Shown here: in pieces, positions 1 through 64,000 of the stretch | Numbering within the stretch: position 1 is the stretch's first letter | Layout of the letters: each line of letters starts with the position of its first letter | Assembly: GCA_963719495.1 (NCBI GenBank) | Contig: CAVRCI010000013.1 | Span: 384,001 to 448,000 of the forward strand | Length of the DNA stretch: 64,000 nucleotides | Direction: 5' to 3' | Source of the DNA: an uncultured Verrucomicrobiae bacterium | GTDB taxonomy: Bacteria; Verrucomicrobiota; Verrucomicrobiia; Chthoniobacterales; JAATET01 | Position numbers and translations under genes: made by a program | Notes under the pieces: model-generated | What the model was told of the DNA's origin: nothing | Database searches by the model: none | Seen by the model: only the letters and a program-made list of their open reading frames with translations

Positions 1-48
1 GCTTCCAGCCCGAAGCCCCCCAACCCGGCGAAGCCGCACTCCCCCCCG

Positions 49-1017
49 CTACATCACCCGATCCACCAACCCCTCCCCCGCCTCGAAACGCCGCAGATTC
101 GCCACGAAATGCTCGACCAGAGCGAGCGTCTCATCCCCCCGCCCGCCCGCGATGTGAGGCGTAACGAAGCAATTCCCCAAAGCCCGCAGCGCATGATTCG
201 CCGGCAGCGGCTCCGGCTCCGTCACGTCCAACCAAGCCGCCCCCAGCGCACCCGACCCCAACGCCGCCCCCAGCGCGTCCTGATCCACCGTTGTCCCCCG
301 CCCGATGTTGTAGAGCACCGCCCCGCGTTTCATCCCACCGATCCGCTTCGCGTCGAAAAACCCGCCCGTTTCCGCGCTCGCCGGCAGGATATTGATCACG
401 TGATCCGCCCGCGCCAATTCCGCGTCGACCTCCCCGGCCGTCTCGACCACCGGCACCCCCTCATCCCCCCGCCGCTTCCGCCGATAAGCCACCACCTCCG
501 CACCGAACGGAACCAATAATTCCGTCAATCGCCGCCCGATCGCGCCGAATCCCAGAATAAGAATCCGGTCCCCGCGCAACGTCCCACAATCCGCCCGTAG
601 CGCCTTCCATTCCTCCGACCCGTTCGCGCACGCGTTCCCGAGGGCCAAGGGCAAAGTCCGCACCTGCGCCAGTATGAATCCCAGCACGTGCACCGCGCAC
701 GCCTCCGCGTAGACCGCCGAGCTGTTCGACACCACCACGCCCGCCGCCTCCATCGCCCCACGAAACTCCGCGTTGTCATACCGAGTGATCCCGGCCGAAC
801 TCAGTTGCACGAACCGCAGCCGATCCGAAGTCACCAGCGCCCCCGCGTCCGGCTGACCGAACACCACCTCCGCCTCGCCCACCCCCGGGTCGACCGCGCC
901 GGCCGCCAGGACCGACGTCGACAACTTCGACCCAAATTGAAGGTCGTGCCCCACCGTCCCGGCCCGCAAAGCCTCCGCCGCCCGCTCCGAAATCTCGAAA
1001 TCCACAAAAATCCGCAT
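49..1017 (-). CDS. D-2-hydroxyacid dehydrogenase (NAD-binding)
   Basis: GFGAIG Rossmann motif, NIGRG, LDVTEPEPLP and TPHIAG motifs typical of the family. Confidence 0.9.
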   Translation of the reverse strand: MRIFVDFEISERAAEALRAGTVGHDLQFGSKLSTSVLAAGAVDPGVGEAEVVFGQPDAGALVTSDRLRFVQLSSAGITRYDNAEFRGAMEAAGVVVSNSSAVYAEACAVHVLGFILAQVRTLPLALGNACANGSEEWKALRADCGTLRGDRILILGFGAIGRRLTELLVPFGAEVVAYRRKRRGDEGVPVVETAGEVDAELARADHVINILPASAETGGFFDAKRIGGMKRGAVLYNIGRGTTVDQDALGAALGSGALGAAWLDVTEPEPLPANHALRALGNCFVTPHIAGGRGDETLALVEHFVANLRRFEAGEGLVDRVM

Positions 1018-1037
1018 CCGCCGCTATAAGCCTCCCC

Positions 1038-1838
1038 TCACCGACGATCAACCCCGACCCGCACCTCCGCCCGCCCTCCGACCCCGGAATCACCCACCCC
1101 CCGCTCGATCAACCTCTGCGCGAACCGAAATTTCCCCATCGCCACGCCCCAAAATTCCCGCCCCGACAGCCCCGCCAACCGCATCACCCGCCCGTGCCCC
1201 ACCCAAACGGCGCCGCACACCATCAAATAAAACGCCATTTCGACCAAACCGATCCCGCGCCGAATCCACGGCGACAGCCCCCGCCGCGTCACCGCCAGAT
1301 GCTCGCACTGAAACTGAATGTGCCGCACCTCCTCCCGCAGAATCCGGTCACAGTCCGCCCGCAGCCGTGGACAATGCGTGATCCGCCGAACCGCCGCGTA
1401 ATAAATCTCCGCCATCGACTCCACCATCACGACCACCGAGGCCCACACCGCGTAATTCGGAATCGCGTATCGGCACGCGCGAAACAATCCGTCACCCAGA
1501 TCCCGCGACTTCCTCGGAATCCCCACCCGGTCCAGCCAATCCCCCAGCGCCGCCCCGTGCCGCTGCTCCTCCTTGATGAAAAGGTCCACCGCCTCCAGAA
1601 ATTCCGCATCCCCGTGCGCCAGGGCGAATTGCCGCGCCGCCGCCCGCAGGTGCCGCCCATCCGAAGTCTCCCCGAGCTGCCACGCCGGCAACGACCCCGC
1701 CAAAGCCCGCCGCACCTCCGTCGGCATGATCCGATCCGCCCCCGGCTTGAAATCCTCGCTCGTCACCGAAAGCGCGTTCTTCCGAAAGTATGCGATCCAC
1801 TCACGCGACGACAGCAGCCGAATCCGGTTCGTTTCCAT
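1038..1838 (-). CDS. Ferritin-like domain protein
   Basis: Two ExxH di-iron-type motifs (EEQRH, EEVRH) in a helical protein; start taken at METNRIR. Confidence 0.7.
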   Translation of the reverse strand: METNRIRLLSSREWIAYFRKNALSVTSEDFKPGADRIMPTEVRRALAGSLPAWQLGETSDGRHLRAAARQFALAHGDAEFLEAVDLFIKEEQRHGAALGDWLDRVGIPRKSRDLGDGLFRACRYAIPNYAVWASVVVMVESMAEIYYAAVRRITHCPRLRADCDRILREEVRHIQFQCEHLAVTRRGLSPWIRRGIGLVEMAFYLMVCGAVWVGHGRVMRLAGLSGREFWGVAMGKFRFAQRLIERGVGDSGVGGRAEVRVGVDRR

Positions 1839-2004
1839 GCGTCGACCCTCCCACCTCCCCATGAACGCCCGACGAACCGACCGTGAAAAGAAGGTGAAAA
1901 ATCGGACTCCATCACCCTTCGAATTCTTTGCGACCTTTGCGACCTTTTGTTCAAAAAGCATCCGCATTGTATTCCTCCCTCCATTACCTTTTGTTCAGAC
2001 CCGC

Positions 2005-2766
2005 ATGCCGCCCGCGATCCACACCGAAAATCTCAGCCGCGTCTTCGACGGCACGCGCGCCGTGGACGACCTCACGCTCTCCGTCGCCCCCGGCACGTTC
2101 TACGGCTTCCTCGGCCCGAACGGAGCCGGCAAGTCGACCACGATCAAAATGCTCACCGGCCTCCTCGCGCCGACCAGCGGCACGATCCAGCTCCTCGGCC
2201 ACGACCTCGCCGACCCCGCCGCCGCCAAGGCCGTCAAATCTCGCATCGGCGTCGTCCCGGAGAACCTCGCGCTCTTCGACAACCTCACCGGCGGCGAATA
2301 CCTCACCTTCGTCGGCCGCATGCACCGCCTCCCCGCCGACACCCTCCGCACCCGCCGCGAAGAGCTCCTCGCCGTCATGCAGCTCGACACCCAGAAGGGC
2401 AAGCTGACCGTCGAATACAGCCACGGCATGAAGAAAAAACTCTCCCTCGCCGCCGCCCTCATCGCCCGTCCCGACCTTCTCTTCCTCGACGAACCCTTCG
2501 AAGGCGTCGACGCCGTGAGTGCCCGCATCCTCCGCGACATGCTCCGCCGAGCCTGCGCCAGAGGAGCCACCGTCTTCGTCACCTCCCACGTCCTCGAGAT
2601 CGTGGAAAAACTCTGCACCACCGTGGGAATCATCGCCCAAGGCAAACTCGTCTACGAAGCCACCATGGAGACCATCGCCGCCACCGGCTCCCTCGAAGAC
2701 CGCTTCCTCGCCGCCGTAGGCGACGAGTCCGCCGACCTCGGTCGCCTCAGCTGGCTGGAGGACTAA
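2005..2766 (+). CDS. ABC transporter ATP-binding protein
   Basis: Walker A GPNGAGKS, signature YSHGM, Walker B LFLDEP. Confidence 0.92.
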   Translation: MPPAIHTENLSRVFDGTRAVDDLTLSVAPGTFYGFLGPNGAGKSTTIKMLTGLLAPTSGTIQLLGHDLADPAAAKAVKSRIGVVPENLALFDNLTGGEYLTFVGRMHRLPADTLRTRREELLAVMQLDTQKGKLTVEYSHGMKKKLSLAAALIARPDLLFLDEPFEGVDAVSARILRDMLRRACARGATVFVTSHVLEIVEKLCTTVGIIAQGKLVYEATMETIAATGSLEDRFLAAVGDESADLGRLSWLED

Positions 2767-2992
2767 AACCCCTGGAACCCGCCGTAGTGGTCGACGTAAG
2801 GAAACCCGACGCCGACGCGATCACCTCGTCCAGCAGAGCGACCAAAGAGTCCTCGAATTGCTTCAATCCCCAAGGCAACCCGCGCCAGCGGGAGCCCAAG
2901 AAATCCCCTTTCACCCCTTTGCGTTCTTCGCGCCCTTCTGTTCAAAAACTGTATTGTATCCCCCTCGCCAGCCTTCCGTTTCAAACCACCCG

Positions 2993-4687
2993 ATGGATAC
3001 CGCCCAATTCCGCACCATTCTCTGGCTCCGCTGGCGGTTGGCCGTCAACCAGTGGACCCGCAACAGCGGCCTCGGCGCCATCGTCGCCACCCTCCTCGGA
3101 GCCGGCGCCACCCTCTCCGCGCTCTCCGCCTTCGCCACCGGCATCCTCGTCGGCTCGACCGCCCTCACCAAAGCCTCCCCCGACATGCTCCTCCTCGTCT
3201 GGGACATCGTCGTCGTCGTGTTCCTCTTCTTCTGGATCATCGGGATCGCCAGCGAGCTTCAGCGCTCCGAGATCGTCGACCTCCCCCGGCTCATGCACCT
3301 GCCGGTCTCCCTGCGCGAAGCCTTCTTCATCAACTACCTCGCGTCCCACGTCACCCTCAGTCTCATCCTCGTCGCCCCCGCCATGGCGGGCCTCGTCGCC
3401 GGCCTCGTCGTCGGCCGCGGTTGGGAATTCGCCCTCATCGCGCTCCCCGCGTTCGGCCTCCTCTTCGCCGTCACCGCCTGGACCTACTGCCTCCGCGGCT
3501 GGCTCTCCGCCCTCATGATCAACGCCCGGCGCAAACGCTCCGTCATCGTCTGGGTCACCGTCGCCGTCATGCTCGTCGCGCAGGCGCCCAATCTCTACTT
3601 CAACCTCATGCGCGACCCCGACGCCGCCCCGACGTCCTGGGCCGGTGAGGCCAGCCTCCCGGCCACGCTCGAGACCGCCCACCGCTTCGCCCCGCCCCTC
3701 TGGGTCGGATTCTCCGCCCGCTCCATCGCGTCGGCCGAAGTCAACGTCCTCCCCGCCCTTTTCGCCGGCGGAAGCCTCTTCCTCCTCGCCCTCCTCGGCT
3801 TCAACCAAGCCTACCGCTCCACGGCCCGCTTCTACGCCGGCTCCAACGACGGTTCCAAAAAATCCAACCCCCGCGCCGCCTCCGAATCCGTCGCCTTCCT
3901 CGAACGCACCCTCCCCGGCGTCACCGACGAAGTCGCCGCCATCGCCACCGCCACCCTCCGTTGCATCGGTCGCGCCCCCGAGCTCAAGATGGCCCTCGGC
4001 AGCGCCGCCGCCATGGTCGTCATCTTCGCCATCCTCTTCCTGCGACCCGGCCCCGAGGTCCTGCCCGATTCCCTGCGCCCCTGGTCCCTCTTCGGCGGCA
4101 TCACGCTCGCGCTCATGATCGTCAATCAGCTCTACGCCAACCAATTCGGAGCCGACCGCGACGGCTTCCGCACCTTCGTCCTCTCGCCCCTCGCCGGACG
4201 CGACATCCTCCTGGGCAAAAACCTCGCCCTCTTCCCGCTCGTCCTCGGACTCGTCGCGACCCTGCTCGGCCTCCTCGCCCTCGTCTGGGACGTCACGCCG
4301 CTCGCCCTCGTCGAGGCCTTGTTCCAAGGCGCCGCCGCGACCCTGCTCGTGCTCGTCGCCGGCAACGCCACGTCGATCTACCTCCCCTACCACGTCCAAC
4401 CCGGCACCCTCAAACCCTCCCAGACCTCCCCCCAGGTCATGGTCGCCCTGCTCGTTTTCACCTTCACCCTTCCCATCCTCCTCCTCCCGGTCGCCGCCCC
4501 CCTCATCGCCGAAACCCTGGCCGGCGTCATCCTCGGCCGACCCGCCCCCTGGATCGGCATCATCGGCTCGCCCTTGATCCTCCTGATCGTCGCCGCCCTC
4601 TACTGGCTCACCCTCACCCCACTCGGAAACGCCCTCGAGCAACGCCAGCTCAAGATCCTCCAAGCGGTCACAAGGGCCGTCGAGTGA
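2993..4687 (+). CDS. ABC exporter permease (multi-pass membrane protein)
   Basis: Many hydrophobic helices; follows the ATPase; 'ILLGKNLA' ABC-2-type motif. Confidence 0.75.
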   Translation: MDTAQFRTILWLRWRLAVNQWTRNSGLGAIVATLLGAGATLSALSAFATGILVGSTALTKASPDMLLLVWDIVVVVFLFFWIIGIASELQRSEIVDLPRLMHLPVSLREAFFINYLASHVTLSLILVAPAMAGLVAGLVVGRGWEFALIALPAFGLLFAVTAWTYCLRGWLSALMINARRKRSVIVWVTVAVMLVAQAPNLYFNLMRDPDAAPTSWAGEASLPATLETAHRFAPPLWVGFSARSIASAEVNVLPALFAGGSLFLLALLGFNQAYRSTARFYAGSNDGSKKSNPRAASESVAFLERTLPGVTDEVAAIATATLRCIGRAPELKMALGSAAAMVVIFAILFLRPGPEVLPDSLRPWSLFGGITLALMIVNQLYANQFGADRDGFRTFVLSPLAGRDILLGKNLALFPLVLGLVATLLGLLALVWDVTPLALVEALFQGAAATLLVLVAGNATSIYLPYHVQPGTLKPSQTSPQVMVALLVFTFTLPILLLPVAAPLIAETLAGVILGRPAPWIGIIGSPLILLIVAALYWLTLTPLGNALEQRQLKILQAVTRAVE

Positions 4688-4799
4688 GGATCTTCCAGAG
4701 CATCAACTCAAGGGGCGCAAGCCCTCGTTCGCAAACGGGGTGAGGACGTCTCGTCCTCACAACCCTGAATCGAGAAGGCGGGACGCCCTCCCCCCCTCC

Positions 4800-6509
4800 C
4801 TAATTCGAAACGAACACCGCCATCTTCCGGCCCTTGAACTTCAACCCGTTGCACTCCGCGATCACGTCCTGCACCGCTTCGTCCGCGACGTCGACCGTCG
4901 TGTGTTTCTCCGCCAGCACGATCGCCCCGATCTTCTCTTTGCCGAAGCTCGTCTGCCCCGTGATCATCCCGACGATGTCCGCCGGACGCATGCTGCTCAA
5001 CTTCCCGGCCATGAACACCAACCGCGTCATCCCCGCCTCGACCGCCTCGTCGGCCCGCCCGCGCGGTCCCCGCGCCGGGCGCGAATCCCGGTCGCCGTAG
5101 CTGCCCCGGTCGTCCCGGTCCCGCGGACCCCGGGATTTTCGATCACCCCGATCCCCCCGGTCACCCCGATCCTGATACTCGCGGCCCATCGGAATGTCCT
5201 CGTTGGCCGCCCCCGATTTCGTCTCGGCGACCAGCAGATGCAAAGCCGCGCTCGCGATGTCGGTCGGCGAGAAATCCTGACTCAACAACCGGTCGATCAG
5301 ATCCTCCTGCTTCGGAAAATCCCCCTTCTCGAGCGTCTCGCGCAATGATTCGAACGTCACGTTCGCCCGCTTCTCCTCGAGTTGCTCGAGGGTCGGCACC
5401 CGCTCGCGACGGATCTTGCCGCCAGTGTATCGGATCATGCTCTCGAGCTTCCGCACCTCCCGCCCAGCCACGAACGTGATGGCCCGCCCACTGCGACCCG
5501 CCCGGCCCGTCCGACCGATGCGGTGAACGTAATCCTCGCCGTCGTGCGGCAGGTCATAGTTGAACACGACCTCGATGTCGTCCACGTCGAGGCCGCGAGC
5601 CGCCACGTCCGTGGCGACCAGGAATTCGATCCGGTGCTCCTTGAACCGTTTCATCACCCGCTCGCGCGCCGATTGCGTGATGTCGCCGTGCAATTTGTCC
5701 GCGACGTATCCCCGCGCCGCCAGGTGCTCGGTGAGCTGATCGCACATCATCTTCGTCGCGCAGAAAACGATCGAACACCTCACGTCTTCGAGATCGATGA
5801 TCCGGCACAGCGCCTCGAGCTTCGAGCGGCGGTCGACTTCGTAATAAATTTGATCGATGTCCGGAGCGGTCGTCCCCTTCGACTCGATCCGCAGCATCAC
5901 CGGATCGTTCGTGTAGCGTTTGACGAGTTCCTGAATCCCCCGCGGCATCGTCGCCGAGAAGAAAACCGTCTGCCGATCCTCCGGCGTTTGGTCGAGAATA
6001 GTTTGAATGTCGTCGCGGAAGCCCATGTCGAGCATCCGGTCGGCCTCGTCGAGCACCATGGTGGACAGTTGATCCAGCTTGAGCGTCCCGCGATCCAGGT
6101 GATCCATCACTCGCCCCGGCGTGCCAATGATGATCTGCGCCCCATCGCGAAGGCCGCGATTCTGCCGCTCATACGAGGCGCCACCGTAAATCGGCAGCTC
6201 GCTCACGCCGCGCTTGCCGGCGGCGAGTTTCGCCACTTCCTCGGCGACCTGCACCGCAAGCTCCCGCGTCGGGCACAGGATCAAAGCCTGCGGCACCTTG
6301 TTCGCCGCGTCCACGCGCTCGATCACCGGGATCGCGAATGCCGCCGTCTTGCCGGAGCCGGTCTGCGATTGCCCCACCACGTCGCGTCCCTCGAGCAAAA
6401 TTGGGATCGCCTCCGTCTGAATGGGCGAAGCCTCCTCGAACCCCATCTTCTCCACCGCCTTGAGCACCTCGGGCGAAAGACCCAGCTCCGAAAATTTCTT
6501 CTTCTCCAT
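4800..6509 (-). CDS. DEAD-box RNA helicase (DeaD/CsdA-like, C-terminal DbpA-type RNA-binding domain)
   Basis: Q motif, GSGKT, PTRELA, DEAD, SAT and HRIGRTGR motifs. Confidence 0.93.
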   Translation of the reverse strand: MEKKKFSELGLSPEVLKAVEKMGFEEASPIQTEAIPILLEGRDVVGQSQTGSGKTAAFAIPVIERVDAANKVPQALILCPTRELAVQVAEEVAKLAAGKRGVSELPIYGGASYERQNRGLRDGAQIIIGTPGRVMDHLDRGTLKLDQLSTMVLDEADRMLDMGFRDDIQTILDQTPEDRQTVFFSATMPRGIQELVKRYTNDPVMLRIESKGTTAPDIDQIYYEVDRRSKLEALCRIIDLEDVRCSIVFCATKMMCDQLTEHLAARGYVADKLHGDITQSARERVMKRFKEHRIEFLVATDVAARGLDVDDIEVVFNYDLPHDGEDYVHRIGRTGRAGRSGRAITFVAGREVRKLESMIRYTGGKIRRERVPTLEQLEEKRANVTFESLRETLEKGDFPKQEDLIDRLLSQDFSPTDIASAALHLLVAETKSGAANEDIPMGREYQDRGDRGDRGDRKSRGPRDRDDRGSYGDRDSRPARGPRGRADEAVEAGMTRLVFMAGKLSSMRPADIVGMITGQTSFGKEKIGAIVLAEKHTTVDVADEAVQDVIAECNGLKFKGRKMAVFVSN

Positions 6510-6627
6510 CGCAGCTTGTAGGCAGGTCCCCCAGGCCACGGCGAGCAAGAAGGCGTCTTCGTATGAGGGAGTCCCCTTATACCCGGCTCGGGTGGCGGCT
6601 TCCGCCCAATCCCGACATCCTGCCCCC

Positions 6628-7080
6628 ATGACCAACGACGAAATCCTCAAAGTTCTCGATGACCTCACCCAGACCGCCAAAGACGGGGCGGAAGGCTACC
6701 GACTCGCCGCCGATTCGACCGAAGACGCCGATCTCTCGGCGATCTTCACGACCTTCAGCTCCCGGCGCCAGGCCTTCGTCTCCGAACTCCAGGGCCTCTC
6801 CGCCGGATTTGGCGGCGACCCGTCGGCATCCTCCAGTGTCGTTGCCACGCTCCACCGTGGCTGGATCAACCTCAAGCAGGCCATCAGCTCCAACGACCGC
6901 GCCGCCATCCTCGCCGAGTGCCAGCGAGGCGACGAACACGCCGTGGAATCCTACAGCGACGCCCTCGACACGCCACTACCCATGTCGATTCTGGAGATCC
7001 TGCGCTCGCAGCTCGCCCTCATCAACGAAACACTGCAAAAGATCACCCACCTCGCCGACCTGGGTCGCGAAGCGAGCTGA
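6628..7080 (+). CDS. PA2169/DUF2383-family four-helix-bundle protein
   Basis: DGAEGY, LHRGWINLK and ECQRGDEHAVESY motifs. Confidence 0.8.
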   Translation: MTNDEILKVLDDLTQTAKDGAEGYRLAADSTEDADLSAIFTTFSSRRQAFVSELQGLSAGFGGDPSASSSVVATLHRGWINLKQAISSNDRAAILAECQRGDEHAVESYSDALDTPLPMSILEILRSQLALINETLQKITHLADLGREAS

Positions 7081-7238
7081 CCTCGGGATCCGCTGGAACA
7101 TCTTCAACTGTTCCAGACGATTCGATCAGCCAAACGGGGGGAGGGCGTCCCGCCCTCCCGATCCAAACCCGAGGACGAGACGTCCTCGCCCCGTTTTCAT
7201 CGGCTCCCGCGGAGACCGCCAGATCCTCTAGAAATGCT

Positions 7239-7757
7239 CTAAGCCGCAATCGGAGCGGACTCGACGCGCAGCGACTCGGCGACGCCACCAAACTTCGGAT
7301 AAACGAACCTCGCCGCCGGCGATACGGTCGGAATCAGGCCCCGTGCGACCTCCAATCCCTCATCCCGCAACCGGCTGAGCGACGCCTGCAGTAGGACCGA
7401 TCCGATGCCGCGGCTGCGGTATTCGTGCAGGACGCTGGGGCCGGTCAGCAGATGATTCGCGGCGTCGGGTGCCGCACTCAGCAACGAAGCCGCAATGATC
7501 CGCGCCCCGTGCTGGATCACGATGCAAAGCGCGGGATCGACCGAAAACGCCGTCGCGCACTTCGCCTCCAAACCCTCGAGGTAAACGCGGGAATCCTCGC
7601 TCCACCCCAAATCCTGCGAAAACGCAGTCAGAATCGTCCGGGCAACCACCGACGCCTCGTCCGGCTCCGCTCCGCGGATCGTGAACGGATCGAGCGAAGG
7701 CTCGGTCGCCGGTAAGTCCGCCAATCGCCAGCGGAAAGTTTTCCAATTATCGCGCAT
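7239..7757 (-). CDS. GNAT family N-acetyltransferase
   Basis: Acetyl-CoA-binding motif YRSRGIGSVLL. Confidence 0.75.
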   Translation of the reverse strand: MRDNWKTFRWRLADLPATEPSLDPFTIRGAEPDEASVVARTILTAFSQDLGWSEDSRVYLEGLEAKCATAFSVDPALCIVIQHGARIIAASLLSAAPDAANHLLTGPSVLHEYRSRGIGSVLLQASLSRLRDEGLEVARGLIPTVSPAARFVYPKFGGVAESLRVESAPIAA

Positions 7758-7814
7758 TCATCCGTGCGCGGTCGCCTTCTTCGATCCCCACCCGGATCGC
7801 CGGCGTCCGCGTTG

Positions 7815-7904
7815 CTAGGAGACGTCCTCGTCGTTGCGGCAGACCCACCACACACACCCGAGCAGAGTGCTCGCCATCACCGTAAACGCCGTCAAAGTAA
7901 ACAT
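7815..7904 (-). CDS. Putative 29-aa single-pass membrane microprotein (MFTLTAFTVMASTLLGCVWWVCRNDEDVS)
   Basis: ATG..TAG small ORF read by hand (below the ORF-track size cutoff); hydrophobic helix plus charged tail; TTGACG -35-like hexamer at 7937-7942. Confidence 0.4.
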   Translation of the reverse strand: MFTLTAFTVMASTLLGCVWWVCRNDEDVS

Positions 7905-7982
7905 AATCGCAGGCAGACTCTTGATTCTCCGCGCCCCGTCAAACTTATTTGCATTAACGCGACAACAAATTCGCCGAAACGT

Positions 7983-8432
7983 TCAGATTTCGATGCCAAA
8001 AAAATCACGGAGCACCTCGCGATACACCCCGCGCTTGAACTCCGGCACCCATTCGAGCCGGAATTCCCCCGGCTCGATCCACCGCACCGCCCGGAACTCC
8101 GGCGTCTCCGGATCCCTCATAATTCGCGCCTCGTTTCCCACCAGCTCCGCCAGAAAATAAGTCTGCTCCTGCCCGCCAAACCCATGCTTCGTCCGCCCCC
8201 CCGCAAACTCGTAGCGGTAGGGCCCCTTCCGATCCACCACCCGGTAATCCGCCGCACCGAGCGAGATTTCCTCCCGCACCTCCCGCTCCAGCGCCACCTC
8301 CACCGACTCCCCCGCGTCGACGCCGCCCTGCGGAAACTGCCACGCCCCCGCCACGTCGATCCGCTCGCCAATGAGAATCCTCCCCTCGGCATCGCGTAAT
8401 ATGAGCGCCACGTTCGGTCGGTATCGGATCAT
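7983..8432 (-). CDS. NUDIX hydrolase, RppH/Ap4A-hydrolase-like
   Basis: YRPNV start, WQFPQGG...ALEREVREE Nudix box, FKRGVY C-terminal motif. Confidence 0.85.
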   Translation of the reverse strand: MIRYRPNVALILRDAEGRILIGERIDVAGAWQFPQGGVDAGESVEVALEREVREEISLGAADYRVVDRKGPYRYEFAGGRTKHGFGGQEQTYFLAELVGNEARIMRDPETPEFRAVRWIEPGEFRLEWVPEFKRGVYREVLRDFFGIEI

Positions 8433-8485
8433 TGACCGAGTGTTGAACAAAAACGCCCACACCAGCAAACCAATCACCCCTTCAA

Positions 8486-8508
8486 GGAGCGGCGATTTGC
8501 AATCGCCG
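8486..8508 (+). repeat. REP-like palindrome family GGAG-CGGCGATTTGCAATCGCCG (copies also at 27869-27891 and 39806-39828)
   Basis: Near-identical intergenic hairpins preceded by GGAG. Confidence 0.8.
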
Positions 8509-8567
8509 ACCCAACCCAAGTGGCGAAGCCACCACTTCCCCAGCGAGAAGCGCCCCCAATAAAACCT

Positions 8568-8593
8568 GTCATGCTGAGCGAAGCGAAGCATCT
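8568..8593 (+). repeat. Dispersed intergenic repeat GTCATnCTGAGCGAAGCGAAG (copies at ~11378, 13234, 22048, 30918, 44356, 58634; reverse copies at ~22280, 30990, 59002)
   Basis: About ten similar copies read directly, almost all intergenic or at gene 3' ends. Confidence 0.85.
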
Positions 8594-8657
8594 CTGGCTT
8601 CTCACCTCACCCGCAACCAGCTACGAGCCACCCACCACCACCACCTCACCCACCACC

Positions 8658-9155
8658 ATGACCCGCAAAACCATCCTCCTCGCCGCCTCCATCCTCGCAC
8701 TCCTCGCCGCAGCGTGGTGCGTCTTCGAATTCCAACCCCGCCGTCAGATCCAAAAGGCCACCGAACGTCTCCTCACCGACGTCGAGAACCGCGATTGGGA
8801 CGACGTCCGCGACACCCTCTCGCCCGACTACGCCGACGCCTGGGGCCTCGATCGCTCCGGCATCATCGAACTCGCCTCCCAGGGCTTCAGCCAATTTTTC
8901 TACCTCGAAATCACCCCCACCGACTGGCAAATCGCCCTCACCGGCGACGACTCACCCCGCGCCACGGTCAGCGTGAAACTCGCCTTCCAAGGGAACGGCA
9001 CCGGCCTCGCCCAGCTCGCCCTCGGTCGCCTCCAAGCCATCGACGAGCCCTTCGTCTTCCACTGGCGCAAGGAAAGCTGGCAACCGTGGTCGTGGCATTT
9101 ATATTCCGCCGGACAGCCGGAACTTCGCCTCTCGCGTGACCTGCTGCCACTCTGA
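8658..9155 (+). CDS. Hypothetical membrane-anchored protein (possible NTF2/SnoaL-like fold)
   Basis: N-terminal hydrophobic helix; LSPDYADAWG motif; codon usage typical of the genome. Confidence 0.6.
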   Translation: MTRKTILLAASILALLAAAWCVFEFQPRRQIQKATERLLTDVENRDWDDVRDTLSPDYADAWGLDRSGIIELASQGFSQFFYLEITPTDWQIALTGDDSPRATVSVKLAFQGNGTGLAQLALGRLQAIDEPFVFHWRKESWQPWSWHLYSAGQPELRLSRDLLPL

Positions 9156-9162
9156 TCCGACC

Positions 9163-9825
9163 ATGATCCGCCGACTCCTGATCCCGTCCGCCGTCCTCCT
9201 CAGCGTTGCGATTCAATCCGCGAGCGCCCAGATCCCCGGCGGCAACCCACCCACGCCCACCCCCACCCCCGAAGGCCAGGACGACACGCCCGAGCCCACG
9301 AATTACGACACGATCACCTACTGGAAGGCCGACCTCCCCGGTGGCACCTACCTCGTCGCCCACGACTCGATCAACTCCGTCAGCTCCCAGGAATACGTCC
9401 TCGATGGCGCCGCCCGCGTCACCGAGGTGAACGTCAGCACCTCCGGCGTCTTCCAGCCCCGTTTCTACTTCATCGAGCCCATCAGCGCCCCCGGCCCCGT
9501 CGGCCAGACCGCCGAGCGCGCCCTCACCGCCGCCCAGGCCGCCGCCACCCGCGTCATCCCCGGCGATCCCATCTGGGCCAAGGTCATCAAGGAATATCCG
9601 ACCACCACCCACTCGGGCACCATCGAATACCGCCTCGAAACCAAGGCCCAACTCGAAGCCCTTCACACGAGCCTCGAAGACTCCTGGCTCAAGGGGCGCA
9701 GCATCGTTTTCACCCCCGCCGGCTCCTCGGAATTCGACACGGAGAAAAAGTCCGACGACGACTCCGAAGACGGCGATTCCGAAGACGATTCGACCGATCC
9801 TTCGATCGGTCCCATGAACCCATGA
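9163..9825 (+). CDS. Hypothetical exported protein
   Basis: Signal peptide-like N-terminus, acidic tail; ATGA overlap with purF. Confidence 0.7.
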   Translation: MIRRLLIPSAVLLSVAIQSASAQIPGGNPPTPTPTPEGQDDTPEPTNYDTITYWKADLPGGTYLVAHDSINSVSSQEYVLDGAARVTEVNVSTSGVFQPRFYFIEPISAPGPVGQTAERALTAAQAAATRVIPGDPIWAKVIKEYPTTTHSGTIEYRLETKAQLEALHTSLEDSWLKGRSIVFTPAGSSEFDTEKKSDDDSEDGDSEDDSTDPSIGPMNP

Positions 9826-11321
9826 CCCGCGAAAGCCCACAACCGCCCGCCGCCGAGCCCGAATCCGACGGCCGCCCCCGCCACGAGTGCGGCGTCTTCG
9901 CCGTCTTCAATCACCCGAACGCCTCGACGCTCAACTACTACGGCCTCTTTGCCCTCCAGCACCGCGGCCAGGAGAGCGCCGGCATCGCCTCCACCGTCGG
10001 TTCCGGAGCGCCCTTCCTCACCCACAAAGGCATGGGCCTCGTCTCCGGCGTTTTCGGCAACGACGCCCTCGACCACATTCAAGGCACCCGCGCCATCGGC
10101 CACGTCCGCTACTCCACCACCGGTTCCAGCAACCTTAAAAACGCCCAACCCCTCGTCGTCGACACCGCCCGCGGTCAGCTCGCCGTCGCCCACAACGGCA
10201 ACCTCGTCAACGCCGCCCAACTCCGCCTCGAACTCGAAAGCGAAGGCTCCATTTTCCAGACCACCGTCGACAGCGAGATCGTCCTCCACCTCCTCGCCAA
10301 GCCCGACAAAACCGCCAGCCCCCTCGCCGCCCTCCGCCGCCTCGAAGGCGCCTTCTCCATGGTCATCATGGGCGAGCACGAGATCATCGGCGTCCGCGAT
10401 CCCCACGGCTTCCGCCCCCTCTCGCTCGCCAAACTCGACGGCGCCTACGTCCTGTCCTCCGAGACCTGCGCCTTCGATCTGATCCACGCCGAATTCATCC
10501 GCGAGATCGAGCCCGGCGAAGTCGTCATCATCGACGAGAAGGGCATCCGCTCCGAGTGGCCCTTCCGCCGAGCGCGCAAATCCTTCTGCATCTTCGAATA
10601 CGTCTACTTCGCCCGCCCCGACAGCACCATCGACGACATGAACGTCAAGGAAGTCCGCGTCCAGATGGGCCGCGAACTCGCCCGCCTCCACCCCGTCGAC
10701 GCCGACATCGTCGTCCCCGTCCCCGACTCCGGCATCTACGCCGCCCTCGGCTTCTCCAACGAACTCAACATCCCCTTCGACCTCGCCTTCGTCCGCAACC
10801 ACTACATCGGCCGCACCTTCATCCAGCCCACCCAGCTCATCCGCGACTTCAACGTCCGGGTCAAGTTGAACCTCATCGGCGAAGCCGTCCGCGGCAAACG
10901 CGTCGTCGTCGTCGACGACTCCGTCGTCCGCGGCACCACCGCCCGGGCCCGCGTCGTGAATCTCCGCGAAGCCGGCGCCACCGAAGTCCACCTCCGAGTC
11001 TCCTGCCCCCCCCACAAACACGCCTGTTACTACGGCATCGACTTCCCCGACCCCGAGAAGCTGATCGCGAATCAAATGACGATCGAGCAGATCCGCGACT
11101 ACCTCGGAGCCGACAGCATCGGCTACCTCGACGTCGACAGCATGGTCGCCGCCACCGGCCTACCCGAGTCCAACTTCTGCATCGCCTGTTTCAACGGCCA
11201 ATACCCGCTCCCCTACGACGAATCCTTCGACAAGCTATTCATGGAAAAGCGCCGCCACCAAGCCCGCCTCTTGGAACCCGAAACCAACCAACCCCCCCTC
11301 TTCCCAGAAAGACTCTCCTAG
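9822..11321 (+). CDS. purF: Amidophosphoribosyltransferase
   Basis: ECGVF, QHRGQESAGI, GHVRYST, HNGN, VVVDDSVVRGTT, CYYGIDFP motifs. Confidence 0.97.
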   Translation: MTRESPQPPAAEPESDGRPRHECGVFAVFNHPNASTLNYYGLFALQHRGQESAGIASTVGSGAPFLTHKGMGLVSGVFGNDALDHIQGTRAIGHVRYSTTGSSNLKNAQPLVVDTARGQLAVAHNGNLVNAAQLRLELESEGSIFQTTVDSEIVLHLLAKPDKTASPLAALRRLEGAFSMVIMGEHEIIGVRDPHGFRPLSLAKLDGAYVLSSETCAFDLIHAEFIREIEPGEVVIIDEKGIRSEWPFRRARKSFCIFEYVYFARPDSTIDDMNVKEVRVQMGRELARLHPVDADIVVPVPDSGIYAALGFSNELNIPFDLAFVRNHYIGRTFIQPTQLIRDFNVRVKLNLIGEAVRGKRVVVVDDSVVRGTTARARVVNLREAGATEVHLRVSCPPHKHACYYGIDFPDPEKLIANQMTIEQIRDYLGADSIGYLDVDSMVAATGLPESNFCIACFNGQYPLPYDESFDKLFMEKRRHQARLLEPETNQPPLFPERLS

Positions 11322-11567
11322 ACCCCAACGCAACCAACCCACCCGAAGCGCCCCAAACGCCCCCCCCTCCAAACCCTGTCATTCTGAGCGAAGCGAAGAG
11401 CCATCGACAGCCTCTCACTTTGAAACCCGTCACTGAGAGGCAATCTCTGGCTTACACTAAAACACCAAGCGCCACCGTCCCCAGCCGCATCCGAATACCA
11501 ATCCGGCCATTCAGATCAGGGCAGATCGCAACCAAGCACCCGCCACGCCCCACGCACCGCCACTCCG

Positions 11568-12626
11568 ATGCCGAAAAATCCGAAATCCGAAATCCGAAAT
11601 CCGAAATCGAAAAAGGCCTACGCCACCGCCGGCGTCGACGTCGACTTGGGTAACAAGGTCAAACGCGGCATCCAGCGCCAGGTCCGCTCCACCCACGGCC
11701 CCGAAGTCCTCGGTCAGATCGGCGGTTTCGGCGGCCTCTTCCAGCCTGACCTCACCGGCATGGCCGAGCCCGTTCTCGTCTCCAGCGTCGACGGTGTCGG
11801 CACCAAGCTCAAGGTCGCCTTCCTCACCGGCCGCCACGACACCATCGGCCAGGACCTCGTTAATCACTGCATCAACGACATCGCCGTCATCGGAGCCAAG
11901 CCCCTCTTCTTCCTCGACTACCTCGCCAGCGCCAGCCTCGACCCCGCCATCTTCTCCGAGATCCTCAAGGGCTTCGCCAAAGCCTGCCGCGAAGGCGGCT
12001 GCGCCCTCATCGGCGGCGAAACCGCCCAGATGCCCGGCATGTATCAGGCTGGCGAATACGACGTCGCCGGCACCATCGTCGGCATCGTCGACCGGCCTAA
12101 AATGCTCGACGGCTCCCGCGTCACCCCCGGCGACGTCCTCCTCGGCCTCCCGTCGAACGGCCTCCACACCAACGGCTACTCCCTCGCCCGCGACGTCCTC
12201 TTCCGCCAGCTCAAGCTCAAGCCCGAGTCCATGGTCGAAGGCATCAACGGCACGTTGGCGAGCGAACTCCTGAAAGTTCACAAAAACTATCAACCCCTCA
12301 TGGCCAGCCTCCCCGAGGGCACGCTCAAAGCCGCCGCCCACATCACCGGCGGCGGCCTCGTCGACAACCTCCCCCGCGTCCTGCCGCGCAAGTGCAACGC
12401 CGTCGTCGACACGACGACCTGGACCGTCCCCCCCATCTTCACCCTCATCGGTGAAGGCGGCAAAGTCCCCACCGACGAGATGCACCAAGTCTTCAACATG
12501 GGCATCGGCATGGTCCTCATCGTCTCCGAAAAGGACGCCCCCGCCATCGCCAAAAAGACGAGAGCCAAACCCATCGGCCACATCACCAAAGGCACCGGCA
12601 AAGTCCGCCTTGTCGCTGGCTCCTGA
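11568..12626 (+). CDS. purM: Phosphoribosylformylglycinamidine cyclo-ligase
   Basis: YATAGVD, DGVGTK, GGETAQMP, SNGLHTNGYSL, HITGGGL, FNMGIG motifs. Confidence 0.97.
   Translation: MPKNPKSEIRNPKSKKAYATAGVDVDLGNKVKRGIQRQVRSTHGPEVLGQIGGFGGLFQPDLTGMAEPVLVSSVDGVGTKLKVAFLTGRHDTIGQDLVNHCINDIAVIGAKPLFFLDYLASASLDPAIFSEILKGFAKACREGGCALIGGETAQMPGMYQAGEYDVAGTIVGIVDRPKMLDGSRVTPGDVLLGLPSNGLHTNGYSLARDVLFRQLKLKPESMVEGINGTLASELLKVHKNYQPLMASLPEGTLKAAAHITGGGLVDNLPRVLPRKCNAVVDTTTWTVPPIFTLIGEGGKVPTDEMHQVFNMGIGMVLIVSEKDAPAIAKKTRAKPIGHITKGTGKVRLVAGS
11576..11610 (+). repeat. Heptamer tandem repeat (AAATCCG)x4 plus one variant, inside the purM 5' end
   Basis: Read directly. Confidence 0.9.
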
Positions 12627-12644
12627 CCGCTCTAGCGTCCCGCC

Positions 12645-12836
12645 ATGGCAAAAAAAAAGCTGATCCCAGCTCTGCCAGCGGCAAAAAACCGAACCCGCCT
12701 CAGCGAAGCCGAGAGGATCCTCTTCGAACGAAGCCTCGCCGCCACCCCCGACGAGCGGTGGGCGCTCCACGAAAACTTCCTCCGCTCGCACGGCTTGTTC
12801 GAGCACTCGAAGCGGAAGGCATTCGGTTTCAGATAG
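12645..12836 (+). CDS. Small hypothetical protein, partner of the downstream nucleotidyltransferase
   Basis: 63 aa; SLAATPDERW resembles small proteins encoded in front of such NTases; overlaps the next gene by 79 nt. Confidence 0.55.
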   Translation: MAKKKLIPALPAAKNRTRLSEAERILFERSLAATPDERWALHENFLRSHGLFEHSKRKAFGFR

Positions 12837-13243
12837 CCGGCATGTCGGCCGCGATCCTGCAAGGGACTCCCGCCACCACCCTCGACACCGACATCTGGGT
12901 CGACCTTCCCGAGCGCCAATACGTTCGCCTCCTCGACCTCGCTCAGAAGCTCGATGCCACCATCCTCGCCCGCACCGTCATCGCTCTCAGCGACGACTCA
13001 CTCGTGAATTTTCTCTACCGCGTCGACGGACTCCAAACCTTCGACGCTGAATGGAAACGCGCCGTCCGACTCACTTGGAACGGCACCGAAGTCGCCGTTC
13101 TCCCGCTCACCCGCATCATCAAAAGCAAAGTCTTCTGCGCCCGCCCCAAAGACACCGCGCACCTTCCCCTTCTGCGAACCACCCTCCGACTCCTCCGCGC
13201 CCGCAAACAGGGCGCAACCATTCCCCCAAAGCTGTCATGCTGA
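12758..13243 (+). CDS. Nucleotidyltransferase-fold protein (DNA polymerase beta superfamily)
   Basis: IAGMSAAILQG, TLDTDIW and C-terminal K..SK...RPKD motifs. Confidence 0.7.
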   Translation: MGAPRKLPPLARLVRALEAEGIRFQIAGMSAAILQGTPATTLDTDIWVDLPERQYVRLLDLAQKLDATILARTVIALSDDSLVNFLYRVDGLQTFDAEWKRAVRLTWNGTEVAVLPLTRIIKSKVFCARPKDTAHLPLLRTTLRLLRARKQGATIPPKLSC

Positions 13244-13544
13244 GCAAAGCGAAGCATCTCTGATTTACACCTTCTCACCATCCGCCCCGCATCCTCATTT
13301 CGCGTATCCTCCGCGCCTCAGCGGAGAATCCTCACCCTCCACCCGCAATTGTATTGCCTTCGTTCCCCGCGATACTTTTTGTTCAAAGCCCGTAGTCCTA
13401 TTCCCATCGGCGGTGTTGACTCGGTCGCTCCCGCTCCTCTCGCCCTTCGGGCTGCATTCCAGAGCCAATGCAGTCTGCCCCGAGGCTTCCCAGCCTCCGG
13501 TGCTCTGTTCAAATCCAACCGTCCAATCCGCGTTGCGCCTCCCG

Positions 13545-14534
13545 TTGAAAAAGAAACCCGCCCTTGGCCTCGGTCTCGGCGTCGGCCTCCTCGGCACCGT
13601 CGCCCTCGCCGTCCGCTACCGCATGCAGCGCGCGATGCGGCAGCCGATCCCCGAGACGATTTCCCCCGCCATCTTCGCCACCCGCGTCGTTCCGACCTCC
13701 GTCGGCGAGATCGTCTACCACGTCTCCGGCTCCGGCGAGCCCATCATCTTCATCCACGGCACCTACCTCGGAGCTTCCTCCTTCGAATGGTCCCGCGTCT
13801 ACCCCGACTTCGCCGCCAACCACACCGTCATCGCCCCCGATTTGATTGGGTTCGGTGAATCCGAACGCCCCGCCCCCGGCCTCGACGCCGACGACCACGC
13901 CCTCGCCCTCGCCGAGCTCATCCGCGAACTCCTCCCCGGCCGCCGCCCCACCCTCGTCGCTTCTGGTGTCGGCGCCGCCGTCGCGCTCAAGCTCGCCGTC
14001 CAGCACCCCGAGCTCCCCCGCCAGCTCATCCTCTACGCCCCCGTCGGCCTCGACGCCACCCTCCGCCGCCTCCCGATGGGCATCGCCACCCTCGCCCGCA
14101 TCCCCGGCCTCAACGCCTTCGTTTACAAAAACTACTTCGCCCGCCGCCCCTTTATCCAATCCTGGTTGCAAAAAGTCGGATTCGCCGACCCCACCCTTCC
14201 CGCCGACGATATCGTCGACCTGCTCACCACCTGCGCCGCCCAATACGGAGCCGAGCACGCCCTCGTCGCCTTCCTCCGCGGCCGCGTCCTCTACGACGTC
14301 CGCACCCAGCTCACCCGGGTCGCCACCCCCGTCACCGTCCTCTGGCCCGACCTCCCCGACCGCTTCCCGACCGATTTCCCCGAGACCCTCCGCGCCGCCA
14401 TCCCCCGCTGCGAAATCGTCCCCGCCGACCCCCTCGGAGCCCTCGGAGCCCTCGAGAACCCCGCCCACCTCCGCGAACTGATCGAAAGCCGACTCTCCGG
14501 ATCAACCCCCGGAACCGCTGCGTTATCCAACTGA
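13545..14534 (+). CDS. Alpha/beta fold hydrolase with N-terminal membrane anchor
   Basis: IIFIHG, APDLIGFGESERP, ASGVG nucleophile region; TTG start chosen, uncertain. Confidence 0.8.
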   Translation: MKKKPALGLGLGVGLLGTVALAVRYRMQRAMRQPIPETISPAIFATRVVPTSVGEIVYHVSGSGEPIIFIHGTYLGASSFEWSRVYPDFAANHTVIAPDLIGFGESERPAPGLDADDHALALAELIRELLPGRRPTLVASGVGAAVALKLAVQHPELPRQLILYAPVGLDATLRRLPMGIATLARIPGLNAFVYKNYFARRPFIQSWLQKVGFADPTLPADDIVDLLTTCAAQYGAEHALVAFLRGRVLYDVRTQLTRVATPVTVLWPDLPDRFPTDFPETLRAAIPRCEIVPADPLGALGALENPAHLRELIESRLSGSTPGTAALSN

Positions 14535-14646
14535 TAGCTAATCGCGGCATCGGAACGCTGCGGAAGGACTAGCCGCGGACCGTTGGAATCATAGTGAAAA
14601 AAAGTCGCGATGCGTGGTAACCATATCACCCGGGGACGACCACCAA

Positions 14647-14946
14647 ATGAGCAAACACGTTGAATCATCGATCAAAGTCGGATCAAAAATGGTCCACTAC
14701 GAGCCAACTGGAACTGGTGAGTCCACCAACGGAGGTGCTGTCAAATGGCGAGTGATCAATTCTGGCGGGAGATTGAAGATGCGGGCACCGAAAGCGGCGG
14801 ACTGGGTGACCTCGTGCGGCGGCTGGGAGGGATTCGAGAAGAGGGTTCACCAGTCGATTGGGCAGGACCTCGGGAGCGGACTGGTAACATACTCGAAAAA
14901 GTCCGTCTGCACTGCGGGCAAAGCTCAGAAATTGAGCGACGACTGA
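14647..14946 (+). CDS. Hypothetical 99-aa basic protein overlapping the kinase gene in another frame
   Basis: ATG-started open frame; 202-nt overlap with 14745..15494. Confidence 0.4.
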   Translation: MSKHVESSIKVGSKMVHYEPTGTGESTNGGAVKWRVINSGGRLKMRAPKAADWVTSCGGWEGFEKRVHQSIGQDLGSGLVTYSKKSVCTAGKAQKLSDD

Positions 14947-15494
14947 CGGGGCTGCGATTCAAGCGCGGCGGAGCGGAACACGATCTCGTCAGGCTCGCTG
15001 ACGAACCGGGCCGGATTTTCAAGATGACCCATTCCGACTCGTTTGGGATTGTTTCCGAACTCTTCCGCGAAGACCCCGAGTTCTCCGGACGGCATTTCCA
15101 CGCCGGAGTCAATCCCGATCCTGTCCTCTATCTTCAGCGTTGGATGTTGCTCAACAGCCTGAGCGAATATCAAACCCGCTACGAGGGGATGTTACCTCCC
15201 GCGGCCAATTGCCACATTCCGAGAATCTGCGTCAGCCAACCGTTTGTCGGAGGGCCGGACGCCAACCCTCTTCTCATCCAAGATGGCTTCGCGACCTTGG
15301 AATTTTTCCAGGTCAGCCAGGATACTTTTCTGCGAGCCCCGGACCGCATCCTTCTATCCGACGCCGCCCCACGAAACGTTAAAGTCGCGGATCAGGTCCT
15401 GGTCCCGTTCGACGTTGTCGCCCAGATCGCGACGGAGGAGGTTATCGATTGGGCGACCCAACACCTATCCGCCGAGACCCCTTGGCGATCTTAG
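14745..15494 (+). CDS. Standalone polyvalent-protein-type Ser/Thr/Tyr kinase domain (Kinase-PolyVal-like)
   Basis: GGAEH, IFKMT, YLQRWMLLN, VSQPFV, SDAAPRNV and VPFD motifs; GGAGGT Shine-Dalgarno at 14731-14736. Confidence 0.7.
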   Translation: MASDQFWREIEDAGTESGGLGDLVRRLGGIREEGSPVDWAGPRERTGNILEKVRLHCGQSSEIERRLTGLRFKRGGAEHDLVRLADEPGRIFKMTHSDSFGIVSELFREDPEFSGRHFHAGVNPDPVLYLQRWMLLNSLSEYQTRYEGMLPPAANCHIPRICVSQPFVGGPDANPLLIQDGFATLEFFQVSQDTFLRAPDRILLSDAAPRNVKVADQVLVPFDVVAQIATEEVIDWATQHLSAETPWRS

Positions 15495-15576
15495 CGTCCT
15501 TCGCGCGAACCCTCACCCCGGATTTCCCTGCATCATTGCAATTCCGCGCCCCGCGACCCATAAACGCGCCTCGACC

Positions 15577-16878
15577 GTGAACGTCTCCGACCTCCGCGAA
15601 ATTCTCCAATACGTCCCGCGCTTCCGCGAACGCACCTTCGTCATCGCCGTCGACGGCGACATCGCCGCGTCCCCGAATTTCCCGAACATCCTCCTCGACC
15701 TCGCCGTCCTTCGCTCGCTCAGCATCCGCGCCGTCCTCGTCCACGGAGCGGGCAAACAGATCACCGAACTCGCCGCCGTCCGCGGCGTCGCGATCACCAA
15801 CGCCGACGGCACCGGCCTCACCGACGAACCCACCCTCGCCCTCGGCGTCGAAGCGTCCATCGGCCTCACCAACCGCATCATGGAGGGCCTCTCCGCCGTC
15901 GACCTCCGCGCCGCCTATCTCAACGCCATCATTGCCCACCCCGCCGGCATCCTGGCGGGCAAAGACCAGCTCTTCACGGGCAAGGTCGAGCGCGTCGACT
16001 CGAAAGCCCTCGAGCTCCTCCTCGAGGAAGGTATCGTCCCCGTCGTCCCCCCCCTCGGCTTCGACGGCGAAGGCCGCACCTATCGCGTGAACTCCGACGC
16101 CATCGCGGTCGAGATCGCCGAGGCCCTCCACGCCGCCAAGCTCATTTTCCTCACGACCGCCACCAACCTCGACGCCGCCACCTGGCTGCCCCACCAGCTC
16201 TCCATCGCCGAGACCACCACCCTCGTCCAGCGGCACCGCGCCACCACGCCACCCGCCCCCGCCGGCCTCCTTTCGAAACTCGAAAACGCCGCCCGCGCCT
16301 GTCGCCAGGGCATCTCCCGCGCCCACCTCCTCGACGGCACCGTCAACGAAGCCCTCCTCACCGAGATCTTCAGCCACGAAGGCTTCGGCACGATGGTCTA
16401 TTCGAACGAATACCAACAAATCCGCCGCATCTTCAAAAAGGACGTCCGCGGCATCATGACCCTCATCCGCCAGTCCGTGGACAACGAGGAACTCGTCCGC
16501 CGCACCCGCAACGAGATCCTCGAGAACCTCGAGGACTACTGGGTCCTCGAAATCGACCGCCAGCTCGTCGCCTGCGTCGCCCTCCACGTCCACGCCGCCG
16601 AGGCCAGCGGCGAGCTCGCCTGCCTCTACGTCAGCAAACACCACGAAAACCAAGGCTACGGGCGCAAACTGATGGCCTTCACCGAGACGCTCGCCCGGCA
16701 AAAGAAACTCACCAGCCTCTTCGCGCTCTCGACCCAGGCCTACAGCTACCTCCAGCAAAAAGGCGGATTCCTCGAAGCCACCGCCGACGACCTCCCCCCC
16801 GCCCGCCGCGCCCGCTACGACCAGAGCAACCGCAACAGCAAGGTCCTCCAAAAACGCCTCCCCCCCGCCAACGCGTGA
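15577..16878 (+). CDS. argA: Amino-acid N-acetyltransferase (N-acetylglutamate synthase)
   Basis: Amino-acid-kinase domain (VLVHGAG, EIFSHEGFGT) plus GNAT domain (GELACLYV, RNSKVL). Confidence 0.93.
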   Translation: MNVSDLREILQYVPRFRERTFVIAVDGDIAASPNFPNILLDLAVLRSLSIRAVLVHGAGKQITELAAVRGVAITNADGTGLTDEPTLALGVEASIGLTNRIMEGLSAVDLRAAYLNAIIAHPAGILAGKDQLFTGKVERVDSKALELLLEEGIVPVVPPLGFDGEGRTYRVNSDAIAVEIAEALHAAKLIFLTTATNLDAATWLPHQLSIAETTTLVQRHRATTPPAPAGLLSKLENAARACRQGISRAHLLDGTVNEALLTEIFSHEGFGTMVYSNEYQQIRRIFKKDVRGIMTLIRQSVDNEELVRRTRNEILENLEDYWVLEIDRQLVACVALHVHAAEASGELACLYVSKHHENQGYGRKLMAFTETLARQKKLTSLFALSTQAYSYLQQKGGFLEATADDLPPARRARYDQSNRNSKVLQKRLPPANA

Positions 16879-16960
16879 ACCGCAAGCCAACGGGAGTGAG
16901 GACGGGACGTCCTAGCGAATGCATCCACGAGGACGGGACATCCCCGCTCCGCCGCGCGGC

Positions 16961-16992
16961 CAATCCGCAATCCGCAATCCGCAATCCGCAAT
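16961..16992 (+). repeat. Heptamer tandem repeat (CAATCCG)x4
   Basis: Read directly, just upstream of the symporter start. Confidence 0.9.
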
Positions 16993-16999
16993 TCACCTG

Positions 17000-18562
17000 A
17001 TGGACCCCATCCACACGAACTTCACTCTCCTCGACTGGGGCATCCTCATTGGCTACCTCGCGCTCACCACGCTCGTCGGCCACCTCATGCGCGGCAAGCA
17101 GGCGACCATCAAAGATTTCTTCCTGGCCGGCCGCTCGCTCCCGTGGCCGGCCGTCAGCGCCTCCATTATCGCCACCGAGATCAGCGCCCTCACGTTCATC
17201 GGCGTCCCCGGCATCGTCTTCGCCCTCGACGGCAACTTCACCTACCTCCAATGGGCCATCGGCTCAATCGTCGCCCGACTCATCGTCGGCATCTGGCTCA
17301 CCAAGGTCTACTACGAGCGCGAAATTTTCAGCCCCTACGACTACATGGCCCACCGCCTCGGCCCCGGCGTCAAGGTCCTCACCACCGCCATGTTCACGCT
17401 CGGCACCATCCTCGGCCAAAGCGTCCGCGTCCTCGTCACCGCTCTCATTCTTAAAACCGTCACGCCCCTCGGCATGACCGAATCCATCCTCGCGATTACC
17501 GCCTTCGCCATCGCCTGGACCCTCATGGGCGGCATGACGACCGTCATCTGGACGGACGCCATGCAGTTCGTCCTCTTCCTCTTCAGCGGCCTCCTCGCGC
17601 TCGGCTGGATCGTCGGCCACCTCGACGGCGGCTTCGACCAACTCCTCACCGTCGCCGGCGACGAGGGCAAAATGACGCTCTGGGATTTCTCCACCGATCC
17701 CGACGTCCAGTTCACCCTCTGGGTCGCCCTCATCGCGATGCCGTTCCAGAACCTCGCCGCCTTCGGCACCGACCAGCTCAACGCCCAGCGCATGTTCTGC
17801 TGCAAGAACGCCTCCGACGCCCGCAAAGCCATCATCTGCTCCTGCTTCTCGCAGGTCATCACCGTCCTCATGCTCATGGTCGGAGCCGGTCTCTTCGTTT
17901 GGTATCAGCAATTCGTCCCGACCCCCGCCGAGGCCGCCACGTTTGCCGAAGACGCTGACAACGTCTTCCCCGTCTGGATCACCACCGTCCTCCCACCCGG
18001 CCTCACCGGCCTCGTCCTCGCCGGAGCCTTCGCCGCCGCCATCTCCAGCCTTGACTCCGCCCTCGCGGCCCTCTCGCAGACCTCCATGTCCGTCATCCAC
18101 GGCGGAAAAGCCCTGGAAAGCGGCGACACGAAACGCCTCCTCCGCGACTCCCGGATCGCCGTCGTCGTCTGGGGCATCTTTCTGGCCGGAGCCGCCTTCG
18201 TCCTCTACGCGATCAAGAACTACGGCAACATCGACATCCTCAGCCTCGCCTTCGGAATGGTCGCCTACACCTACGGCCCCATGCTCGGCATCCTCGCCCT
18301 CGCCCTCGCCCGCGTCCCCGCCCGCATCGAAGGCCTCTGGCTCGGCGTCGGCCTGAGTTTGCTCCTCACCGCCGTCGTCCGCCCCGACTTCTACGTCATC
18401 TTCCGCAGTTTCGGCTGGATGTCCGCGGAGACGATGACCGCCGTCCGCCCCGCCATCAGCTTCGTCTGGCTCTACCCCATCACCTGCCTCCTCACCGTCA
18501 CCTGCGGCGCCCTCATCAGCCGCCAGCCTCCCGCGGAGAAGACGGTTTCCGACGTTCAGTAG
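17000..18562 (+). CDS. Sodium:solute symporter family protein
   Basis: DFFLAGRSLPW, TFIGVPG, GGMTTVIWTD, AAAISSLDS motifs; many TM helices. Confidence 0.92.
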   Translation: MDPIHTNFTLLDWGILIGYLALTTLVGHLMRGKQATIKDFFLAGRSLPWPAVSASIIATEISALTFIGVPGIVFALDGNFTYLQWAIGSIVARLIVGIWLTKVYYEREIFSPYDYMAHRLGPGVKVLTTAMFTLGTILGQSVRVLVTALILKTVTPLGMTESILAITAFAIAWTLMGGMTTVIWTDAMQFVLFLFSGLLALGWIVGHLDGGFDQLLTVAGDEGKMTLWDFSTDPDVQFTLWVALIAMPFQNLAAFGTDQLNAQRMFCCKNASDARKAIICSCFSQVITVLMLMVGAGLFVWYQQFVPTPAEAATFAEDADNVFPVWITTVLPPGLTGLVLAGAFAAAISSLDSALAALSQTSMSVIHGGKALESGDTKRLLRDSRIAVVVWGIFLAGAAFVLYAIKNYGNIDILSLAFGMVAYTYGPMLGILALALARVPARIEGLWLGVGLSLLLTAVVRPDFYVIFRSFGWMSAETMTAVRPAISFVWLYPITCLLTVTCGALISRQPPAEKTVSDVQ

Positions 18563-18859
18563 CCGCAGACGGAAGCGGGGCGGGGACGTCTCGTCCCCGC
18601 GTTCGAATCGGGCGGGCGGGACGCCCCCGCCCCGTTTAGCCGATCTAATTATCCGGCTGGCGTCGAAATGCTCTCACCGATATTCCACGCCTCGTGGGAT
18701 GAAAATCGATCTCCGCCACCCACCGCAGACCCCCATAAAAGCGGCCCACCTTCCACGGTTTCGACCGGAAACCCCGAAGAAATCAGGTCCCCGACATCCG
18801 CTTCGTGCGGACACCCCCGAGCGCTCTTGATCTCCGCGTTGGTCAAGCCATTTTGCCCC

Positions 18860-19245
18860 GAAAAAGCGTCTTAAATTAAGGCGTTTTCGTCACTTTATCC
18901 TTGAGCCAATACCCCCCCATTTTTAGCCTCTCGGCGTCGTCCGGAAGGGACCGAAGGTCATTGTGAATAACTTGTGAAGTGTTCCTCTACTAAAACTCAC
19001 GACTGTTCCACGCCGCAAATCCTCACGGTCGACCCGCCACAACCCTCTCCCACCGCTCCCCAGCCCCACATTCCACGAATTCTTTCAAATCATGCTCGCA
19101 ATCAACACTTTACGCAATCCGCTTGCGCCCAACCGAGCGGGTCGTCTAGCGTCGGCAGCCGTGAATTTCGCCAAACGTGACGGAAACGTAACCCAAATCG
19201 AGTCCACTCGAGCCTCGGACCACCGAGTTTCCTGACTGTGCATAA
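18860..19245. promoter_or_regulatory. dnaA upstream region with DnaA boxes (TGTGAATAA 18962-18970; TGTGCATAA 19237-19245) and an AT-rich inverted repeat at ~18860-18888
   Basis: Two exact TTATNCACA matches on the minus strand. Confidence 0.7.
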
Positions 19246-19252
19246 GTCACTT

Positions 19253-20620
19253 ATGAATGGGGATTTTCAGCAACTTTGGGGTGCCATCTCCATCGTTGTG
19301 GCGCAACGCGTCAGCGAAGATGGATTCACCCGATGGTTCAGTGACGTAGCGGTCACCGCGGACGATGGCGTCACGCTCTCCATCGCGGTCCCCAATCCGA
19401 TCCACAAATTCTTCATCGAGAGCAATTACCTGTCCCTACTTCAGGAAGCCGTGGCCGACGTCGTCGACGGCGACCGCCGGGTCGAGATCGTCGCCCGGCA
19501 GTCCGAGGATTCCGACGCCATGCCGCCCGTCGTCGAAGACGAAACCCCCGCGCCGACCCGCACCCAACGCCCGGTGCGCGCCACCGCCGGCATCATCTCG
19601 CACGGGATGAACCCGCGGAATACCTTCAATAACTTCGTCGTCGGCACGAACAACGACTTCGCCTACGCCGCCGCGCAAGCCGTCGCCCAAGCCCCCGCCA
19701 AGACCTACAACCCGCTCTTCATCTACGGCGGCAGCGGCCTCGGGAAGACCCACCTGCTCCAGGCCATCGGCCACCACGTCCTCGCCGCCCGCAAGAGCGC
19801 GAAGGTTTTTTACATCTCGAGCGAACAGTTCGCCAACGAGTTCATCGACGGTATCCAGCACGGGAGTCTCTTCAAATTCCGGAAGAAATACCGCCAGGCC
19901 GATGTCCTCATGATCGACGACATCCAGTTCCTCGGCGGCAAGGAACGTTCGCAGGAGGAGTTCTTCCACACCTTCAATTCCCTCCACGACGGTCACAAAC
20001 AAATCATCCTCTCGAGCGACCGACCCGCCAGCGAGATCGAAAAACTCGAGCACCGGCTCGTCACCCGCTTCGAATGGGGAATGACCGCCGAGCTGCAGCC
20101 GCCCGAGATGGAGACGCGCATCGCCATTCTCCAGAGCAAGGCCGCGACGCTCAACATCAAGCTCGAGAGCTGGGTCATCGAATTCCTCGCCGACCGCATC
20201 CGCAACAACGTCCGCCGCCTCGAAGGTGCGCTCATGCGGGTCGCGTCCTATTCGTCCCTCAGCGGCCGCCAGCTCGGCCGCGACGACATCGAGAATCTCC
20301 TCCGTGACATCTTCCAGGAGCAGGCCCGCCGCGCCGTCACGATCGACCAGATCCAGCGCAAAGTCGCCGAGACCTTCGACCTCCGCCTCGCGGACATGAC
20401 GTCCAAGCGCCGCCTCGCCAGCATCGCCTTCCCTCGCCAGATCGCCATGTATCTCGCCCGGGAAATGACGACCTCCACCCTCGCCGACATCGGCGATAGC
20501 TTCGGCGGCAAGGACCACGGCACCGTCATCCACGCGGTCAAACTCATCAAAAAGCGGATTGAATCCGACGAGCGCACCCGCCACCAGATTCGCTCCTTGG
20601 AGACCCAACTCTCACGGTAA
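19253..20620 (+). CDS. dnaA: Chromosomal replication initiator DnaA
   Basis: YNPLFIYGGSGLGKTHL, DDIQFL, QEEFFHTFN, RQIAMYL, GGKDHGTV motifs. Confidence 0.98.
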   Translation: MNGDFQQLWGAISIVVAQRVSEDGFTRWFSDVAVTADDGVTLSIAVPNPIHKFFIESNYLSLLQEAVADVVDGDRRVEIVARQSEDSDAMPPVVEDETPAPTRTQRPVRATAGIISHGMNPRNTFNNFVVGTNNDFAYAAAQAVAQAPAKTYNPLFIYGGSGLGKTHLLQAIGHHVLAARKSAKVFYISSEQFANEFIDGIQHGSLFKFRKKYRQADVLMIDDIQFLGGKERSQEEFFHTFNSLHDGHKQIILSSDRPASEIEKLEHRLVTRFEWGMTAELQPPEMETRIAILQSKAATLNIKLESWVIEFLADRIRNNVRRLEGALMRVASYSSLSGRQLGRDDIENLLRDIFQEQARRAVTIDQIQRKVAETFDLRLADMTSKRRLASIAFPRQIAMYLAREMTTSTLADIGDSFGGKDHGTVIHAVKLIKKRIESDERTRHQIRSLETQLSR

Positions 20621-20651
20621 AGCACCCACGGGCCGCCCCGCCCCAAGAATG

Positions 20652-20753
20652 GATGCCGAAGGCATTCGACCCACAGCAGCGCGGGGTTGAGCGAAGCGAC
20701 ACCCCGGGTGAGCAAATCGTGATCCCAAGAGACCCGATCCCGACGGGATCGCA
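20652..20753. repeat. Composite palindromic REP-like element between dnaA and dnaN (a similar type at ~54440-54571)
   Basis: Nested hairpins ATGCCGAAGGCAT, GGGGTTG...CACCCC, GATCCCGACGGGATC. Confidence 0.5.
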
Positions 20754-20870
20754 CCCCCCGGGGCACTCCATTCCAAACAAGCCCGGGAGCCACTTTGTTT
20801 TGACACGCCCGCACCCCCCCGATAAACCCCAACCGAACGCCGCGTCGCGCTGGCGGAAGCCAACCGATTC

Positions 20871-21980
20871 ATGAAGTTCAGCGTCACCAAAGAAAGTCTC
20901 CTCGAGGGTTTGTCCCGCACCCAGAACGTCGTCAGCACCCGCACGACGCTCCCCGTCCTCTCCAACGTTCTCCTCGAGACGACCGAGACCGGAATTCGTC
21001 TTAGCACGACCGACATGGAGGTTGCCCTCCGGTGCGAGATCGACGCCACCGTCGAGAAGCAGGGTGCCACCACACTCCCCGCCCGCCGCCTCCTCACGAT
21101 CATTCGCGAACTCCCCGCCGACGACATTCAGATCGAGACCGATTCAAAAAACATTTCGTCCATCCGCAGCGGCCAGAGTTTTTTTAAAATCTACGGCCTG
21201 GCCCGCGACGAATTCCCCGCCTTTCCCGAGTCGAAGCAGGCCAAGTCCGTCACCATCAAGCAGAGCGTCCTCAAGGACGGCCTCCGCAAGACCTCCTACG
21301 CGATCTCGATGGACGAGACCCGCTATGTCCTCAACGGCATCCTCTTCTCCTTCAAAGAGAGCATGCTCAAGCTCGTCGCCACCGATGGCCGCCGCCTCGC
21401 GATGTTCGAGGAAGCCATCGACGCCGAGATCGACGGCACCCTCGAAGCCGACTTCATCGTTCCGACCAAGGCGATCAACGAACTCCAGCGGCTCCTCGGC
21501 GGCGACGGCGACGTCACCCTCTCGGTCGGCGACAGCCTCGTCTCCTTCGAGCTCAACGGCTCCCTGCTCGTCTCCAAGCTCGTCGACGGCAACTACCCGA
21601 ACTACAAGCAGGTCATCCCAAACACCGAAGACGTCAAAGAGATCATCACCCTCGAGCGCGAACCCTTCGCAACCTGCGTCAAGCGCGTCTCGCTGCTCTC
21701 CAGCGACAAGACCAGCTCGATCCGCCTGAACTTCACCAAGAACAACATCGAGGTCACCTCGAACACCCCGGAAGTCGGCGAAGCCCGGGAATCCATCGCC
21801 GTCGCCTACAAGGGCCGCGACCTCTCGATCGCCTTCAATCCGGAATACCTCATGGATCCGCTCAAGGCTCTGCCAAACGACGAGATCAAGCTCCGCCTCA
21901 TCGACGAAATGAGCCCCGGCGTGATCGAGCTCAACGGCGGCTTCCTCTACGTCATCATGCCCATGCGCGTCAGCGCGTAA
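20871..21980 (+). CDS. dnaN: DNA polymerase III beta sliding clamp
   Basis: PVLSNVLL, DETRYVLNGI, VATDGRRL, IAFNPEYL, YVIMPMR motifs. Confidence 0.98.
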   Translation: MKFSVTKESLLEGLSRTQNVVSTRTTLPVLSNVLLETTETGIRLSTTDMEVALRCEIDATVEKQGATTLPARRLLTIIRELPADDIQIETDSKNISSIRSGQSFFKIYGLARDEFPAFPESKQAKSVTIKQSVLKDGLRKTSYAISMDETRYVLNGILFSFKESMLKLVATDGRRLAMFEEAIDAEIDGTLEADFIVPTKAINELQRLLGGDGDVTLSVGDSLVSFELNGSLLVSKLVDGNYPNYKQVIPNTEDVKEIITLEREPFATCVKRVSLLSSDKTSSIRLNFTKNNIEVTSNTPEVGEARESIAVAYKGRDLSIAFNPEYLMDPLKALPNDEIKLRLIDEMSPGVIELNGGFLYVIMPMRVSA

Positions 21981-22342
21981 GGTTTCCGAAACGCAGGCGC
22001 AAGTTGGATGCAACCGCCACCGGCGGACATCCATCCCCCCGCAGATTGTCACGTTGAGCGAAGCGAGACATCCTTGCTGACAAGGCCGCACGATCAACCT
22101 GACCGTGGCTGTAGCGGCGGTCTATGACCGCCGGTGGCCTGGCAAGAGGGGAAGATTGAATTGTCGCGGAAATCAGCGGCGGTCACAGACTCGCCGCTTC
22201 AATCGGCAGAAGTCCGCCGATCTTCGAGATTTGGGATGACTTTCCCTCCGGGACGCCCGTCTCCATCGAATAGACGACGACTCTTCGCTTCGCTGCCAAT
22301 GACACCCGTCTCCCTGGCGCGGAATCCAAACGTGAAGGCCAC

Positions 22343-22366
22343 GGCTCGGCGGGAGCCTCGCCCTCC
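22343..22366 (-). repeat. REP-like family GGAGGGCGAGGCTCCCGCCGAGCC (plus-strand copies at 40652-40675 and 43577-43600)
   Basis: Three near-identical intergenic copies. Confidence 0.8.
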
Positions 22367-22442
22367 GGATGCCCGACGCAGTCCGCCGTCGCCGTCCGAA
22401 GGCCCTCCGCGCCCCCGCCCCTCGTCCTGAATACGTCCAACT

Positions 22443-25442
22443 CTACCCGGTCCGTCCGCAGCAATTCTTGAACTTCTTCCCGCTCCCGCACGGGCACGGA
22501 TCATTACGACCCACGCGAGGCTGCTCACGCTTGGGCGGCGCGAGATCAAGCTTCGGACGCTCCGCCTCCTGCGCTTCGTCCTCGTCCTGATTCGCTTGCT
22601 CGGCCGCGGAACCCCCCAAGGTCAGATCGCCGGACAGCATCCCGTGACGCAGGCTCTGCGGCAGCGTCGACAGCAGCTTCTCGAAGGCCTGCAGGTTCGT
22701 CGTGCTGCGGAAGAGGTTGTTGAGAACCTCGCCGCGGATGTTGTCCATGAGGTCGACAAACATCGCGTAGCCGTCGTTCTTGTATTCGACGAGAGGATCC
22801 TTCTGGCCGAAGGCGCGCAACGACACGGCCTCGCGCAAACCGTCCATCGCGTAGAGGTGCTCCTGCCACAAACGGTCGATCGCGTTGAGGATGATGTAAC
22901 GCTCCAAGCCCTTGAGGGCCGCTGGCTCTTCGATGGCGGCTTTCTGCTCGTAGGCGTTTTTGATGGTCTCGATCAGATACTTCGAATTCTCGTCTAGGCT
23001 TCGACCGTCCAGGCTCGCCTTGTCGGCGGAGAGACCCAGCGGGAATGTCGTGTTCAGCCAGTTGAGCAATCCGGCGTAGTCCGCCTCGGTCTCGGCCTCG
23101 CGCACCTCCAAGTGCTCGGCGACCTTCTTCGGCACCACCTCGTCGACGACCTCGTAGATCATCGAGCGCGGATCCTCGGTGTCCATCACCTCGTTGCGGT
23201 AACCGTAAACGACTTCGCGCTGCTGATTCATCACGTCGTCGAACTCGAGGGTCCGACGGCGAACCATGTAGTTCCGCTGCTCGACCCGCTTCTGGGCCGT
23301 CTCGACGCTCTTGTTGAGCCACGGGTGCTCGAGCTCCTCGCCTTCCTTCATTCCGAAGGTCTCCATGATCTTCGTCATGCGATCACTCGCGCCAAAGTTG
23401 CGCATCAGATCGTCCTCGAAGCTGACGTAAAACTTGGACAACCCCGGGTCGCCCTGGCGCGCGCAACGTCCGCGCAGCTGCCGATCGATCCGCCGCGACT
23501 CGTGCCGCTCGGTGCCGATCACGTAGAGCCCGCCCGAGCCGATGACGCCGTCGCCGAGTTTGATGTCGGTGCCGCGGCCGGCCATGTTCGTCGAGATCGT
23601 GACCGATCCCGGGAGGCCGGCACGCTGGACGATCTCGGCTTCCTGAAGGTGGAACTTCGCGTTGAGAACCGTGTGCGGAATCTTCTCACGCTTGAGCATT
23701 CGGCTCATCAGCTCGGAGGATTCGACGCTGGCCGTGCCGACGAGCACGGGCTGCGCGCGGGCGTGGGCGACTTTGATCTCTTCGATGACGGCGTTGTATT
23801 TCTCGCGCCGCGTTTTGAAGATGATGTCGTTGCTGTCCTTGCGGGCCACCGGGCGGTTCGTCGGAATGACGTTCACGTCGAGGCCGTAGATGTCGCTGAA
23901 CTCGTTGGCCTCGGTCTCGGCGGTTCCGGTCATGCCTGCGAGTTTGTCGTAGAGCCGGAAGTAATTCTGGATCGTGATCGTCGCCAGCGTCTGGGTCTCG
24001 CGATCGATCTGGACGCCTTCCTTGGCCTCGACGGCTTGGTGGAGTCCGTCGCTCCAGCGGCGGCCGGACATTTTACGGCCCGTGAAGGTGTCGACGATGA
24101 TGACTTTGTTCTCCTCGACGACGTATTCGACGTCTTTCTCGTAGAGGCAGTAGGCCTTGAGCAGCTGCGTGATATTGTGGATCCGCTCGCTCTGCGCGTC
24201 GCAGAAGGCCTGACGCTTCGCCTTCTCCTCGGCCTTCTGCGCGTCGGTGTAGGCAGCGTTTGTCTCGATGTCGGCAAACTCGGTCAGCAGATCCGGCAGC
24301 ACGAAGGCGTCCGGATCGTCGGGATTGAGGAACGAGCGGCCCTGCTCGGTGAGATCCGCGTCGTGCTGACGCTCGTCGACCGTGAAGAAGAGTTCCTCCT
24401 TCAGCTCGATCAGCTGCTCCTTGGTCGAGTTGTCCTGGAAAAAATACAACTCCGCCTTGTCCATCATTCGGCGGACATCCGGGTCCTCCATCGCGCGATT
24501 GAGCGGCTTGTTGCGCGGTTGGCCGAATTTGACCTTGAGCAGCTGCCGCGCACCGGCCTCCTTGTCCTCCTTCGTCCCCTTCGCGATCAATTCGCGACCC
24601 TCCGTGACCAGACGGCTGCAGAGCTGGGCCTGCCGTTTGACCAACTGATCGACCAACGGCTTGAACCGGTCGTATTGGTGCGTCGAAACGGTCGCGGGTC
24701 CGCTGATGATGAGCGGCGTGCGAGCCTCGTCGATCAGGATGGAGTCGACCTCATCGACGATGGCGTAGTAGTGGCGCCGCTGCACCTGCTGCTCGCGCGA
24801 GGAGGCCATGCCGTTGTCGCGCAGGTAGTCGAAGCCGAACTGCGCGTTCGTTCCGTAGGTGATGTCGGCGTTGTATTGCTCGCGGCGCTTCGTCGGGTCC
24901 TGGTCCTCCTGGATGCAACCGACGGTGAGGCCGAGGAAGGTGTAGAGCTGCGCCATCCACTCGGAGTCGCGGAGGGCGAGGTAGTCATTGACCGTGACAA
25001 CGTGAACGCCGCGTCCGGAGAGAGCGTTCAAATAGACGGGCGCGGTCGCGACCAACGTCTTGCCTTCGCCCGTCGCCATCTCGGCGATCCGACCGCGATG
25101 GAGCACCATCCCGCCGACGAGCTGCACGTCGAATTGCACCATGTTCCACGTGATCGGCTGACCGCAGGCGACAAACTGCCGACCGCACAAACGGCGCGCG
25201 CCATTTTTCACCACCGCGAAGGCCTCGGGCAGAATCTCGTCGAGGCGCCGCTGGAGTTCGTCGTTGTCCTCGATCCGGGAGAGTTCCGCTTTCCAATTCG
25301 CCGTCTTCTGGCGCAGGCCGTCGTCGGAGAGGGACTGATATTCGACTTCGAGTTCGTTGATTCGCTCGACGAGCGGGCGCATCGACTTGAGCTCCCGGGT
25401 GTTCTTAGAGCCGACGATCGCTTTGATGATCCAATTTAACAT
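22443..25442 (-). CDS. secA: Preprotein translocase subunit SecA
   Basis: MATGEGKT, DEVDSILIDEARTPLIISG, TNMAGRGTDI, C-terminal GRNDPCPCGSGKKFKNCC. Confidence 0.98.
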   Translation of the reverse strand: MLNWIIKAIVGSKNTRELKSMRPLVERINELEVEYQSLSDDGLRQKTANWKAELSRIEDNDELQRRLDEILPEAFAVVKNGARRLCGRQFVACGQPITWNMVQFDVQLVGGMVLHRGRIAEMATGEGKTLVATAPVYLNALSGRGVHVVTVNDYLALRDSEWMAQLYTFLGLTVGCIQEDQDPTKRREQYNADITYGTNAQFGFDYLRDNGMASSREQQVQRRHYYAIVDEVDSILIDEARTPLIISGPATVSTHQYDRFKPLVDQLVKRQAQLCSRLVTEGRELIAKGTKEDKEAGARQLLKVKFGQPRNKPLNRAMEDPDVRRMMDKAELYFFQDNSTKEQLIELKEELFFTVDERQHDADLTEQGRSFLNPDDPDAFVLPDLLTEFADIETNAAYTDAQKAEEKAKRQAFCDAQSERIHNITQLLKAYCLYEKDVEYVVEENKVIIVDTFTGRKMSGRRWSDGLHQAVEAKEGVQIDRETQTLATITIQNYFRLYDKLAGMTGTAETEANEFSDIYGLDVNVIPTNRPVARKDSNDIIFKTRREKYNAVIEEIKVAHARAQPVLVGTASVESSELMSRMLKREKIPHTVLNAKFHLQEAEIVQRAGLPGSVTISTNMAGRGTDIKLGDGVIGSGGLYVIGTERHESRRIDRQLRGRCARQGDPGLSKFYVSFEDDLMRNFGASDRMTKIMETFGMKEGEELEHPWLNKSVETAQKRVEQRNYMVRRRTLEFDDVMNQQREVVYGYRNEVMDTEDPRSMIYEVVDEVVPKKVAEHLEVREAETEADYAGLLNWLNTTFPLGLSADKASLDGRSLDENSKYLIETIKNAYEQKAAIEEPAALKGLERYIILNAIDRLWQEHLYAMDGLREAVSLRAFGQKDPLVEYKNDGYAMFVDLMDNIRGEVLNNLFRSTTNLQAFEKLLSTLPQSLRHGMLSGDLTLGGSAAEQANQDEDEAQEAERPKLDLAPPKREQPRVGRNDPCPCGSGKKFKNCCGRTG

Positions 25443-25563
25443 GCCAATGGGTGCCCGGCCTCATGCCCGGGAGAGGAAGAATCAAAGACGGAATCCCCCG
25501 ATTGTAAATGGCAAAACCCCCCGCCGCCACGGGCTCACCCTCCGCCACGCGGGCCGCCCGCCA

Positions 25564-26139
25564 TCAGTGGGAACCACGCTGGATCATCGGACGCGAAACC
25601 CCCGTCAGCACCGCCTCGGCATCGACTTCCACCTCGCGCTCGCTCCCGAGGATCTCCAGTAGGATGCTGACCCGCTGCCGCGCCGGCATGATCCGCGTCA
25701 CCACCGTCTGAATCCCGGCGTAGGGCCCGGACACGATCTTCACCTCGTCTCCCGGCTGGACCGAATCGGGGATCATGATGATCTCCTCGCTTGTCGGCAT
25801 GCTGTCCCGCACGGCTTGGATCACCTCCTTTGGCACAACCGCGGGGTAGCCGCCGAACCCGAGGATCTTCGTCACCCCGCGCGTCGACTGCACGTGCCGC
25901 ATCTGCTCGACGTAATCGAATTTTGCAAAGACGTATCCTGGGAACAGCGCCTCCGTTACCCACATCGTCCCCTTCCCGCGCGCCCGCTTGAACCGCACGA
26001 ACGGACTGAAAACTTCCACCCCCACATCGCTGCGCAGCGTTTGCGCGGAGATTTTTTCCTGCTTCGGCCGCGTGCGGACGCAGAACCAAGCGGGCTCTTC
26101 CGGCAACGGCGGCGGTGAGGTCGGGGCGAAAGCGGACAT
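25564..26139 (-). CDS. NusG-paralogue transcription antiterminator (RfaH/UpxY-like)
   Basis: WFCVRTRPKQE, LFPGYVF, STRGV, KOW motif GDEVKIVSGPYAG. Confidence 0.88.
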   Translation of the reverse strand: MSAFAPTSPPPLPEEPAWFCVRTRPKQEKISAQTLRSDVGVEVFSPFVRFKRARGKGTMWVTEALFPGYVFAKFDYVEQMRHVQSTRGVTKILGFGGYPAVVPKEVIQAVRDSMPTSEEIIMIPDSVQPGDEVKIVSGPYAGIQTVVTRIMPARQRVSILLEILGSEREVEVDAEAVLTGVSRPMIQRGSH

Positions 26140-26196
26140 CAGCCGATCACCCTGCCGAACTCCCACCATCCGGTCGAACGAAAATCCCTCGCCCCC

Positions 26197-26583
26197 TCAC
26201 CAAATCCGTCGCAACCCGTAGCGATCGAACATCGGATCCCGACTGATCACGCGCAGCCCGCGCTCGAGCGCCTGCACCGCCATCATTCGGTCGAACGGAT
26301 CGCCGTGGATTCGCTCGAGATCCCGCACGGCGAGGGCGTCGGTCTGAGCAATTCCAAGAGTCTCGAACCCATTCTGATCCAGCAAATCAGGCAGCTCGGT
26401 CCTCAGATCGTAGGGCAGCTTCAGCTTCCCAAGACTAACCTTGATCGCCGCCTCCCAGATGCTGGCCACGCTCACAACGCATTCCTCCGACCGCTCCACC
26501 ATCAAGCGCTTCGCCTCCTTTCCGAAACGCGGGTCCCCTTCGAGAAATCCAATCCACGCGTTAGTATCGACGAGGTAAGTCAC
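26197..26583 (-). CDS. vapC: Type II TA toxin, VapC/PIN domain
   Basis: YLVDTN, SVASIWE, HGDPFDRMM motifs. Confidence 0.9.
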   Translation of the reverse strand: MTYLVDTNAWIGFLEGDPRFGKEAKRLMVERSEECVVSVASIWEAAIKVSLGKLKLPYDLRTELPDLLDQNGFETLGIAQTDALAVRDLERIHGDPFDRMMAVQALERGLRVISRDPMFDRYGLRRIW

Positions 26584-26843
26584 ATGTAATCTTTGAAATC
26601 TTCGAGCGGCGCGTCGAAATCCTCAGCCATGTAAAACCCAGGACCCTTGGCGCATCCAAACTTGGCCCGCTTCCGTTCGACAACGACCGGCGACAGCTTC
26701 GCGACCTTCCTCCCGTGCTTCGTAATGTAAACCGTCTCCCCCGCCGCAACCTCGTCCAACAGCCTGGAAAGATGCGTCTTCGCGGCAAACGCCCCGACTT
26801 CGCGCTCAGGCATCTCGTTGATCACGTCGCTCGATCCGTTCAT
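26580..26843 (-). CDS. Type II TA antitoxin, Phd/YefM family
   Basis: AKTHLSRLLDEV, ITKHGRKVAKL; 4-nt overlap with the toxin; start may be at the second Met. Confidence 0.9.
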   Translation of the reverse strand: MNGSSDVINEMPEREVGAFAAKTHLSRLLDEVAAGETVYITKHGRKVAKLSPVVVERKRAKFGCAKGPGFYMAEDFDAPLEDFKDYM

Positions 26844-26964
26844 ACGATTAAACTAGTCTAACCAGAACCGAATCCGCAACCGACTTTCCCATATCTCGAA
26901 AACGTAACACTTGACGACTCGGCAGACTGGTATTCGTCAACTAATCGCAAACCCATCACGCATC

Positions 26965-27738
26965 ATGGCTGAATATCGAACCGGTTGGATCTCCGACGTG
27001 CACCTCGGCACCCGAGGCTGCCAGGCCGAAGCGCTCCTCGAATTCCTGCGCGACAACGAATTCGAGACCCTCTACCTCGTCGGCGACCTCATCGACATCT
27101 GGGCGCTCCGCCGCGCCCGCTATTGGCCGCAGGAGCACAGCGACGTCATCCAAAAGCTTCTCCGCAAAGGCCGCAAGGGCGCCGAAGTCATCTACATCAT
27201 CGGCAACCACGACGAATTCCTCGGCGGCTTCCTCGGGAATTTTGCCAGCGTCGATCTCCGCAAGAACGCGATCCACACCACCGCCGACGGCCGCCGCATC
27301 CTCGTCATCCACGGGCACGAACTCGACACCGTCGTCCAGAACATGGGCTGGCTCGCGCACGTCGGCGACGTCGGCTACCACGCCCTCATGCGGATCAACG
27401 TCGTCGTGAATTTCGTCCGTCGCCGCTTCGGCCTCGGCTACTGGTCGCTCAGCAAATACGTCAAAGCCGAAGTCAAAAATGTCGTGAGTTTCATCGGCGA
27501 CTACGAGGACTCCGTCGTCCGCTACGCCGCCGACTACGAAGTCGACGCCGTCCTCTGCGGCCACATCCACACCGCCGCCATCAACGAAGACCAGCCCGTC
27601 CCCTACTACAACACCGGCGACTGGGTCGAAAACTGCACCGCCATCGTCGAGCACCACGACGGCCGAATGGAACTCCTCCACCACGACACCGGAGCAGCTG
27701 CAACAACAGCGGCAACCCCCGAACCAGCCACCGCGTAA
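26965..27738 (+). CDS. UDP-2,3-diacylglucosamine diphosphatase-like metallophosphoesterase
   Basis: SDVHLG, GDLID, GNHD, HG, CGHIH, NTGDWVE motifs. Confidence 0.85.
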   Translation: MAEYRTGWISDVHLGTRGCQAEALLEFLRDNEFETLYLVGDLIDIWALRRARYWPQEHSDVIQKLLRKGRKGAEVIYIIGNHDEFLGGFLGNFASVDLRKNAIHTTADGRRILVIHGHELDTVVQNMGWLAHVGDVGYHALMRINVVVNFVRRRFGLGYWSLSKYVKAEVKNVVSFIGDYEDSVVRYAADYEVDAVLCGHIHTAAINEDQPVPYYNTGDWVENCTAIVEHHDGRMELLHHDTGAAATTAATPEPATA

Positions 27739-27937
27739 TTCAGGACAAGTCAAGGAGCGGCGGCTCCCAGCCGCCGGAGCTGGGGAGCGCACGCGTCCCC
27801 GCGTGCGAGCAGCGGCGTCCCGCCGCTGCACTCCGGCAATTCGAGCGAAGCGAGAGAGCCGAACTCAAGGAGCGGCCATTTGCAATCGCCGACCCAACCC
27901 AATCCGGCGCAGCCGGAAGCTCCCCCCCGCCCGCACC

Positions 27938-28471
27938 TCACCGAGTCTTCACCCGCCCATCCGCGTAAAGCCGGTTCATGTGCTCCCCCGGAGCCCGCTC
28001 GAAATCCAGCGCCAGACTGATCCGCGAAGGCGGCGGGACGAATTGCCCGTGGTGCGTGTAGATCTTCACGCCACCATCGATCTCATCGTCGACGATCGGC
28101 TTCCAATCGTAGCTCGACCCCTCTTTCGCGAACCAATTATGATCCGCCACGTCCGACGGACACCGCAGCGCCGCCGCCGTCAGGCCGTAGGGTTCCAGCG
28201 TCTCCAACAATGGCTTCACGTCCGGATCGTCCGGATAGATCGGGCCGCTGTTCGGCCGCGATTCGATGGTCGGATACCGGTTGTCGTTATCGACCACGTA
28301 ATTCTTCACCGCGATCCCGAGCGATCGCAGGTTCGCCACGCAAGCCGTCGTCCGTGCCTTCGCCAACGATTTCCCGATCACGGGAGTCAGCAGCGTCGCC
28401 AGCATCGCGATGATCGAGATCGTCACCAGAAGTTCGATGAGCGTGAATCCCCGCCGGGTCGGGACTTGCAT
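27938..28471 (-). CDS. Prepilin-type N-terminal cleavage/methylation protein (PVC type, C-terminal H..N....DG motif)
   Basis: G|FTLIELLV, C..NLR, HMNRLYADGRV. Confidence 0.85.
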   Translation of the reverse strand: MQVPTRRGFTLIELLVTISIIAMLATLLTPVIGKSLAKARTTACVANLRSLGIAVKNYVVDNDNRYPTIESRPNSGPIYPDDPDVKPLLETLEPYGLTAAALRCPSDVADHNWFAKEGSSYDWKPIVDDEIDGGVKIYTHHGQFVPPPSRISLALDFERAPGEHMNRLYADGRVKTR

Positions 28472-29544
28472 CAGCTTTCGGGAGAATTTTTAGCCGCCGC
28501 CTTGCGATCCACGTAGCGCCGGTAGCGATCCGCTCGTTTCTCCGGCCCCTGCTTTTCATCGCGGCGCGCCCGCCGTTCCTCCATCCGATCCTGCACCTTC
28601 GGGTCGCTGAAATACGCCTCCATCGCCGCGCGCCGCTCCTCCTGAGGCAAATCCCGAACCCGCCGGAAGAGATCCCGCGCCGACTCGTAAGCCTCCTTCG
28701 CCTCCGCCTGCTCCGCCGTCGGCAGCATCGCGATTTGCGCCCGCGCCCGCTCCTCGGCCCACTTCGGATTCACCTCCCGGCGCTCGCGACGCTCGGGACG
28801 ATCACCCCCCTGCCGCGACGCCTGCTGGCCACCATTCCCTTCGCCCCCGCGATTCTGATTGTCCGAGCCCGCCTGCTGACCGTCGCCACCGCCCCGGCCC
28901 CAATCCCGCCGCGACTCCGCCAGCACGAAAACTTCCTCGACCCGGCCGCCGCTCGACTTCACGAGCTTCACGATCGCGCCGCCCGCCTCGCCGCTCGCCG
29001 GCGTCCGTGCGACCGCCGGATTCCAGGCCACCGGCACGACCGTCGTCACACCCGTCTTCTGAGCCGCCTGGTCCAGGTAGCTCGCCATCACGGCCTCATC
29101 CGAAGCCGAGACCGACCACGCGATTTCCCGCGGGTCCGGCACCATCTCGGAATCCACCCCCATGCCCCACGTCGGGTAATTGAAGACGGTGAACTCCTCA
29201 TTCCGGCCGCCCGCCATCAAAGCGTCCACGCCACCCCGCACCTCCTCCTTCGTGCTCCCCGCCACGTAGGCCACCGACCACCGAGCGTCGATCCGAGCCG
29301 CGAGATAGTCGATCGCCTCCGCCGCCGGCACCTCGTGGACCGCCATGGTCACCGACGTCTCCGGATCGACGTTCGACGAAATCGTCACCCCACCCTGCCG
29401 CTCGATCGACCGGATCACCTTCGCCAGCGTCGCGCCGTCGACGTCCACCGTGACGAGTCCCCAACCCGCGATCCACTTCCAGACCAGCACCGCCGCGACC
29501 GCCACCGCGACCCCCAACAAGATTTTCAATCGACTCGAATTCAT
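28471..29544 (-). CDS. Hypothetical membrane-anchored protein with charged helical C-terminus
   Basis: N-terminal TM helix; translationally coupled to the prepilin gene. Confidence 0.65.
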   Translation of the reverse strand: MNSSRLKILLGVAVAVAAVLVWKWIAGWGLVTVDVDGATLAKVIRSIERQGGVTISSNVDPETSVTMAVHEVPAAEAIDYLAARIDARWSVAYVAGSTKEEVRGGVDALMAGGRNEEFTVFNYPTWGMGVDSEMVPDPREIAWSVSASDEAVMASYLDQAAQKTGVTTVVPVAWNPAVARTPASGEAGGAIVKLVKSSGGRVEEVFVLAESRRDWGRGGGDGQQAGSDNQNRGGEGNGGQQASRQGGDRPERRERREVNPKWAEERARAQIAMLPTAEQAEAKEAYESARDLFRRVRDLPQEERRAAMEAYFSDPKVQDRMEERRARRDEKQGPEKRADRYRRYVDRKAAAKNSPES

Positions 29545-29601
29545 AACCGCTTCAACCGGGACTCATCGCAGAAGTTGCACCAATTCGCGCAAAAATCTTC
29601 A

Positions 29602-29655
29602 CCCACCCCTTACAAAACTTTGATGCGGCCGCACCAAAGTTTTGTAAGGGGTGGG
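29602..29655. repeat. 54-bp near-perfect palindrome
   Basis: CCCACCCCTTACAAAACTTTG-A-TGCGGCCGCA-C-CAAAGTTTTGTAAGGGGTGGG, with one mismatched pair. Confidence 0.9.
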
Positions 29656-30012
29656 GTGGTCGATGGAGGGCCTCCTGCGGATCAAGCTTGAAATCGCGGA
29701 AAGTCCCGCCATTAATCCTATTCGATACAGGTGTTTTTTGTTCCGTGCCCGGCGACTCCCACATCTTCGTAACCCTCGCCTCGTGCCTTCGCCACGCTGT
29801 CCGAACGGTTTCGATGCTGTTGCGAAGAGGAAGTCCCCCCGAGCCGATCAGATCCACCGCGTCGCCTGACTCATCACGGTCCCAGACCACGAGCATCCGA
29901 CGCACCACACCCGACAGCCAACCGCCGTCGCCAGGTGCCCCGGCCGGGGAAACGTTTTCCGTCACAGCGGAAATTCCCGCCGCGAGTCCCGTGCGACATT
30001 ACCTAAAACAAC

Positions 30013-30891
30013 ATGTCTACAAATTACGTTCCAGAATCCGACAACTCCTCCTCCGGAGACAACTCATCCCGCCGCGGCCCACGCCGCGGAGGCCGCTCCA
30101 ATGGCGGCGGCGGCGGACGCCGCTCCTCGGGCGGTAGCCGCAACTCCGGCAGCCGCTCCAACGGCGGCGGCAGCAGCGAATCCCGCAGCCGCAAACCCGA
30201 GCCCGAGCCCCAATCCATCGTCGAAAAGATCGCCTCTTTCCTCGGCTTCGGATCCAAGGAGCCCAAGTCCATCCCCGCCTCCCGCCCACCCCGGTCCGCC
30301 GAAGAGCTGGCCGCCACCGGCAGCGGCGGACGCCGCTCCCCCGAACGTGATCGCGGCGAGCGCGGCGGACGGGGCGAACGCAGTGACCGCGGCGACCGCG
30401 GTGGTCGCAGCGACGAAAACGACAACGGAGGCGACCGCGCCCCCCGCGAACGCTCCAGCCGCAGCCGCGGCACCGGCATGCGCTCGCCCGAGATCGTCGA
30501 GGTCACCACGCCCCGGCTCTACATCGGCAACCTTTCGTTCGACGCGACCGAGAGCGATCTCACCGAGCTCTTCAAGGGTGCCGGCATCGTCCAGAACGTC
30601 GAGATCGTGACCAACCGTCAGACCGAGCGCCCCAAGGGATTCGCTTTCGTTCAAATGGAAACCGTCGACGAAGCCAAGCGCGCCGTCACCGAGCTCCACG
30701 ACAAGGAATTCCTCGGCCGCAAGCTCGTCGTCAGCGGAGCCAAAGCCTCCGAACGCCGTGACGAAAAGGTCCGCGAAGTCGTCACCGAAGAAGCACCCCA
30801 ACAGGTCGCCGATTCCAACGAGCCCATCGAGTCGAACGATCTGACCGAGTCGAACGAGTCCCCGGAATCCACCCGCGGCTCGAACGCCTGA
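30013..30891 (+). CDS. RRM-domain RNA-binding protein with long disordered R/G/S-rich N-terminus
   Basis: RNP2 LYIGNL and RNP1 KGFAFVQM. Confidence 0.9.
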   Translation: MSTNYVPESDNSSSGDNSSRRGPRRGGRSNGGGGGRRSSGGSRNSGSRSNGGGSSESRSRKPEPEPQSIVEKIASFLGFGSKEPKSIPASRPPRSAEELAATGSGGRRSPERDRGERGGRGERSDRGDRGGRSDENDNGGDRAPRERSSRSRGTGMRSPEIVEVTTPRLYIGNLSFDATESDLTELFKGAGIVQNVEIVTNRQTERPKGFAFVQMETVDEAKRAVTELHDKEFLGRKLVVSGAKASERRDEKVREVVTEEAPQQVADSNEPIESNDLTESNESPESTRGSNA

Positions 30892-31070
30892 GACCCGCCG
30901 CCCAAAATCCAAACCCTGTCATGTTGAGCGAAGCGAAACATCTCTGGCTTCTCACCCAAACGTGAAAATCACGACGGGCACCCGGGACCCATCGCAACGC
31001 TCAAAATGACAGAAACCGACGGAAAGTAATCAACACCGTCAACCAGCCACTTCCGGGCCGACCACTCTTC

Positions 31071-31961
31071 GTGGTCGGCCCGACTGGCGTCGGGAAGACC
31101 GCTTTCGCCGTCGCTCTCGCCCAGAGCCTCGGAGCCGAGATCGTCGGAGCCGACGCCTTCCAGATTTATCACGAAATCCCGGTCCTCACCGCGGCCCCGA
31201 CCGCCGCCGATCGCGCCATCGTTCCCCACCACCTCGTCGGCACCGTCCCGGTCGCGACCGCCTTCGACTCTGCCGCCTACGCCCACGCCGCCCGCGCCGC
31301 CCTCGCCGACATTCACCGCCGCGGCAAGCGAGCCCTGATCGTCGGCGGCACCGGTCTCTACGTCCGCGCCCTCACCACCGGCCTCGACCCCACACCACCC
31401 GTCGATCCCGCCCTTCGCACCGAACTCAACTCCCTCCCGCTCCCCGCCCTCGTCGCCCGCCTCCGCGACCTCGACCCCGCCGCCCCCGATCAGGTCGAAA
31501 TCGCCAACCCCCGCCGCGTCCAGCGCGCCATCGAAATCTGCGAGACCTCCGGCCGCCCCCTCGCCGACTTCCGCACCGCCACCGCCGCCCCAAAGCCAAC
31601 GAACGGAATCCTCCTCACGCGCGACCGCGCCGACCTCCTCACCCGTATTGAAGGCAACGTGACATCCCTCTTCACCGCCAACGTCGAATCCGAGATCCGC
31701 GCCCTCGGCCCCGTCGGCCCGACCGCCGCCCGCGCCCTCGGACTGTGCGAAATCCAAGCCCTCCTCCGCGGCGAAACCACCCGCGCCGAAGCCACCGTCG
31801 CCATCTCGCTCGCGACCCGCCAATACGCCAAACGGCAATTGACTTGGTTCCGCAACCAGCTCAATTTCGCGCCGTTGGATCTCACGACGTTTCCCCACCT
31901 CCGCGACGCGGTTGACCACGCCGCGATCAACCTCGCTCACCGCCTGCCCGACCTCGCATGA
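31071..31961 (+). CDS. miaA: tRNA dimethylallyltransferase
   Basis: GPTGVGKT, DAFQIY, VGGTGLY, NPRRVQRA, TRQYAKRQLTWF; start uncertain. Confidence 0.95.
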   Translation: MVGPTGVGKTAFAVALAQSLGAEIVGADAFQIYHEIPVLTAAPTAADRAIVPHHLVGTVPVATAFDSAAYAHAARAALADIHRRGKRALIVGGTGLYVRALTTGLDPTPPVDPALRTELNSLPLPALVARLRDLDPAAPDQVEIANPRRVQRAIEICETSGRPLADFRTATAAPKPTNGILLTRDRADLLTRIEGNVTSLFTANVESEIRALGPVGPTAARALGLCEIQALLRGETTRAEATVAISLATRQYAKRQLTWFRNQLNFAPLDLTTFPHLRDAVDHAAINLAHRLPDLA

Positions 31962-33244
31962 TCGAGTTCGCTCCCTCCGCCACCGAGAAGGCCATTCTCG
32001 TCGGCCTCGAGCAGCAGGGAGTCAGCCACTGGGACCTCGAGGATTCCCTCGCCGAGCTCGAACAACTCGCCGCCACCGCCGGAGCCGAAGTCGTCGACAC
32101 CTTCGTGCAAAAGCTCGATAAACCGACCGCCCCCTATTACATCGGCAAAGGTAAAGCCGAGGAGGTCCGCGTCGCCTGTCGCGGCAAGCGCGCGAATTCC
32201 ATCATCTTCGACGACGAACTCTCACCCGCCCAGGGCCGCAACCTCGAGAAGCTCACCGACCGGAAGGTCCTCGACCGCACCCAGCTCATTCTCGACATCT
32301 TCGCCAAGCGCGCCCGCACCAGGGAAGGCCGCCTCCAGATCGAGCTCGCCCAGCTCCAATACCTCCTCCCCCGCCTCACCCGCATGTGGACCCACCTTTC
32401 GCGCCAAAACGGCGGCATCGGCACCCGCGGCCCCGGCGAGACCCAGCTCGAAGTCGACCGCCGCCGCGTGCAGGACCGCATCGGCAAACTCGAACGCGAC
32501 CTCCGCGAAGTGCGAAAAAATCGCACCGTCCAGCGCGAAGGCCGCCTCCGCCACAACTGGCCGGTCTGCGCCGTGATCGGCTACACCAACGCCGGCAAAT
32601 CCTCCCTCCTCAACCGCCTCACCGGCTCCCACGTCCTCGCCGAGAACAAGCTCTTCGCCACCCTCGACCCCACGACCCGCCAGTTCGTCCTCCCCAACAA
32701 CCAGAAGACGCTCCTCACCGACACCGTCGGCTTCATCCGCAAGCTCCCGACCACCGTCATCGAATCCTTCAAAGCCACGCTCGAAGAGGTCGCTCTCGCC
32801 GACATCCTCCTCCACGTCATCGATGTCAGCCACCCCCACTTCCACGAGCAAATGGCCGCCGTCGACGCGACCCTCGCCGAGCTGGGTGCCAACGGCAAAC
32901 AGACCGTCCTCATTTTCAACAAAATCGATCAGGTCCGTGATCAGGCCATCGTCGACAACGCGCTCGACCACCATCCGGGCAGCGTCGCCGTCTCCGCAAA
33001 GACCGGCGAAGGCATCGAAATCTTCCTCGACGAACTCGTCATCCGCCTCGCCGCCTGGCGCCTGAAAGCCGAGTTCCACATCCCGGCCACCGCCTCCGCC
33101 GCCGTCGCCGAACTCCACCGCGTCGGCCACGTCCTCAGCACCCGCTACGACGGCGACACCATCATCGTCCGAGCCCACATCCCACCGGAACTGAAAAGCC
33201 GCTTCGCCGAATTCGAGCCGCGAAGTGAAGTGACTGCCCGCTAA
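31958..33244 (+). CDS. hflX: GTPase HflX
   Basis: GPGETQLE, GYTNAGKS, LFATLDPT, DTVGFI, NKID motifs. Confidence 0.97.
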   Translation: MIEFAPSATEKAILVGLEQQGVSHWDLEDSLAELEQLAATAGAEVVDTFVQKLDKPTAPYYIGKGKAEEVRVACRGKRANSIIFDDELSPAQGRNLEKLTDRKVLDRTQLILDIFAKRARTREGRLQIELAQLQYLLPRLTRMWTHLSRQNGGIGTRGPGETQLEVDRRRVQDRIGKLERDLREVRKNRTVQREGRLRHNWPVCAVIGYTNAGKSSLLNRLTGSHVLAENKLFATLDPTTRQFVLPNNQKTLLTDTVGFIRKLPTTVIESFKATLEEVALADILLHVIDVSHPHFHEQMAAVDATLAELGANGKQTVLIFNKIDQVRDQAIVDNALDHHPGSVAVSAKTGEGIEIFLDELVIRLAAWRLKAEFHIPATASAAVAELHRVGHVLSTRYDGDTIIVRAHIPPELKSRFAEFEPRSEVTAR

Positions 33245-33364
33245 ACACGCGAAACGACGCAAATGGGATGAGGGGAAAATGCATTTCCTCCAGTATCCAT
33301 TCGCGTAAATTCGCGTGTTTAGCGGGCAACTCATCCAACCCCTCCGCGGGCACGTTAAACTTCC

Positions 33365-34588
33365 ATGATTTACGCTGACTCACCGGTCGCCCGCGCCCAC
33401 CGCGCCACCCGCCTCGGCGGGCTCGAGCTCCTCGAACGCTTCCTCCCCCGCGCCGCCGACTACACCGACCGCCGCAACTACGACCTCGGCCCCGACGACC
33501 GCACGAACGTCTCCCGCCTCTCGCCCTACCTCACCACCCGGCTCCTCAGTCAGCGCGACCTCCTCCAAGCCGTCCTCGCCCACCACCCCCAGGCCGACGT
33601 CACCAGCTTCATCCACCAGACCTGCTGGCGCACCTACTTCAAAGGCTGGCTCGAAATGCGCCCCGCCGTCTGGGACGACTGGCGCGCCGACTGCGAAGCG
33701 CTCGCCGGCAACGAGGCCGCCGCCCGCGCCCTGGCCTTCGTCGACTCGCCGACCGGCATCGATTGCTTCGACGCCTGGGCCGCCGAACTCATCGAGACCG
33801 GCTGGCTCCACAACCACGCCCGCATGTGGTTTGCCAGCATCTGGATCTTCACGCTCGGCCTCCCCTGGCAGCTCGGCGCGAAGTTTTTCTACACCCACCT
33901 CCTCGACGGCGACCCCGCCAGCAATACCCTCTCCTGGCGCTGGGTCGCCGGCATCCAGACGAAGGGCAAACACTACCTCGCCCGGTCCGAGAACATCGCG
34001 AAGTTCACCGAAGGCCGCTTCACCGGCGGCGACCGCCTCGACGAAAACGCCGCCCCCATCACCGACGACCGCGACTATCCGCCGCAAAATCTCGCCCTCC
34101 CCGACCCGGCCACGTTCCCGACCGAAGGCCGCATCGGCGTGCTCCTCCACGGCAAGGATTGCTCGTTCGAACTCACGCTCAGCCCAGCGGTCCAACCCGT
34201 CGCGGTCGCGGTCGGTTGGCCCTACGGATTCAATCAGCTCACCGGCTGGTCGCCCGCCGTCACGGAGTTCCGCAAGGAGGCGCTGCACGACGCCACCGAG
34301 CGCGCGATCCGCCGCTGGAATTGTCGACACGTCGACCTCTCCGCCGTCGAGGATTGGAGCAAAACCATCAACGAGTGGGCCGCCGCCGAGCGCCTCGACG
34401 CCATCATCACGCCCTACCTCACGGTCGGCCCGTGGCGCGACTTCCTCCGCCCCCGGCTCGCCGAAATCGACGTTCCCGTCCACGAAATCGTCCGCGACTG
34501 GGACCGCACCCTCTGGCCCCACGCCACCAAGGGCTTCTTCCCCTTCCGCAAACACATCCCCCCCGCCTTGAAAACCTTTGCGGCATAG
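33365..34588 (+). CDS. Photolyase-family protein with N-terminal FAD-binding domain (inverted domain order, NewPHL-like)
   Basis: VSRLSPY, TGIDCFDAW, GWLHNHARMWFAS, LLDGDPASNTLSWRWVAG in the N-terminal half. Confidence 0.8.
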   Translation: MIYADSPVARAHRATRLGGLELLERFLPRAADYTDRRNYDLGPDDRTNVSRLSPYLTTRLLSQRDLLQAVLAHHPQADVTSFIHQTCWRTYFKGWLEMRPAVWDDWRADCEALAGNEAAARALAFVDSPTGIDCFDAWAAELIETGWLHNHARMWFASIWIFTLGLPWQLGAKFFYTHLLDGDPASNTLSWRWVAGIQTKGKHYLARSENIAKFTEGRFTGGDRLDENAAPITDDRDYPPQNLALPDPATFPTEGRIGVLLHGKDCSFELTLSPAVQPVAVAVGWPYGFNQLTGWSPAVTEFRKEALHDATERAIRRWNCRHVDLSAVEDWSKTINEWAAAERLDAIITPYLTVGPWRDFLRPRLAEIDVPVHEIVRDWDRTLWPHATKGFFPFRKHIPPALKTFAA

Positions 34589-34600
34589 CCGCAAACACGT

Positions 34601-34620
34601 GGAATCGGCTTCCAGCCGAT
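34601..34620 (+). repeat. REP-like family GGAATCGGCTTCCAGCCGAT (copies also at 38161-38180 and 44247-44263; partial at 1-10)
   Basis: Identical hairpin cores read directly. Confidence 0.8.
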
Positions 34621-34651
34621 CACCACCTCAAAGATCGGCCTCGAGCCGATC

Positions 34652-37015
34652 TCACTTCCCCCCAACGCTCCGACCCACCGGACCACCCACCGGCACCGAA
34701 GGCGCCCACTTCAACCAAGCCCCCTTCGGCTTCTCGTAAAGCGGAAACCGGCTCCCGTCCCCCACGCGCTCGCCGAGATCCGCGTCGTCCGGCGTGGCGA
34801 ACGCGATGCCGCCCAACGTGAGCGTCGTCAGCGGCGTCGGCTCGACCTTCAAAAACAAAAACCCAAGCGACGCCTTGAGACCGCCCACGTCCCAGAACCG
34901 CGTATTCGTCCGCACGAGCGGTGCGTATCGCGGCTCGATCTCCACCACGAGATCCACCTTCCCCGCCTCCGGCGACAACGCCTTCCGCAGCACCTTCCCG
35001 ACCGTCACCCCGCGGTAAAACACCGGCGCGTTCACGCCGATCTTCGTCGTCTCCGCCGCCAACACGACCTGCAAGCCAGACTCGACGACGGCCTGCAAGT
35101 CCTCGGCCGCCTCCTCGGCGACCTCCGTCGATTGCGCGACGAATTCCTCCGCCGGCTCGTCGCCCGTCCCCGGCACGCAATCGATGTAAACCCCGCTCAC
35201 CAAAGTCTCCAACCCCGTCACCCCCTCGAGCGACACCTCCGGTCGAACCATCGTGAATACGCTCCCCCTCCGCCGCAGCATCGGATACCCGGCCTCGAAC
35301 CGCGCCACGACGCGCACCCCGTCCTCCTCGACCGTCACCGATTCCACCAAACCCACCGGCAACCCGCGGAACCGCATTTGAGTCCGGCCCGCGACCAATC
35401 CCTGACCATCCGCAAACGAGATCCGAATCGGCGGCGACACCGCCCGCGCCGCCGCCTCCGTCTCGAACAACGAATACGCCGCGCCGTCCGCCGCCGACCC
35501 CGCCGCTTCACCGAAGACGTCGAACTCCACCCCACCTTGCAACAGCGAATCCAGCCCATCGACCGCCAGCTGTAGTCCCCCCGGCCCCACGCCCACCGTG
35601 ATCGCCGACGAAGCCCAGAAGCGCGCATTTTCCCGCACCGTCGACGCGGAGTCCGGCTCGATCACGATCTTCAGCTCCGCCGTCCCGTTCTCCCCGATTC
35701 CCTTGCCGATCACCCGACCGACCACGACGCCCCGCCGCATCACCGGAGCCCCCACCCCAAGCGCCCCGATCCGCCGCGCCGCCACCGTGATCGCCAACCC
35801 CTGATCGCTCGTCGGCAGCGTCAGCCAATCCGTGCCCGGCGTCCGCCCCTCGAAGGTCTCCCCCATCACCGTCCCGTCGCCCGGCTCGCAGGCGATGTAG
35901 TTTCCGTTGAGCAGCGTATCCAGCCCCGACACGCCCTCGAGCGTCACCCGCGCCCGCACCAGCGTGAACCCCGCCCCGTCGCTACGAAACCGGTCGAACT
36001 CCGGCTCCAGGTGCGCGACCACGTCGACCTTGCCACTTTCGAGATTCAACTCCGCCGAGGCCACGATCCCGATCGTGACGTCGAGGTAACGCAATTCCGT
36101 CTCGCCCGCGACCAAGCCCAGACCACTGTCGAACGTGATGTGGATCGGCGGCGACGTCGCTCGTGCCGCCGCCTCGGTGGCGAACAGTTGGAACTCCGCC
36201 TCGTCCTCGACCGGCTCACCCCGGTCGCCGAAGGAATCGAACTCGATCCCGCCCTGCACCAACGCCGCCACGCTCGGCACCGCCAGACTCACGCCGGACG
36301 CACCCGTCTTGAGCGACGCCAACGGCATCTGCCAGAACCGCGAATTCTTCCCCACCAGATCGCTGAATTCTTCCCCCACCACGACCTCGAGCAGCGGATC
36401 CCCCGCCTCGTCCAGCTTCGCCTCGTTCACCGCGCCCACCGCCACCCCGCGGTGGAAGACCGGCGCGCCCCGCACGATCCGGGGCATCGTTTGCGGCCGC
36501 AGACTCAGCACCACCGACGGCGCTTCCAACGGCTCGATCGGCATCTGACTCAATCCCTCGAAATGCGTCGCCCGTTCGCCGCCCCCGAGCCGGGCTTGCA
36601 GAGAATTCCCCTGGATGATCGATTCCAACCCCGACAATTGCACCAACGACACGACCGGTTTATCGATCCAGAAGATCGTCTTCTCCCGCGCAAGCTCCTC
36701 CGCAAACGCCTGCAGCAGCACCGTCACCCGCACCCCCCCGAGGTTCGGCCGCAACTCGACCTTCGTCACCTTCCCGGCCTCCGCCCCCCGGTAGAGCAGC
36801 ACCGTCTTCCCCGCCTGCAGCCCCGGCGCCGCGTCGAAATCGATCTCGATCTCCGGCCCCCGCGACCTCCAATTCGAAAAAAACAGCCAGCCCGCCGCCG
36901 TGATCGCGAGCACCGGAAAGATCCACGCCCCCGAGACCCGCCAACGCCCCCCGCGCACGACCTCGCCGTGATCCTCCCGTTCCGGGCCGGGCGTGGGTTC
37001 GTCGGAGTTCGTCAT
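34652..37015 (-). CDS. Multi-MCE protein (PqiB/LetB-like), six MCE domains
   Basis: N-terminal TM helix and six repeats of the G...V.yRG...G.V / FW pattern. Confidence 0.88.
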   Translation of the reverse strand: MTNSDEPTPGPEREDHGEVVRGGRWRVSGAWIFPVLAITAAGWLFFSNWRSRGPEIEIDFDAAPGLQAGKTVLLYRGAEAGKVTKVELRPNLGGVRVTVLLQAFAEELAREKTIFWIDKPVVSLVQLSGLESIIQGNSLQARLGGGERATHFEGLSQMPIEPLEAPSVVLSLRPQTMPRIVRGAPVFHRGVAVGAVNEAKLDEAGDPLLEVVVGEEFSDLVGKNSRFWQMPLASLKTGASGVSLAVPSVAALVQGGIEFDSFGDRGEPVEDEAEFQLFATEAAARATSPPIHITFDSGLGLVAGETELRYLDVTIGIVASAELNLESGKVDVVAHLEPEFDRFRSDGAGFTLVRARVTLEGVSGLDTLLNGNYIACEPGDGTVMGETFEGRTPGTDWLTLPTSDQGLAITVAARRIGALGVGAPVMRRGVVVGRVIGKGIGENGTAELKIVIEPDSASTVRENARFWASSAITVGVGPGGLQLAVDGLDSLLQGGVEFDVFGEAAGSAADGAAYSLFETEAAARAVSPPIRISFADGQGLVAGRTQMRFRGLPVGLVESVTVEEDGVRVVARFEAGYPMLRRRGSVFTMVRPEVSLEGVTGLETLVSGVYIDCVPGTGDEPAEEFVAQSTEVAEEAAEDLQAVVESGLQVVLAAETTKIGVNAPVFYRGVTVGKVLRKALSPEAGKVDLVVEIEPRYAPLVRTNTRFWDVGGLKASLGFLFLKVEPTPLTTLTLGGIAFATPDDADLGERVGDGSRFPLYEKPKGAWLKWAPSVPVGGPVGRSVGGK

Positions 37016-37530
37016 GTCGCCGGAGCCGCGTCGTTCTGCCAGATCCACTTCGATTCGTAAACCTCCGCCGCAACCAACGTGGCCACCAGCACCGCCGCGA
37101 AAAAGAACGCCCCCGGCCCGGCCTCGACGCTCGCGAGAATCCCCAACTGCCCCACCCCCACCAGGATCGACAACAAAAACAGGTCGATCATCGACCAATT
37201 CCCGATCTTGTGCAGAAACCGCAGCAACTTCGTCCTCTCCCGCCGCCACTCCGGCCGCCCGTGCATGAGCAGCAGCCAGCTCAAGCTCGCCAGTTTGCCA
37301 AATGGCACCACGATGCTCGCCAGAAAAACGATCCCCGCCACCAACACCAAACCCGAATGATACAGCTCCAGCACCCCACCGATGATCGTGAGCACCTCGA
37401 CCTGACCCGTCACCGTGATCGTCATCACCGGCAGCACGTTCGCCGGCACGTAGAGCACCAACCCCGCCGCCACCAGCGCCGCCGCCCGCTGCCACCCTAC
37501 CCCGCGGTCCACCCCAGCCCGCTCAGTCAT
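37012..37530 (-). CDS. pqiA: Paraquat-inducible protein A family (C-terminal half)
   Basis: PANVLPVM, ASIVVP, IGNWSMIDLF motifs. Confidence 0.88.
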   Translation of the reverse strand: MTERAGVDRGVGWQRAAALVAAGLVLYVPANVLPVMTITVTGQVEVLTIIGGVLELYHSGLVLVAGIVFLASIVVPFGKLASLSWLLLMHGRPEWRRERTKLLRFLHKIGNWSMIDLFLLSILVGVGQLGILASVEAGPGAFFFAAVLVATLVAAEVYESKWIWQNDAAPAT

Positions 37531-37554
37531 CGCAGTCCCCCCAGCCCCCCCCAG

Positions 37555-38214
37555 TCATCGCAGTTCCGCCACCCGACGCTCCGCCGCCACCCGGTCGAAC
37601 GTCCCGATCACCGCCCACGAACACACCGAGAGCAGCACGATCCACAACGACCCCCGCCGCCACACCACCTCACCCAGCAACTCCAGCCGCACCACCGCGA
37701 CCAGGATCCCCACCGCGTAGACCATCACGAGATTCCAAGGCGCCAACCGCTCGATCATCCCCGCCAACGACTCGACCCCCGGCCACCGCCGCCCCGCCCC
37801 GCACGCCGCCGCGACGTAGCCCGCCGCCCCCAGGTGCATCACCGGCCCCGCGATCGCCGCAAAAGCCACCAACACCGCCACCGGCCAGTAACCCTGCGCG
37901 ATCAACCCGATCACGCCGGTCAGGATCTCGTTCGACTGCCGGTTCCCCGCCACGTTCAGCGTGAGAATCGGATCCAGATTTGCCAGCACCACCAGCACCA
38001 ACCCCGTCACCGCCAAAGCCAGCAAAGACTGCCACGTCCCTTCCCTTCGCCACGACCGCAACCGGCCGCCACACCGCCGACACCGGATCCCATCCCCCCG
38101 CGAAAGCGCCCGATCCCGGCACCCCGCCCCACAATCCGGACAAATCAACCACCCCAACGTGGAATCGGCTTCCAGCCGATCACCAACCCGCCGCGAAGCG
38201 CACTCCGAACTCAT
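37555..38214 (-). CDS. pqiA: Paraquat-inducible protein A family (N-terminal half with Zn ribbon)
   Basis: CPDCG...CRRCG, LANLDPIL, PWNLVMVY; start uncertain. Confidence 0.82.
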   Translation of the reverse strand: MSSECASRRVGDRLEADSTLGWLICPDCGAGCRDRALSRGDGIRCRRCGGRLRSWRREGTWQSLLALAVTGLVLVVLANLDPILTLNVAGNRQSNEILTGVIGLIAQGYWPVAVLVAFAAIAGPVMHLGAAGYVAAACGAGRRWPGVESLAGMIERLAPWNLVMVYAVGILVAVVRLELLGEVVWRRGSLWIVLLSVCSWAVIGTFDRVAAERRVAELR

Positions 38215-38243
38215 CGCCGAACCCCCCGCACCCCCGCCACGCC

Positions 38244-39065
38244 TCACACCCCCAACCGCGCAAACAACTCGTTCAGCGGCAGTTGAATCCCGATGTAAAA
38301 CTCTCCGAAGTCCGCGTAATCCGCGCTCACCGGATCGAACCGCATCTCATACACGATCGCCTTGATCTCGCTCGTCGTGTGCGCAAAGAGCGTCACCCCC
38401 CACTCCGCGTCATCCAGCCCCGTCGACCCAGTGATCAACTGCCGCACCCGCCCCGCATACGTCCGCCCCACCTTCGCGTGGCCCGCCATCAGCCTCTTCC
38501 GCTCCGCGAAATCCAGCGCATACCAATTCTGCCCCACCGCGCGCCGCTTCGCCATCGGGTAGAAACAAAAGACCGGCCAATCCGCGAGATTCGGCTCCAG
38601 CCGGTCTTTCGCGTATTTCGTCATCCGCTCGCGGAACTCGACCAACTTCGCGTCCGACTCCGCCGACCCGACCTTCAGGCCATCCTCCGCCTCCAACGAC
38701 GCCGCGTAATCCGCCTCGCTCGTCGTGTATTCGCTCCGCTCCGTCATCGACAAATAACTGAACTCCGGCGTGAGAATCCCCGGCCCCAGCGACAGCGTCA
38801 GTTGCTTGCCGATCCGGTCCAGCGCTTGAAGATCCGGACACACCAGCATGAACCCCACGTCCGCCCGCGGCGTCACCATGCTCAGCGTGAGAAGCTGCGT
38901 GTCGTCCTCCGCCCGCACGTCCTTCACCAGATTCGCCAGATCCGTCTTCGCCGCCAGCCGGTCCTCGTTGCTCAGCAATTCCCACGACCCGTAGTCGACT
39001 CGGTAAAAGACGTGGAGGACGTGGCGTCCCTCCGTGGGCAAAATCGGGGTGGTCTCGGATTCCAT
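38244..39065 (-). CDS. chdC: Coproheme decarboxylase (HemQ/ChdC), chlorite-dismutase superfamily
   Basis: SMTERSEY, CFYPMAKRR, NWYAL, RLMAGH, QLITGSTGLDDAEWGVTLF, IVYEMRFD motifs. Confidence 0.8.
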   Translation of the reverse strand: MESETTPILPTEGRHVLHVFYRVDYGSWELLSNEDRLAAKTDLANLVKDVRAEDDTQLLTLSMVTPRADVGFMLVCPDLQALDRIGKQLTLSLGPGILTPEFSYLSMTERSEYTTSEADYAASLEAEDGLKVGSAESDAKLVEFRERMTKYAKDRLEPNLADWPVFCFYPMAKRRAVGQNWYALDFAERKRLMAGHAKVGRTYAGRVRQLITGSTGLDDAEWGVTLFAHTTSEIKAIVYEMRFDPVSADYADFGEFYIGIQLPLNELFARLGV

Positions 39066-39154
39066 GAGCCCACGAAAATCGGGCATTCCGCCGAAAAAAC
39101 AATTGCAATCCCCAGCGTCGTTCCTAGTTTGCGTCGTCTCAAAGGACTCACAAC

Positions 39155-39394
39155 ATGGCCGACGTAGAAAATAAATACTCAGAGAACAAAGACGGCGCAT
39201 ACTACTGCGACGATCAGTGCATCGATTGCGACCTCTGCCGCGAGACCGCTCCGGCGAATTTCACCCGCAACGACGACGGCGGCTACTCCTACGTCTACAA
39301 GCAGCCCGAGACCGACGAAGAGAAAGCCCTTTGCGACGAGGCCATGGAAGGCTGCCCCGTCGAGGCCATCGGCGCCGACGGCGCCGCCGCGTGA
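39155..39394 (+). CDS. Ferredoxin (4Fe-4S)
   Basis: CIDCDLC...CPVEAIG. Confidence 0.92.
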   Translation: MADVENKYSENKDGAYYCDDQCIDCDLCRETAPANFTRNDDGGYSYVYKQPETDEEKALCDEAMEGCPVEAIGADGAAA

Positions 39395-39425
39395 TCCGTA
39401 GCGCCACCCGGCGCTTCATTCGTCC

Positions 39426-39779
39426 ATGACCAAATCCCTCCACCGCCTGGTCCTCCAGGAATGGAGGGGTCTCCCGGAAACGACCCGGCCCGATCGCACC
39501 ATCGCGGTCGCGGACTCGATCCAGACCCTCGTCAGCCGCCTCGGCCTCACCGAGCGCATCGACGAAGGCGACATCCTCGCCGCCTGGCAGGAAGTCGTCG
39601 GCGACTTCATCGCCCAACATTCCAAACCCATCCGCCTCGTCGACGGCATCCTCCACGTCCAGGTCCTCCAACCCAGCGTCCGCTACGAGCTCGACCGAAC
39701 CTGGCGACCCAAGATCCTGGAAAAGCTGAGATCCCAATTCGGAGCCAAAACGGTCAAAGACCTCCGCTTCCGAACCTGA
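39426..39779 (+). CDS. DUF721/DciA-family protein
   Basis: W.EVVG..IA.H..P...DG.L.V pattern. Confidence 0.8.
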   Translation: MTKSLHRLVLQEWRGLPETTRPDRTIAVADSIQTLVSRLGLTERIDEGDILAAWQEVVGDFIAQHSKPIRLVDGILHVQVLQPSVRYELDRTWRPKILEKLRSQFGAKTVKDLRFRT

Positions 39780-39994
39780 GTCAGGGGCCAAAACCGCCCG
39801 CTCGAGGAGCGGCGATTTGCAATCGCCGAACCAACAAAAAGGCGAAGCCTCAAAATTCCCTCACCGGCTCAGCTCACAATGAAGCGTTGATATTGGAAAA
39901 CATCACTAGTTCAAGGAGCGGCGGCTTCCAGCCTCCGAACCAAGGCGAAGCCTCAAACCATTTCTCATTCCGCATTTCAAATTTCCCATTCTCA

Positions 39995-40615
39995 TTGATT
40001 AAAAACGTTCTCCTCGACTGGTCCGGCACGCTCGTCGACGACCTCGGCCCCGTCATCGTCGCCACCAACCTCATCTTCGCCGAATACGGCCGCGCCGCCC
40101 TCACCCGCGACGAATTCCGCCATCACTTCCGGCTCCCCTTTTCCGGCTTTTACGCGGAGCTCCTCCCCGAAGCCACCGCCGAAGGCCTCGACGAACTCTA
40201 CGAACACCACTTCGCCGGCCTCCAGGACGACGTCACCCTCCTCCCCGGCACCCTCGACTTCCTCGATTTCTGCACCCGCACCCACCGCCGCACCTTCCTC
40301 CTCAGCAGCATCCAACCCAGTCATTTCGAAACCCAGGCCTCCCGCCTCGGCGTCCGCGACCGCTTCGAGCACGCCTACGTCGGCGTGATCGACAAACGCG
40401 AGAAAATCAAAGAAATCCTCGCCACCCACGACCTCGACCCGGCCGAAACCATGTTCGTCGGCGACATGGTCCACGACATCGAAACCGCCCGCCACGGCGG
40501 AGTCCTCGGAGTCGCCGTCACCACCGGCTTCGACCCCATCGAAAAGCTCCTCCCCGCCAACCCCGCCGTCATCGTCGAGAACCTCACCGCCCTCCAACGC
40601 CTCCTGGCGGCCTGA
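39995..40615 (+). CDS. HAD-family hydrolase (phosphoglycolate phosphatase-like)
   Basis: LLDWSGTLVD, FVGDMVHD motifs; TTG start. Confidence 0.88.
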   Translation: MIKNVLLDWSGTLVDDLGPVIVATNLIFAEYGRAALTRDEFRHHFRLPFSGFYAELLPEATAEGLDELYEHHFAGLQDDVTLLPGTLDFLDFCTRTHRRTFLLSSIQPSHFETQASRLGVRDRFEHAYVGVIDKREKIKEILATHDLDPAETMFVGDMVHDIETARHGGVLGVAVTTGFDPIEKLLPANPAVIVENLTALQRLLAA

Positions 40616-40740
40616 CCGCCACCAAAGCAGCGCAGCTGCCAACCACCCCCCGGAGGGCGAGGCTCCCGCCGAGCCGTAGCAAAACCACCAAGCGCCCAAC
40701 TCCACCCAGCCACGCCGCATCGCAACAAACCCCACGCCAA

Positions 40741-41109
40741 ATGTCCCCACCCGACACCATCGAGATCCGAGGCCTCCGCCTCCCCACCCACATCGGGGTC
40801 CCCGCCGACGAGCGCGCCACCGCCCAAACCGTCCTCGCCGACCTCGTCCTCACCCCGGCCACGTCCTTCTCCGACCTCGCCGACCGCATCGACGCCACCG
40901 TCGACTACGCCGCCGTCACCACCCGCATCGAGACCCTCGCCGCCGACCACCCCCGCCACCTCATCGAAACGTTGGCCGAAGAAGTCGCCCGATCGATCCT
41001 CACCGAGTTCGACGTCACGCAAGTCACCGTCACCATCCGCAAACACATCCTCCCGAACACGGAACACGTCGCCGTCACCTGCACCCGAGCCAGCGCTGGA
41101 AAAAGGTAG
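40741..41109 (+). CDS. folB: Dihydroneopterin aldolase
   Basis: HIGV..DER...Q, TVDY, LIETLAE, VTIRK motifs. Confidence 0.92.
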   Translation: MSPPDTIEIRGLRLPTHIGVPADERATAQTVLADLVLTPATSFSDLADRIDATVDYAAVTTRIETLAADHPRHLIETLAEEVARSILTEFDVTQVTVTIRKHILPNTEHVAVTCTRASAGKR

Positions 41110-41291
41110 GGCAGCCGGGCCCCGGGTGCCGTGACCATCTCCCAGAGCCCCCGATCCACCGCAACCCGCCGCCCAGCCGATGGACGCCTCGGCAAGCCGC
41201 GCCAGCGGGAGCCGATCGCGTCTCATTTCCTGAATCTTTCGCTACCTTCTGTTCAAAAACGCATCCGTCGCCCTATCCTCCCACCCGCACC

Positions 41292-42257
41292 ATGGAATCC
41301 CCGCAACCCATCACCTTCGAACCCATCCCAATGGAACGTGTCTGGGGCGGCCGCCGCCTCGAGAGCACCCTTGGCAAAAACCTCCCGCCCGGCGCGCCCT
41401 TCGGCGAATCGTGGGAAGTCGTCGACCGCGCCGACGCCCAGAGCGTCGTCCATTCCGGCCCCCACGCCGGGGCCACCCTCCACGACCTTTGGTCCACCCA
41501 CCGAGCCGACATCTTCGGCGAAGCCTACGCCGGGCACCCGTCGGACCGATTTCCCATGCTCATCAAGCTCCTCGACGCCCGGGAGCGACTCTCCGTCCAG
41601 GTTCATCCTCCCGCCCACGCCGCCGCCGCGCTCAACGGCGAACCCAAGACCGAGGCCTGGTATTTCCTCGATTGCCTGCCCGGCGCCTCGATCTACGCCG
41701 GCCTGAAACGCGGCACGACGCGCCAGGCCTTCGACAACGCCCTCGCGACCGGCCGCGTCGAGGACGTGATCGCCCGTCGACCCGTGAATTCCGGCGAAAG
41801 CATCTTCATCCCCAGCGGTCGCCTCCACGCCATCGGCGAAGGCTGCCTCATCGTCGAGATCCAGCAAAACAGCGACACCACCTACCGCGTCTTCGACTGG
41901 AACCGCTCCGGCCTCGACGGCAAACCCCGCCAGCTCCACCTCGACGAATCGCTGGCCTCCATCGACTTCGACGACTTCGAGCCCGAACTCAATCCCGCCA
42001 CCAGCGACATCATCGCCGTTTGCGAGCATTTCGTGATCGAGAATTGGAAACTTGATTCTCCCCGACGCGCGCTCGACTCCGCGGCGTTCGCCATCTTCGC
42101 CGTCGTCGTGGGCGACGTCTCCTGTGGAGGCCACGTTTTCCCGACCGGATCGTTCTTCCTCGTCCCCGCGTCGATGACCGACGCCCGGATCTCACCCGTC
42201 GGTGATCACGCGACCGTCCTCCGCTCCACTTTGCCAATCAATGGCAAAAATCGGTGA
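41292..42257 (+). CDS. manA: Type I mannose-6-phosphate isomerase
   Basis: VWGG, GESWE, LSVQVHP, KTEAWY, LHAIG, EIQQNSDTTYR motifs. Confidence 0.92.
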   Translation: MESPQPITFEPIPMERVWGGRRLESTLGKNLPPGAPFGESWEVVDRADAQSVVHSGPHAGATLHDLWSTHRADIFGEAYAGHPSDRFPMLIKLLDARERLSVQVHPPAHAAAALNGEPKTEAWYFLDCLPGASIYAGLKRGTTRQAFDNALATGRVEDVIARRPVNSGESIFIPSGRLHAIGEGCLIVEIQQNSDTTYRVFDWNRSGLDGKPRQLHLDESLASIDFDDFEPELNPATSDIIAVCEHFVIENWKLDSPRRALDSAAFAIFAVVVGDVSCGGHVFPTGSFFLVPASMTDARISPVGDHATVLRSTLPINGKNR

Positions 42258-42321
42258 CCCGGGGCTAGAATCCTCTTGACCCGCTGCTCTCAAAATGAAA
42301 TCTCATCCGCAAACAAAGACT

Positions 42322-43005
42322 ATGAAACTCCCCATCCTCTCTTCGCTCGTCGCCCTGGTCTCCATGGGTGTTTCTCAGGCCGGATCCTTCGGTGGCCCGG
42401 GTCCCTTCACCAACCTCTCGCCGCTCCAGAGCGGCATCGACGGCAGCTACCAGGCCACCGCCCGCGGCGATAATCTGACCGGAGTCATTCGCTTCGCTTA
42501 CCAGGGCGGCGTGCAAACCCAGCTCCCCGGAGCTAACACCTACGTCTTCTTTGTAAACGGCAACGTCGTCACCGGAGGCACCACAGCTTCCATCACCGGC
42601 AAGGACCTCGCAGGCGTTCTCGGTGGGCAGGATTTCGTGGTCCCGACTAACGAACAGGGATCGACTGAACTCCCCCTCGTCTTCATCGTCCGCGGAAACC
42701 GTGCAAACGGATTCTTCGAAGGCAGTCTTGATCTTGAAGATCGTCTCTCCTCCTTCGGCGGCGATGGTGAGATCACTAGCGCTGCATCCGAGACCAACAC
42801 CGTTATCTTCATTCCGGACTCCCAAGGCGGCCTCACCAGCATTATTCAAACGAACCAATTTGTCATTCCCAGCGGTTCGCTCGATCCTGACCCAACTGTC
42901 GTTCCGAATCCATTCACCTTCCAAGGTGTCCGCACCAGCGTGGTCGCTCAGGGCTCGTTCAACAGCTCCGCCTCGACCGACACTGGCGGCGGCACCGGTC
43001 TCTAA
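42322..43005 (+). CDS. Hypothetical exported beta-rich protein
   Basis: Signal peptide (…SQA|G); G/T/S-rich mature part. Confidence 0.7.
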   Translation: MKLPILSSLVALVSMGVSQAGSFGGPGPFTNLSPLQSGIDGSYQATARGDNLTGVIRFAYQGGVQTQLPGANTYVFFVNGNVVTGGTTASITGKDLAGVLGGQDFVVPTNEQGSTELPLVFIVRGNRANGFFEGSLDLEDRLSSFGGDGEITSAASETNTVIFIPDSQGGLTSIIQTNQFVIPSGSLDPDPTVVPNPFTFQGVRTSVVAQGSFNSSASTDTGGGTGL

Positions 43006-43018
43006 GACCGGACGAGCT

Positions 43019-43555
43019 CTGCTCACTCCAGGTCCAGGACTTTCCAGAAGCTCCGCGGGGTTGACCCTCGTGGAGCTTCTTGCCGTTCTTGGCATCATCG
43101 CGATCATCGCGACTCTGCTCGTCGGTGTCTTCAGCCGCATGCACGGCGTCGGCGACCGGGCGGCCTGCACCGCCAACCTCCGCGTCCTCTACATCGGCCT
43201 CGACGCCCACCTCAAGGATGTCGGCCAGTGGCCCCAACAGCCTAAATTCGACTATAGCGACGAGGAAGCCCGGGGCGAATGGTGGGTCGACAAACTCAAA
43301 CCCTACGATGTCGTCGATGCCGCCTGGAAATGTCCCGGCATCACCCGCCTCGGTTCGATCACCAAGGACGGTGGATCACCCTTCATCCACTACTCGCCGA
43401 CCATGTTCGACGGCAACCCGATCACGCCAATGAAGTGGTCGAACATGCCTTGGCTGGTCGAAATCGGGAACATCCACGGCCACGGTGCCCTCATGATTTT
43501 CCCCGACGGCTCCGTCCGCGACCTCGACAACGTCCTCGTCGACAGCGCGCGCTAA
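43019..43555 (+). CDS. Prepilin-type N-terminal cleavage protein (PVC type)
   Basis: G|LTLVELL, CTANLR, WKCP, HGHGALMIFPDGSV; only a CTG start is visible upstream of the cleavage site. Confidence 0.75.
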   Translation: MLTPGPGLSRSSAGLTLVELLAVLGIIAIIATLLVGVFSRMHGVGDRAACTANLRVLYIGLDAHLKDVGQWPQQPKFDYSDEEARGEWWVDKLKPYDVVDAAWKCPGITRLGSITKDGGSPFIHYSPTMFDGNPITPMKWSNMPWLVEIGNIHGHGALMIFPDGSVRDLDNVLVDSAR

Positions 43556-43665
43556 CGACCCGCCGAAGCCCCCCCCGGAGGGCGAGGCTCCCACCGAGCC
43601 GAGTTCGCATCGCACCGTCGCCACGCGAGAAATCGACCGGGTCGGGAGCGAGGCCGTGCTCACCC

Positions 43666-44232
43666 TCACACGCTCCCGGGCTTGACCGCCGGGATGTCCC
43701 GCAAATCCTCGGGCACGGCGTCCGCCGCGAAAGTCTCCGGCGTCATCCGAACCAGCCCAACGAACGGACACCCAAAGTCGGGCAGATTCCCGCCGCTCCG
43801 ATCGACGATACTTCCGATGGCCACCACGACGCCCCCCTGCGCCCGAACGATGTCGAGCGTCTCCTGGACCCGCCCACCCCGCGTCACCACGTCCTCGGCG
43901 ATGATCACGCGCTCACCCGGCGCGATTTTGAATCCGCGCTTCAGAACGAGTCCACCCTCCCCGTCCTTATCCACGAAAATGTGCCGCCGCCCCAGGTGCC
44001 GTGCGACCTCCTGACCCACGATGATCCCCCCCACCGCCGGCGAGACCACGGTCGGCGCCTCATACTTTCGAAGCCGGTCGGCCAGTTCGCCGCACACCCG
44101 GGTCGCCACCGCCGTATCCTGCAACAGCAGCGCGCACTGGAAAAACTCCCGACTGTGCAACCCACTCCGCAGCAAAAAATGCCCGTTCAGCAACGCCCCC
44201 GTCTGCCGAAAGAGATAGAGAATGTCATCCAT
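43666..44232 (-). CDS. pyrE: Orotate phosphoribosyltransferase
   Basis: GHFLLRSGLHS, PAVGG, IIAEDVVTRGG motifs. Confidence 0.93.
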   Translation of the reverse strand: MDDILYLFRQTGALLNGHFLLRSGLHSREFFQCALLLQDTAVATRVCGELADRLRKYEAPTVVSPAVGGIIVGQEVARHLGRRHIFVDKDGEGGLVLKRGFKIAPGERVIIAEDVVTRGGRVQETLDIVRAQGGVVVAIGSIVDRSGGNLPDFGCPFVGLVRMTPETFAADAVPEDLRDIPAVKPGSV

Positions 44233-44478
44233 CCCCCAACCGTAACATCGGCTTCCAGCCGATCACCAACCAAACCCGAAGGGCCATCTCTTCAGCCGCA
44301 AAATGGCGCAGAAGTCGCAGAAGAAGGCCCGGCATTTTCCAGCCCCCTCCTCCATGTCATCTTGAACGAAGTGAAAGATCTCTGATTTCTCACAACCCCC
44401 AAACCCAGATGCACCCCCCGCCCACTAGCCCACCCCCGCCCACCCTCCCCCCTTCTGAGCCTCTTTGCGGCCTAAAAA

Positions 44479-45285
44479 TCAACCAGCCACACGGCCCGCC
44501 GGACTCACGAACCGCGTGCCCGCACTCTGCCGGGCCAGAAATTCATCCGCCAGCGCCGCGTAGGCCGCGGCCCCCACCCCACTCGGATCGTGTTCGAAGA
44601 TCGTGCGGCCAAAGCTCGGGGCCTCGCCGAAGCGCACCGACCGCGGAATTGCCACGTCGTAGACGACCTCCTCGAAATGCTCGCGCACATCGCGCATCAC
44701 GGCCTGATTCAAATTCGTCCGCGAGTCGTACATCGTCATCACCATGCCGGAAATCGCCAACTCGGGATTGGCCACTTCGCGGATTTGATTGATCACCATC
44801 ATCAGCGTCGAGAGTCCCTCGAGCGCATAATATTCGCACTGGATCGGCATGAGAATCTCGTCCGCCGCGACGAGAGCATTCGTCATGATCAGGCCCAACG
44901 ACGGCGGGCAATCCAACAGCGCGTAGTCGAAATTCCCGGAAGCCTCGAGCCCCGCAAAGGCGTCACGCAGCTGCGTCATGTGCGAATCCGACCGCGCGAC
45001 GACCATCTCCGAGCCGGCCAAATCGAGGTCGGCCGGGATCACCGAGAGATTTTCCAGCCGCGTCTTCAGCACGAGATCGGCGGCGGGTTTCTCGCCCGTC
45101 AGCGAGTAATACAAGCTTCCCTGCGACTCCTCGGCCACGCCCATCGCGCTGGTCGCGTTGCCCTGCGAATCGAGATCGATCAGCAAAACTCGGGACCCCC
45201 GCGCCGCGAGAGCCGCCGCGAGGTTCACCGACGTCGTCGTTTTCCCGACCCCGCCCTTCTGGTTCGCTATCGCTATCGTCTTCAT
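44479..45285 (-). CDS. parA: ParA/Soj ATPase
   Basis: NQKGGVGKTT, DLDSQGNA, DCPPSLG, QCEYYALEG, EAPSFG motifs. Confidence 0.95.
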   Translation of the reverse strand: MKTIAIANQKGGVGKTTTSVNLAAALAARGSRVLLIDLDSQGNATSAMGVAEESQGSLYYSLTGEKPAADLVLKTRLENLSVIPADLDLAGSEMVVARSDSHMTQLRDAFAGLEASGNFDYALLDCPPSLGLIMTNALVAADEILMPIQCEYYALEGLSTLMMVINQIREVANPELAISGMVMTMYDSRTNLNQAVMRDVREHFEEVVYDVAIPRSVRFGEAPSFGRTIFEHDPSGVGAAAYAALADEFLARQSAGTRFVSPAGRVAG

Positions 45286-46499
45286 TGCTTTTCGGAGTAG
45301 TAGTCGACGAGCCCCCGCACGATGCCCCGGGCGTATTCCCGGTAAATGCTCTCCTGCAAACGACCGTCGACCACCCGTTTACCGGAAAAATCCCCGGCCT
45401 GCACGCGCGCGAACACCGCTTTGCTGTTCATCACGTAGGGCTCGACGTAAACGACCGGGCACTCGAACAACCGATTCGCCAACAGGTTGCGGCCCCACAC
45501 GTAGGGACTCGATCCGACTTTCACGGCGTTCGTGCCGCGGTAGACGTAGGGCGGCAGCCCGGTCGCTTCGCGCATGGATGCCGCAATCGATTCCGTCACC
45601 GCCAGCTCTTCGCGGTAGGCTCCCGAGAGCAATTTCACGAGCAGGTCGAAGCGCTGATCGTCGTAGTCCAACTCCTTCGCGCTGAAGGCGCCGGTCACCA
45701 GAAAGTGGAGGTGATTCTCGTCCACTAGCTTCGGTCGGTCCGGGTTACCCCAGGCTTCGGCGTTGAAGTGGAGGCAGAGCACCAGATCGGGCTTGAATTT
45801 TTCGTTCACCAGCTCCGCGCGCTTTCGAATTTCGCCAACGCGGTAGAAAAGCCGCTCCGCCTCGGTCGCGAGCTCGGGTTTCGTCGCGGTCGCACCGCGG
45901 TCGTCCAACGAATCGCGTGCTTCGTCCTTCAAACGGCTGGGCCGCAGCGACGTCACCGGACCGTCCTTTGATCGGGTCAAAAACACCTCGGCCCCCAGCG
46001 CTTTCAGCTGTGGCTCCATCAGTTTCGCGACCGCCAGGGTCATGTCGCCTTCGGTCACCGGCTTCGACTTCCCGATCTGGAACCAACGCTCCTCCATCTT
46101 GGCGTATTTCCCGCCGAGATGGCCGGGATCGATGCCGATTTTCAGTCCCAACAACGGCTTCGCTTTCGTTCGCGGCCCGAGCTGCGACCGCCGCCGCCAC
46201 GTCCGCGTGATCGGCTGAACGGCCCTCCCCGACGGGGCGAACCGCAGGACAAACGGTTCGCGGCCCCGCGACGTCCGGATCGATGCCGTCGAGTCATCCA
46301 CCTCGATCACTTCCTTCCAGGCCCCCCGCGGGGCGTAGACTTCGTCGAGGAGATACAGAAAATCTTCCCGCGTGATCGATTGCTGATACTTGTTGAGTTC
46401 CGACCACTTCGGCGCCGGTGCCATGGGGCTCAGCTTCTGCGCGTGCGCGACGCCGGCCAGGCCGAATGCGAGAGCGAGGAGGACCGGAACGAACTTCAC
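45282..46499 (-). CDS. N-acetylmuramoyl-L-alanine amidase (Amidase_3-like), exported
   Basis: IGIDPGH, EG, FLTR, CLHFNA, YVEP motifs; signal peptide; start uncertain. Confidence 0.8.
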   Translation of the reverse strand: MKFVPVLLALAFGLAGVAHAQKLSPMAPAPKWSELNKYQQSITREDFLYLLDEVYAPRGAWKEVIEVDDSTASIRTSRGREPFVLRFAPSGRAVQPITRTWRRRSQLGPRTKAKPLLGLKIGIDPGHLGGKYAKMEERWFQIGKSKPVTEGDMTLAVAKLMEPQLKALGAEVFLTRSKDGPVTSLRPSRLKDEARDSLDDRGATATKPELATEAERLFYRVGEIRKRAELVNEKFKPDLVLCLHFNAEAWGNPDRPKLVDENHLHFLVTGAFSAKELDYDDQRFDLLVKLLSGAYREELAVTESIAASMREATGLPPYVYRGTNAVKVGSSPYVWGRNLLANRLFECPVVYVEPYVMNSKAVFARVQAGDFSGKRVVDGRLQESIYREYARGIVRGLVDYYSEKQ

Positions 46500-46550
46500 C
46501 GCCGTCAGGTTGCCCAACCGGGACCGGACGCGATACCCTTAATTTCTAAA

Positions 46551-47333
46551 ATGATTCGGATTCTTTTTCTCGGCGACATCGTCGGCGAACCCGGCCGCCA
46601 GGCGGTCATCAAGCAAGTCCCACTGCTGCGCCAAAACCGCCAGATCGACTTCGTCATTGTCAACGGCGAGAACGCCGCTCAGGGCCGCGGCATCACGCCC
46701 AAGATCGCCATCGACCTGCTCCGTTGCGGCGTCGCCGTCATCACGACCGGCGACCACGTCTGGGACCAGAAAGAACTCGCCGATTGGATCCCGACCGAAC
46801 CCCGGCTCCTGCGCCCCGCGAATTTCCCGCCCGGAGCGCCCGGCTCCGGCAGCGTCGTCCTCCAGACCTCCAAGGGCAAAGTCGCCGTCCTCAATCTCAT
46901 GGGCCGCACCTTCATGCCCAACGCCCTCGACAACCCGTTCCTCGTCGCGGAGGAGGAAGTCGCCCGCCTGTCGTCGGAAACGAAGGTCATCTTCGTCGAT
47001 ATGCACTGCGAGACCACCAGCGAAAAGGTCGCCATGGGTCGCCACCTCGACGGGCGCGTCTCCGCCGTCGTCGGCACCCACACGCACGTCCAGACCGCCG
47101 ACGAACGCATCTTCCCCAAGGGCACGGCCTTCCTCTGCGACGCCGGGATGTGCGGCCCCGCGAACTCCGTGATCGGCCGCGATTACGAACCCGTCCTCCA
47201 TCGCTTCAAGACCAATCTGCCGATCCCGTTCCCAATCGCGAAGGGCCCCGTGCGCCTCTGCGGCCTCCAGGTCGACATCGACGAAACCTCGGGCCGCGCG
47301 CTGGCCCTCGAACGCGTCGCGATCCAGGAATAA
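46551..47333 (+). CDS. YmdB/TIGR00282 metallophosphoesterase
   Basis: GDIVGEPGR, NGEN, DMHCETTSEK, GTHTHVQTADE motifs. Confidence 0.92.
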   Translation: MIRILFLGDIVGEPGRQAVIKQVPLLRQNRQIDFVIVNGENAAQGRGITPKIAIDLLRCGVAVITTGDHVWDQKELADWIPTEPRLLRPANFPPGAPGSGSVVLQTSKGKVAVLNLMGRTFMPNALDNPFLVAEEEVARLSSETKVIFVDMHCETTSEKVAMGRHLDGRVSAVVGTHTHVQTADERIFPKGTAFLCDAGMCGPANSVIGRDYEPVLHRFKTNLPIPFPIAKGPVRLCGLQVDIDETSGRALALERVAIQE

Positions 47334-47348
47334 GCCAATCTTCTCTTC

Positions 47349-48128
47349 GTGAAGCTGGCGGCGCTCTTCCTCGACACCCCCGAGCGTCCGGCGTCGCGCG
47401 CGGTCCGCTTCGCGACCTTCGCTCTGCTCGGCCTGGCGGTTGCCGCTATCTGCACGGCCCTCCTCGCCGCGACCCTCGGCGGCTCCGACGTCGTCTGGCG
47501 CTACCGCGCCGTCTTCTGGAAGGGCTTCCTGCTCACAATCCAAATCTCCGCGGTCAGCCTCGTCCTCAGCGCCGTCCTCGGCCTCCTTCTTGCCCTCGCC
47601 CGGCGGTCCCCCGTTCTCATCGTTCGCACGCTGGCCACGCTCCACGTCGAGCTCATCCGCGGCTCCCCGCTGCTGGTCCAGATTCTTTTCGGATTCTACG
47701 TGATCGCGGATTCCGTCCACCTCTCCGACCGCTTCGTCTTCGGCGTCATCGTCCTGTCGAACTTCAGCGCCGCCTACATTGCCGAAATGATCCGCTCCGG
47801 CCTCGAGAGCGTCGGATCTTCGCAGATCGACAGCGCCCGGGCCATCGGCCTCTCCCCCTGGCAGACCCTGCGTTTCGTCGTCTTCCCCCAAGCTTTTCGG
47901 CAGACGCTTCCGCCGCTCACGGGTCAATTCGCCACGCTCATCAAGGATTCCTCCCTACTCTCGATCATCGGGCTCTCGGAGTTCACCTACGCCGCCAATC
48001 AGGTCAACTCCGCCACCTACAGCACGCTCGCCGCCTACTCGCCGCTCCTCTTCGGCTACCTCGCCCTCACCCTCACCATCTCGCTCGCCGCCCGCTGGCT
48101 GGAACGCCGCTTTCGCTATGACACTTGA
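47349..48128 (+). CDS. Polar amino-acid ABC transporter permease
   Basis: IRGSPLLVQ, AYIAEMIRSG, LIKDSSL motifs. Confidence 0.9.
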   Translation: MKLAALFLDTPERPASRAVRFATFALLGLAVAAICTALLAATLGGSDVVWRYRAVFWKGFLLTIQISAVSLVLSAVLGLLLALARRSPVLIVRTLATLHVELIRGSPLLVQILFGFYVIADSVHLSDRFVFGVIVLSNFSAAYIAEMIRSGLESVGSSQIDSARAIGLSPWQTLRFVVFPQAFRQTLPPLTGQFATLIKDSSLLSIIGLSEFTYAANQVNSATYSTLAAYSPLLFGYLALTLTISLAARWLERRFRYDT

Positions 48129-48849
48129 GTTCGACGATGTCTCCAAGGCCTTCGGCGGACACACGGTTATCGAGCGGCTGACGGGCCGCTTCGAATTCGA
48201 CCACGTCCTCGCCTTCGTGGGTCCTTCCGGCGGCGGCAAGTCGACCCTCCTCCGCCTCGTCGCCGGTCTCACGGTGCCGGAGTCCGGCTCGATCCGCGTG
48301 AATGGCGAACCGGTCCCCACGACGGAATCCGACCTACGGGCCTACCGGGCCCGCATCGGCATGGTCTTCCAAGCCTACAACCTCTTCCCGCACCTCGATG
48401 CGACGGAGAACATCGTTCTGCCTCTTGTCCGGGTCCACGGTCGATCCAGCCGGGACGCACGCGCCGCCGCCGCGGCGATCCTCGACCGCTTCCAACTCGC
48501 CGAACACTCGCACAAGCGTCCCGCCGAACTCTCCGGGGGTCAGCGCCAGCGGGTCGCCATCGCCCGAGCCATCGCCATCGACGCCCGCTTCGTTATCCTC
48601 GACGAACCCACCTCCGCCCTCGACCCCGAAATGACCGGCGAAGTCCTCGACCTCATCGAAGAGCTGCGCTCGGAAGACCGCTCCCTCCTGCTCGTGTCAC
48701 ACGAGATGAGCTTCGTCCGACACGCCGCCGACCTCGTCGCGTTCGTCGCCGACGGCACGATCACCGAATCCGCCCCCGGTCCGGATTTCTTCAAAAATGC
48801 GACCCAGCCCGATACTCAAAGATTTCTATCGCGGGTCTTCAAATACTGA
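48118..48849 (+). CDS. Polar amino-acid ABC transporter ATPase
   Basis: GPSGGGKS, LSGGQRQRVAIARA, DEPTSALDPE motifs. Confidence 0.93.
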   Translation: MTLEFDDVSKAFGGHTVIERLTGRFEFDHVLAFVGPSGGGKSTLLRLVAGLTVPESGSIRVNGEPVPTTESDLRAYRARIGMVFQAYNLFPHLDATENIVLPLVRVHGRSSRDARAAAAAILDRFQLAEHSHKRPAELSGGQRQRVAIARAIAIDARFVILDEPTSALDPEMTGEVLDLIEELRSEDRSLLLVSHEMSFVRHAADLVAFVADGTITESAPGPDFFKNATQPDTQRFLSRVFKY

Positions 48850-48930
48850 CATCGACACCAATCGGAGAGAGGCCATTCCCCCCATCCACAACCAGGCCGC
48901 GCCTGCTAACCGATCATTCCCAAAAATCCA

Positions 48931-49070
48931 AGTCCGGTAATCGGTTCAGTTCCAAGATCCGTGTTGAGGACAGCCAACAAAACCAGCATTTTTGACCCAA
49001 AAATGGACTGGTCCTTTTTGATCGGAAAGGGATGTCGGGAGGGCTTTCTGAACCAACGAACGGACTGATG
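48931..49070. mobile_element. Degenerate non-autonomous mini-element 1 (RAYT-related ends)
   Basis: Right end 49038-49068 is 30/31 identical to 50089-50119; degenerate left end AGTCCGGTAATCGGTTCAG at 48931-48949. Confidence 0.55.
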
Positions 49071-49165
49071 CCATCGACCCATCGAGACCCCATCGACGGA
49101 CACACGGAATTCGCGAGCAAGATATCGTTTGCCGAGCGCGTCGATACGGCCATAAGTTACAAATT

Positions 49166-49444
49166 ATGGCCATAACATCCATCAAGAGCACTTACTCGCT
49201 CGACATCGACACGACCTCCGCCATTGAAATGCTGGCAAAACGCTGGAGCATTCCCAAATCGCAGGTCATCCGACGGGCAATCCGAGCCCAAGCGCAAGCC
49301 GAGTCGGATTGGGCTCCACCGACCCCCGTATCCCCCGAGGCCGCGGACCGGCTGGCGGCGTTCCAAGCGTTGAGTCGCTCGACCCGCGAGCGCGGAGTCG
49401 ATTTCCAACGGTGGGGACAGGACATCCTCGCAACCCGGCGATGA
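49166..49444 (+). CDS. Ribbon-helix-helix (CopG-like) antitoxin
   Basis: STYSLD...LAKRWSIPKSQVIRRAI; ATGA overlap with the PIN gene. Confidence 0.8.
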   Translation: MAITSIKSTYSLDIDTTSAIEMLAKRWSIPKSQVIRRAIRAQAQAESDWAPPTPVSPEAADRLAAFQALSRSTRERGVDFQRWGQDILATRR

Positions 49445-49839
49445 TCTCACTCGACGCGAACTACCTCGTTGCCGCGATCGATCCAGCAACGTCTCAGCAT
49501 TTGGAAGTCATCGCCCTGCTTGCAGCTGGCGAAATGTTCTCGATGTCGGCGGTGGCCTGGGCCGAATTCCGATGTGGTAGTCAGGAGGGACTCACCTCCG
49601 AGGAAGAGGCGGCGGCCCACGCGATGCTGACTTCCATCGAGCCACTGACTACCGACGACGCCGAGACCGGAGCAGAACTTTTCAACGCAACCGGACGTCG
49701 GCAACGCTCACTCGCGGATTGTCTTGTCGCTGCCACCGCCATGCGTCTGGATCTCGCGTTGGCGACGTTCAATCAGCAGGATTTTTCGAGATTCACAACC
49801 CATGGTCTAGTGATCCACGAGCCGAGCGGAAAATTTTGA
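49441..49839 (+). CDS. vapC: PIN-domain toxin (VapC-like)
   Basis: LDANYL, AWAEF, LADCLVAATA, TFNQQDF motifs. Confidence 0.88.
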   Translation: MISLDANYLVAAIDPATSQHLEVIALLAAGEMFSMSAVAWAEFRCGSQEGLTSEEEAAAHAMLTSIEPLTTDDAETGAELFNATGRRQRSLADCLVAATAMRLDLALATFNQQDFSRFTTHGLVIHEPSGKF

Positions 49840-49964
49840 CCCATCGCCTTTCGCACTCGGAACCCTTAATCCGATCCTTCGCAGGCGACGTGGGCGATCA
49901 ACCGTCGATTGCGAAGCCGCGGCCTGGATTGGCTTCATCATCATCCGGAGAAATGGGGAAATGG

Positions 49965-50123
49965 GGGGTCAGGCGAGATCGCTCGAATGGCGAGTGGCGG
50001 TTGGATTTGCATCCGACGCGACGGCACGGTCGAACGATGCGGACCGGCGGGAAGCTCGGGGATAATTGGACGTGGCCAACGAGTGCAAGGAGGGCTTTCT
50101 GAACCAATGAACGGACTGACCCC
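49965..50123. mobile_element. Non-autonomous mini-element 2 bounded by GGGGTCAG...CTGACCCC
   Basis: Perfect 8-bp terminal inverted repeat; right end GGACTGACCCC matches the RAYT right end. Confidence 0.65.
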
Positions 50124-50207
50124 GGCGAGACCTTTTCCTCGGTTCCTACCGGCGCGGCTTGCGAGGGCGTTCGTCCACCGAGACCAACCGGGGGGTCAAA
50201 ATCCGAC

Positions 50208-51188
50208 TTAGGTCGAGAACCCGGACGGCCCGCGCGTTTGGCGGCGGCGGCGCATCCAGATCATCAAGCCAAGAGAACCGGAGATGACAAACGCGATCGT
50301 CGCCGGCTCGGGAACCGCGGTGAACGTGTGCAACCCGGACGTGAAAAACAAATCGTCGACCTTGCCATCGAAGGAGCTGTTATACGGGAAAACGGAACGT
50401 TCTCCCACGTGGAGCTTCCGCCGAGCATTCGAGATTGCGATGCTCTCGGAGAAAGCAACGGTGGCTAGCTTGGAGCCGTTCAAATAGAGCGTCGCCAGAT
50501 TTTCACCGGGGTTTTCCGCGTAGTCGTAGGCAAACCCGAAGTGATTCCATTCGCCGACGTTGATGGTTCCGACCGGAAGGAAGGCCGAATAGCGGGTCTC
50601 GTTGCCCTCGTTGGAGGCGCTATTGCCCCCGACTTGGATCTCGACCCGCCACTGGTAGGCATTTCCATTCCCGGCGTTCAGCGTTTTCAACAGCCCCAGA
50701 CCAAACGAGTATCCAGCCGAATACGTGCCGCGATCCATCACGACGACGCGCTGCTCGGCGGGATCGATGAGGTTAAAATTGATCCAGGCTCCGCCAGTGA
50801 AATCTTCACCGACGAGATCAAGGGCGTCGTCCGAGGTGTCGTCTGCGTTCCAATAAACGGACGAATTGTCGACCGCGCTCGATCCGCCGGTGGGCAGGTT
50901 CACTGAGTTTCCGTATCCCGAAGTGCCCGGTCGGTCGACCCCGGGAACGAAGCTTGGAGAATTCCCGGCGGACCCGGTCGCGAGTTCGCCGTCGTAGGTT
51001 GCTCCCGAGGCGGCCGAGTTGGCGACGGTCTCACCGGAGGTCTCGTCGAACTTCCAATTCAATTTATCCACCGCGATGCTGTCCGAGACGGGGCGCGCCA
51101 AATTGATGGCGGCGGCGCGGCAGACCAGAGGGTTCGTCAGCAAAGAAAAAGCCGCGACGGCGGAGAAGATGGTCGACTTGGGGTTCAT
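50208..51188 (-). CDS. LamG-like jellyroll protein with PEP-CTERM sorting signal
   Basis: Signal peptide; WKFDE, GEWNH, LYLNG, FDGKVDDL; VPEP + TM + RRRR. Confidence 0.88.
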   Translation of the reverse strand: MNPKSTIFSAVAAFSLLTNPLVCRAAAINLARPVSDSIAVDKLNWKFDETSGETVANSAASGATYDGELATGSAGNSPSFVPGVDRPGTSGYGNSVNLPTGGSSAVDNSSVYWNADDTSDDALDLVGEDFTGGAWINFNLIDPAEQRVVVMDRGTYSAGYSFGLGLLKTLNAGNGNAYQWRVEIQVGGNSASNEGNETRYSAFLPVGTINVGEWNHFGFAYDYAENPGENLATLYLNGSKLATVAFSESIAISNARRKLHVGERSVFPYNSSFDGKVDDLFFTSGLHTFTAVPEPATIAFVISGSLGLMIWMRRRRQTRGPSGFST

Positions 51189-51434
51189 TTAAATTTCGCT
51201 GATTGTCGACACGGCACCGCAGCCGATCCGTCGAGCCGTTTATCCAAAGTTCAGGCGACAGACCGTTGATCCATAAGCTCGTCCCTGCGGGTTTCCTGAC
51301 CGAAGGATGCGTGAAACATTGCTACCCTGTCAAGACTTCGTCGAGCCGTCGCAATGCGGCCGAATCAAATGCCGCAATCCCGGTGAAAGCTGGGTTTAAG
51401 AAGCGGATCGGAAAGGTGAAGGGTGAAGGGTCAG

Positions 51435-51514
51435 GGTGAAGGGTCAGTCCATACTTTTGACCTATCTCCCGAAAGGTGAAGGGTCAGTCCATACTTTTGA
51501 CCTATCTCCCGAAA
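51435..51514 (+). repeat. Exact 40-bp tandem duplication covering the left inverted repeat of the RAYT element
   Basis: GGTGAAGGGTCAGTCCATACTTTTGACCTATCTCCCGAAA x2. Confidence 0.92.
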
Positions 51515-52530
51515 GATGCCGGGGATCTCACGATTCAATCTCGCGCTTTTTCCGCCGAGCTTGCAGGAGGTTGCGCACCGTCCGCCACGACCCCATTTTC
51601 AACTCCCGCGCGATCCAGTCGATCGTCATCGGCGTCTGCGCTCGAAGAACCTCGGCAATCCCTGCTTTGACCGGATGCCCCTTGTTCTCCCGATTCAAAC
51701 GGGCCTCGTCCCAACCCACTTTAGCGAGCTCGCCATCGATGAGAGTCTTTGCGCGAGCCTCATCGCTTTCACGACGCTCGCTAGCCACGTGATTCCGAGC
51801 CGACGGCTTCGCTCGGGAGATCCATTCATCGATTCGATCCCGAAAATCCTCCGCCCCGTAGCGCCATCCAGTCCGAATCTGACGCCATTCGCTCGACTCT
51901 CCATCCGCGCGCCTTGCCTCAATTCGAGCAGAAAACTCCCGCCGCCCCTGGCGATCATCTTTCTCAATTCCGTGCTCGCCGAGCAGACGCGTCACCCTCA
52001 ACCACGTCGGTCGCTGGTCAGGATTTGCCAAATACTTCGGAAAACTGCTCCACGAATACGAATCCAACCGCTCGTCATCGGGGATTAGCCCCGCACGATC
52101 TGGATTGAGATGCACGTAGTCGCAGACCACTCGTAGATAATGATCACTGCTTTCATCGACCAGGATCGATTTATACCTCCCGGCAAACAAATGCCCGCTC
52201 TGCTTGTGGCGAACGTTGAATCGGATGGTGTAGGTGCCCAGTAGCCACTTCATCCCAAGCACGAGATTCGGCTGTGGTGTCTCAACGACCAAATGAAAAT
52301 GATTCTGCATCAGGCAGTAGGCATCGACGATCCAGCCACACTTCTTGCAAGTCGTCGCCAGCGTCTCAATGAACTGCTCGCGATCCTTCTCATCCCAAAA
52401 AGTACTCTCCCTTCGATCTCCGCGGCTCATCAAATGATACCGCGCACCTCCGTATTCAACCCGCAATGGTCTCGCCATTCCCGATCATTTCCCACCGGAG
52501 TCAGACCTGTCAATAGTATGGACTGACCCC
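51481..52530. mobile_element. HUH/Y1 (RAYT-type) element with 21-bp terminal inverted repeats
   Basis: GGGTCAGTCCATACTTTTGAC (51481-51501) vs reverse complement of 52509-52529, 20/21 identical. Confidence 0.85.
51528..52478 (-). CDS. REP-associated tyrosine transposase-like protein (Y1_Tnp) with C-terminal HTH extension
   Basis: MARPLR.E....YH...RG, YCLMQNHFHL (HUH), GHLFAGRYKS, catalytic Tyr in YVHLNP. Confidence 0.92.
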   Translation of the reverse strand: MARPLRVEYGGARYHLMSRGDRRESTFWDEKDREQFIETLATTCKKCGWIVDAYCLMQNHFHLVVETPQPNLVLGMKWLLGTYTIRFNVRHKQSGHLFAGRYKSILVDESSDHYLRVVCDYVHLNPDRAGLIPDDERLDSYSWSSFPKYLANPDQRPTWLRVTRLLGEHGIEKDDRQGRREFSARIEARRADGESSEWRQIRTGWRYGAEDFRDRIDEWISRAKPSARNHVASERRESDEARAKTLIDGELAKVGWDEARLNRENKGHPVKAGIAEVLRAQTPMTIDWIARELKMGSWRTVRNLLQARRKKREIES

Positions 52531-52716
52531 TCTAACTCTAACCTCTAACTGACCCCTCTACTCTCACATCTCCCCCCTGTCTGCCGGCACCCCAAAATGA
52601 GAACTGCTGCGTTGGCGCGGGACTTGAGTCGGATTACGCACCGAGGAAAGCGCCGTTGCAGGCTCGGAATCACGTTGCGAGTTGCGTAAAACAAAACTTT
52701 GCGATACGGTTTGGAG

Positions 52717-54165
52717 ATGGCTCGAGCTATCGCTATCGTTCTCGGGTTGCTCGTCGTTCCGCTGACAGCTCTGGACGCGATCTCCCAAACTGTTCCGGGC
52801 GTCTACGTGACGGAGGTCGGTCCCCCGCCGTCGGTCGTCGGATTGTCGACGTCGCAGACCGCCATCGTCGGGCGCTTCGCGAAGGGTCCCGTGAACGTAT
52901 CCGTAAACGTGACTTCAGCTGAGTTTCTGACGGAATTTGGTTCGGGCGGGAGTGCGGGCGAGTTGGCGACGTATCCGGCAGAGGTGCAGGCTAGGCTCTA
53001 TTTTGCCAACGGCGGGAGCGAACTTCAGGTCGTCCGGCTGCCTCCCAAGATGCCGCTGCCGGAAGCGCTGCTGGGCGAGGCGGAGAAGTTGACCGGACTC
53101 TACGCGCTGGAGCCGAGCAGTGATTTGCGGATCTTGCTGGCACCCGAGATCAGCACTCTTGGCGCGGTAAATTTTGCGACGGTGTTCCCGATTTACCTCC
53201 AGTTTGCCACGGAGCGCGGTGTGTTTTTCATCGTGGACCCGCCACCGACGGCGACCACGGTGGACGCGGCGATCGACTGGGCGAGCGCCTCGATCCCGGT
53301 CGATGCTGCGGCGTGTGCGGCGTATTTCCCATCTCTGTTGGTGACCTTTCCGGGACTGGACGTGCCGCACATCACCGCGCCAACGAGCGGGTCGATGGCC
53401 GGGATTTTTGTGACCAACGACGCGAACGTCGGCATCTGGAACCAACCGGCGGGAACGTCGCTGTCAACGAATGCGCTGGGAGTGACACTGACCTTGGACG
53501 CGGCAGACGGGGCGAGATTGAACGACGGGGCGATCAATTGGATCCGAGACATCGAGGGATTTGGGGTCGTCCCGTGGGGTTCCCGCACGCTGGACCGGTC
53601 GAATCTCGCAAACCGCGAAATCGGCGCCGTCCGTTTCCTGGGCTGGACGATGGCTTCGATCCAACGCTCTTTGGCCTTTGCCGCTTACGAAGAAAACGAT
53701 GTTGCGCTCTGGCTCGATATCCGCAGTTCGGTAAGCGCCTTCTTCAACGATCTCTGGCAGTCCGGAGCCTTGGAGGGGGAGACGGCGGAAGAATCCTACA
53801 CCGTGACCTGCGACGCAACCACAACGTCTCCGGCTGACGTCGCAGCCCACCGCGTGAATCTCGACTACGAACTCCAGTTGGACGGCCCGGTGAGCCGATC
53901 GCTGACGGCGATGACGCTGGACCCCGACGCGCCGGTGCCGCGACCGCAGGTTTATCTGATCGGATTCCCGTCGGTGCCTCGGCTGACCTTCGACACGGTG
54001 CCGGGATTTAAATACACGGTCGAAACCGACGAGGGGATGTCGACCGAAGAATGGGAACCCCTCGCCCCCGTCTTCTCCGGGTATGACGGCTGGCGGCACG
54101 TAACCATCCCCGCATTGGCAACGGCGGAGTTCTACCGAGTGCAAGTCGCAACTGGGAATCCCTGA
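52717..54165 (+). CDS. Contractile tail sheath family protein with N-terminal signal peptide and non-sheath C-terminal beta domain
   Basis: PGVYVTE, TAIVG...KGP, YFANGG, AAYFP, GIWNQPAG, INWIR, WGSRTL, FEEN-like YEEND, LWQSGAL.G, CDATTT. Confidence 0.82.
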   Translation: MARAIAIVLGLLVVPLTALDAISQTVPGVYVTEVGPPPSVVGLSTSQTAIVGRFAKGPVNVSVNVTSAEFLTEFGSGGSAGELATYPAEVQARLYFANGGSELQVVRLPPKMPLPEALLGEAEKLTGLYALEPSSDLRILLAPEISTLGAVNFATVFPIYLQFATERGVFFIVDPPPTATTVDAAIDWASASIPVDAAACAAYFPSLLVTFPGLDVPHITAPTSGSMAGIFVTNDANVGIWNQPAGTSLSTNALGVTLTLDAADGARLNDGAINWIRDIEGFGVVPWGSRTLDRSNLANREIGAVRFLGWTMASIQRSLAFAAYEENDVALWLDIRSSVSAFFNDLWQSGALEGETAEESYTVTCDATTTSPADVAAHRVNLDYELQLDGPVSRSLTAMTLDPDAPVPRPQVYLIGFPSVPRLTFDTVPGFKYTVETDEGMSTEEWEPLAPVFSGYDGWRHVTIPALATAEFYRVQVATGNP

Positions 54166-54253
54166 CGACAAAATGCCATCACTCCGACGACCAGCGGAGC
54201 GATGACGGATTGTGCCGTCGGAGTACTGGGAATACTTAGTACTGGGACTACTG

Positions 54254-54440
54254 GGGGTGAGTGTGCAAAAGCAAATTTTTAGTTCTCAACATCTACGCTA
54301 CGCACCCACTTGACGAATTCTTCCGGCACCTTGCGCAATCTCGTCACTGCATCCGAAATTCCATGCTGCTGTCCGGCGTTTGCCGCGCTTTTCATTTCCA
54401 TTCGATCGCGATCCACCCGGCTAATGGGAAGCGCGCCTGT
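54254..54440 (-). pseudogene. 3' remnant of a second RAYT-type gene with its GGGGTGAG terminal motif
   Basis: Frameshifted WIA/DRMEMKSAANAGQQ...EN* resembles the WIARELKMGS HTH of the intact copy; same gene/end geometry. Confidence 0.5.
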
Positions 54441-54655
54441 ATCCCGAAGAGATTCTATCCTGTCACGCTGATACAACCGTCTTCGGGGTTGGTTCTTTCG
54501 TTGGCTCCCATCCCAGGGTAGCCCGCGCGACGGGCAACCCTGAGCTGAACGATTCAACGCCGGTTGCGTTGGCGTTCCCTCGGTCGAATTCCCGACCAGC
54601 TTTCCATCACTCCCGCCATCGCGAGGGAGCGATTTTAAGCGTAAGAGAGAAGTGA

Positions 54656-55078
54656 TTACGCCGATAGATGCAGGAAGTTCAGGCCGGGGAAGCGGGTGAA
54701 GTCGGCGTCGAAGGAGACGAGGCGGCAACCGCCGGCGAGGGCGAAGGCGGCGAGGTAAGCGTCCGTCCAGAGGCGATGGGGAAAATGCGGGACGGTTGTC
54801 AGGTTGTAGAATTGGTTTTGAAGACCAGTGGGTTCATCCAGATAGAGATGATGGGGATGTTTCAAAAATTGGTGATAGATGTCCCAAATTTCCGGGTTGG
54901 ATAGCGGGCCATGTAAGACTCCCGGCACGGTGCCGATGCGCAGGAAACCCATCATGGTCACACGACAAAACGCCTTTTTGGTTCCCGGATTTTTCTCCCA
55001 ATAATCCACAGCGCCCGCGTGGAGGCTGTGATTTTCATCAATAACGGCGAGCCAAAGGTTGATGTCCGGCAAATCCAT
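54656..55078 (-). CDS. vapC: VapC-family PIN ribonuclease toxin
   Basis: LPDINLW, GFLRI, TDAYLAAFA, VSFDADF.RFPGL motifs. Confidence 0.9.
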   Translation of the reverse strand: MDLPDINLWLAVIDENHSLHAGAVDYWEKNPGTKKAFCRVTMMGFLRIGTVPGVLHGPLSNPEIWDIYHQFLKHPHHLYLDEPTGLQNQFYNLTTVPHFPHRLWTDAYLAAFALAGGCRLVSFDADFTRFPGLNFLHLSA

Positions 55079-55384
55079 TCAGGATTTCCTTTGGGATTCT
55101 TCGATCACCCGCCGATGTCCGGCGAGGTCTTCTTCCTCGAGCATGGCGAAGAGTTCCGCATTCGTCCGATAAGGAGTCGGAGGCGCGCCGGGTACGCGCT
55201 CAAAGGCTACGGGGAGCGGATATGGATTTTCAGGCGGAATCGCCCTTGCTGGCTGGTCCAGGGAACCCCGCAAACCGGCTTCGATGTAGGTCGCAAAAAG
55301 GTCTTTGAGCGTGACCCCTTGCTGGACGGCGCGGGTTTTCACTTTTTTGAAGAGCGCGTCCGGTAAATCAAGGGTCGTTCTCAT
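55079..55384 (-). CDS. VapB-like RHH antitoxin
   Basis: MRTTLDLPDALFKKVKTRA...TLKDL; abuts the toxin. Confidence 0.85.
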   Translation of the reverse strand: MRTTLDLPDALFKKVKTRAVQQGVTLKDLFATYIEAGLRGSLDQPARAIPPENPYPLPVAFERVPGAPPTPYRTNAELFAMLEEEDLAGHRRVIEESQRKS

Positions 55385-55474
55385 CATTGAGATGATAGCG
55401 TGAAAATGCGGAAATGGAAAGATGCGTTTACGCGAATAGGAGGCTGGAGCCGCCCGGGAAAGGGTCAAGGGCAA

Positions 55475-55566
55475 GGGTCAGTCCGTTCATTGGTTCGGAA
55501 TCGCCCGCCCGAAGGACCCACAGATTCCGCAGCACGCCCTTTCGAACCAAGCCACGGCTTGACACC
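55475..55566. mobile_element. Non-autonomous mini-element 3
   Basis: Left end GGGTCAGTCCGTTCATTGGTTC is the reverse complement of the 50101-50122 end; degenerate right end at 55541-55566. Confidence 0.6.
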
Positions 55567-55659
55567 AAGGTCTATTTTTCTGTGGGCGTGAGCCGTTGAG
55601 CAGGAGGAGAGCTGGTTTTTGGTAAACAAAAAGAGCGAATGCCGATGGGATGGAGTGGG

Positions 55660-56700
55660 ATGAAAGACACCCCACCATCGAAGAAGCGGCAGAAGTTGGA
55701 AGCACGAGTGGCCACGGCGCAAGAAGTGGCCAGTTTTGACGAGAGTCTAAGGGAGCATCATTATTTGGGGGCGGGGCGGGCGGTGGGTGATAGCCGGCGG
55801 CTGATTGTGGAGATCGAAGGCCGGGCGGTGGCCCTGCTGGTGTGGGGACCGAGCTGCTACGCGCTCAAGGATCGGGATCTGTGGATTGGCTGGAGCGCGC
55901 CGCAGCGCGTGGAACGGCTCAAGTTGATCGTGCAGAACCGCCGCTTTCTGGTGCTCGCGGCCAAGGGCTAGGAGCCCAATCTGGCCAGCGCGGCGATGGG
56001 AGCGGCGTTGCGGGCCTTGCCAGGACAATGGCTGGAGCGCTTTGGCTACCGGCCACTTTTGGCGGAAAGTTTCACCGACCCGGAGAGCCACGCGGGCACC
56101 TGTTATCGTGGCCAGCAACTGGGCGGCGGTGGGAATGAGGGAGGGATACAGTCGGCACCGGGCGGATTTTTACATCCCCAACGAACGGCCCAAGAAATTC
56201 TGGCTGCGAGAGTTGGAGGTCGGTGACCGCGCGCGGCTGCGGGCCTGCGAGTTGCCGCCCGAGTGCCGGGGTGCGCTCATCGCCGCGCCGGGTGGACTGA
56301 CCCTCGCCCAGCACGAAGACGGCTCCCCCCAAGCCATCGCCGTCTACGACCAGAAAGAAGGCACCCAGCGCTGCGAGCAAAGCGCCGCCCTGGCCCTGCT
56401 CGAAAGCCTGCCCGCCTTGGGCGGAAAAATCGTCACCGCCGACCCCCTTCACTGCCAGAAGAAAACCGCTCGGGCCATCGTGGAAAAAAGCGGCGACTAC
56501 CTCTTCGGCATCGAAGGCAATCAACCCACCCTGCTGGCCCACGCCGAAGGCTTCGACGCCTTGGAGAGCCCCCCCTTTTAACCCACACCCAAGCCGGACG
56601 CGGCCGCATCGAAGTGCGTTCCCTCCACGCCTTCACCTTCGAAGCCACCACCGCCGACTTCCCCTTCGCCCCCACCCTCATTGTCCTGCGCTCCGAGCGA
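55660..56700 (+). pseudogene. Decayed DUF4338 (DruA-like)/ISAs1-family transposase
   Basis: HHYLG, RD.WIGW, N.RFL, ESFTDP...GTCY then TADPLHCQ, DYLF...GNQPTL, GRIEVR; in-frame TAG at 55969-55971, frameshifts, apparent internal deletion. Confidence 0.8.
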
Positions 56701-56910
56701 TTCCAGACCGGGGAATTTGCCCTCCGGATGGACCTTTCGAAGCTATCATCGGACCGGCTCCGGATCCGCGTTCTGACTCGCGTCAGCATCGGGAGCAATC
56801 TCGCCGCGTCTGGCCGGTGGGCCGAACGCGTTGGATTGGTGGAATCGGATCGAACCGGAAAGCCCCAATCGAAGACGATTCCGAGTCATGGAGGGCGCGT
56901 CGCTCCTGAC

Positions 56911-57145
56911 TTATCCACACTCTTATGGATTAATTTTTTGGATGGGTCCGATTTCTTAATAATCTTAATGCTGTGAACAAGTCGGGAAAACCCTGTTCCC
57001 CACCCCAACCAAGCCTGTTCCACGGCCATTTTGCCATGTGAATGAATTTCGATCCATCCGTCGGGCTTGGGCAAAACCGAGGGTCGCGGCGGCTTTCGGC
57101 TCATTCGTTCAGACCGACTCCCGAGTTGTTCACAAACCATTCACC
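56911..57145. promoter_or_regulatory. DnaA-box cluster with AT-rich tract (candidate oriC)
   Basis: TTATCCACA 56911-56919; TGTGAACAA 56972-56980; TGTGAATGA 57037-57045; TTGTTCACA 57126-57134; AT-rich 56923-56970. Confidence 0.6.
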
Positions 57146-57161
57146 CGGCGGGAAGGTCACT

Positions 57162-57698
57162 CTACTTCACGTATTGCGCGACAATGAGGGTCGAGAAATT
57201 GGTGCTCATGACCTTCGTCTGTCCCTTGATCGCACTGGTCGTCTTGCCCTTGCTGGCCTTGATGCCGATGATCGTGGCCTGGCCGCCGGAGAGGGCGCCG
57301 GATGCCGAGTAGTTGAAGCGGCGGAACTTGCGCAGGCCGATGTCGACGCCTTCCTGGACCGCGATCTCGACGGTCACGTTCGATCCTGAGAACGAACCTG
57401 AGACGTCGGCGCGGGAATCGTCGATGCGGGTCGAATGGGCGAAGGAGGATCCCGGCGAGATCCCGATGCTCTGGGCGAAGACGACCTTGCCGCCGCGAAT
57501 GGCGGAATCCTTGGACTCGACGCTGTCGGAGTCGGTGATTTTGAAGAGGTCGGCTCCGGCGAAGGCGGTGGCCTGCTCGTTGGCGTCGCGGGCGTCGCCG
57601 TATTGAATGACCGCGATGTCGAGGCGTCCAGCGGAGGCGTTCGATGGAACGAGGGCGGCGGTGGCGAGGAGGAGGCAGCTGAGGAAGGAGATTCGCAT
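57162..57698 (-). CDS. Hypothetical exported protein
   Basis: Signal peptide (…NASA|G); beta-rich; codon usage typical of the genome. Confidence 0.7.
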   Translation of the reverse strand: MRISFLSCLLLATAALVPSNASAGRLDIAVIQYGDARDANEQATAFAGADLFKITDSDSVESKDSAIRGGKVVFAQSIGISPGSSFAHSTRIDDSRADVSGSFSGSNVTVEIAVQEGVDIGLRKFRRFNYSASGALSGGQATIIGIKASKGKTTSAIKGQTKVMSTNFSTLIVAQYVK

Positions 57699-57745
57699 GA
57701 GCAAAGGCTTTCCAGAAGGCTCCGAACCATGCAACTGAATTCCCC

Positions 57746-58612
57746 GTGCCATTCTCCCGCTTCGCCCAAGGCTTCGAAACCCGCACCGGCGATCGGTTCG
57801 ACTGGGGGGAATGGGTGCCGACGGGTGAGCCCGGGGCGATCGTGGTCGCGATGCACGGACTCGGCAGCCGATTGGAACACTTTGCGCCGCTTGGGGAGCG
57901 ATTGGAGGCGGTCGGAGTGGTCACGGCAGCCTGGAATCTGCGCGGTCAGGGTCTCGACCCGGTGGAGCGTCGGCGTGGAGCCAGCCTCGAAGTCGATCAG
58001 CTTCTGCGGGATCTGGATGATTTTTTAACGATCATTCGAGACGCGCATCCGGGGATTCCGATCTTCCTCGCGGGCGACAGCATGGGGGCTCAATTGGCGA
58101 TCCTGGCGGCGACGACGCGGGGCGAGTGGCTTGCCGGGACGTTGCTTTACGTCCCCGTCGTGGCGCTTCGGCAGCGGACCCCGGAATGGGTTCGTGCGTT
58201 GCTGGGAGGGGTCGGAGCGATCCTGCCCTGGCTGCGGCTCAGTCCGAAGTGGTTCGTCGATCGCGGACCGGAAACCATCCCGCTCACGAGGGTTCCCGAG
58301 CGGCAGCGGGAACTCGACGAAGCGCCCTATCGATTGCGGCAATTCTCGCTGAGGTTTCTGAGTGACATGGGCGAACTCATCGCCCGGACTGAGAAGGCGG
58401 GGCCCCGGATCGGGATTCCGGTAGCCGTCTTCTCGGTCGGTGTGGATCTCTTCATCAGCAGTGAACAGTCGGCAGCGTTCGTGGCGGATTTGGCTACGCA
58501 TTTGGCCACGCACTTCCATTACCCGGAGGCCTACCACGACCTCCTGCACGATCCCGATCGGGCGCAGGTGATCGATGACACGGTCGGATGGCTGGAGGCG
58601 CGGCTCGCGTAA
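57746..58612 (+). CDS. Alpha/beta hydrolase (lysophospholipase-like)
   Basis: MHGLG, LRGQG, GDSMG nucleophile, AYHDL. Confidence 0.88.
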   Translation: MPFSRFAQGFETRTGDRFDWGEWVPTGEPGAIVVAMHGLGSRLEHFAPLGERLEAVGVVTAAWNLRGQGLDPVERRRGASLEVDQLLRDLDDFLTIIRDAHPGIPIFLAGDSMGAQLAILAATTRGEWLAGTLLYVPVVALRQRTPEWVRALLGGVGAILPWLRLSPKWFVDRGPETIPLTRVPERQRELDEAPYRLRQFSLRFLSDMGELIARTEKAGPRIGIPVAVFSVGVDLFISSEQSAAFVADLATHLATHFHYPEAYHDLLHDPDRAQVIDDTVGWLEARLA

Positions 58613-59076
58613 GCGAGCTCATCGTCCAATGTTGTCAATCCGAGCGAAGCGAAGAGCCATCGGCTGCCTTTCATATCAATTCTAGAAAAAATCTGGCTTC
58701 TCACGCGAAGCCGCGTGGGCGCTAAGAATAAGATGGATGCGGGCCCCCGTCGCGTCTTCGCGCGAGTCTAAGCCTTGAAACGCGAATGGACAGGATCCAC
58801 AGGATTTTAAGGATTGAAATGCAGTCACTTCCAGAAAATTGCCCATTCTCTCAGTGAGTGAGGGATTCGATAGGCCCCACCCCCTCTTCATCATCCTGTT
58901 AATCTCGTAAATTCTGTCTCAATTTCCTTTTCAATCTAAGTATTTACTGGAGCCGGTTTCACCGCATTCTGGCGATAGGTAAGGTGAAAAAGTGTAAATT
59001 TGAGATTCTTCGCTTCACTCAGAATGACAAATGGGGGACACGCTTCGCGGCTTGGCCCACCGCGCCGCCAACGCCG

Positions 59077-60414
59077 CTACAGCAACAACGGAGCCGGCGC
59101 CCGATAGACCGATCGCCCGCGCACGAACGTCTCGGCAACCGTCGCCGCCGACCCGCGATACACGAGCAGCGTGATGATTTCCTCGGCGGAAAGATCCGCG
59201 TGCGAATTCCCCCGCCGTCCGTAGGGCAACGCCTGGGTCAGATCCAGGACGACGAGGTCGGCTTCCTTGCCGATTTCGATCGAGCCAATTTCGTCGGCCT
59301 TTCCCAGAGCCGAGGCTCCGCCGAGCGTGGCCAAATAAAACAACTCCGCTTCCGTCGGCACCCGCGTTCCCTCCTCGAAAAACGAACGCGCCTTCTGCCC
59401 TTCGATGGACGTACGCATCACCTGCCAGAGATTCAGCTCCGGCCCTCCGGCGACGTCGCTACCGAGTCCAACCCGCGCGCCGGCGTCGAGGAACTTGCCC
59501 AGCGGCATGATGCCGCTGTTGAGGAAGAAATTCGAAGTTGGGCAATGCGCGATCACGGACCGTGAACGCACGAGAATTGCGAGCTCATCGTCGGAAACGT
59601 GGATGCAATGGCCGAACACCGAACGTTCGCCGAGCAGGCCGCACCGCTCGTAGACGCCCGTGTAGTGGGGGTCTTCGGGGAATTTCCCGCGCACGACCGC
59701 AATCTCGCCGTGGTTTTCGGAGAGGTGGGTCTGAACGTAGGCGGTGTATTTTTCCGCCAGCCGACCGGCCGCAATCATCATATCACTCGTGCACGTGACG
59801 GCGAAGCGGGGGCTGAACGCGTATCCCAACCGCCCCTCGTCGTGGCCGTGCCACTTGCGGCAAAGGCGTTCGCTTTGCTGAAGCGACAACGGGAGGATTT
59901 GGTCGGCGGGAAGGTTCCCGTAGCTGCCATCGTCCATCATGACCTTGCCCAGGATCACGCGCAGACCGCTGGCGGCGGCGGCTTCGAAAGCGGCGTCGCA
60001 GCTTTCCTCGTAAATCGTCGCGTAGAGCATCGCGGTGGTCGTTCCGTGGCGCGCAAGGGCATCGAAGAACAACGGCGCCTCGTCGCGCGCGGTCGCGGCG
60101 TTGAATTCCCGCTCGAGCGGGAAGACGTGGCGCCGCAACCAGGGAAGAAGCGCGGACTCGACCCGGGCGACGGCGGGAAACTGCGGGAGGTGCGCGTGGA
60201 CGTCGATCAAGCCCGGGATGATGACGGCTTCGGGCGATTGCGAAAATTGCAGGCCCTCCGCTTCGGGCGCGCGCCGCACGTCGGCGTAGGGTCCGGCCCG
60301 CGCGATGCGACCGTCTTCGATGATGACCGCACCGTCACGCACACCCCGAATCGACCCCGGCGTCGGGGCATCGATCAGGTAACCGCGCAGGCCTTTGAGA
60401 GGATTTTTCGTCAT
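59077..60414 (-). CDS. guaD: Guanine deaminase
   Basis: PGLIDVHAHLPQ, PRFAVTC, QTHLSEN, HCPTSN..L.SG, GSDVAGG motifs. Confidence 0.93.
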   Translation of the reverse strand: MTKNPLKGLRGYLIDAPTPGSIRGVRDGAVIIEDGRIARAGPYADVRRAPEAEGLQFSQSPEAVIIPGLIDVHAHLPQFPAVARVESALLPWLRRHVFPLEREFNAATARDEAPLFFDALARHGTTTAMLYATIYEESCDAAFEAAAASGLRVILGKVMMDDGSYGNLPADQILPLSLQQSERLCRKWHGHDEGRLGYAFSPRFAVTCTSDMMIAAGRLAEKYTAYVQTHLSENHGEIAVVRGKFPEDPHYTGVYERCGLLGERSVFGHCIHVSDDELAILVRSRSVIAHCPTSNFFLNSGIMPLGKFLDAGARVGLGSDVAGGPELNLWQVMRTSIEGQKARSFFEEGTRVPTEAELFYLATLGGASALGKADEIGSIEIGKEADLVVLDLTQALPYGRRGNSHADLSAEEIITLLVYRGSAATVAETFVRGRSVYRAPAPLLL

Positions 60415-60420
60415 GGGTGC

Positions 60421-61719
60421 TCAGCTCCGCGGCGGAGCGGTGATGGGCAGGACGACGCGGAAGTTCGATCCGGCCCCCGGAGTGCTTCGCACGCTCACGT
60501 GGCCACCGTGTGCCATGACGACGTTCTTGACAATGGAAAGCCCGAGCCCCGTGCCACCCGCGTCCCGGGACCGATCCTTGTGCACGCGGTAGAACCTTTC
60601 GAAAACGTGGGGCTGGTCCTCGTAGGGAATGCCCGGGCCGTCGTCCGCGAAGTTGATTTCAATCTCGCCGCCACGTCGCCGCGTCCAGACCCGCAATTCC
60701 CCTTCTTCCCGCGCGCCGTATTGCAGCGCGTTCGCGAGCAGATTGACGAAGACCTGCTCGATCCGCTTCGCGTCGACTTCGGCGATCTCCGCGTCGGGAT
60801 CGAACCGGATGTCGATGGTCATCTTCCTTTCGCGGATCCGCTCTTCGTGCTGATCGATCACGCGCCCGAGGATCTCGCGCAGACTGGTGGCCTGGCGTTC
60901 CATCTCGACGGCCCGGTTTTCCATTCGCGAAATGGTCAGAAGATCATCGATGAGAAAATTCAGCCGCGCCGCGTGTTTCTGCATCACCGCCAGCGACCGC
61001 TCCGCCATCGCCCGGTCGTCGAGCGCACCGTCGAGCAGCGTCTCGACGTAGCCGTGAATGATCGCCAAAGGCGTGCGGAATTCGTGCGATACGTTGGCCA
61101 CGAATTCCCGCCGCACCGCCTCGAGGGTTCGCACCTCCGTTACGTCGTTGAAGACGACCAACGCTCCGACCGGATGCGAGCCGCCGGATGGCAGCAGCGG
61201 GGCGACGTTGACGCGAAAATGCCGCTCCGGGTGTCCGGCCCCGGCCCGTGGCGGCGTCTGAAACTCCAGAATCAACGGCCGGCACTCGGCGATGGACCGC
61301 TCCACTCCGGTGAGCAGGCCGTGCTCGCGAAAGACCTCGATCACCGTCCGGTTGATCGGCGACTGCGTCAGGTCGAACATCGAAAACAGCGCGTCGTTCG
61401 CAAGCCGGATGCGCAGGCCCGGATCGACGATCAGAATCCCCTCCACCATGCTGGAGAGGATCGAGCGCAGCGAAAAAACTTCGTCCGCGAGTTGCCGCCG
61501 TTGCTCCCGGACCTGTTCGGACACGAGGCCGAGGTCGCGCGAGATGTCCCGGAAGACCGGCCGGGCCGAACGAATGATCGGAACGTTCGTCTCCTGCGCC
61601 CGCACCGCCGCCAGGGCCGCCCGCACGTCGCCGACGGGCCGCACCCACGCCCGCCACACCCACGCGGCTCCGATCACCAGCGCTCCGAGCGCCAGTCCCC
61701 AAGCGAACCAGGCCATCAA
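60421..61719 (-). CDS. PhoR-like PAS sensor histidine kinase
   Basis: REFVANVSHEFRTPL, N box, FERFYRV, GGTGLGLSIV motifs. Confidence 0.9.
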   Translation of the reverse strand: MMAWFAWGLALGALVIGAAWVWRAWVRPVGDVRAALAAVRAQETNVPIIRSARPVFRDISRDLGLVSEQVREQRRQLADEVFSLRSILSSMVEGILIVDPGLRIRLANDALFSMFDLTQSPINRTVIEVFREHGLLTGVERSIAECRPLILEFQTPPRAGAGHPERHFRVNVAPLLPSGGSHPVGALVVFNDVTEVRTLEAVRREFVANVSHEFRTPLAIIHGYVETLLDGALDDRAMAERSLAVMQKHAARLNFLIDDLLTISRMENRAVEMERQATSLREILGRVIDQHEERIRERKMTIDIRFDPDAEIAEVDAKRIEQVFVNLLANALQYGAREEGELRVWTRRRGGEIEINFADDGPGIPYEDQPHVFERFYRVHKDRSRDAGGTGLGLSIVKNVVMAHGGHVSVRSTPGAGSNFRVVLPITAPPRS

Positions 61720-62402
61720 GTGTCCGCGACGCAGAAGCGATAGCCCTCGCCGCGCACGGTCGCGAGCCGGGCCGCGGCGTCACCGAGTTTCTCGCGCAAT
61801 CGCCGCACGTGTGTATCGACCGTGCGGGTATCGATCGCGTTCTGGTAGCCCCAGACGTCGTAGAGCAGCGTCTCGCGGGATTGCGTCTTCCCGCGCCGGT
61901 CGATGAGCAGCGTGAGGAGCTTGAATTCCGTCGTCGTCAGGTCGAGCCGCTCCCCCGCGAGCCGAATCTCGAAGGCGCTTCGGTCCACCAAAAAATCCCC
62001 CACTTCCACCTGCTCGGATTTACCGGAAGCGTGGAGGCGCCGCAGGACGGCCTGCACGCGCAGCACGAGCTCCTTCGGGCTGAATGGTTTCGTCACGTAG
62101 TCGTCGACCCCCAGCTCCAGCCCCTGCACGCGCTGCTCGGTCTCGTGTTTGGCCGTCAGCATGATGACCGGGATCCCCGCCGTTTCGGGATCATCCTTCA
62201 GCGCGCGGCAGATTTTTTCCCCCGTCATTCCCGGCAGCATCAGATCGAGCAGGACGACATCCGGACGTTGCTCACGCGCCAGCCGCAGTCCTTCGATCCC
62301 GTCGAGAGCGATGAGGACCTTGAACCCCGCCCGGTTCAGATTATAGCGAAGCAGATCGACGACGTCCTGCTCATCTTCGACTACGAGGATCGTATCCGCC
62401 AT
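61716..62402 (-). CDS. PhoB/OmpR-family response regulator
   Basis: VVEDE, LDLMLP, DDYVTKPFSPKEL, RTVDTHVRRLREKL motifs. Confidence 0.93.
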   Translation of the reverse strand: MADTILVVEDEQDVVDLLRYNLNRAGFKVLIALDGIEGLRLAREQRPDVVLLDLMLPGMTGEKICRALKDDPETAGIPVIMLTAKHETEQRVQGLELGVDDYVTKPFSPKELVLRVQAVLRRLHASGKSEQVEVGDFLVDRSAFEIRLAGERLDLTTTEFKLLTLLIDRRGKTQSRETLLYDVWGYQNAIDTRTVDTHVRRLREKLGDAAARLATVRGEGYRFCVADT

Positions 62403-62686
62403 GGTTCGGTCCTTCTACCCGCTGACCCGAAGCGGCGCAAGCTCCGCAAAATGACGGTTTCGCCTCGAAAACCCCCAAGCGTAAAAATGATTCGGGCCAC
62501 GTCGCGGAAATCCAGAAAACAAAGAAAAACTGAACCGCGGTGGCCCGAATCGCTGCCTTAACCGAGATGATAGACCCGCTGGCGAGGGCGGTGTTCAAAA
62601 TATTTGCCGGATTTTGTGATTTTTTCGGATGGAGCGCTGGGGTAGATGAGCCGGGTTGAAAACCGTAACCCGCACCGTGAGCAAGC

Positions 62687-63688
62687 ATGTTTAAGAAAAT
62701 TGGGGTCATGACCTCCGGTGGCGACTCGCCCGGCATGAATCCCGCCGTCCGGGCCGTCGTCCGCACCGCCGCCTCGAAGGGCGTGAAGGTCGTCGGCATC
62801 CGCAATGGCTACGAGGGCCTCTACTCGGGCGACCTCGTCAGCCTCGACGACCGCTCGATGTCGGCCATCCTCGAGCGGGGCGGCACGATCCTACAGTCCA
62901 GCCGCTGCAAGCGCTTCTACACCCCCGAAGGCCGGGCGGAAGCTCTGGACAACGTGGGCTCCTACGGTCTCGGAGGACTCATCGTCATCGGCGGCGACGG
63001 ATCGCTCACCGGTGCCCGCGAGTTGTCCCGCATGGGACTTCCGACCATCGGCATTCCCGGCAGCATCGACAACGATCTCTACGGCACCGACATGAGCATC
63101 GGGGCGGACACGGCCGCCAACACGATCATGCAGAATGTCGACAAGATCAAAGACACGGCGCGTTCCCACCGGCGCTGCTTTCTGGTGGAAGTGATGGGCC
63201 GCAGCTCGGGCTACCTCGCGCTCACGACGGCCATCAGCGCGGGGGCCGAGGTCGCGGTCATTCCCGAGTTCCGCGTGAACGTCGAACGCATCCTCGACGT
63301 CCTCCACGGGCGCTACGAATCCAGCCGGGACAACAGCATCATCATCCTCGCGGAGGGCGTCTGCGAGGCTCACGAATTCGAGGCTCGTCTCCACGCGGCC
63401 ACCGGGGATCGCGAGATTCTGCAGGAGGTGCGCAAGACCGTCCTCGGCCACGTCCAGCGTGGCGGCGTCCCGACGCACTTCGACCGTCTCCTCGCCAGCC
63501 GCATGGGCGAACTGGCCGTCATCAGCCTGCTCCAGGGCGAGACCGGATCGATGGTCGCCCTGCAGAAGAGCCGTATGACCGTTGTCGATCTCGACACCGT
63601 GATCGGCCGCAAGAAGCACCCCGCCCCCGAGTTGATCCGCCTTGCCCGCCATCTTCAGATCGAATTCGGAGACGTCGTCGAGGCGTGA
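62687..63688 (+). CDS. pfkA: ATP-dependent 6-phosphofructokinase
   Basis: TSGGDSPGMN, GGDGS, SIDND, EVMGR, LGHVQRGG motifs. Confidence 0.95.
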   Translation: MFKKIGVMTSGGDSPGMNPAVRAVVRTAASKGVKVVGIRNGYEGLYSGDLVSLDDRSMSAILERGGTILQSSRCKRFYTPEGRAEALDNVGSYGLGGLIVIGGDGSLTGARELSRMGLPTIGIPGSIDNDLYGTDMSIGADTAANTIMQNVDKIKDTARSHRRCFLVEVMGRSSGYLALTTAISAGAEVAVIPEFRVNVERILDVLHGRYESSRDNSIIILAEGVCEAHEFEARLHAATGDREILQEVRKTVLGHVQRGGVPTHFDRLLASRMGELAVISLLQGETGSMVALQKSRMTVVDLDTVIGRKKHPAPELIRLARHLQIEFGDVVEA

Positions 63689-63710
63689 CGGCACCGGCCA
63701 TCACGGCGGC

Positions 63711-64000
63711 ATGACTCCGACCGATCCAAAGACCCACGGACTCCCGCATCGGGAACCCTTCGTTTTCGTCGACGAAATCACCACCGTTCAAGCGGGCGAG
63801 TCCGCGGCGGGGACGAAAACGTTCGGCCCCGGGACGGACTTCTTCCGCGGACACTTTCCGGGCGATCCCATCGTTCCCGGGGTGATCCTCACCGAGGCGC
63901 TCGCGCAGATCGCCGGCATCGCGGCGGGCGCGGCGGACCGTTCCGCGCGTTACCTGCTCTCGGGCGTGCGGGTGATGAAGTTCCCCGCGCCCGCCCGCCC
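63711..64000 (+). CDS. FabZ/FabA-like hot-dog dehydratase (truncated by the window end)
   Basis: Hand translation: LPHREPFVFVD, FFRGHFPGDPIVPGVILTEALAQ. Confidence 0.85.
   Translation, partial: MTPTDPKTHGLPHREPFVFVDEITTVQAGESAAGTKTFGPGTDFFRGHFPGDPIVPGVILTEALAQIAGIAAGAADRSARYLLSGVRVMKFPAPAR

Follow-up and report, generated by a model that had tools for sequence, protein, structure and literature searches.

One-ended joining at TIRtron ends as the probable origin of an accessory island in a Verrucomicrobiae bacterium

An accessory gene island in an uncultured Verrucomicrobiae bacterium is probably a pile-up site, built through one-ended joining at the ends of TIRtrons. The island lies in a window of 64,000 nucleotides, the whole stretch of DNA analysed, from a genome here labelled G000; G001 to G005 are five congeners, and C-numbers denote contigs. 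Junctions at TIRtron ends lie some 5 nt to the 5' side of the GGGG run, and their other side can fall anywhere. The outer bases, about five, travel with the end and do not come from the target, and whole elements carry no target duplication. This pattern of scars suggests that the TIRYT protein cleaves some five bases beyond each repeat and links the end to almost any DNA.

TIRtrons and TIRYTs were described in 2013 (Di Nocera et al. 2013, PMC3733652). They correspond to TnpA-Y1 subclass 2.1, or RAYT group 1, which is the second largest Y1 subclass and occurs in 14.9% of the strains sampled (Quentin et al. 2018, 10.1101/279083). As in the island, the described TIRtron places a Y1 HUH gene with a long C-terminal extension between TIRs with GGGGWSAS; as in G000, solo, dimeric, and grouped TIR copies occur genome-wide (PMC3733652). 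The motif GGGG[AT][CG]A[CG], which the initial annotation gives for some subclasses, agrees with this literature. The papers found on subclass 2.1 name no substrate, cut site, or function. Their accounts of TIRtrons and TIRYTs give no cut site, stutter, carried flank, or cargo, whereas G000 shows both stutter and flank, and they ask for in vitro work; a literature search covering few subscription journals turned up no report of stutter, a cut site, or cargo at TIRYT ends. The junction offset and the carried flank of this known element are here measured from genomic scars.

The distance from the ATPase stop codon to the first DnaA box is 8,061 nt in G000 versus 18–42 nt in G002–G005. Aligning the locus across related genomes, the check proposed with the initial annotation, thus finds the island missing from four of the five congeners, with breakpoints that map to ends; in G001, a related end follows the same ATPase stop at a distance of about 85 nt. 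The island holds one intact TIRtron along with stumps of several end families (Table 1). Its gene order and strands, including the mixed orientation of the cargo, are as first described, and the array is real, although less regular than had been claimed. The right edge is an IS remnant and not a TIRtron end. Copies of the ISAs1-like element on C2 (94%) start at 55565. An Rfam search returned no matches.

Table 1. Features of the island and its right-hand neighbour (positions in the window)
Feature	Position	Strand	Remarks
Accessory island	48850..56908	.	Between ABC ATPase gene and DnaA-box cluster; ~8 kb
Decayed A-family end with stutter remnants	49038..49096	-	Right side of "mini-element 1"
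vapBC-like pair 1	49166..49839	+	92 aa without clear family; 132 aa PIN, PF01850 E 2.8e-12
"Mini-element 2"	49947..50123	.	Head-to-head fusion: unassigned end (+, 49965), A-family end (-, 50123)
LamG-like PEP-CTERM gene, cargo	50208..51188	-	TIGR02595 19.3 bits vs cut-off 16
Stutter, TIRtron 3' end	51415..51479	+	Four 5-nt flank copies separated by truncated repeats; from sequence
Intact TIRtron, C family	51480..52530	.	Inverted arms 51478-51501 and 52509-52532
TIRYT gene	51528..52478	-	316 aa, PF01797 above cut-off, helical C-terminal extension
Stutter, TIRtron 5' end	52531..52560	-	Adjoins intact TIRtron
50-bp stump, probably IS end, multicopy	52561..52610	.	Cut 4 nt beyond outermost stutter unit
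Sheath-like secreted protein block	52610..54195	+	ORF 52717-54165; common to G001
D-family end	54224..54418	+	Stutter 54224-54253, then 165-nt 3' stump of its TIRYT gene
vapBC pair 2	54656..55387	-	TIGR00028 106.9 bits vs cut-off 73.6
Mini-element 3	55456..55565	+	A-family end with stutter; right end decayed, adjoins broken ISAs1-like element
Broken ISAs1-like element	55565..56700	+	Adjoins mini-element 3; NF033564 below cut-off
DnaA-box cluster and AT-rich stretch, possible oriC	56909..57140	.	Outside island

Three features had gone unremarked in the initial annotation: the stutter at the ends, the 50-bp IS stump, and the DnaA-box cluster at the island's right edge. Copies of the stump on C1, C2, C3, C7, C13, and C15 run on past the cut. 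The DnaA-box cluster is the top-ranked 300-bp window of the genome (5 boxes) and is kept in all five congeners. It is a possible oriC; box density supports this role, and GC skew, which shows no turn at the cluster, does not.

The Y1/HUH element is intact, as the initial annotation had it. Its 24-nt arms are 92% complementary, with the first G replaced by A in one arm, and C15 carries a 95.8% copy that aligns from G-run to G-run. Flanking TIRs with the motif are present at all six full genes in G000. The TIRYT catalytic motifs are intact in alignment: H60-F-H62 and Y121VHLNP (class 2 Y---NP). The structural model (pLDDT 81) finds its best PDB match in TnpA-REP, 4ER8 (E 6e-7), and shows a confident helical domain at residues 239–315; none of 13 aligned TIRYT proteins has a Pfam match to HTH or Bac_DnaA_C. 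The stutter at the 3' end holds truncated repeats of 2, 8, and 35 nt, with periods of 13 and 40.

The earlier sequence matches among the other ends stand: 49038–49068 and 50089–50119 are identical at 30 of 31 positions, 55475–55496 is the exact inverse of 50101–50122, and the "RAYT remnant" (54254–54418) derives from the 3' end of a different TIRtron family and matches a TIRtron end on C1 at 84%. Mini-element 1 has one recognisable, decayed end, made of repeated units of 5-nt flank plus G-run; its left side has no recognisable end and no homologue in G000 or the fetched loci. Mini-element 2, first taken for one element, is really two unrelated ends fused, whose arms have only an 8-nt core in common; its A side has inner homologues (71–80%) at other solo ends. 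Mini-element 3 does have full-length copies (77–82%) on C7, C13, and C15 and in G003, and one short-read contig is identical to 55384–55592. With one mini-element one-ended, one a fusion, and one decayed, the three therefore do not form a single MITE family, mini-element 3 with its copies being the exception.

Where an uninterrupted homologue was available, 44 of 73 junctions fell 3–7 nt outside the GGGG run, compared with 2/26 and 2/21 in controls at the same positions (-7 to -3). Local comparators (20/29) and distant ones (24/44) both showed it. The offset is a spread, from -3 to -11, and not a single position; homology rarely reaches the G-run, and only five junctions lie at -1 or further in. 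This test used a breakpoint filter as well as controls, an earlier pass having contained 34 rows of 102 without a breakpoint (self or full-length matches), which were dropped; the congener regions compared had been picked around ends. About five outer bases therefore go with the end, which is joined to DNA of any sort; on the non-end side, junctions fall at arbitrary places. In view of the offsets, the reading of the flank as target sequence was rejected. Target-site duplication was likewise rejected: it is absent in 60 of 65 external elements, with none of at least 5 nt, and in all 175 opposite-strand pairs in G000. A comparison of high-identity blocks, with 24/58 block ends near TIRs versus 49/515, was set aside, since its counts include the elements themselves and regions picked around ends. 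Reads in three contig sets of low depth (best share of words 0.37; X2 and X3 uninformative) gave no joints or circle junctions at ends. The claim that the ends are recombination junctions is thus borne out by the breakpoints, by the island's absence from most congeners, and by a cargo gene lying between outward-facing ends at a non-orthologous G001 locus.

Stutter, meaning about five flank bases plus a truncated repeat, occurs at 53 of 150 ends in G000, versus 1–12 of 149–150 at offset controls, in a count that took in 13 "family B" ends. (Family B was rejected as a TIR family, being an IS4 element with an 11-bp repeat inserted into A ends, and was left out of the junction and end-pair analyses: offsets, 41 loci, and outward-facing pairs.) A 5-nt flank fits 105 of 172 duplication events (null mean 54, maximum 70 of 10,000), drawn from G000, congeners, and other Verrucomicrobiota; kin among these are not independent. 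The repeat part is 6–8 nt in 59 of these 105, and repeat parts overall run continuously from 1 to over 700 nt; 56 of the 172 events lack microhomology. A C|T preference at the inner junction was tried and rejected: A|G occurs in 21/105, and no dinucleotide dominates. One duplication, of 1,721 bp, begins at -5 relative to an end, and both C15 and G001 carry ladders of TIRYT copies that are truncated on the 5' side. In distant lineages, stutter is rarer (14/130 element ends), and the unambiguous events favour 4 nt (5/9), with none at 5. Left–right flank symmetry within elements is found at -1, -2, and -6 only. The outer 5 nt often differ between copies of one element, for example those on C13 and C15; re-cutting or turnover must therefore be invoked.

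Ends number 87 sites in 41 loci of G000. A genome scan, also proposed at the outset, counted 93 occurrences of GGGTCAGTCC in 4.54 Mb. The motif is thus not peculiar to this locus, but it is clustered and not uniform: 78 loci would be expected, and the minimum in 2,000 uniform draws was 69. Four solo ends occupy equivalent positions in the two genomes G000 and G001, where exchanged cargo was not seen.

The cargo itself is varied. Both vapC genes encode PIN proteins, as annotated, the second scoring above its TIGR00028 cut-off. For the LamG PEP-CTERM gene, the PEP-CTERM assignment holds, whereas LamG comes from Atlas (Laminin_G_3/PEP-CTERM clusters, 0.98) and not from Pfam. The tail-sheath assignment has an Atlas score of 0.81 and weak Pfam matches below cut-off. 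No homologue of vapBC pair 1 or the PEP-CTERM gene was found in 30 relatives (9 candidates each); vapBC pair 2 has a 65% homologue in G007 and, in G004, a fragment (82%) that lies about 135 nt inside an end. Of the four cargo units, the sheath block alone recurs nearly unchanged: G001 carries it at another locus (C13:25630–27196, 96% DNA identity), and it is present in 1 of 16 other family genomes. In G001, one breakpoint of the block lies 6 nt from a stuttered end.

These observations can be joined in a single scheme, in which the acting protein is assumed to be TIRYT from its linkage with the ends. TIRYT would nick the strand that carries GGGG, about 5 nt beyond the repeat, holding the 5' end as a phosphotyrosine. 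The freed 3'-OH would be extended by host polymerase through the end for a variable distance, and TIRYT would then join the held 5' end to any 3'-OH offered. Joining in place would yield products from stutters of 11–13 nt up to 1.7-kb duplications, as well as truncated gene ladders; a template switch, or joining at another site, would attach the end to foreign DNA, with genes deleted, truncated, or brought in. With repeated events from both strands, genes could end up flanked by outward-facing ends, and stumps could become fused into "mini-elements"; other IS elements (IS4, IS110) would then insert into the ends. Cargo would move incidentally, with boundaries that vary. (If import took a single step, an identical flank should precede and follow the cargo on one strand, which was not seen in the window.)

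The same chemistry has been proposed for BIME amplification by TnpA-REP: nick, 3'-OH priming, attack on the first phosphotyrosine, and tandem gain (Ton-Hoang et al. 2012, PMC3333891 Fig. 7B). That model relies on GTAG hairpins and on C|T cuts spanning more than 400 nt, whereas TIRtron ends lack REP hairpins and have one junction near -5, the other being free and reaching kilobases. No GTAG hairpin was found at the ends, and folding was weak (-3.9 and -5.8 kcal/mol, without shuffle control). IS91 and ISCR also resemble TIRtrons: an HUH enzyme, no target duplication, a fixed start with variable stop, and mobilised adjacent DNA (PMC13181058, PMC3575428), the lack of target duplication and the fixed-start, variable-stop products both being found here. 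However, the two ends of IS91, oriIS and terIS, are dissimilar, and it has a target tetranucleotide, whereas TIRtron ends are inverted and near-identical, each acting alone, with a partner sequence that looks arbitrary. IS200/IS605 elements retain target directly 5' of the element end, unlike nearly all junctions here. Prochlorosin arrays likewise hold full and C-terminally remaining subclass 2.1 TnpA-REP copies among cargo genes, but with a single cargo family and no inverted repeats found (10.1101/2020.03.09.984088). Laurenceau et al. propose diversifying recombination there; an authors' note withdraws the evidence for causality.

The initial annotation offered an integron-like reading, with ends as paired att sites and cargo excised and reinserted as defined cassettes, stabilised by TA modules. 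Integrons do alternate accessory genes with short repeats (PMC3575428), as the ends and cargo alternate here; moreover, G000 has 16 outward-facing end pairs no more than 6 kb apart, the sheath gene has ends on both sides in two genomes, and a 2.1-kb AAA_21 module in the G001 array is missing from the orthologous G000 array. This reading is nevertheless quite unlikely. The sheath block differs between the two genomes in its boundaries and in the end families that bracket it, an NHL gene in G001 is cut partway through at an end, non-end sides are arbitrary, 24 of the 41 loci are single sites, and 26 of 38 long external loci lack another end. There is no fixed entry site, adjacent intI, common orientation, or conserved cassette boundary. 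(The G000 intI is on C2 with no TIR end nearby; a simple attC scan, run without positive control, gave none in the island and none near intI.) No circle junction appeared in the low-cover reads. TA stabilisation lacks support from outside the window: an end lies within 1 kb of four of the 24 PIN genes, but two of these are the window's own, and the count elsewhere is 2/22 (p=0.20). Differing boundaries and truncated genes fit one-ended nick-copy-rejoin, not site exchange.

A passive hotspot, in which horizontally acquired genes and IS debris collect, TIRtrons insert independently, and stutter arises by replication slippage at G-runs, would account for the ISAs1 and other IS stump in the island, for end clusters elsewhere rich in IS4, IS110, IS481, and IS630-like transposases, for the vertical retention of some solo ends, and for the 20 of 24 PIN genes away from ends. 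It is unlikely all the same, given the duplications without microhomology, the peaked flank length, and a 96% sheath block flanked by ends in two species only about 80% alike in core genes; simple insertion, moreover, predicts homology to the element edge, true for only 5/73. A two-strand version would have a dimer make a staggered cut, one strand being cleaved at about -5 and its partner at +6 to +8, with fill-in and rejoining producing the 11–13-nt unit and break repair the long events. The 59 events with 6–8-nt repeat parts suit it, but the continuous range of repeat parts, the lack of a dominant dinucleotide at the inner cut, and the single-strand activity of known Y1 enzymes (PMC3333891) make it improbable.

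For one-ended joining, the scars predict that the GGGG strand is nicked about 5 nt to the 5' side of GGGG, that the flank is carried along, and that the choice of 3'-OH acceptor depends little on sequence. More tentatively, TIRYTs may form a widespread Y1 HUH gene-capture system, in which every inverted repeat serves by itself as a rolling-circle-like origin; its nicked end, with about five outer bases, could be ligated to any free 3'-OH. By this route, arrays of ends would take up, shorten, and rearrange genes across species (for secreted proteins, TA modules, and defence), with no need for att-site exchange or a tyrosine recombinase. One-ended joining, if right, would account for truncated-gene ladders such as those at prochlorosin loci, and would add a third route, beside integrons and ISCR, of gathering accessory genes into arrays.

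The intact element of the island (the stretch between the ABC ATPase gene and a DnaA-box cluster) carries a TIRYT gene between terminal inverted repeats (TIRs). In alignment, the 316-residue protein has the motifs H60-F-H62 and Y121---NP; E. coli TnpA-REP is the best match of its modelled structure. Pfam did not detect its predicted C-terminal helix-turn-helix. The nearest homologues among the matches listed are mostly from Verrucomicrobiota MAGs. The inverted ends agree with GGGGWSAS, the motif given for TIRtron ends in PMC3733652; TIRtrons are equated with subclass 2.1 (10.1101/279083). The element class is already known. In the source genome (G000) six TIRYT genes are full, and every one of them has a TIR family or copy of its own.

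Ends number 130 in this genome, or 87 once neighbours are collapsed. They fall in 41 loci, where 78 would be expected; 24 of the 41 are single-site. The other 17 are multi-site and include the window, which is therefore no unique platform. For four solo ends, the congener G001 has an end at the matching position.

A-family TIR ends are insertion sites of an IS4-family element (over cut-off for NF033592) and of its miniature of about 280 bp, the direct repeat being 11 bp; this resembles the targeting of REPs by IS elements. IS110 lies within TIR ends at four places, the repeat being split just past the core. Of the full IS481 copies seen, four in number, each terminates no more than about 45 nt from a TIR end, and three share the same junction.

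In the window, genes and ends follow the order that the initial annotation gave. Its three "mini-elements" do not form one family: the first has one decayed end, the second is a fusion of two unrelated ends, and the third alone has full-length copies elsewhere. The remnant is a TIRtron 3' end, from another family than the intact element. The LamG and sheath labels of the cargo have a weak or Atlas-only basis.

From ATPase stop to DnaA box is 18-42 nt in four congeners (G002-G005), versus 8,061 nt here. In G001 a related end lies about 85 nt past the same stop, in a rearranged locus with a 183-bp duplication that takes in the 3' end of the ATPase gene. The DnaA-box cluster, 37 kb from dnaA, has the highest box density in the genome and is kept in five congeners; because GC skew does not turn there, it is only a possible oriC. 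TIR ends were seen in the adjoining gap in two of six congeners.

Features of the window and of other contigs (G000 unless stated)
Feature	Contig or locus	Position	Remark
Sheath-like gene	window	52717-54165	stand-alone; apparent signal peptide, extra C-terminal domain; neighbourhood showed neither tube nor baseplate genes
TIRtron remnant	window	54254
Multi-hairpin stretch	window	54424-54621	between remnant and vapC2; full length single-copy; 78-79% matches in G005
ISAs1-like element	window	55639-56700	broken; first ORF a DruA match (PF14236); related DruA + DDE_Tnp_1_assoc fusion on C2
DnaA-box cluster	window	56909-57140
IS4-family insertions	C7	41468-43452
	C2	755407-757261
	C8	178652-178929
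IS110	C9	184096-185718
	C14	87209-90818
	C2	757350-758962
IS481, full copies	C13	244958, 309571, 350482, 502745
Integron integrase	C2	176417	over TIGR02249 cut-off
Second integron integrase	C1	371896	just under cut-off
End	C13	474184
End, G001	L269	8399	about same position as C13:474184; end families differ

Junctions could be placed for 73 of 234 outermost ends, those whose outer DNA has an uninterrupted homologue. Homology stops 3-7 nt ahead of the G-run in 44 and extends to it in 5; controls gave 2/26 and 2/21 (Fisher p 2e-6 and 4e-5, overstated owing to kinship). It follows that the outer bases are part of the end, whereas the cut points in the partner are arbitrary. Within the window, the 5' end of the intact TIRtron truncates a probable IS, of which 50 bp remain. 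Target duplication is absent in 60 of 65 whole elements. Outer bases frequently differ among near-identical elements, which counts against a rigid rule and requires variable re-cutting.

Many ends also carry a "stutter", in which outer flank bases and a truncated repeat (mostly 6-8 nt) are duplicated. Exact duplications cross 53 of 150 G000 ends, 5 flank bases fitting in 37; offset controls gave 1-12 of about 150. At GGGGTCR sites, stutter occurs in 75 of 2,509 in G000 (mostly chance occurrences of the motif; 0.5-1.3% for control motifs). Congener regions have it at 59 of 338 such sites (controls 3/1,011), external loci at 38 of 544 (controls 29/2,785). Pooled, a 5-nt flank fits 105 of 172 events (null, 54), with a tendency to 4 nt in distant lineages. 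The repeat part extends to units of 63-789 nt (87-100% alike) on contig C15 and to a 1,721-bp duplication on C14. One window stutter is matched exactly by a short-read contig, which speaks against an assembly artefact. In outer flanks of external loci L068-L226, G-N-A-A-A is favoured ahead of the G-run at both ends.

The sheath block, found in only one (G001) of 16 other family genomes, is 96% identical there, versus about 80% for core genes. Its site in G001 is non-orthologous, and the outward-facing ends that bracket it belong to two other families. A D-end-plus-vapBC module (95% identity) is shared with G001 in another context; an AAA_21 module of G001 is missing from the orthologous G000 array. 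Ends also flank an NHL/FG-GAP block in G001, where one NHL gene breaks off partway along at an end. No close copies of the other three window cargoes were found. The initial annotation tied toxin-antitoxin modules to the array; enrichment of such genes at ends was not shown.

At TIRtron ends, then, there is a junction rule, a carried flank, a variable partner and no target duplication. By analogy, a one-ended mechanism probably operates: the end would be nicked near -5, the 3'-OH would prime synthesis, and the phosphotyrosine would perform the rejoining. The analogues are the BIME amplification model (PMC3333891) and one-ended transposition of IS91 (PMC13181058).

Precise, integron-like exchange, the initial reading of cargo lying between ends, seems quite unlikely: in G001, 6 nt separate the right boundary of the sheath block from the outermost stutter unit, and 28 more bases are kept in G000. 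The genome's integron integrase has no link to TIR ends. A simple scan, which had no positive control, gave no attC by the integrases or in the island. A passive hotspot with slippage we regard as unlikely; microhomology is absent in 56 of the 172 pooled events. A staggered cut of two strands is an improbable reading. The one-ended mechanism is the reading we prefer.

One earlier study proposed that subclass 2.1 is associated with arrays of cargo and with gene stumps, causality afterwards being left open (10.1101/2020.03.09.984088); our literature searches found no paper on stutter or cut site at TIRYT ends. New here are a measurement of the junction offset, the flank carried by the end, and a cargo shared across species whose boundaries are unequal.
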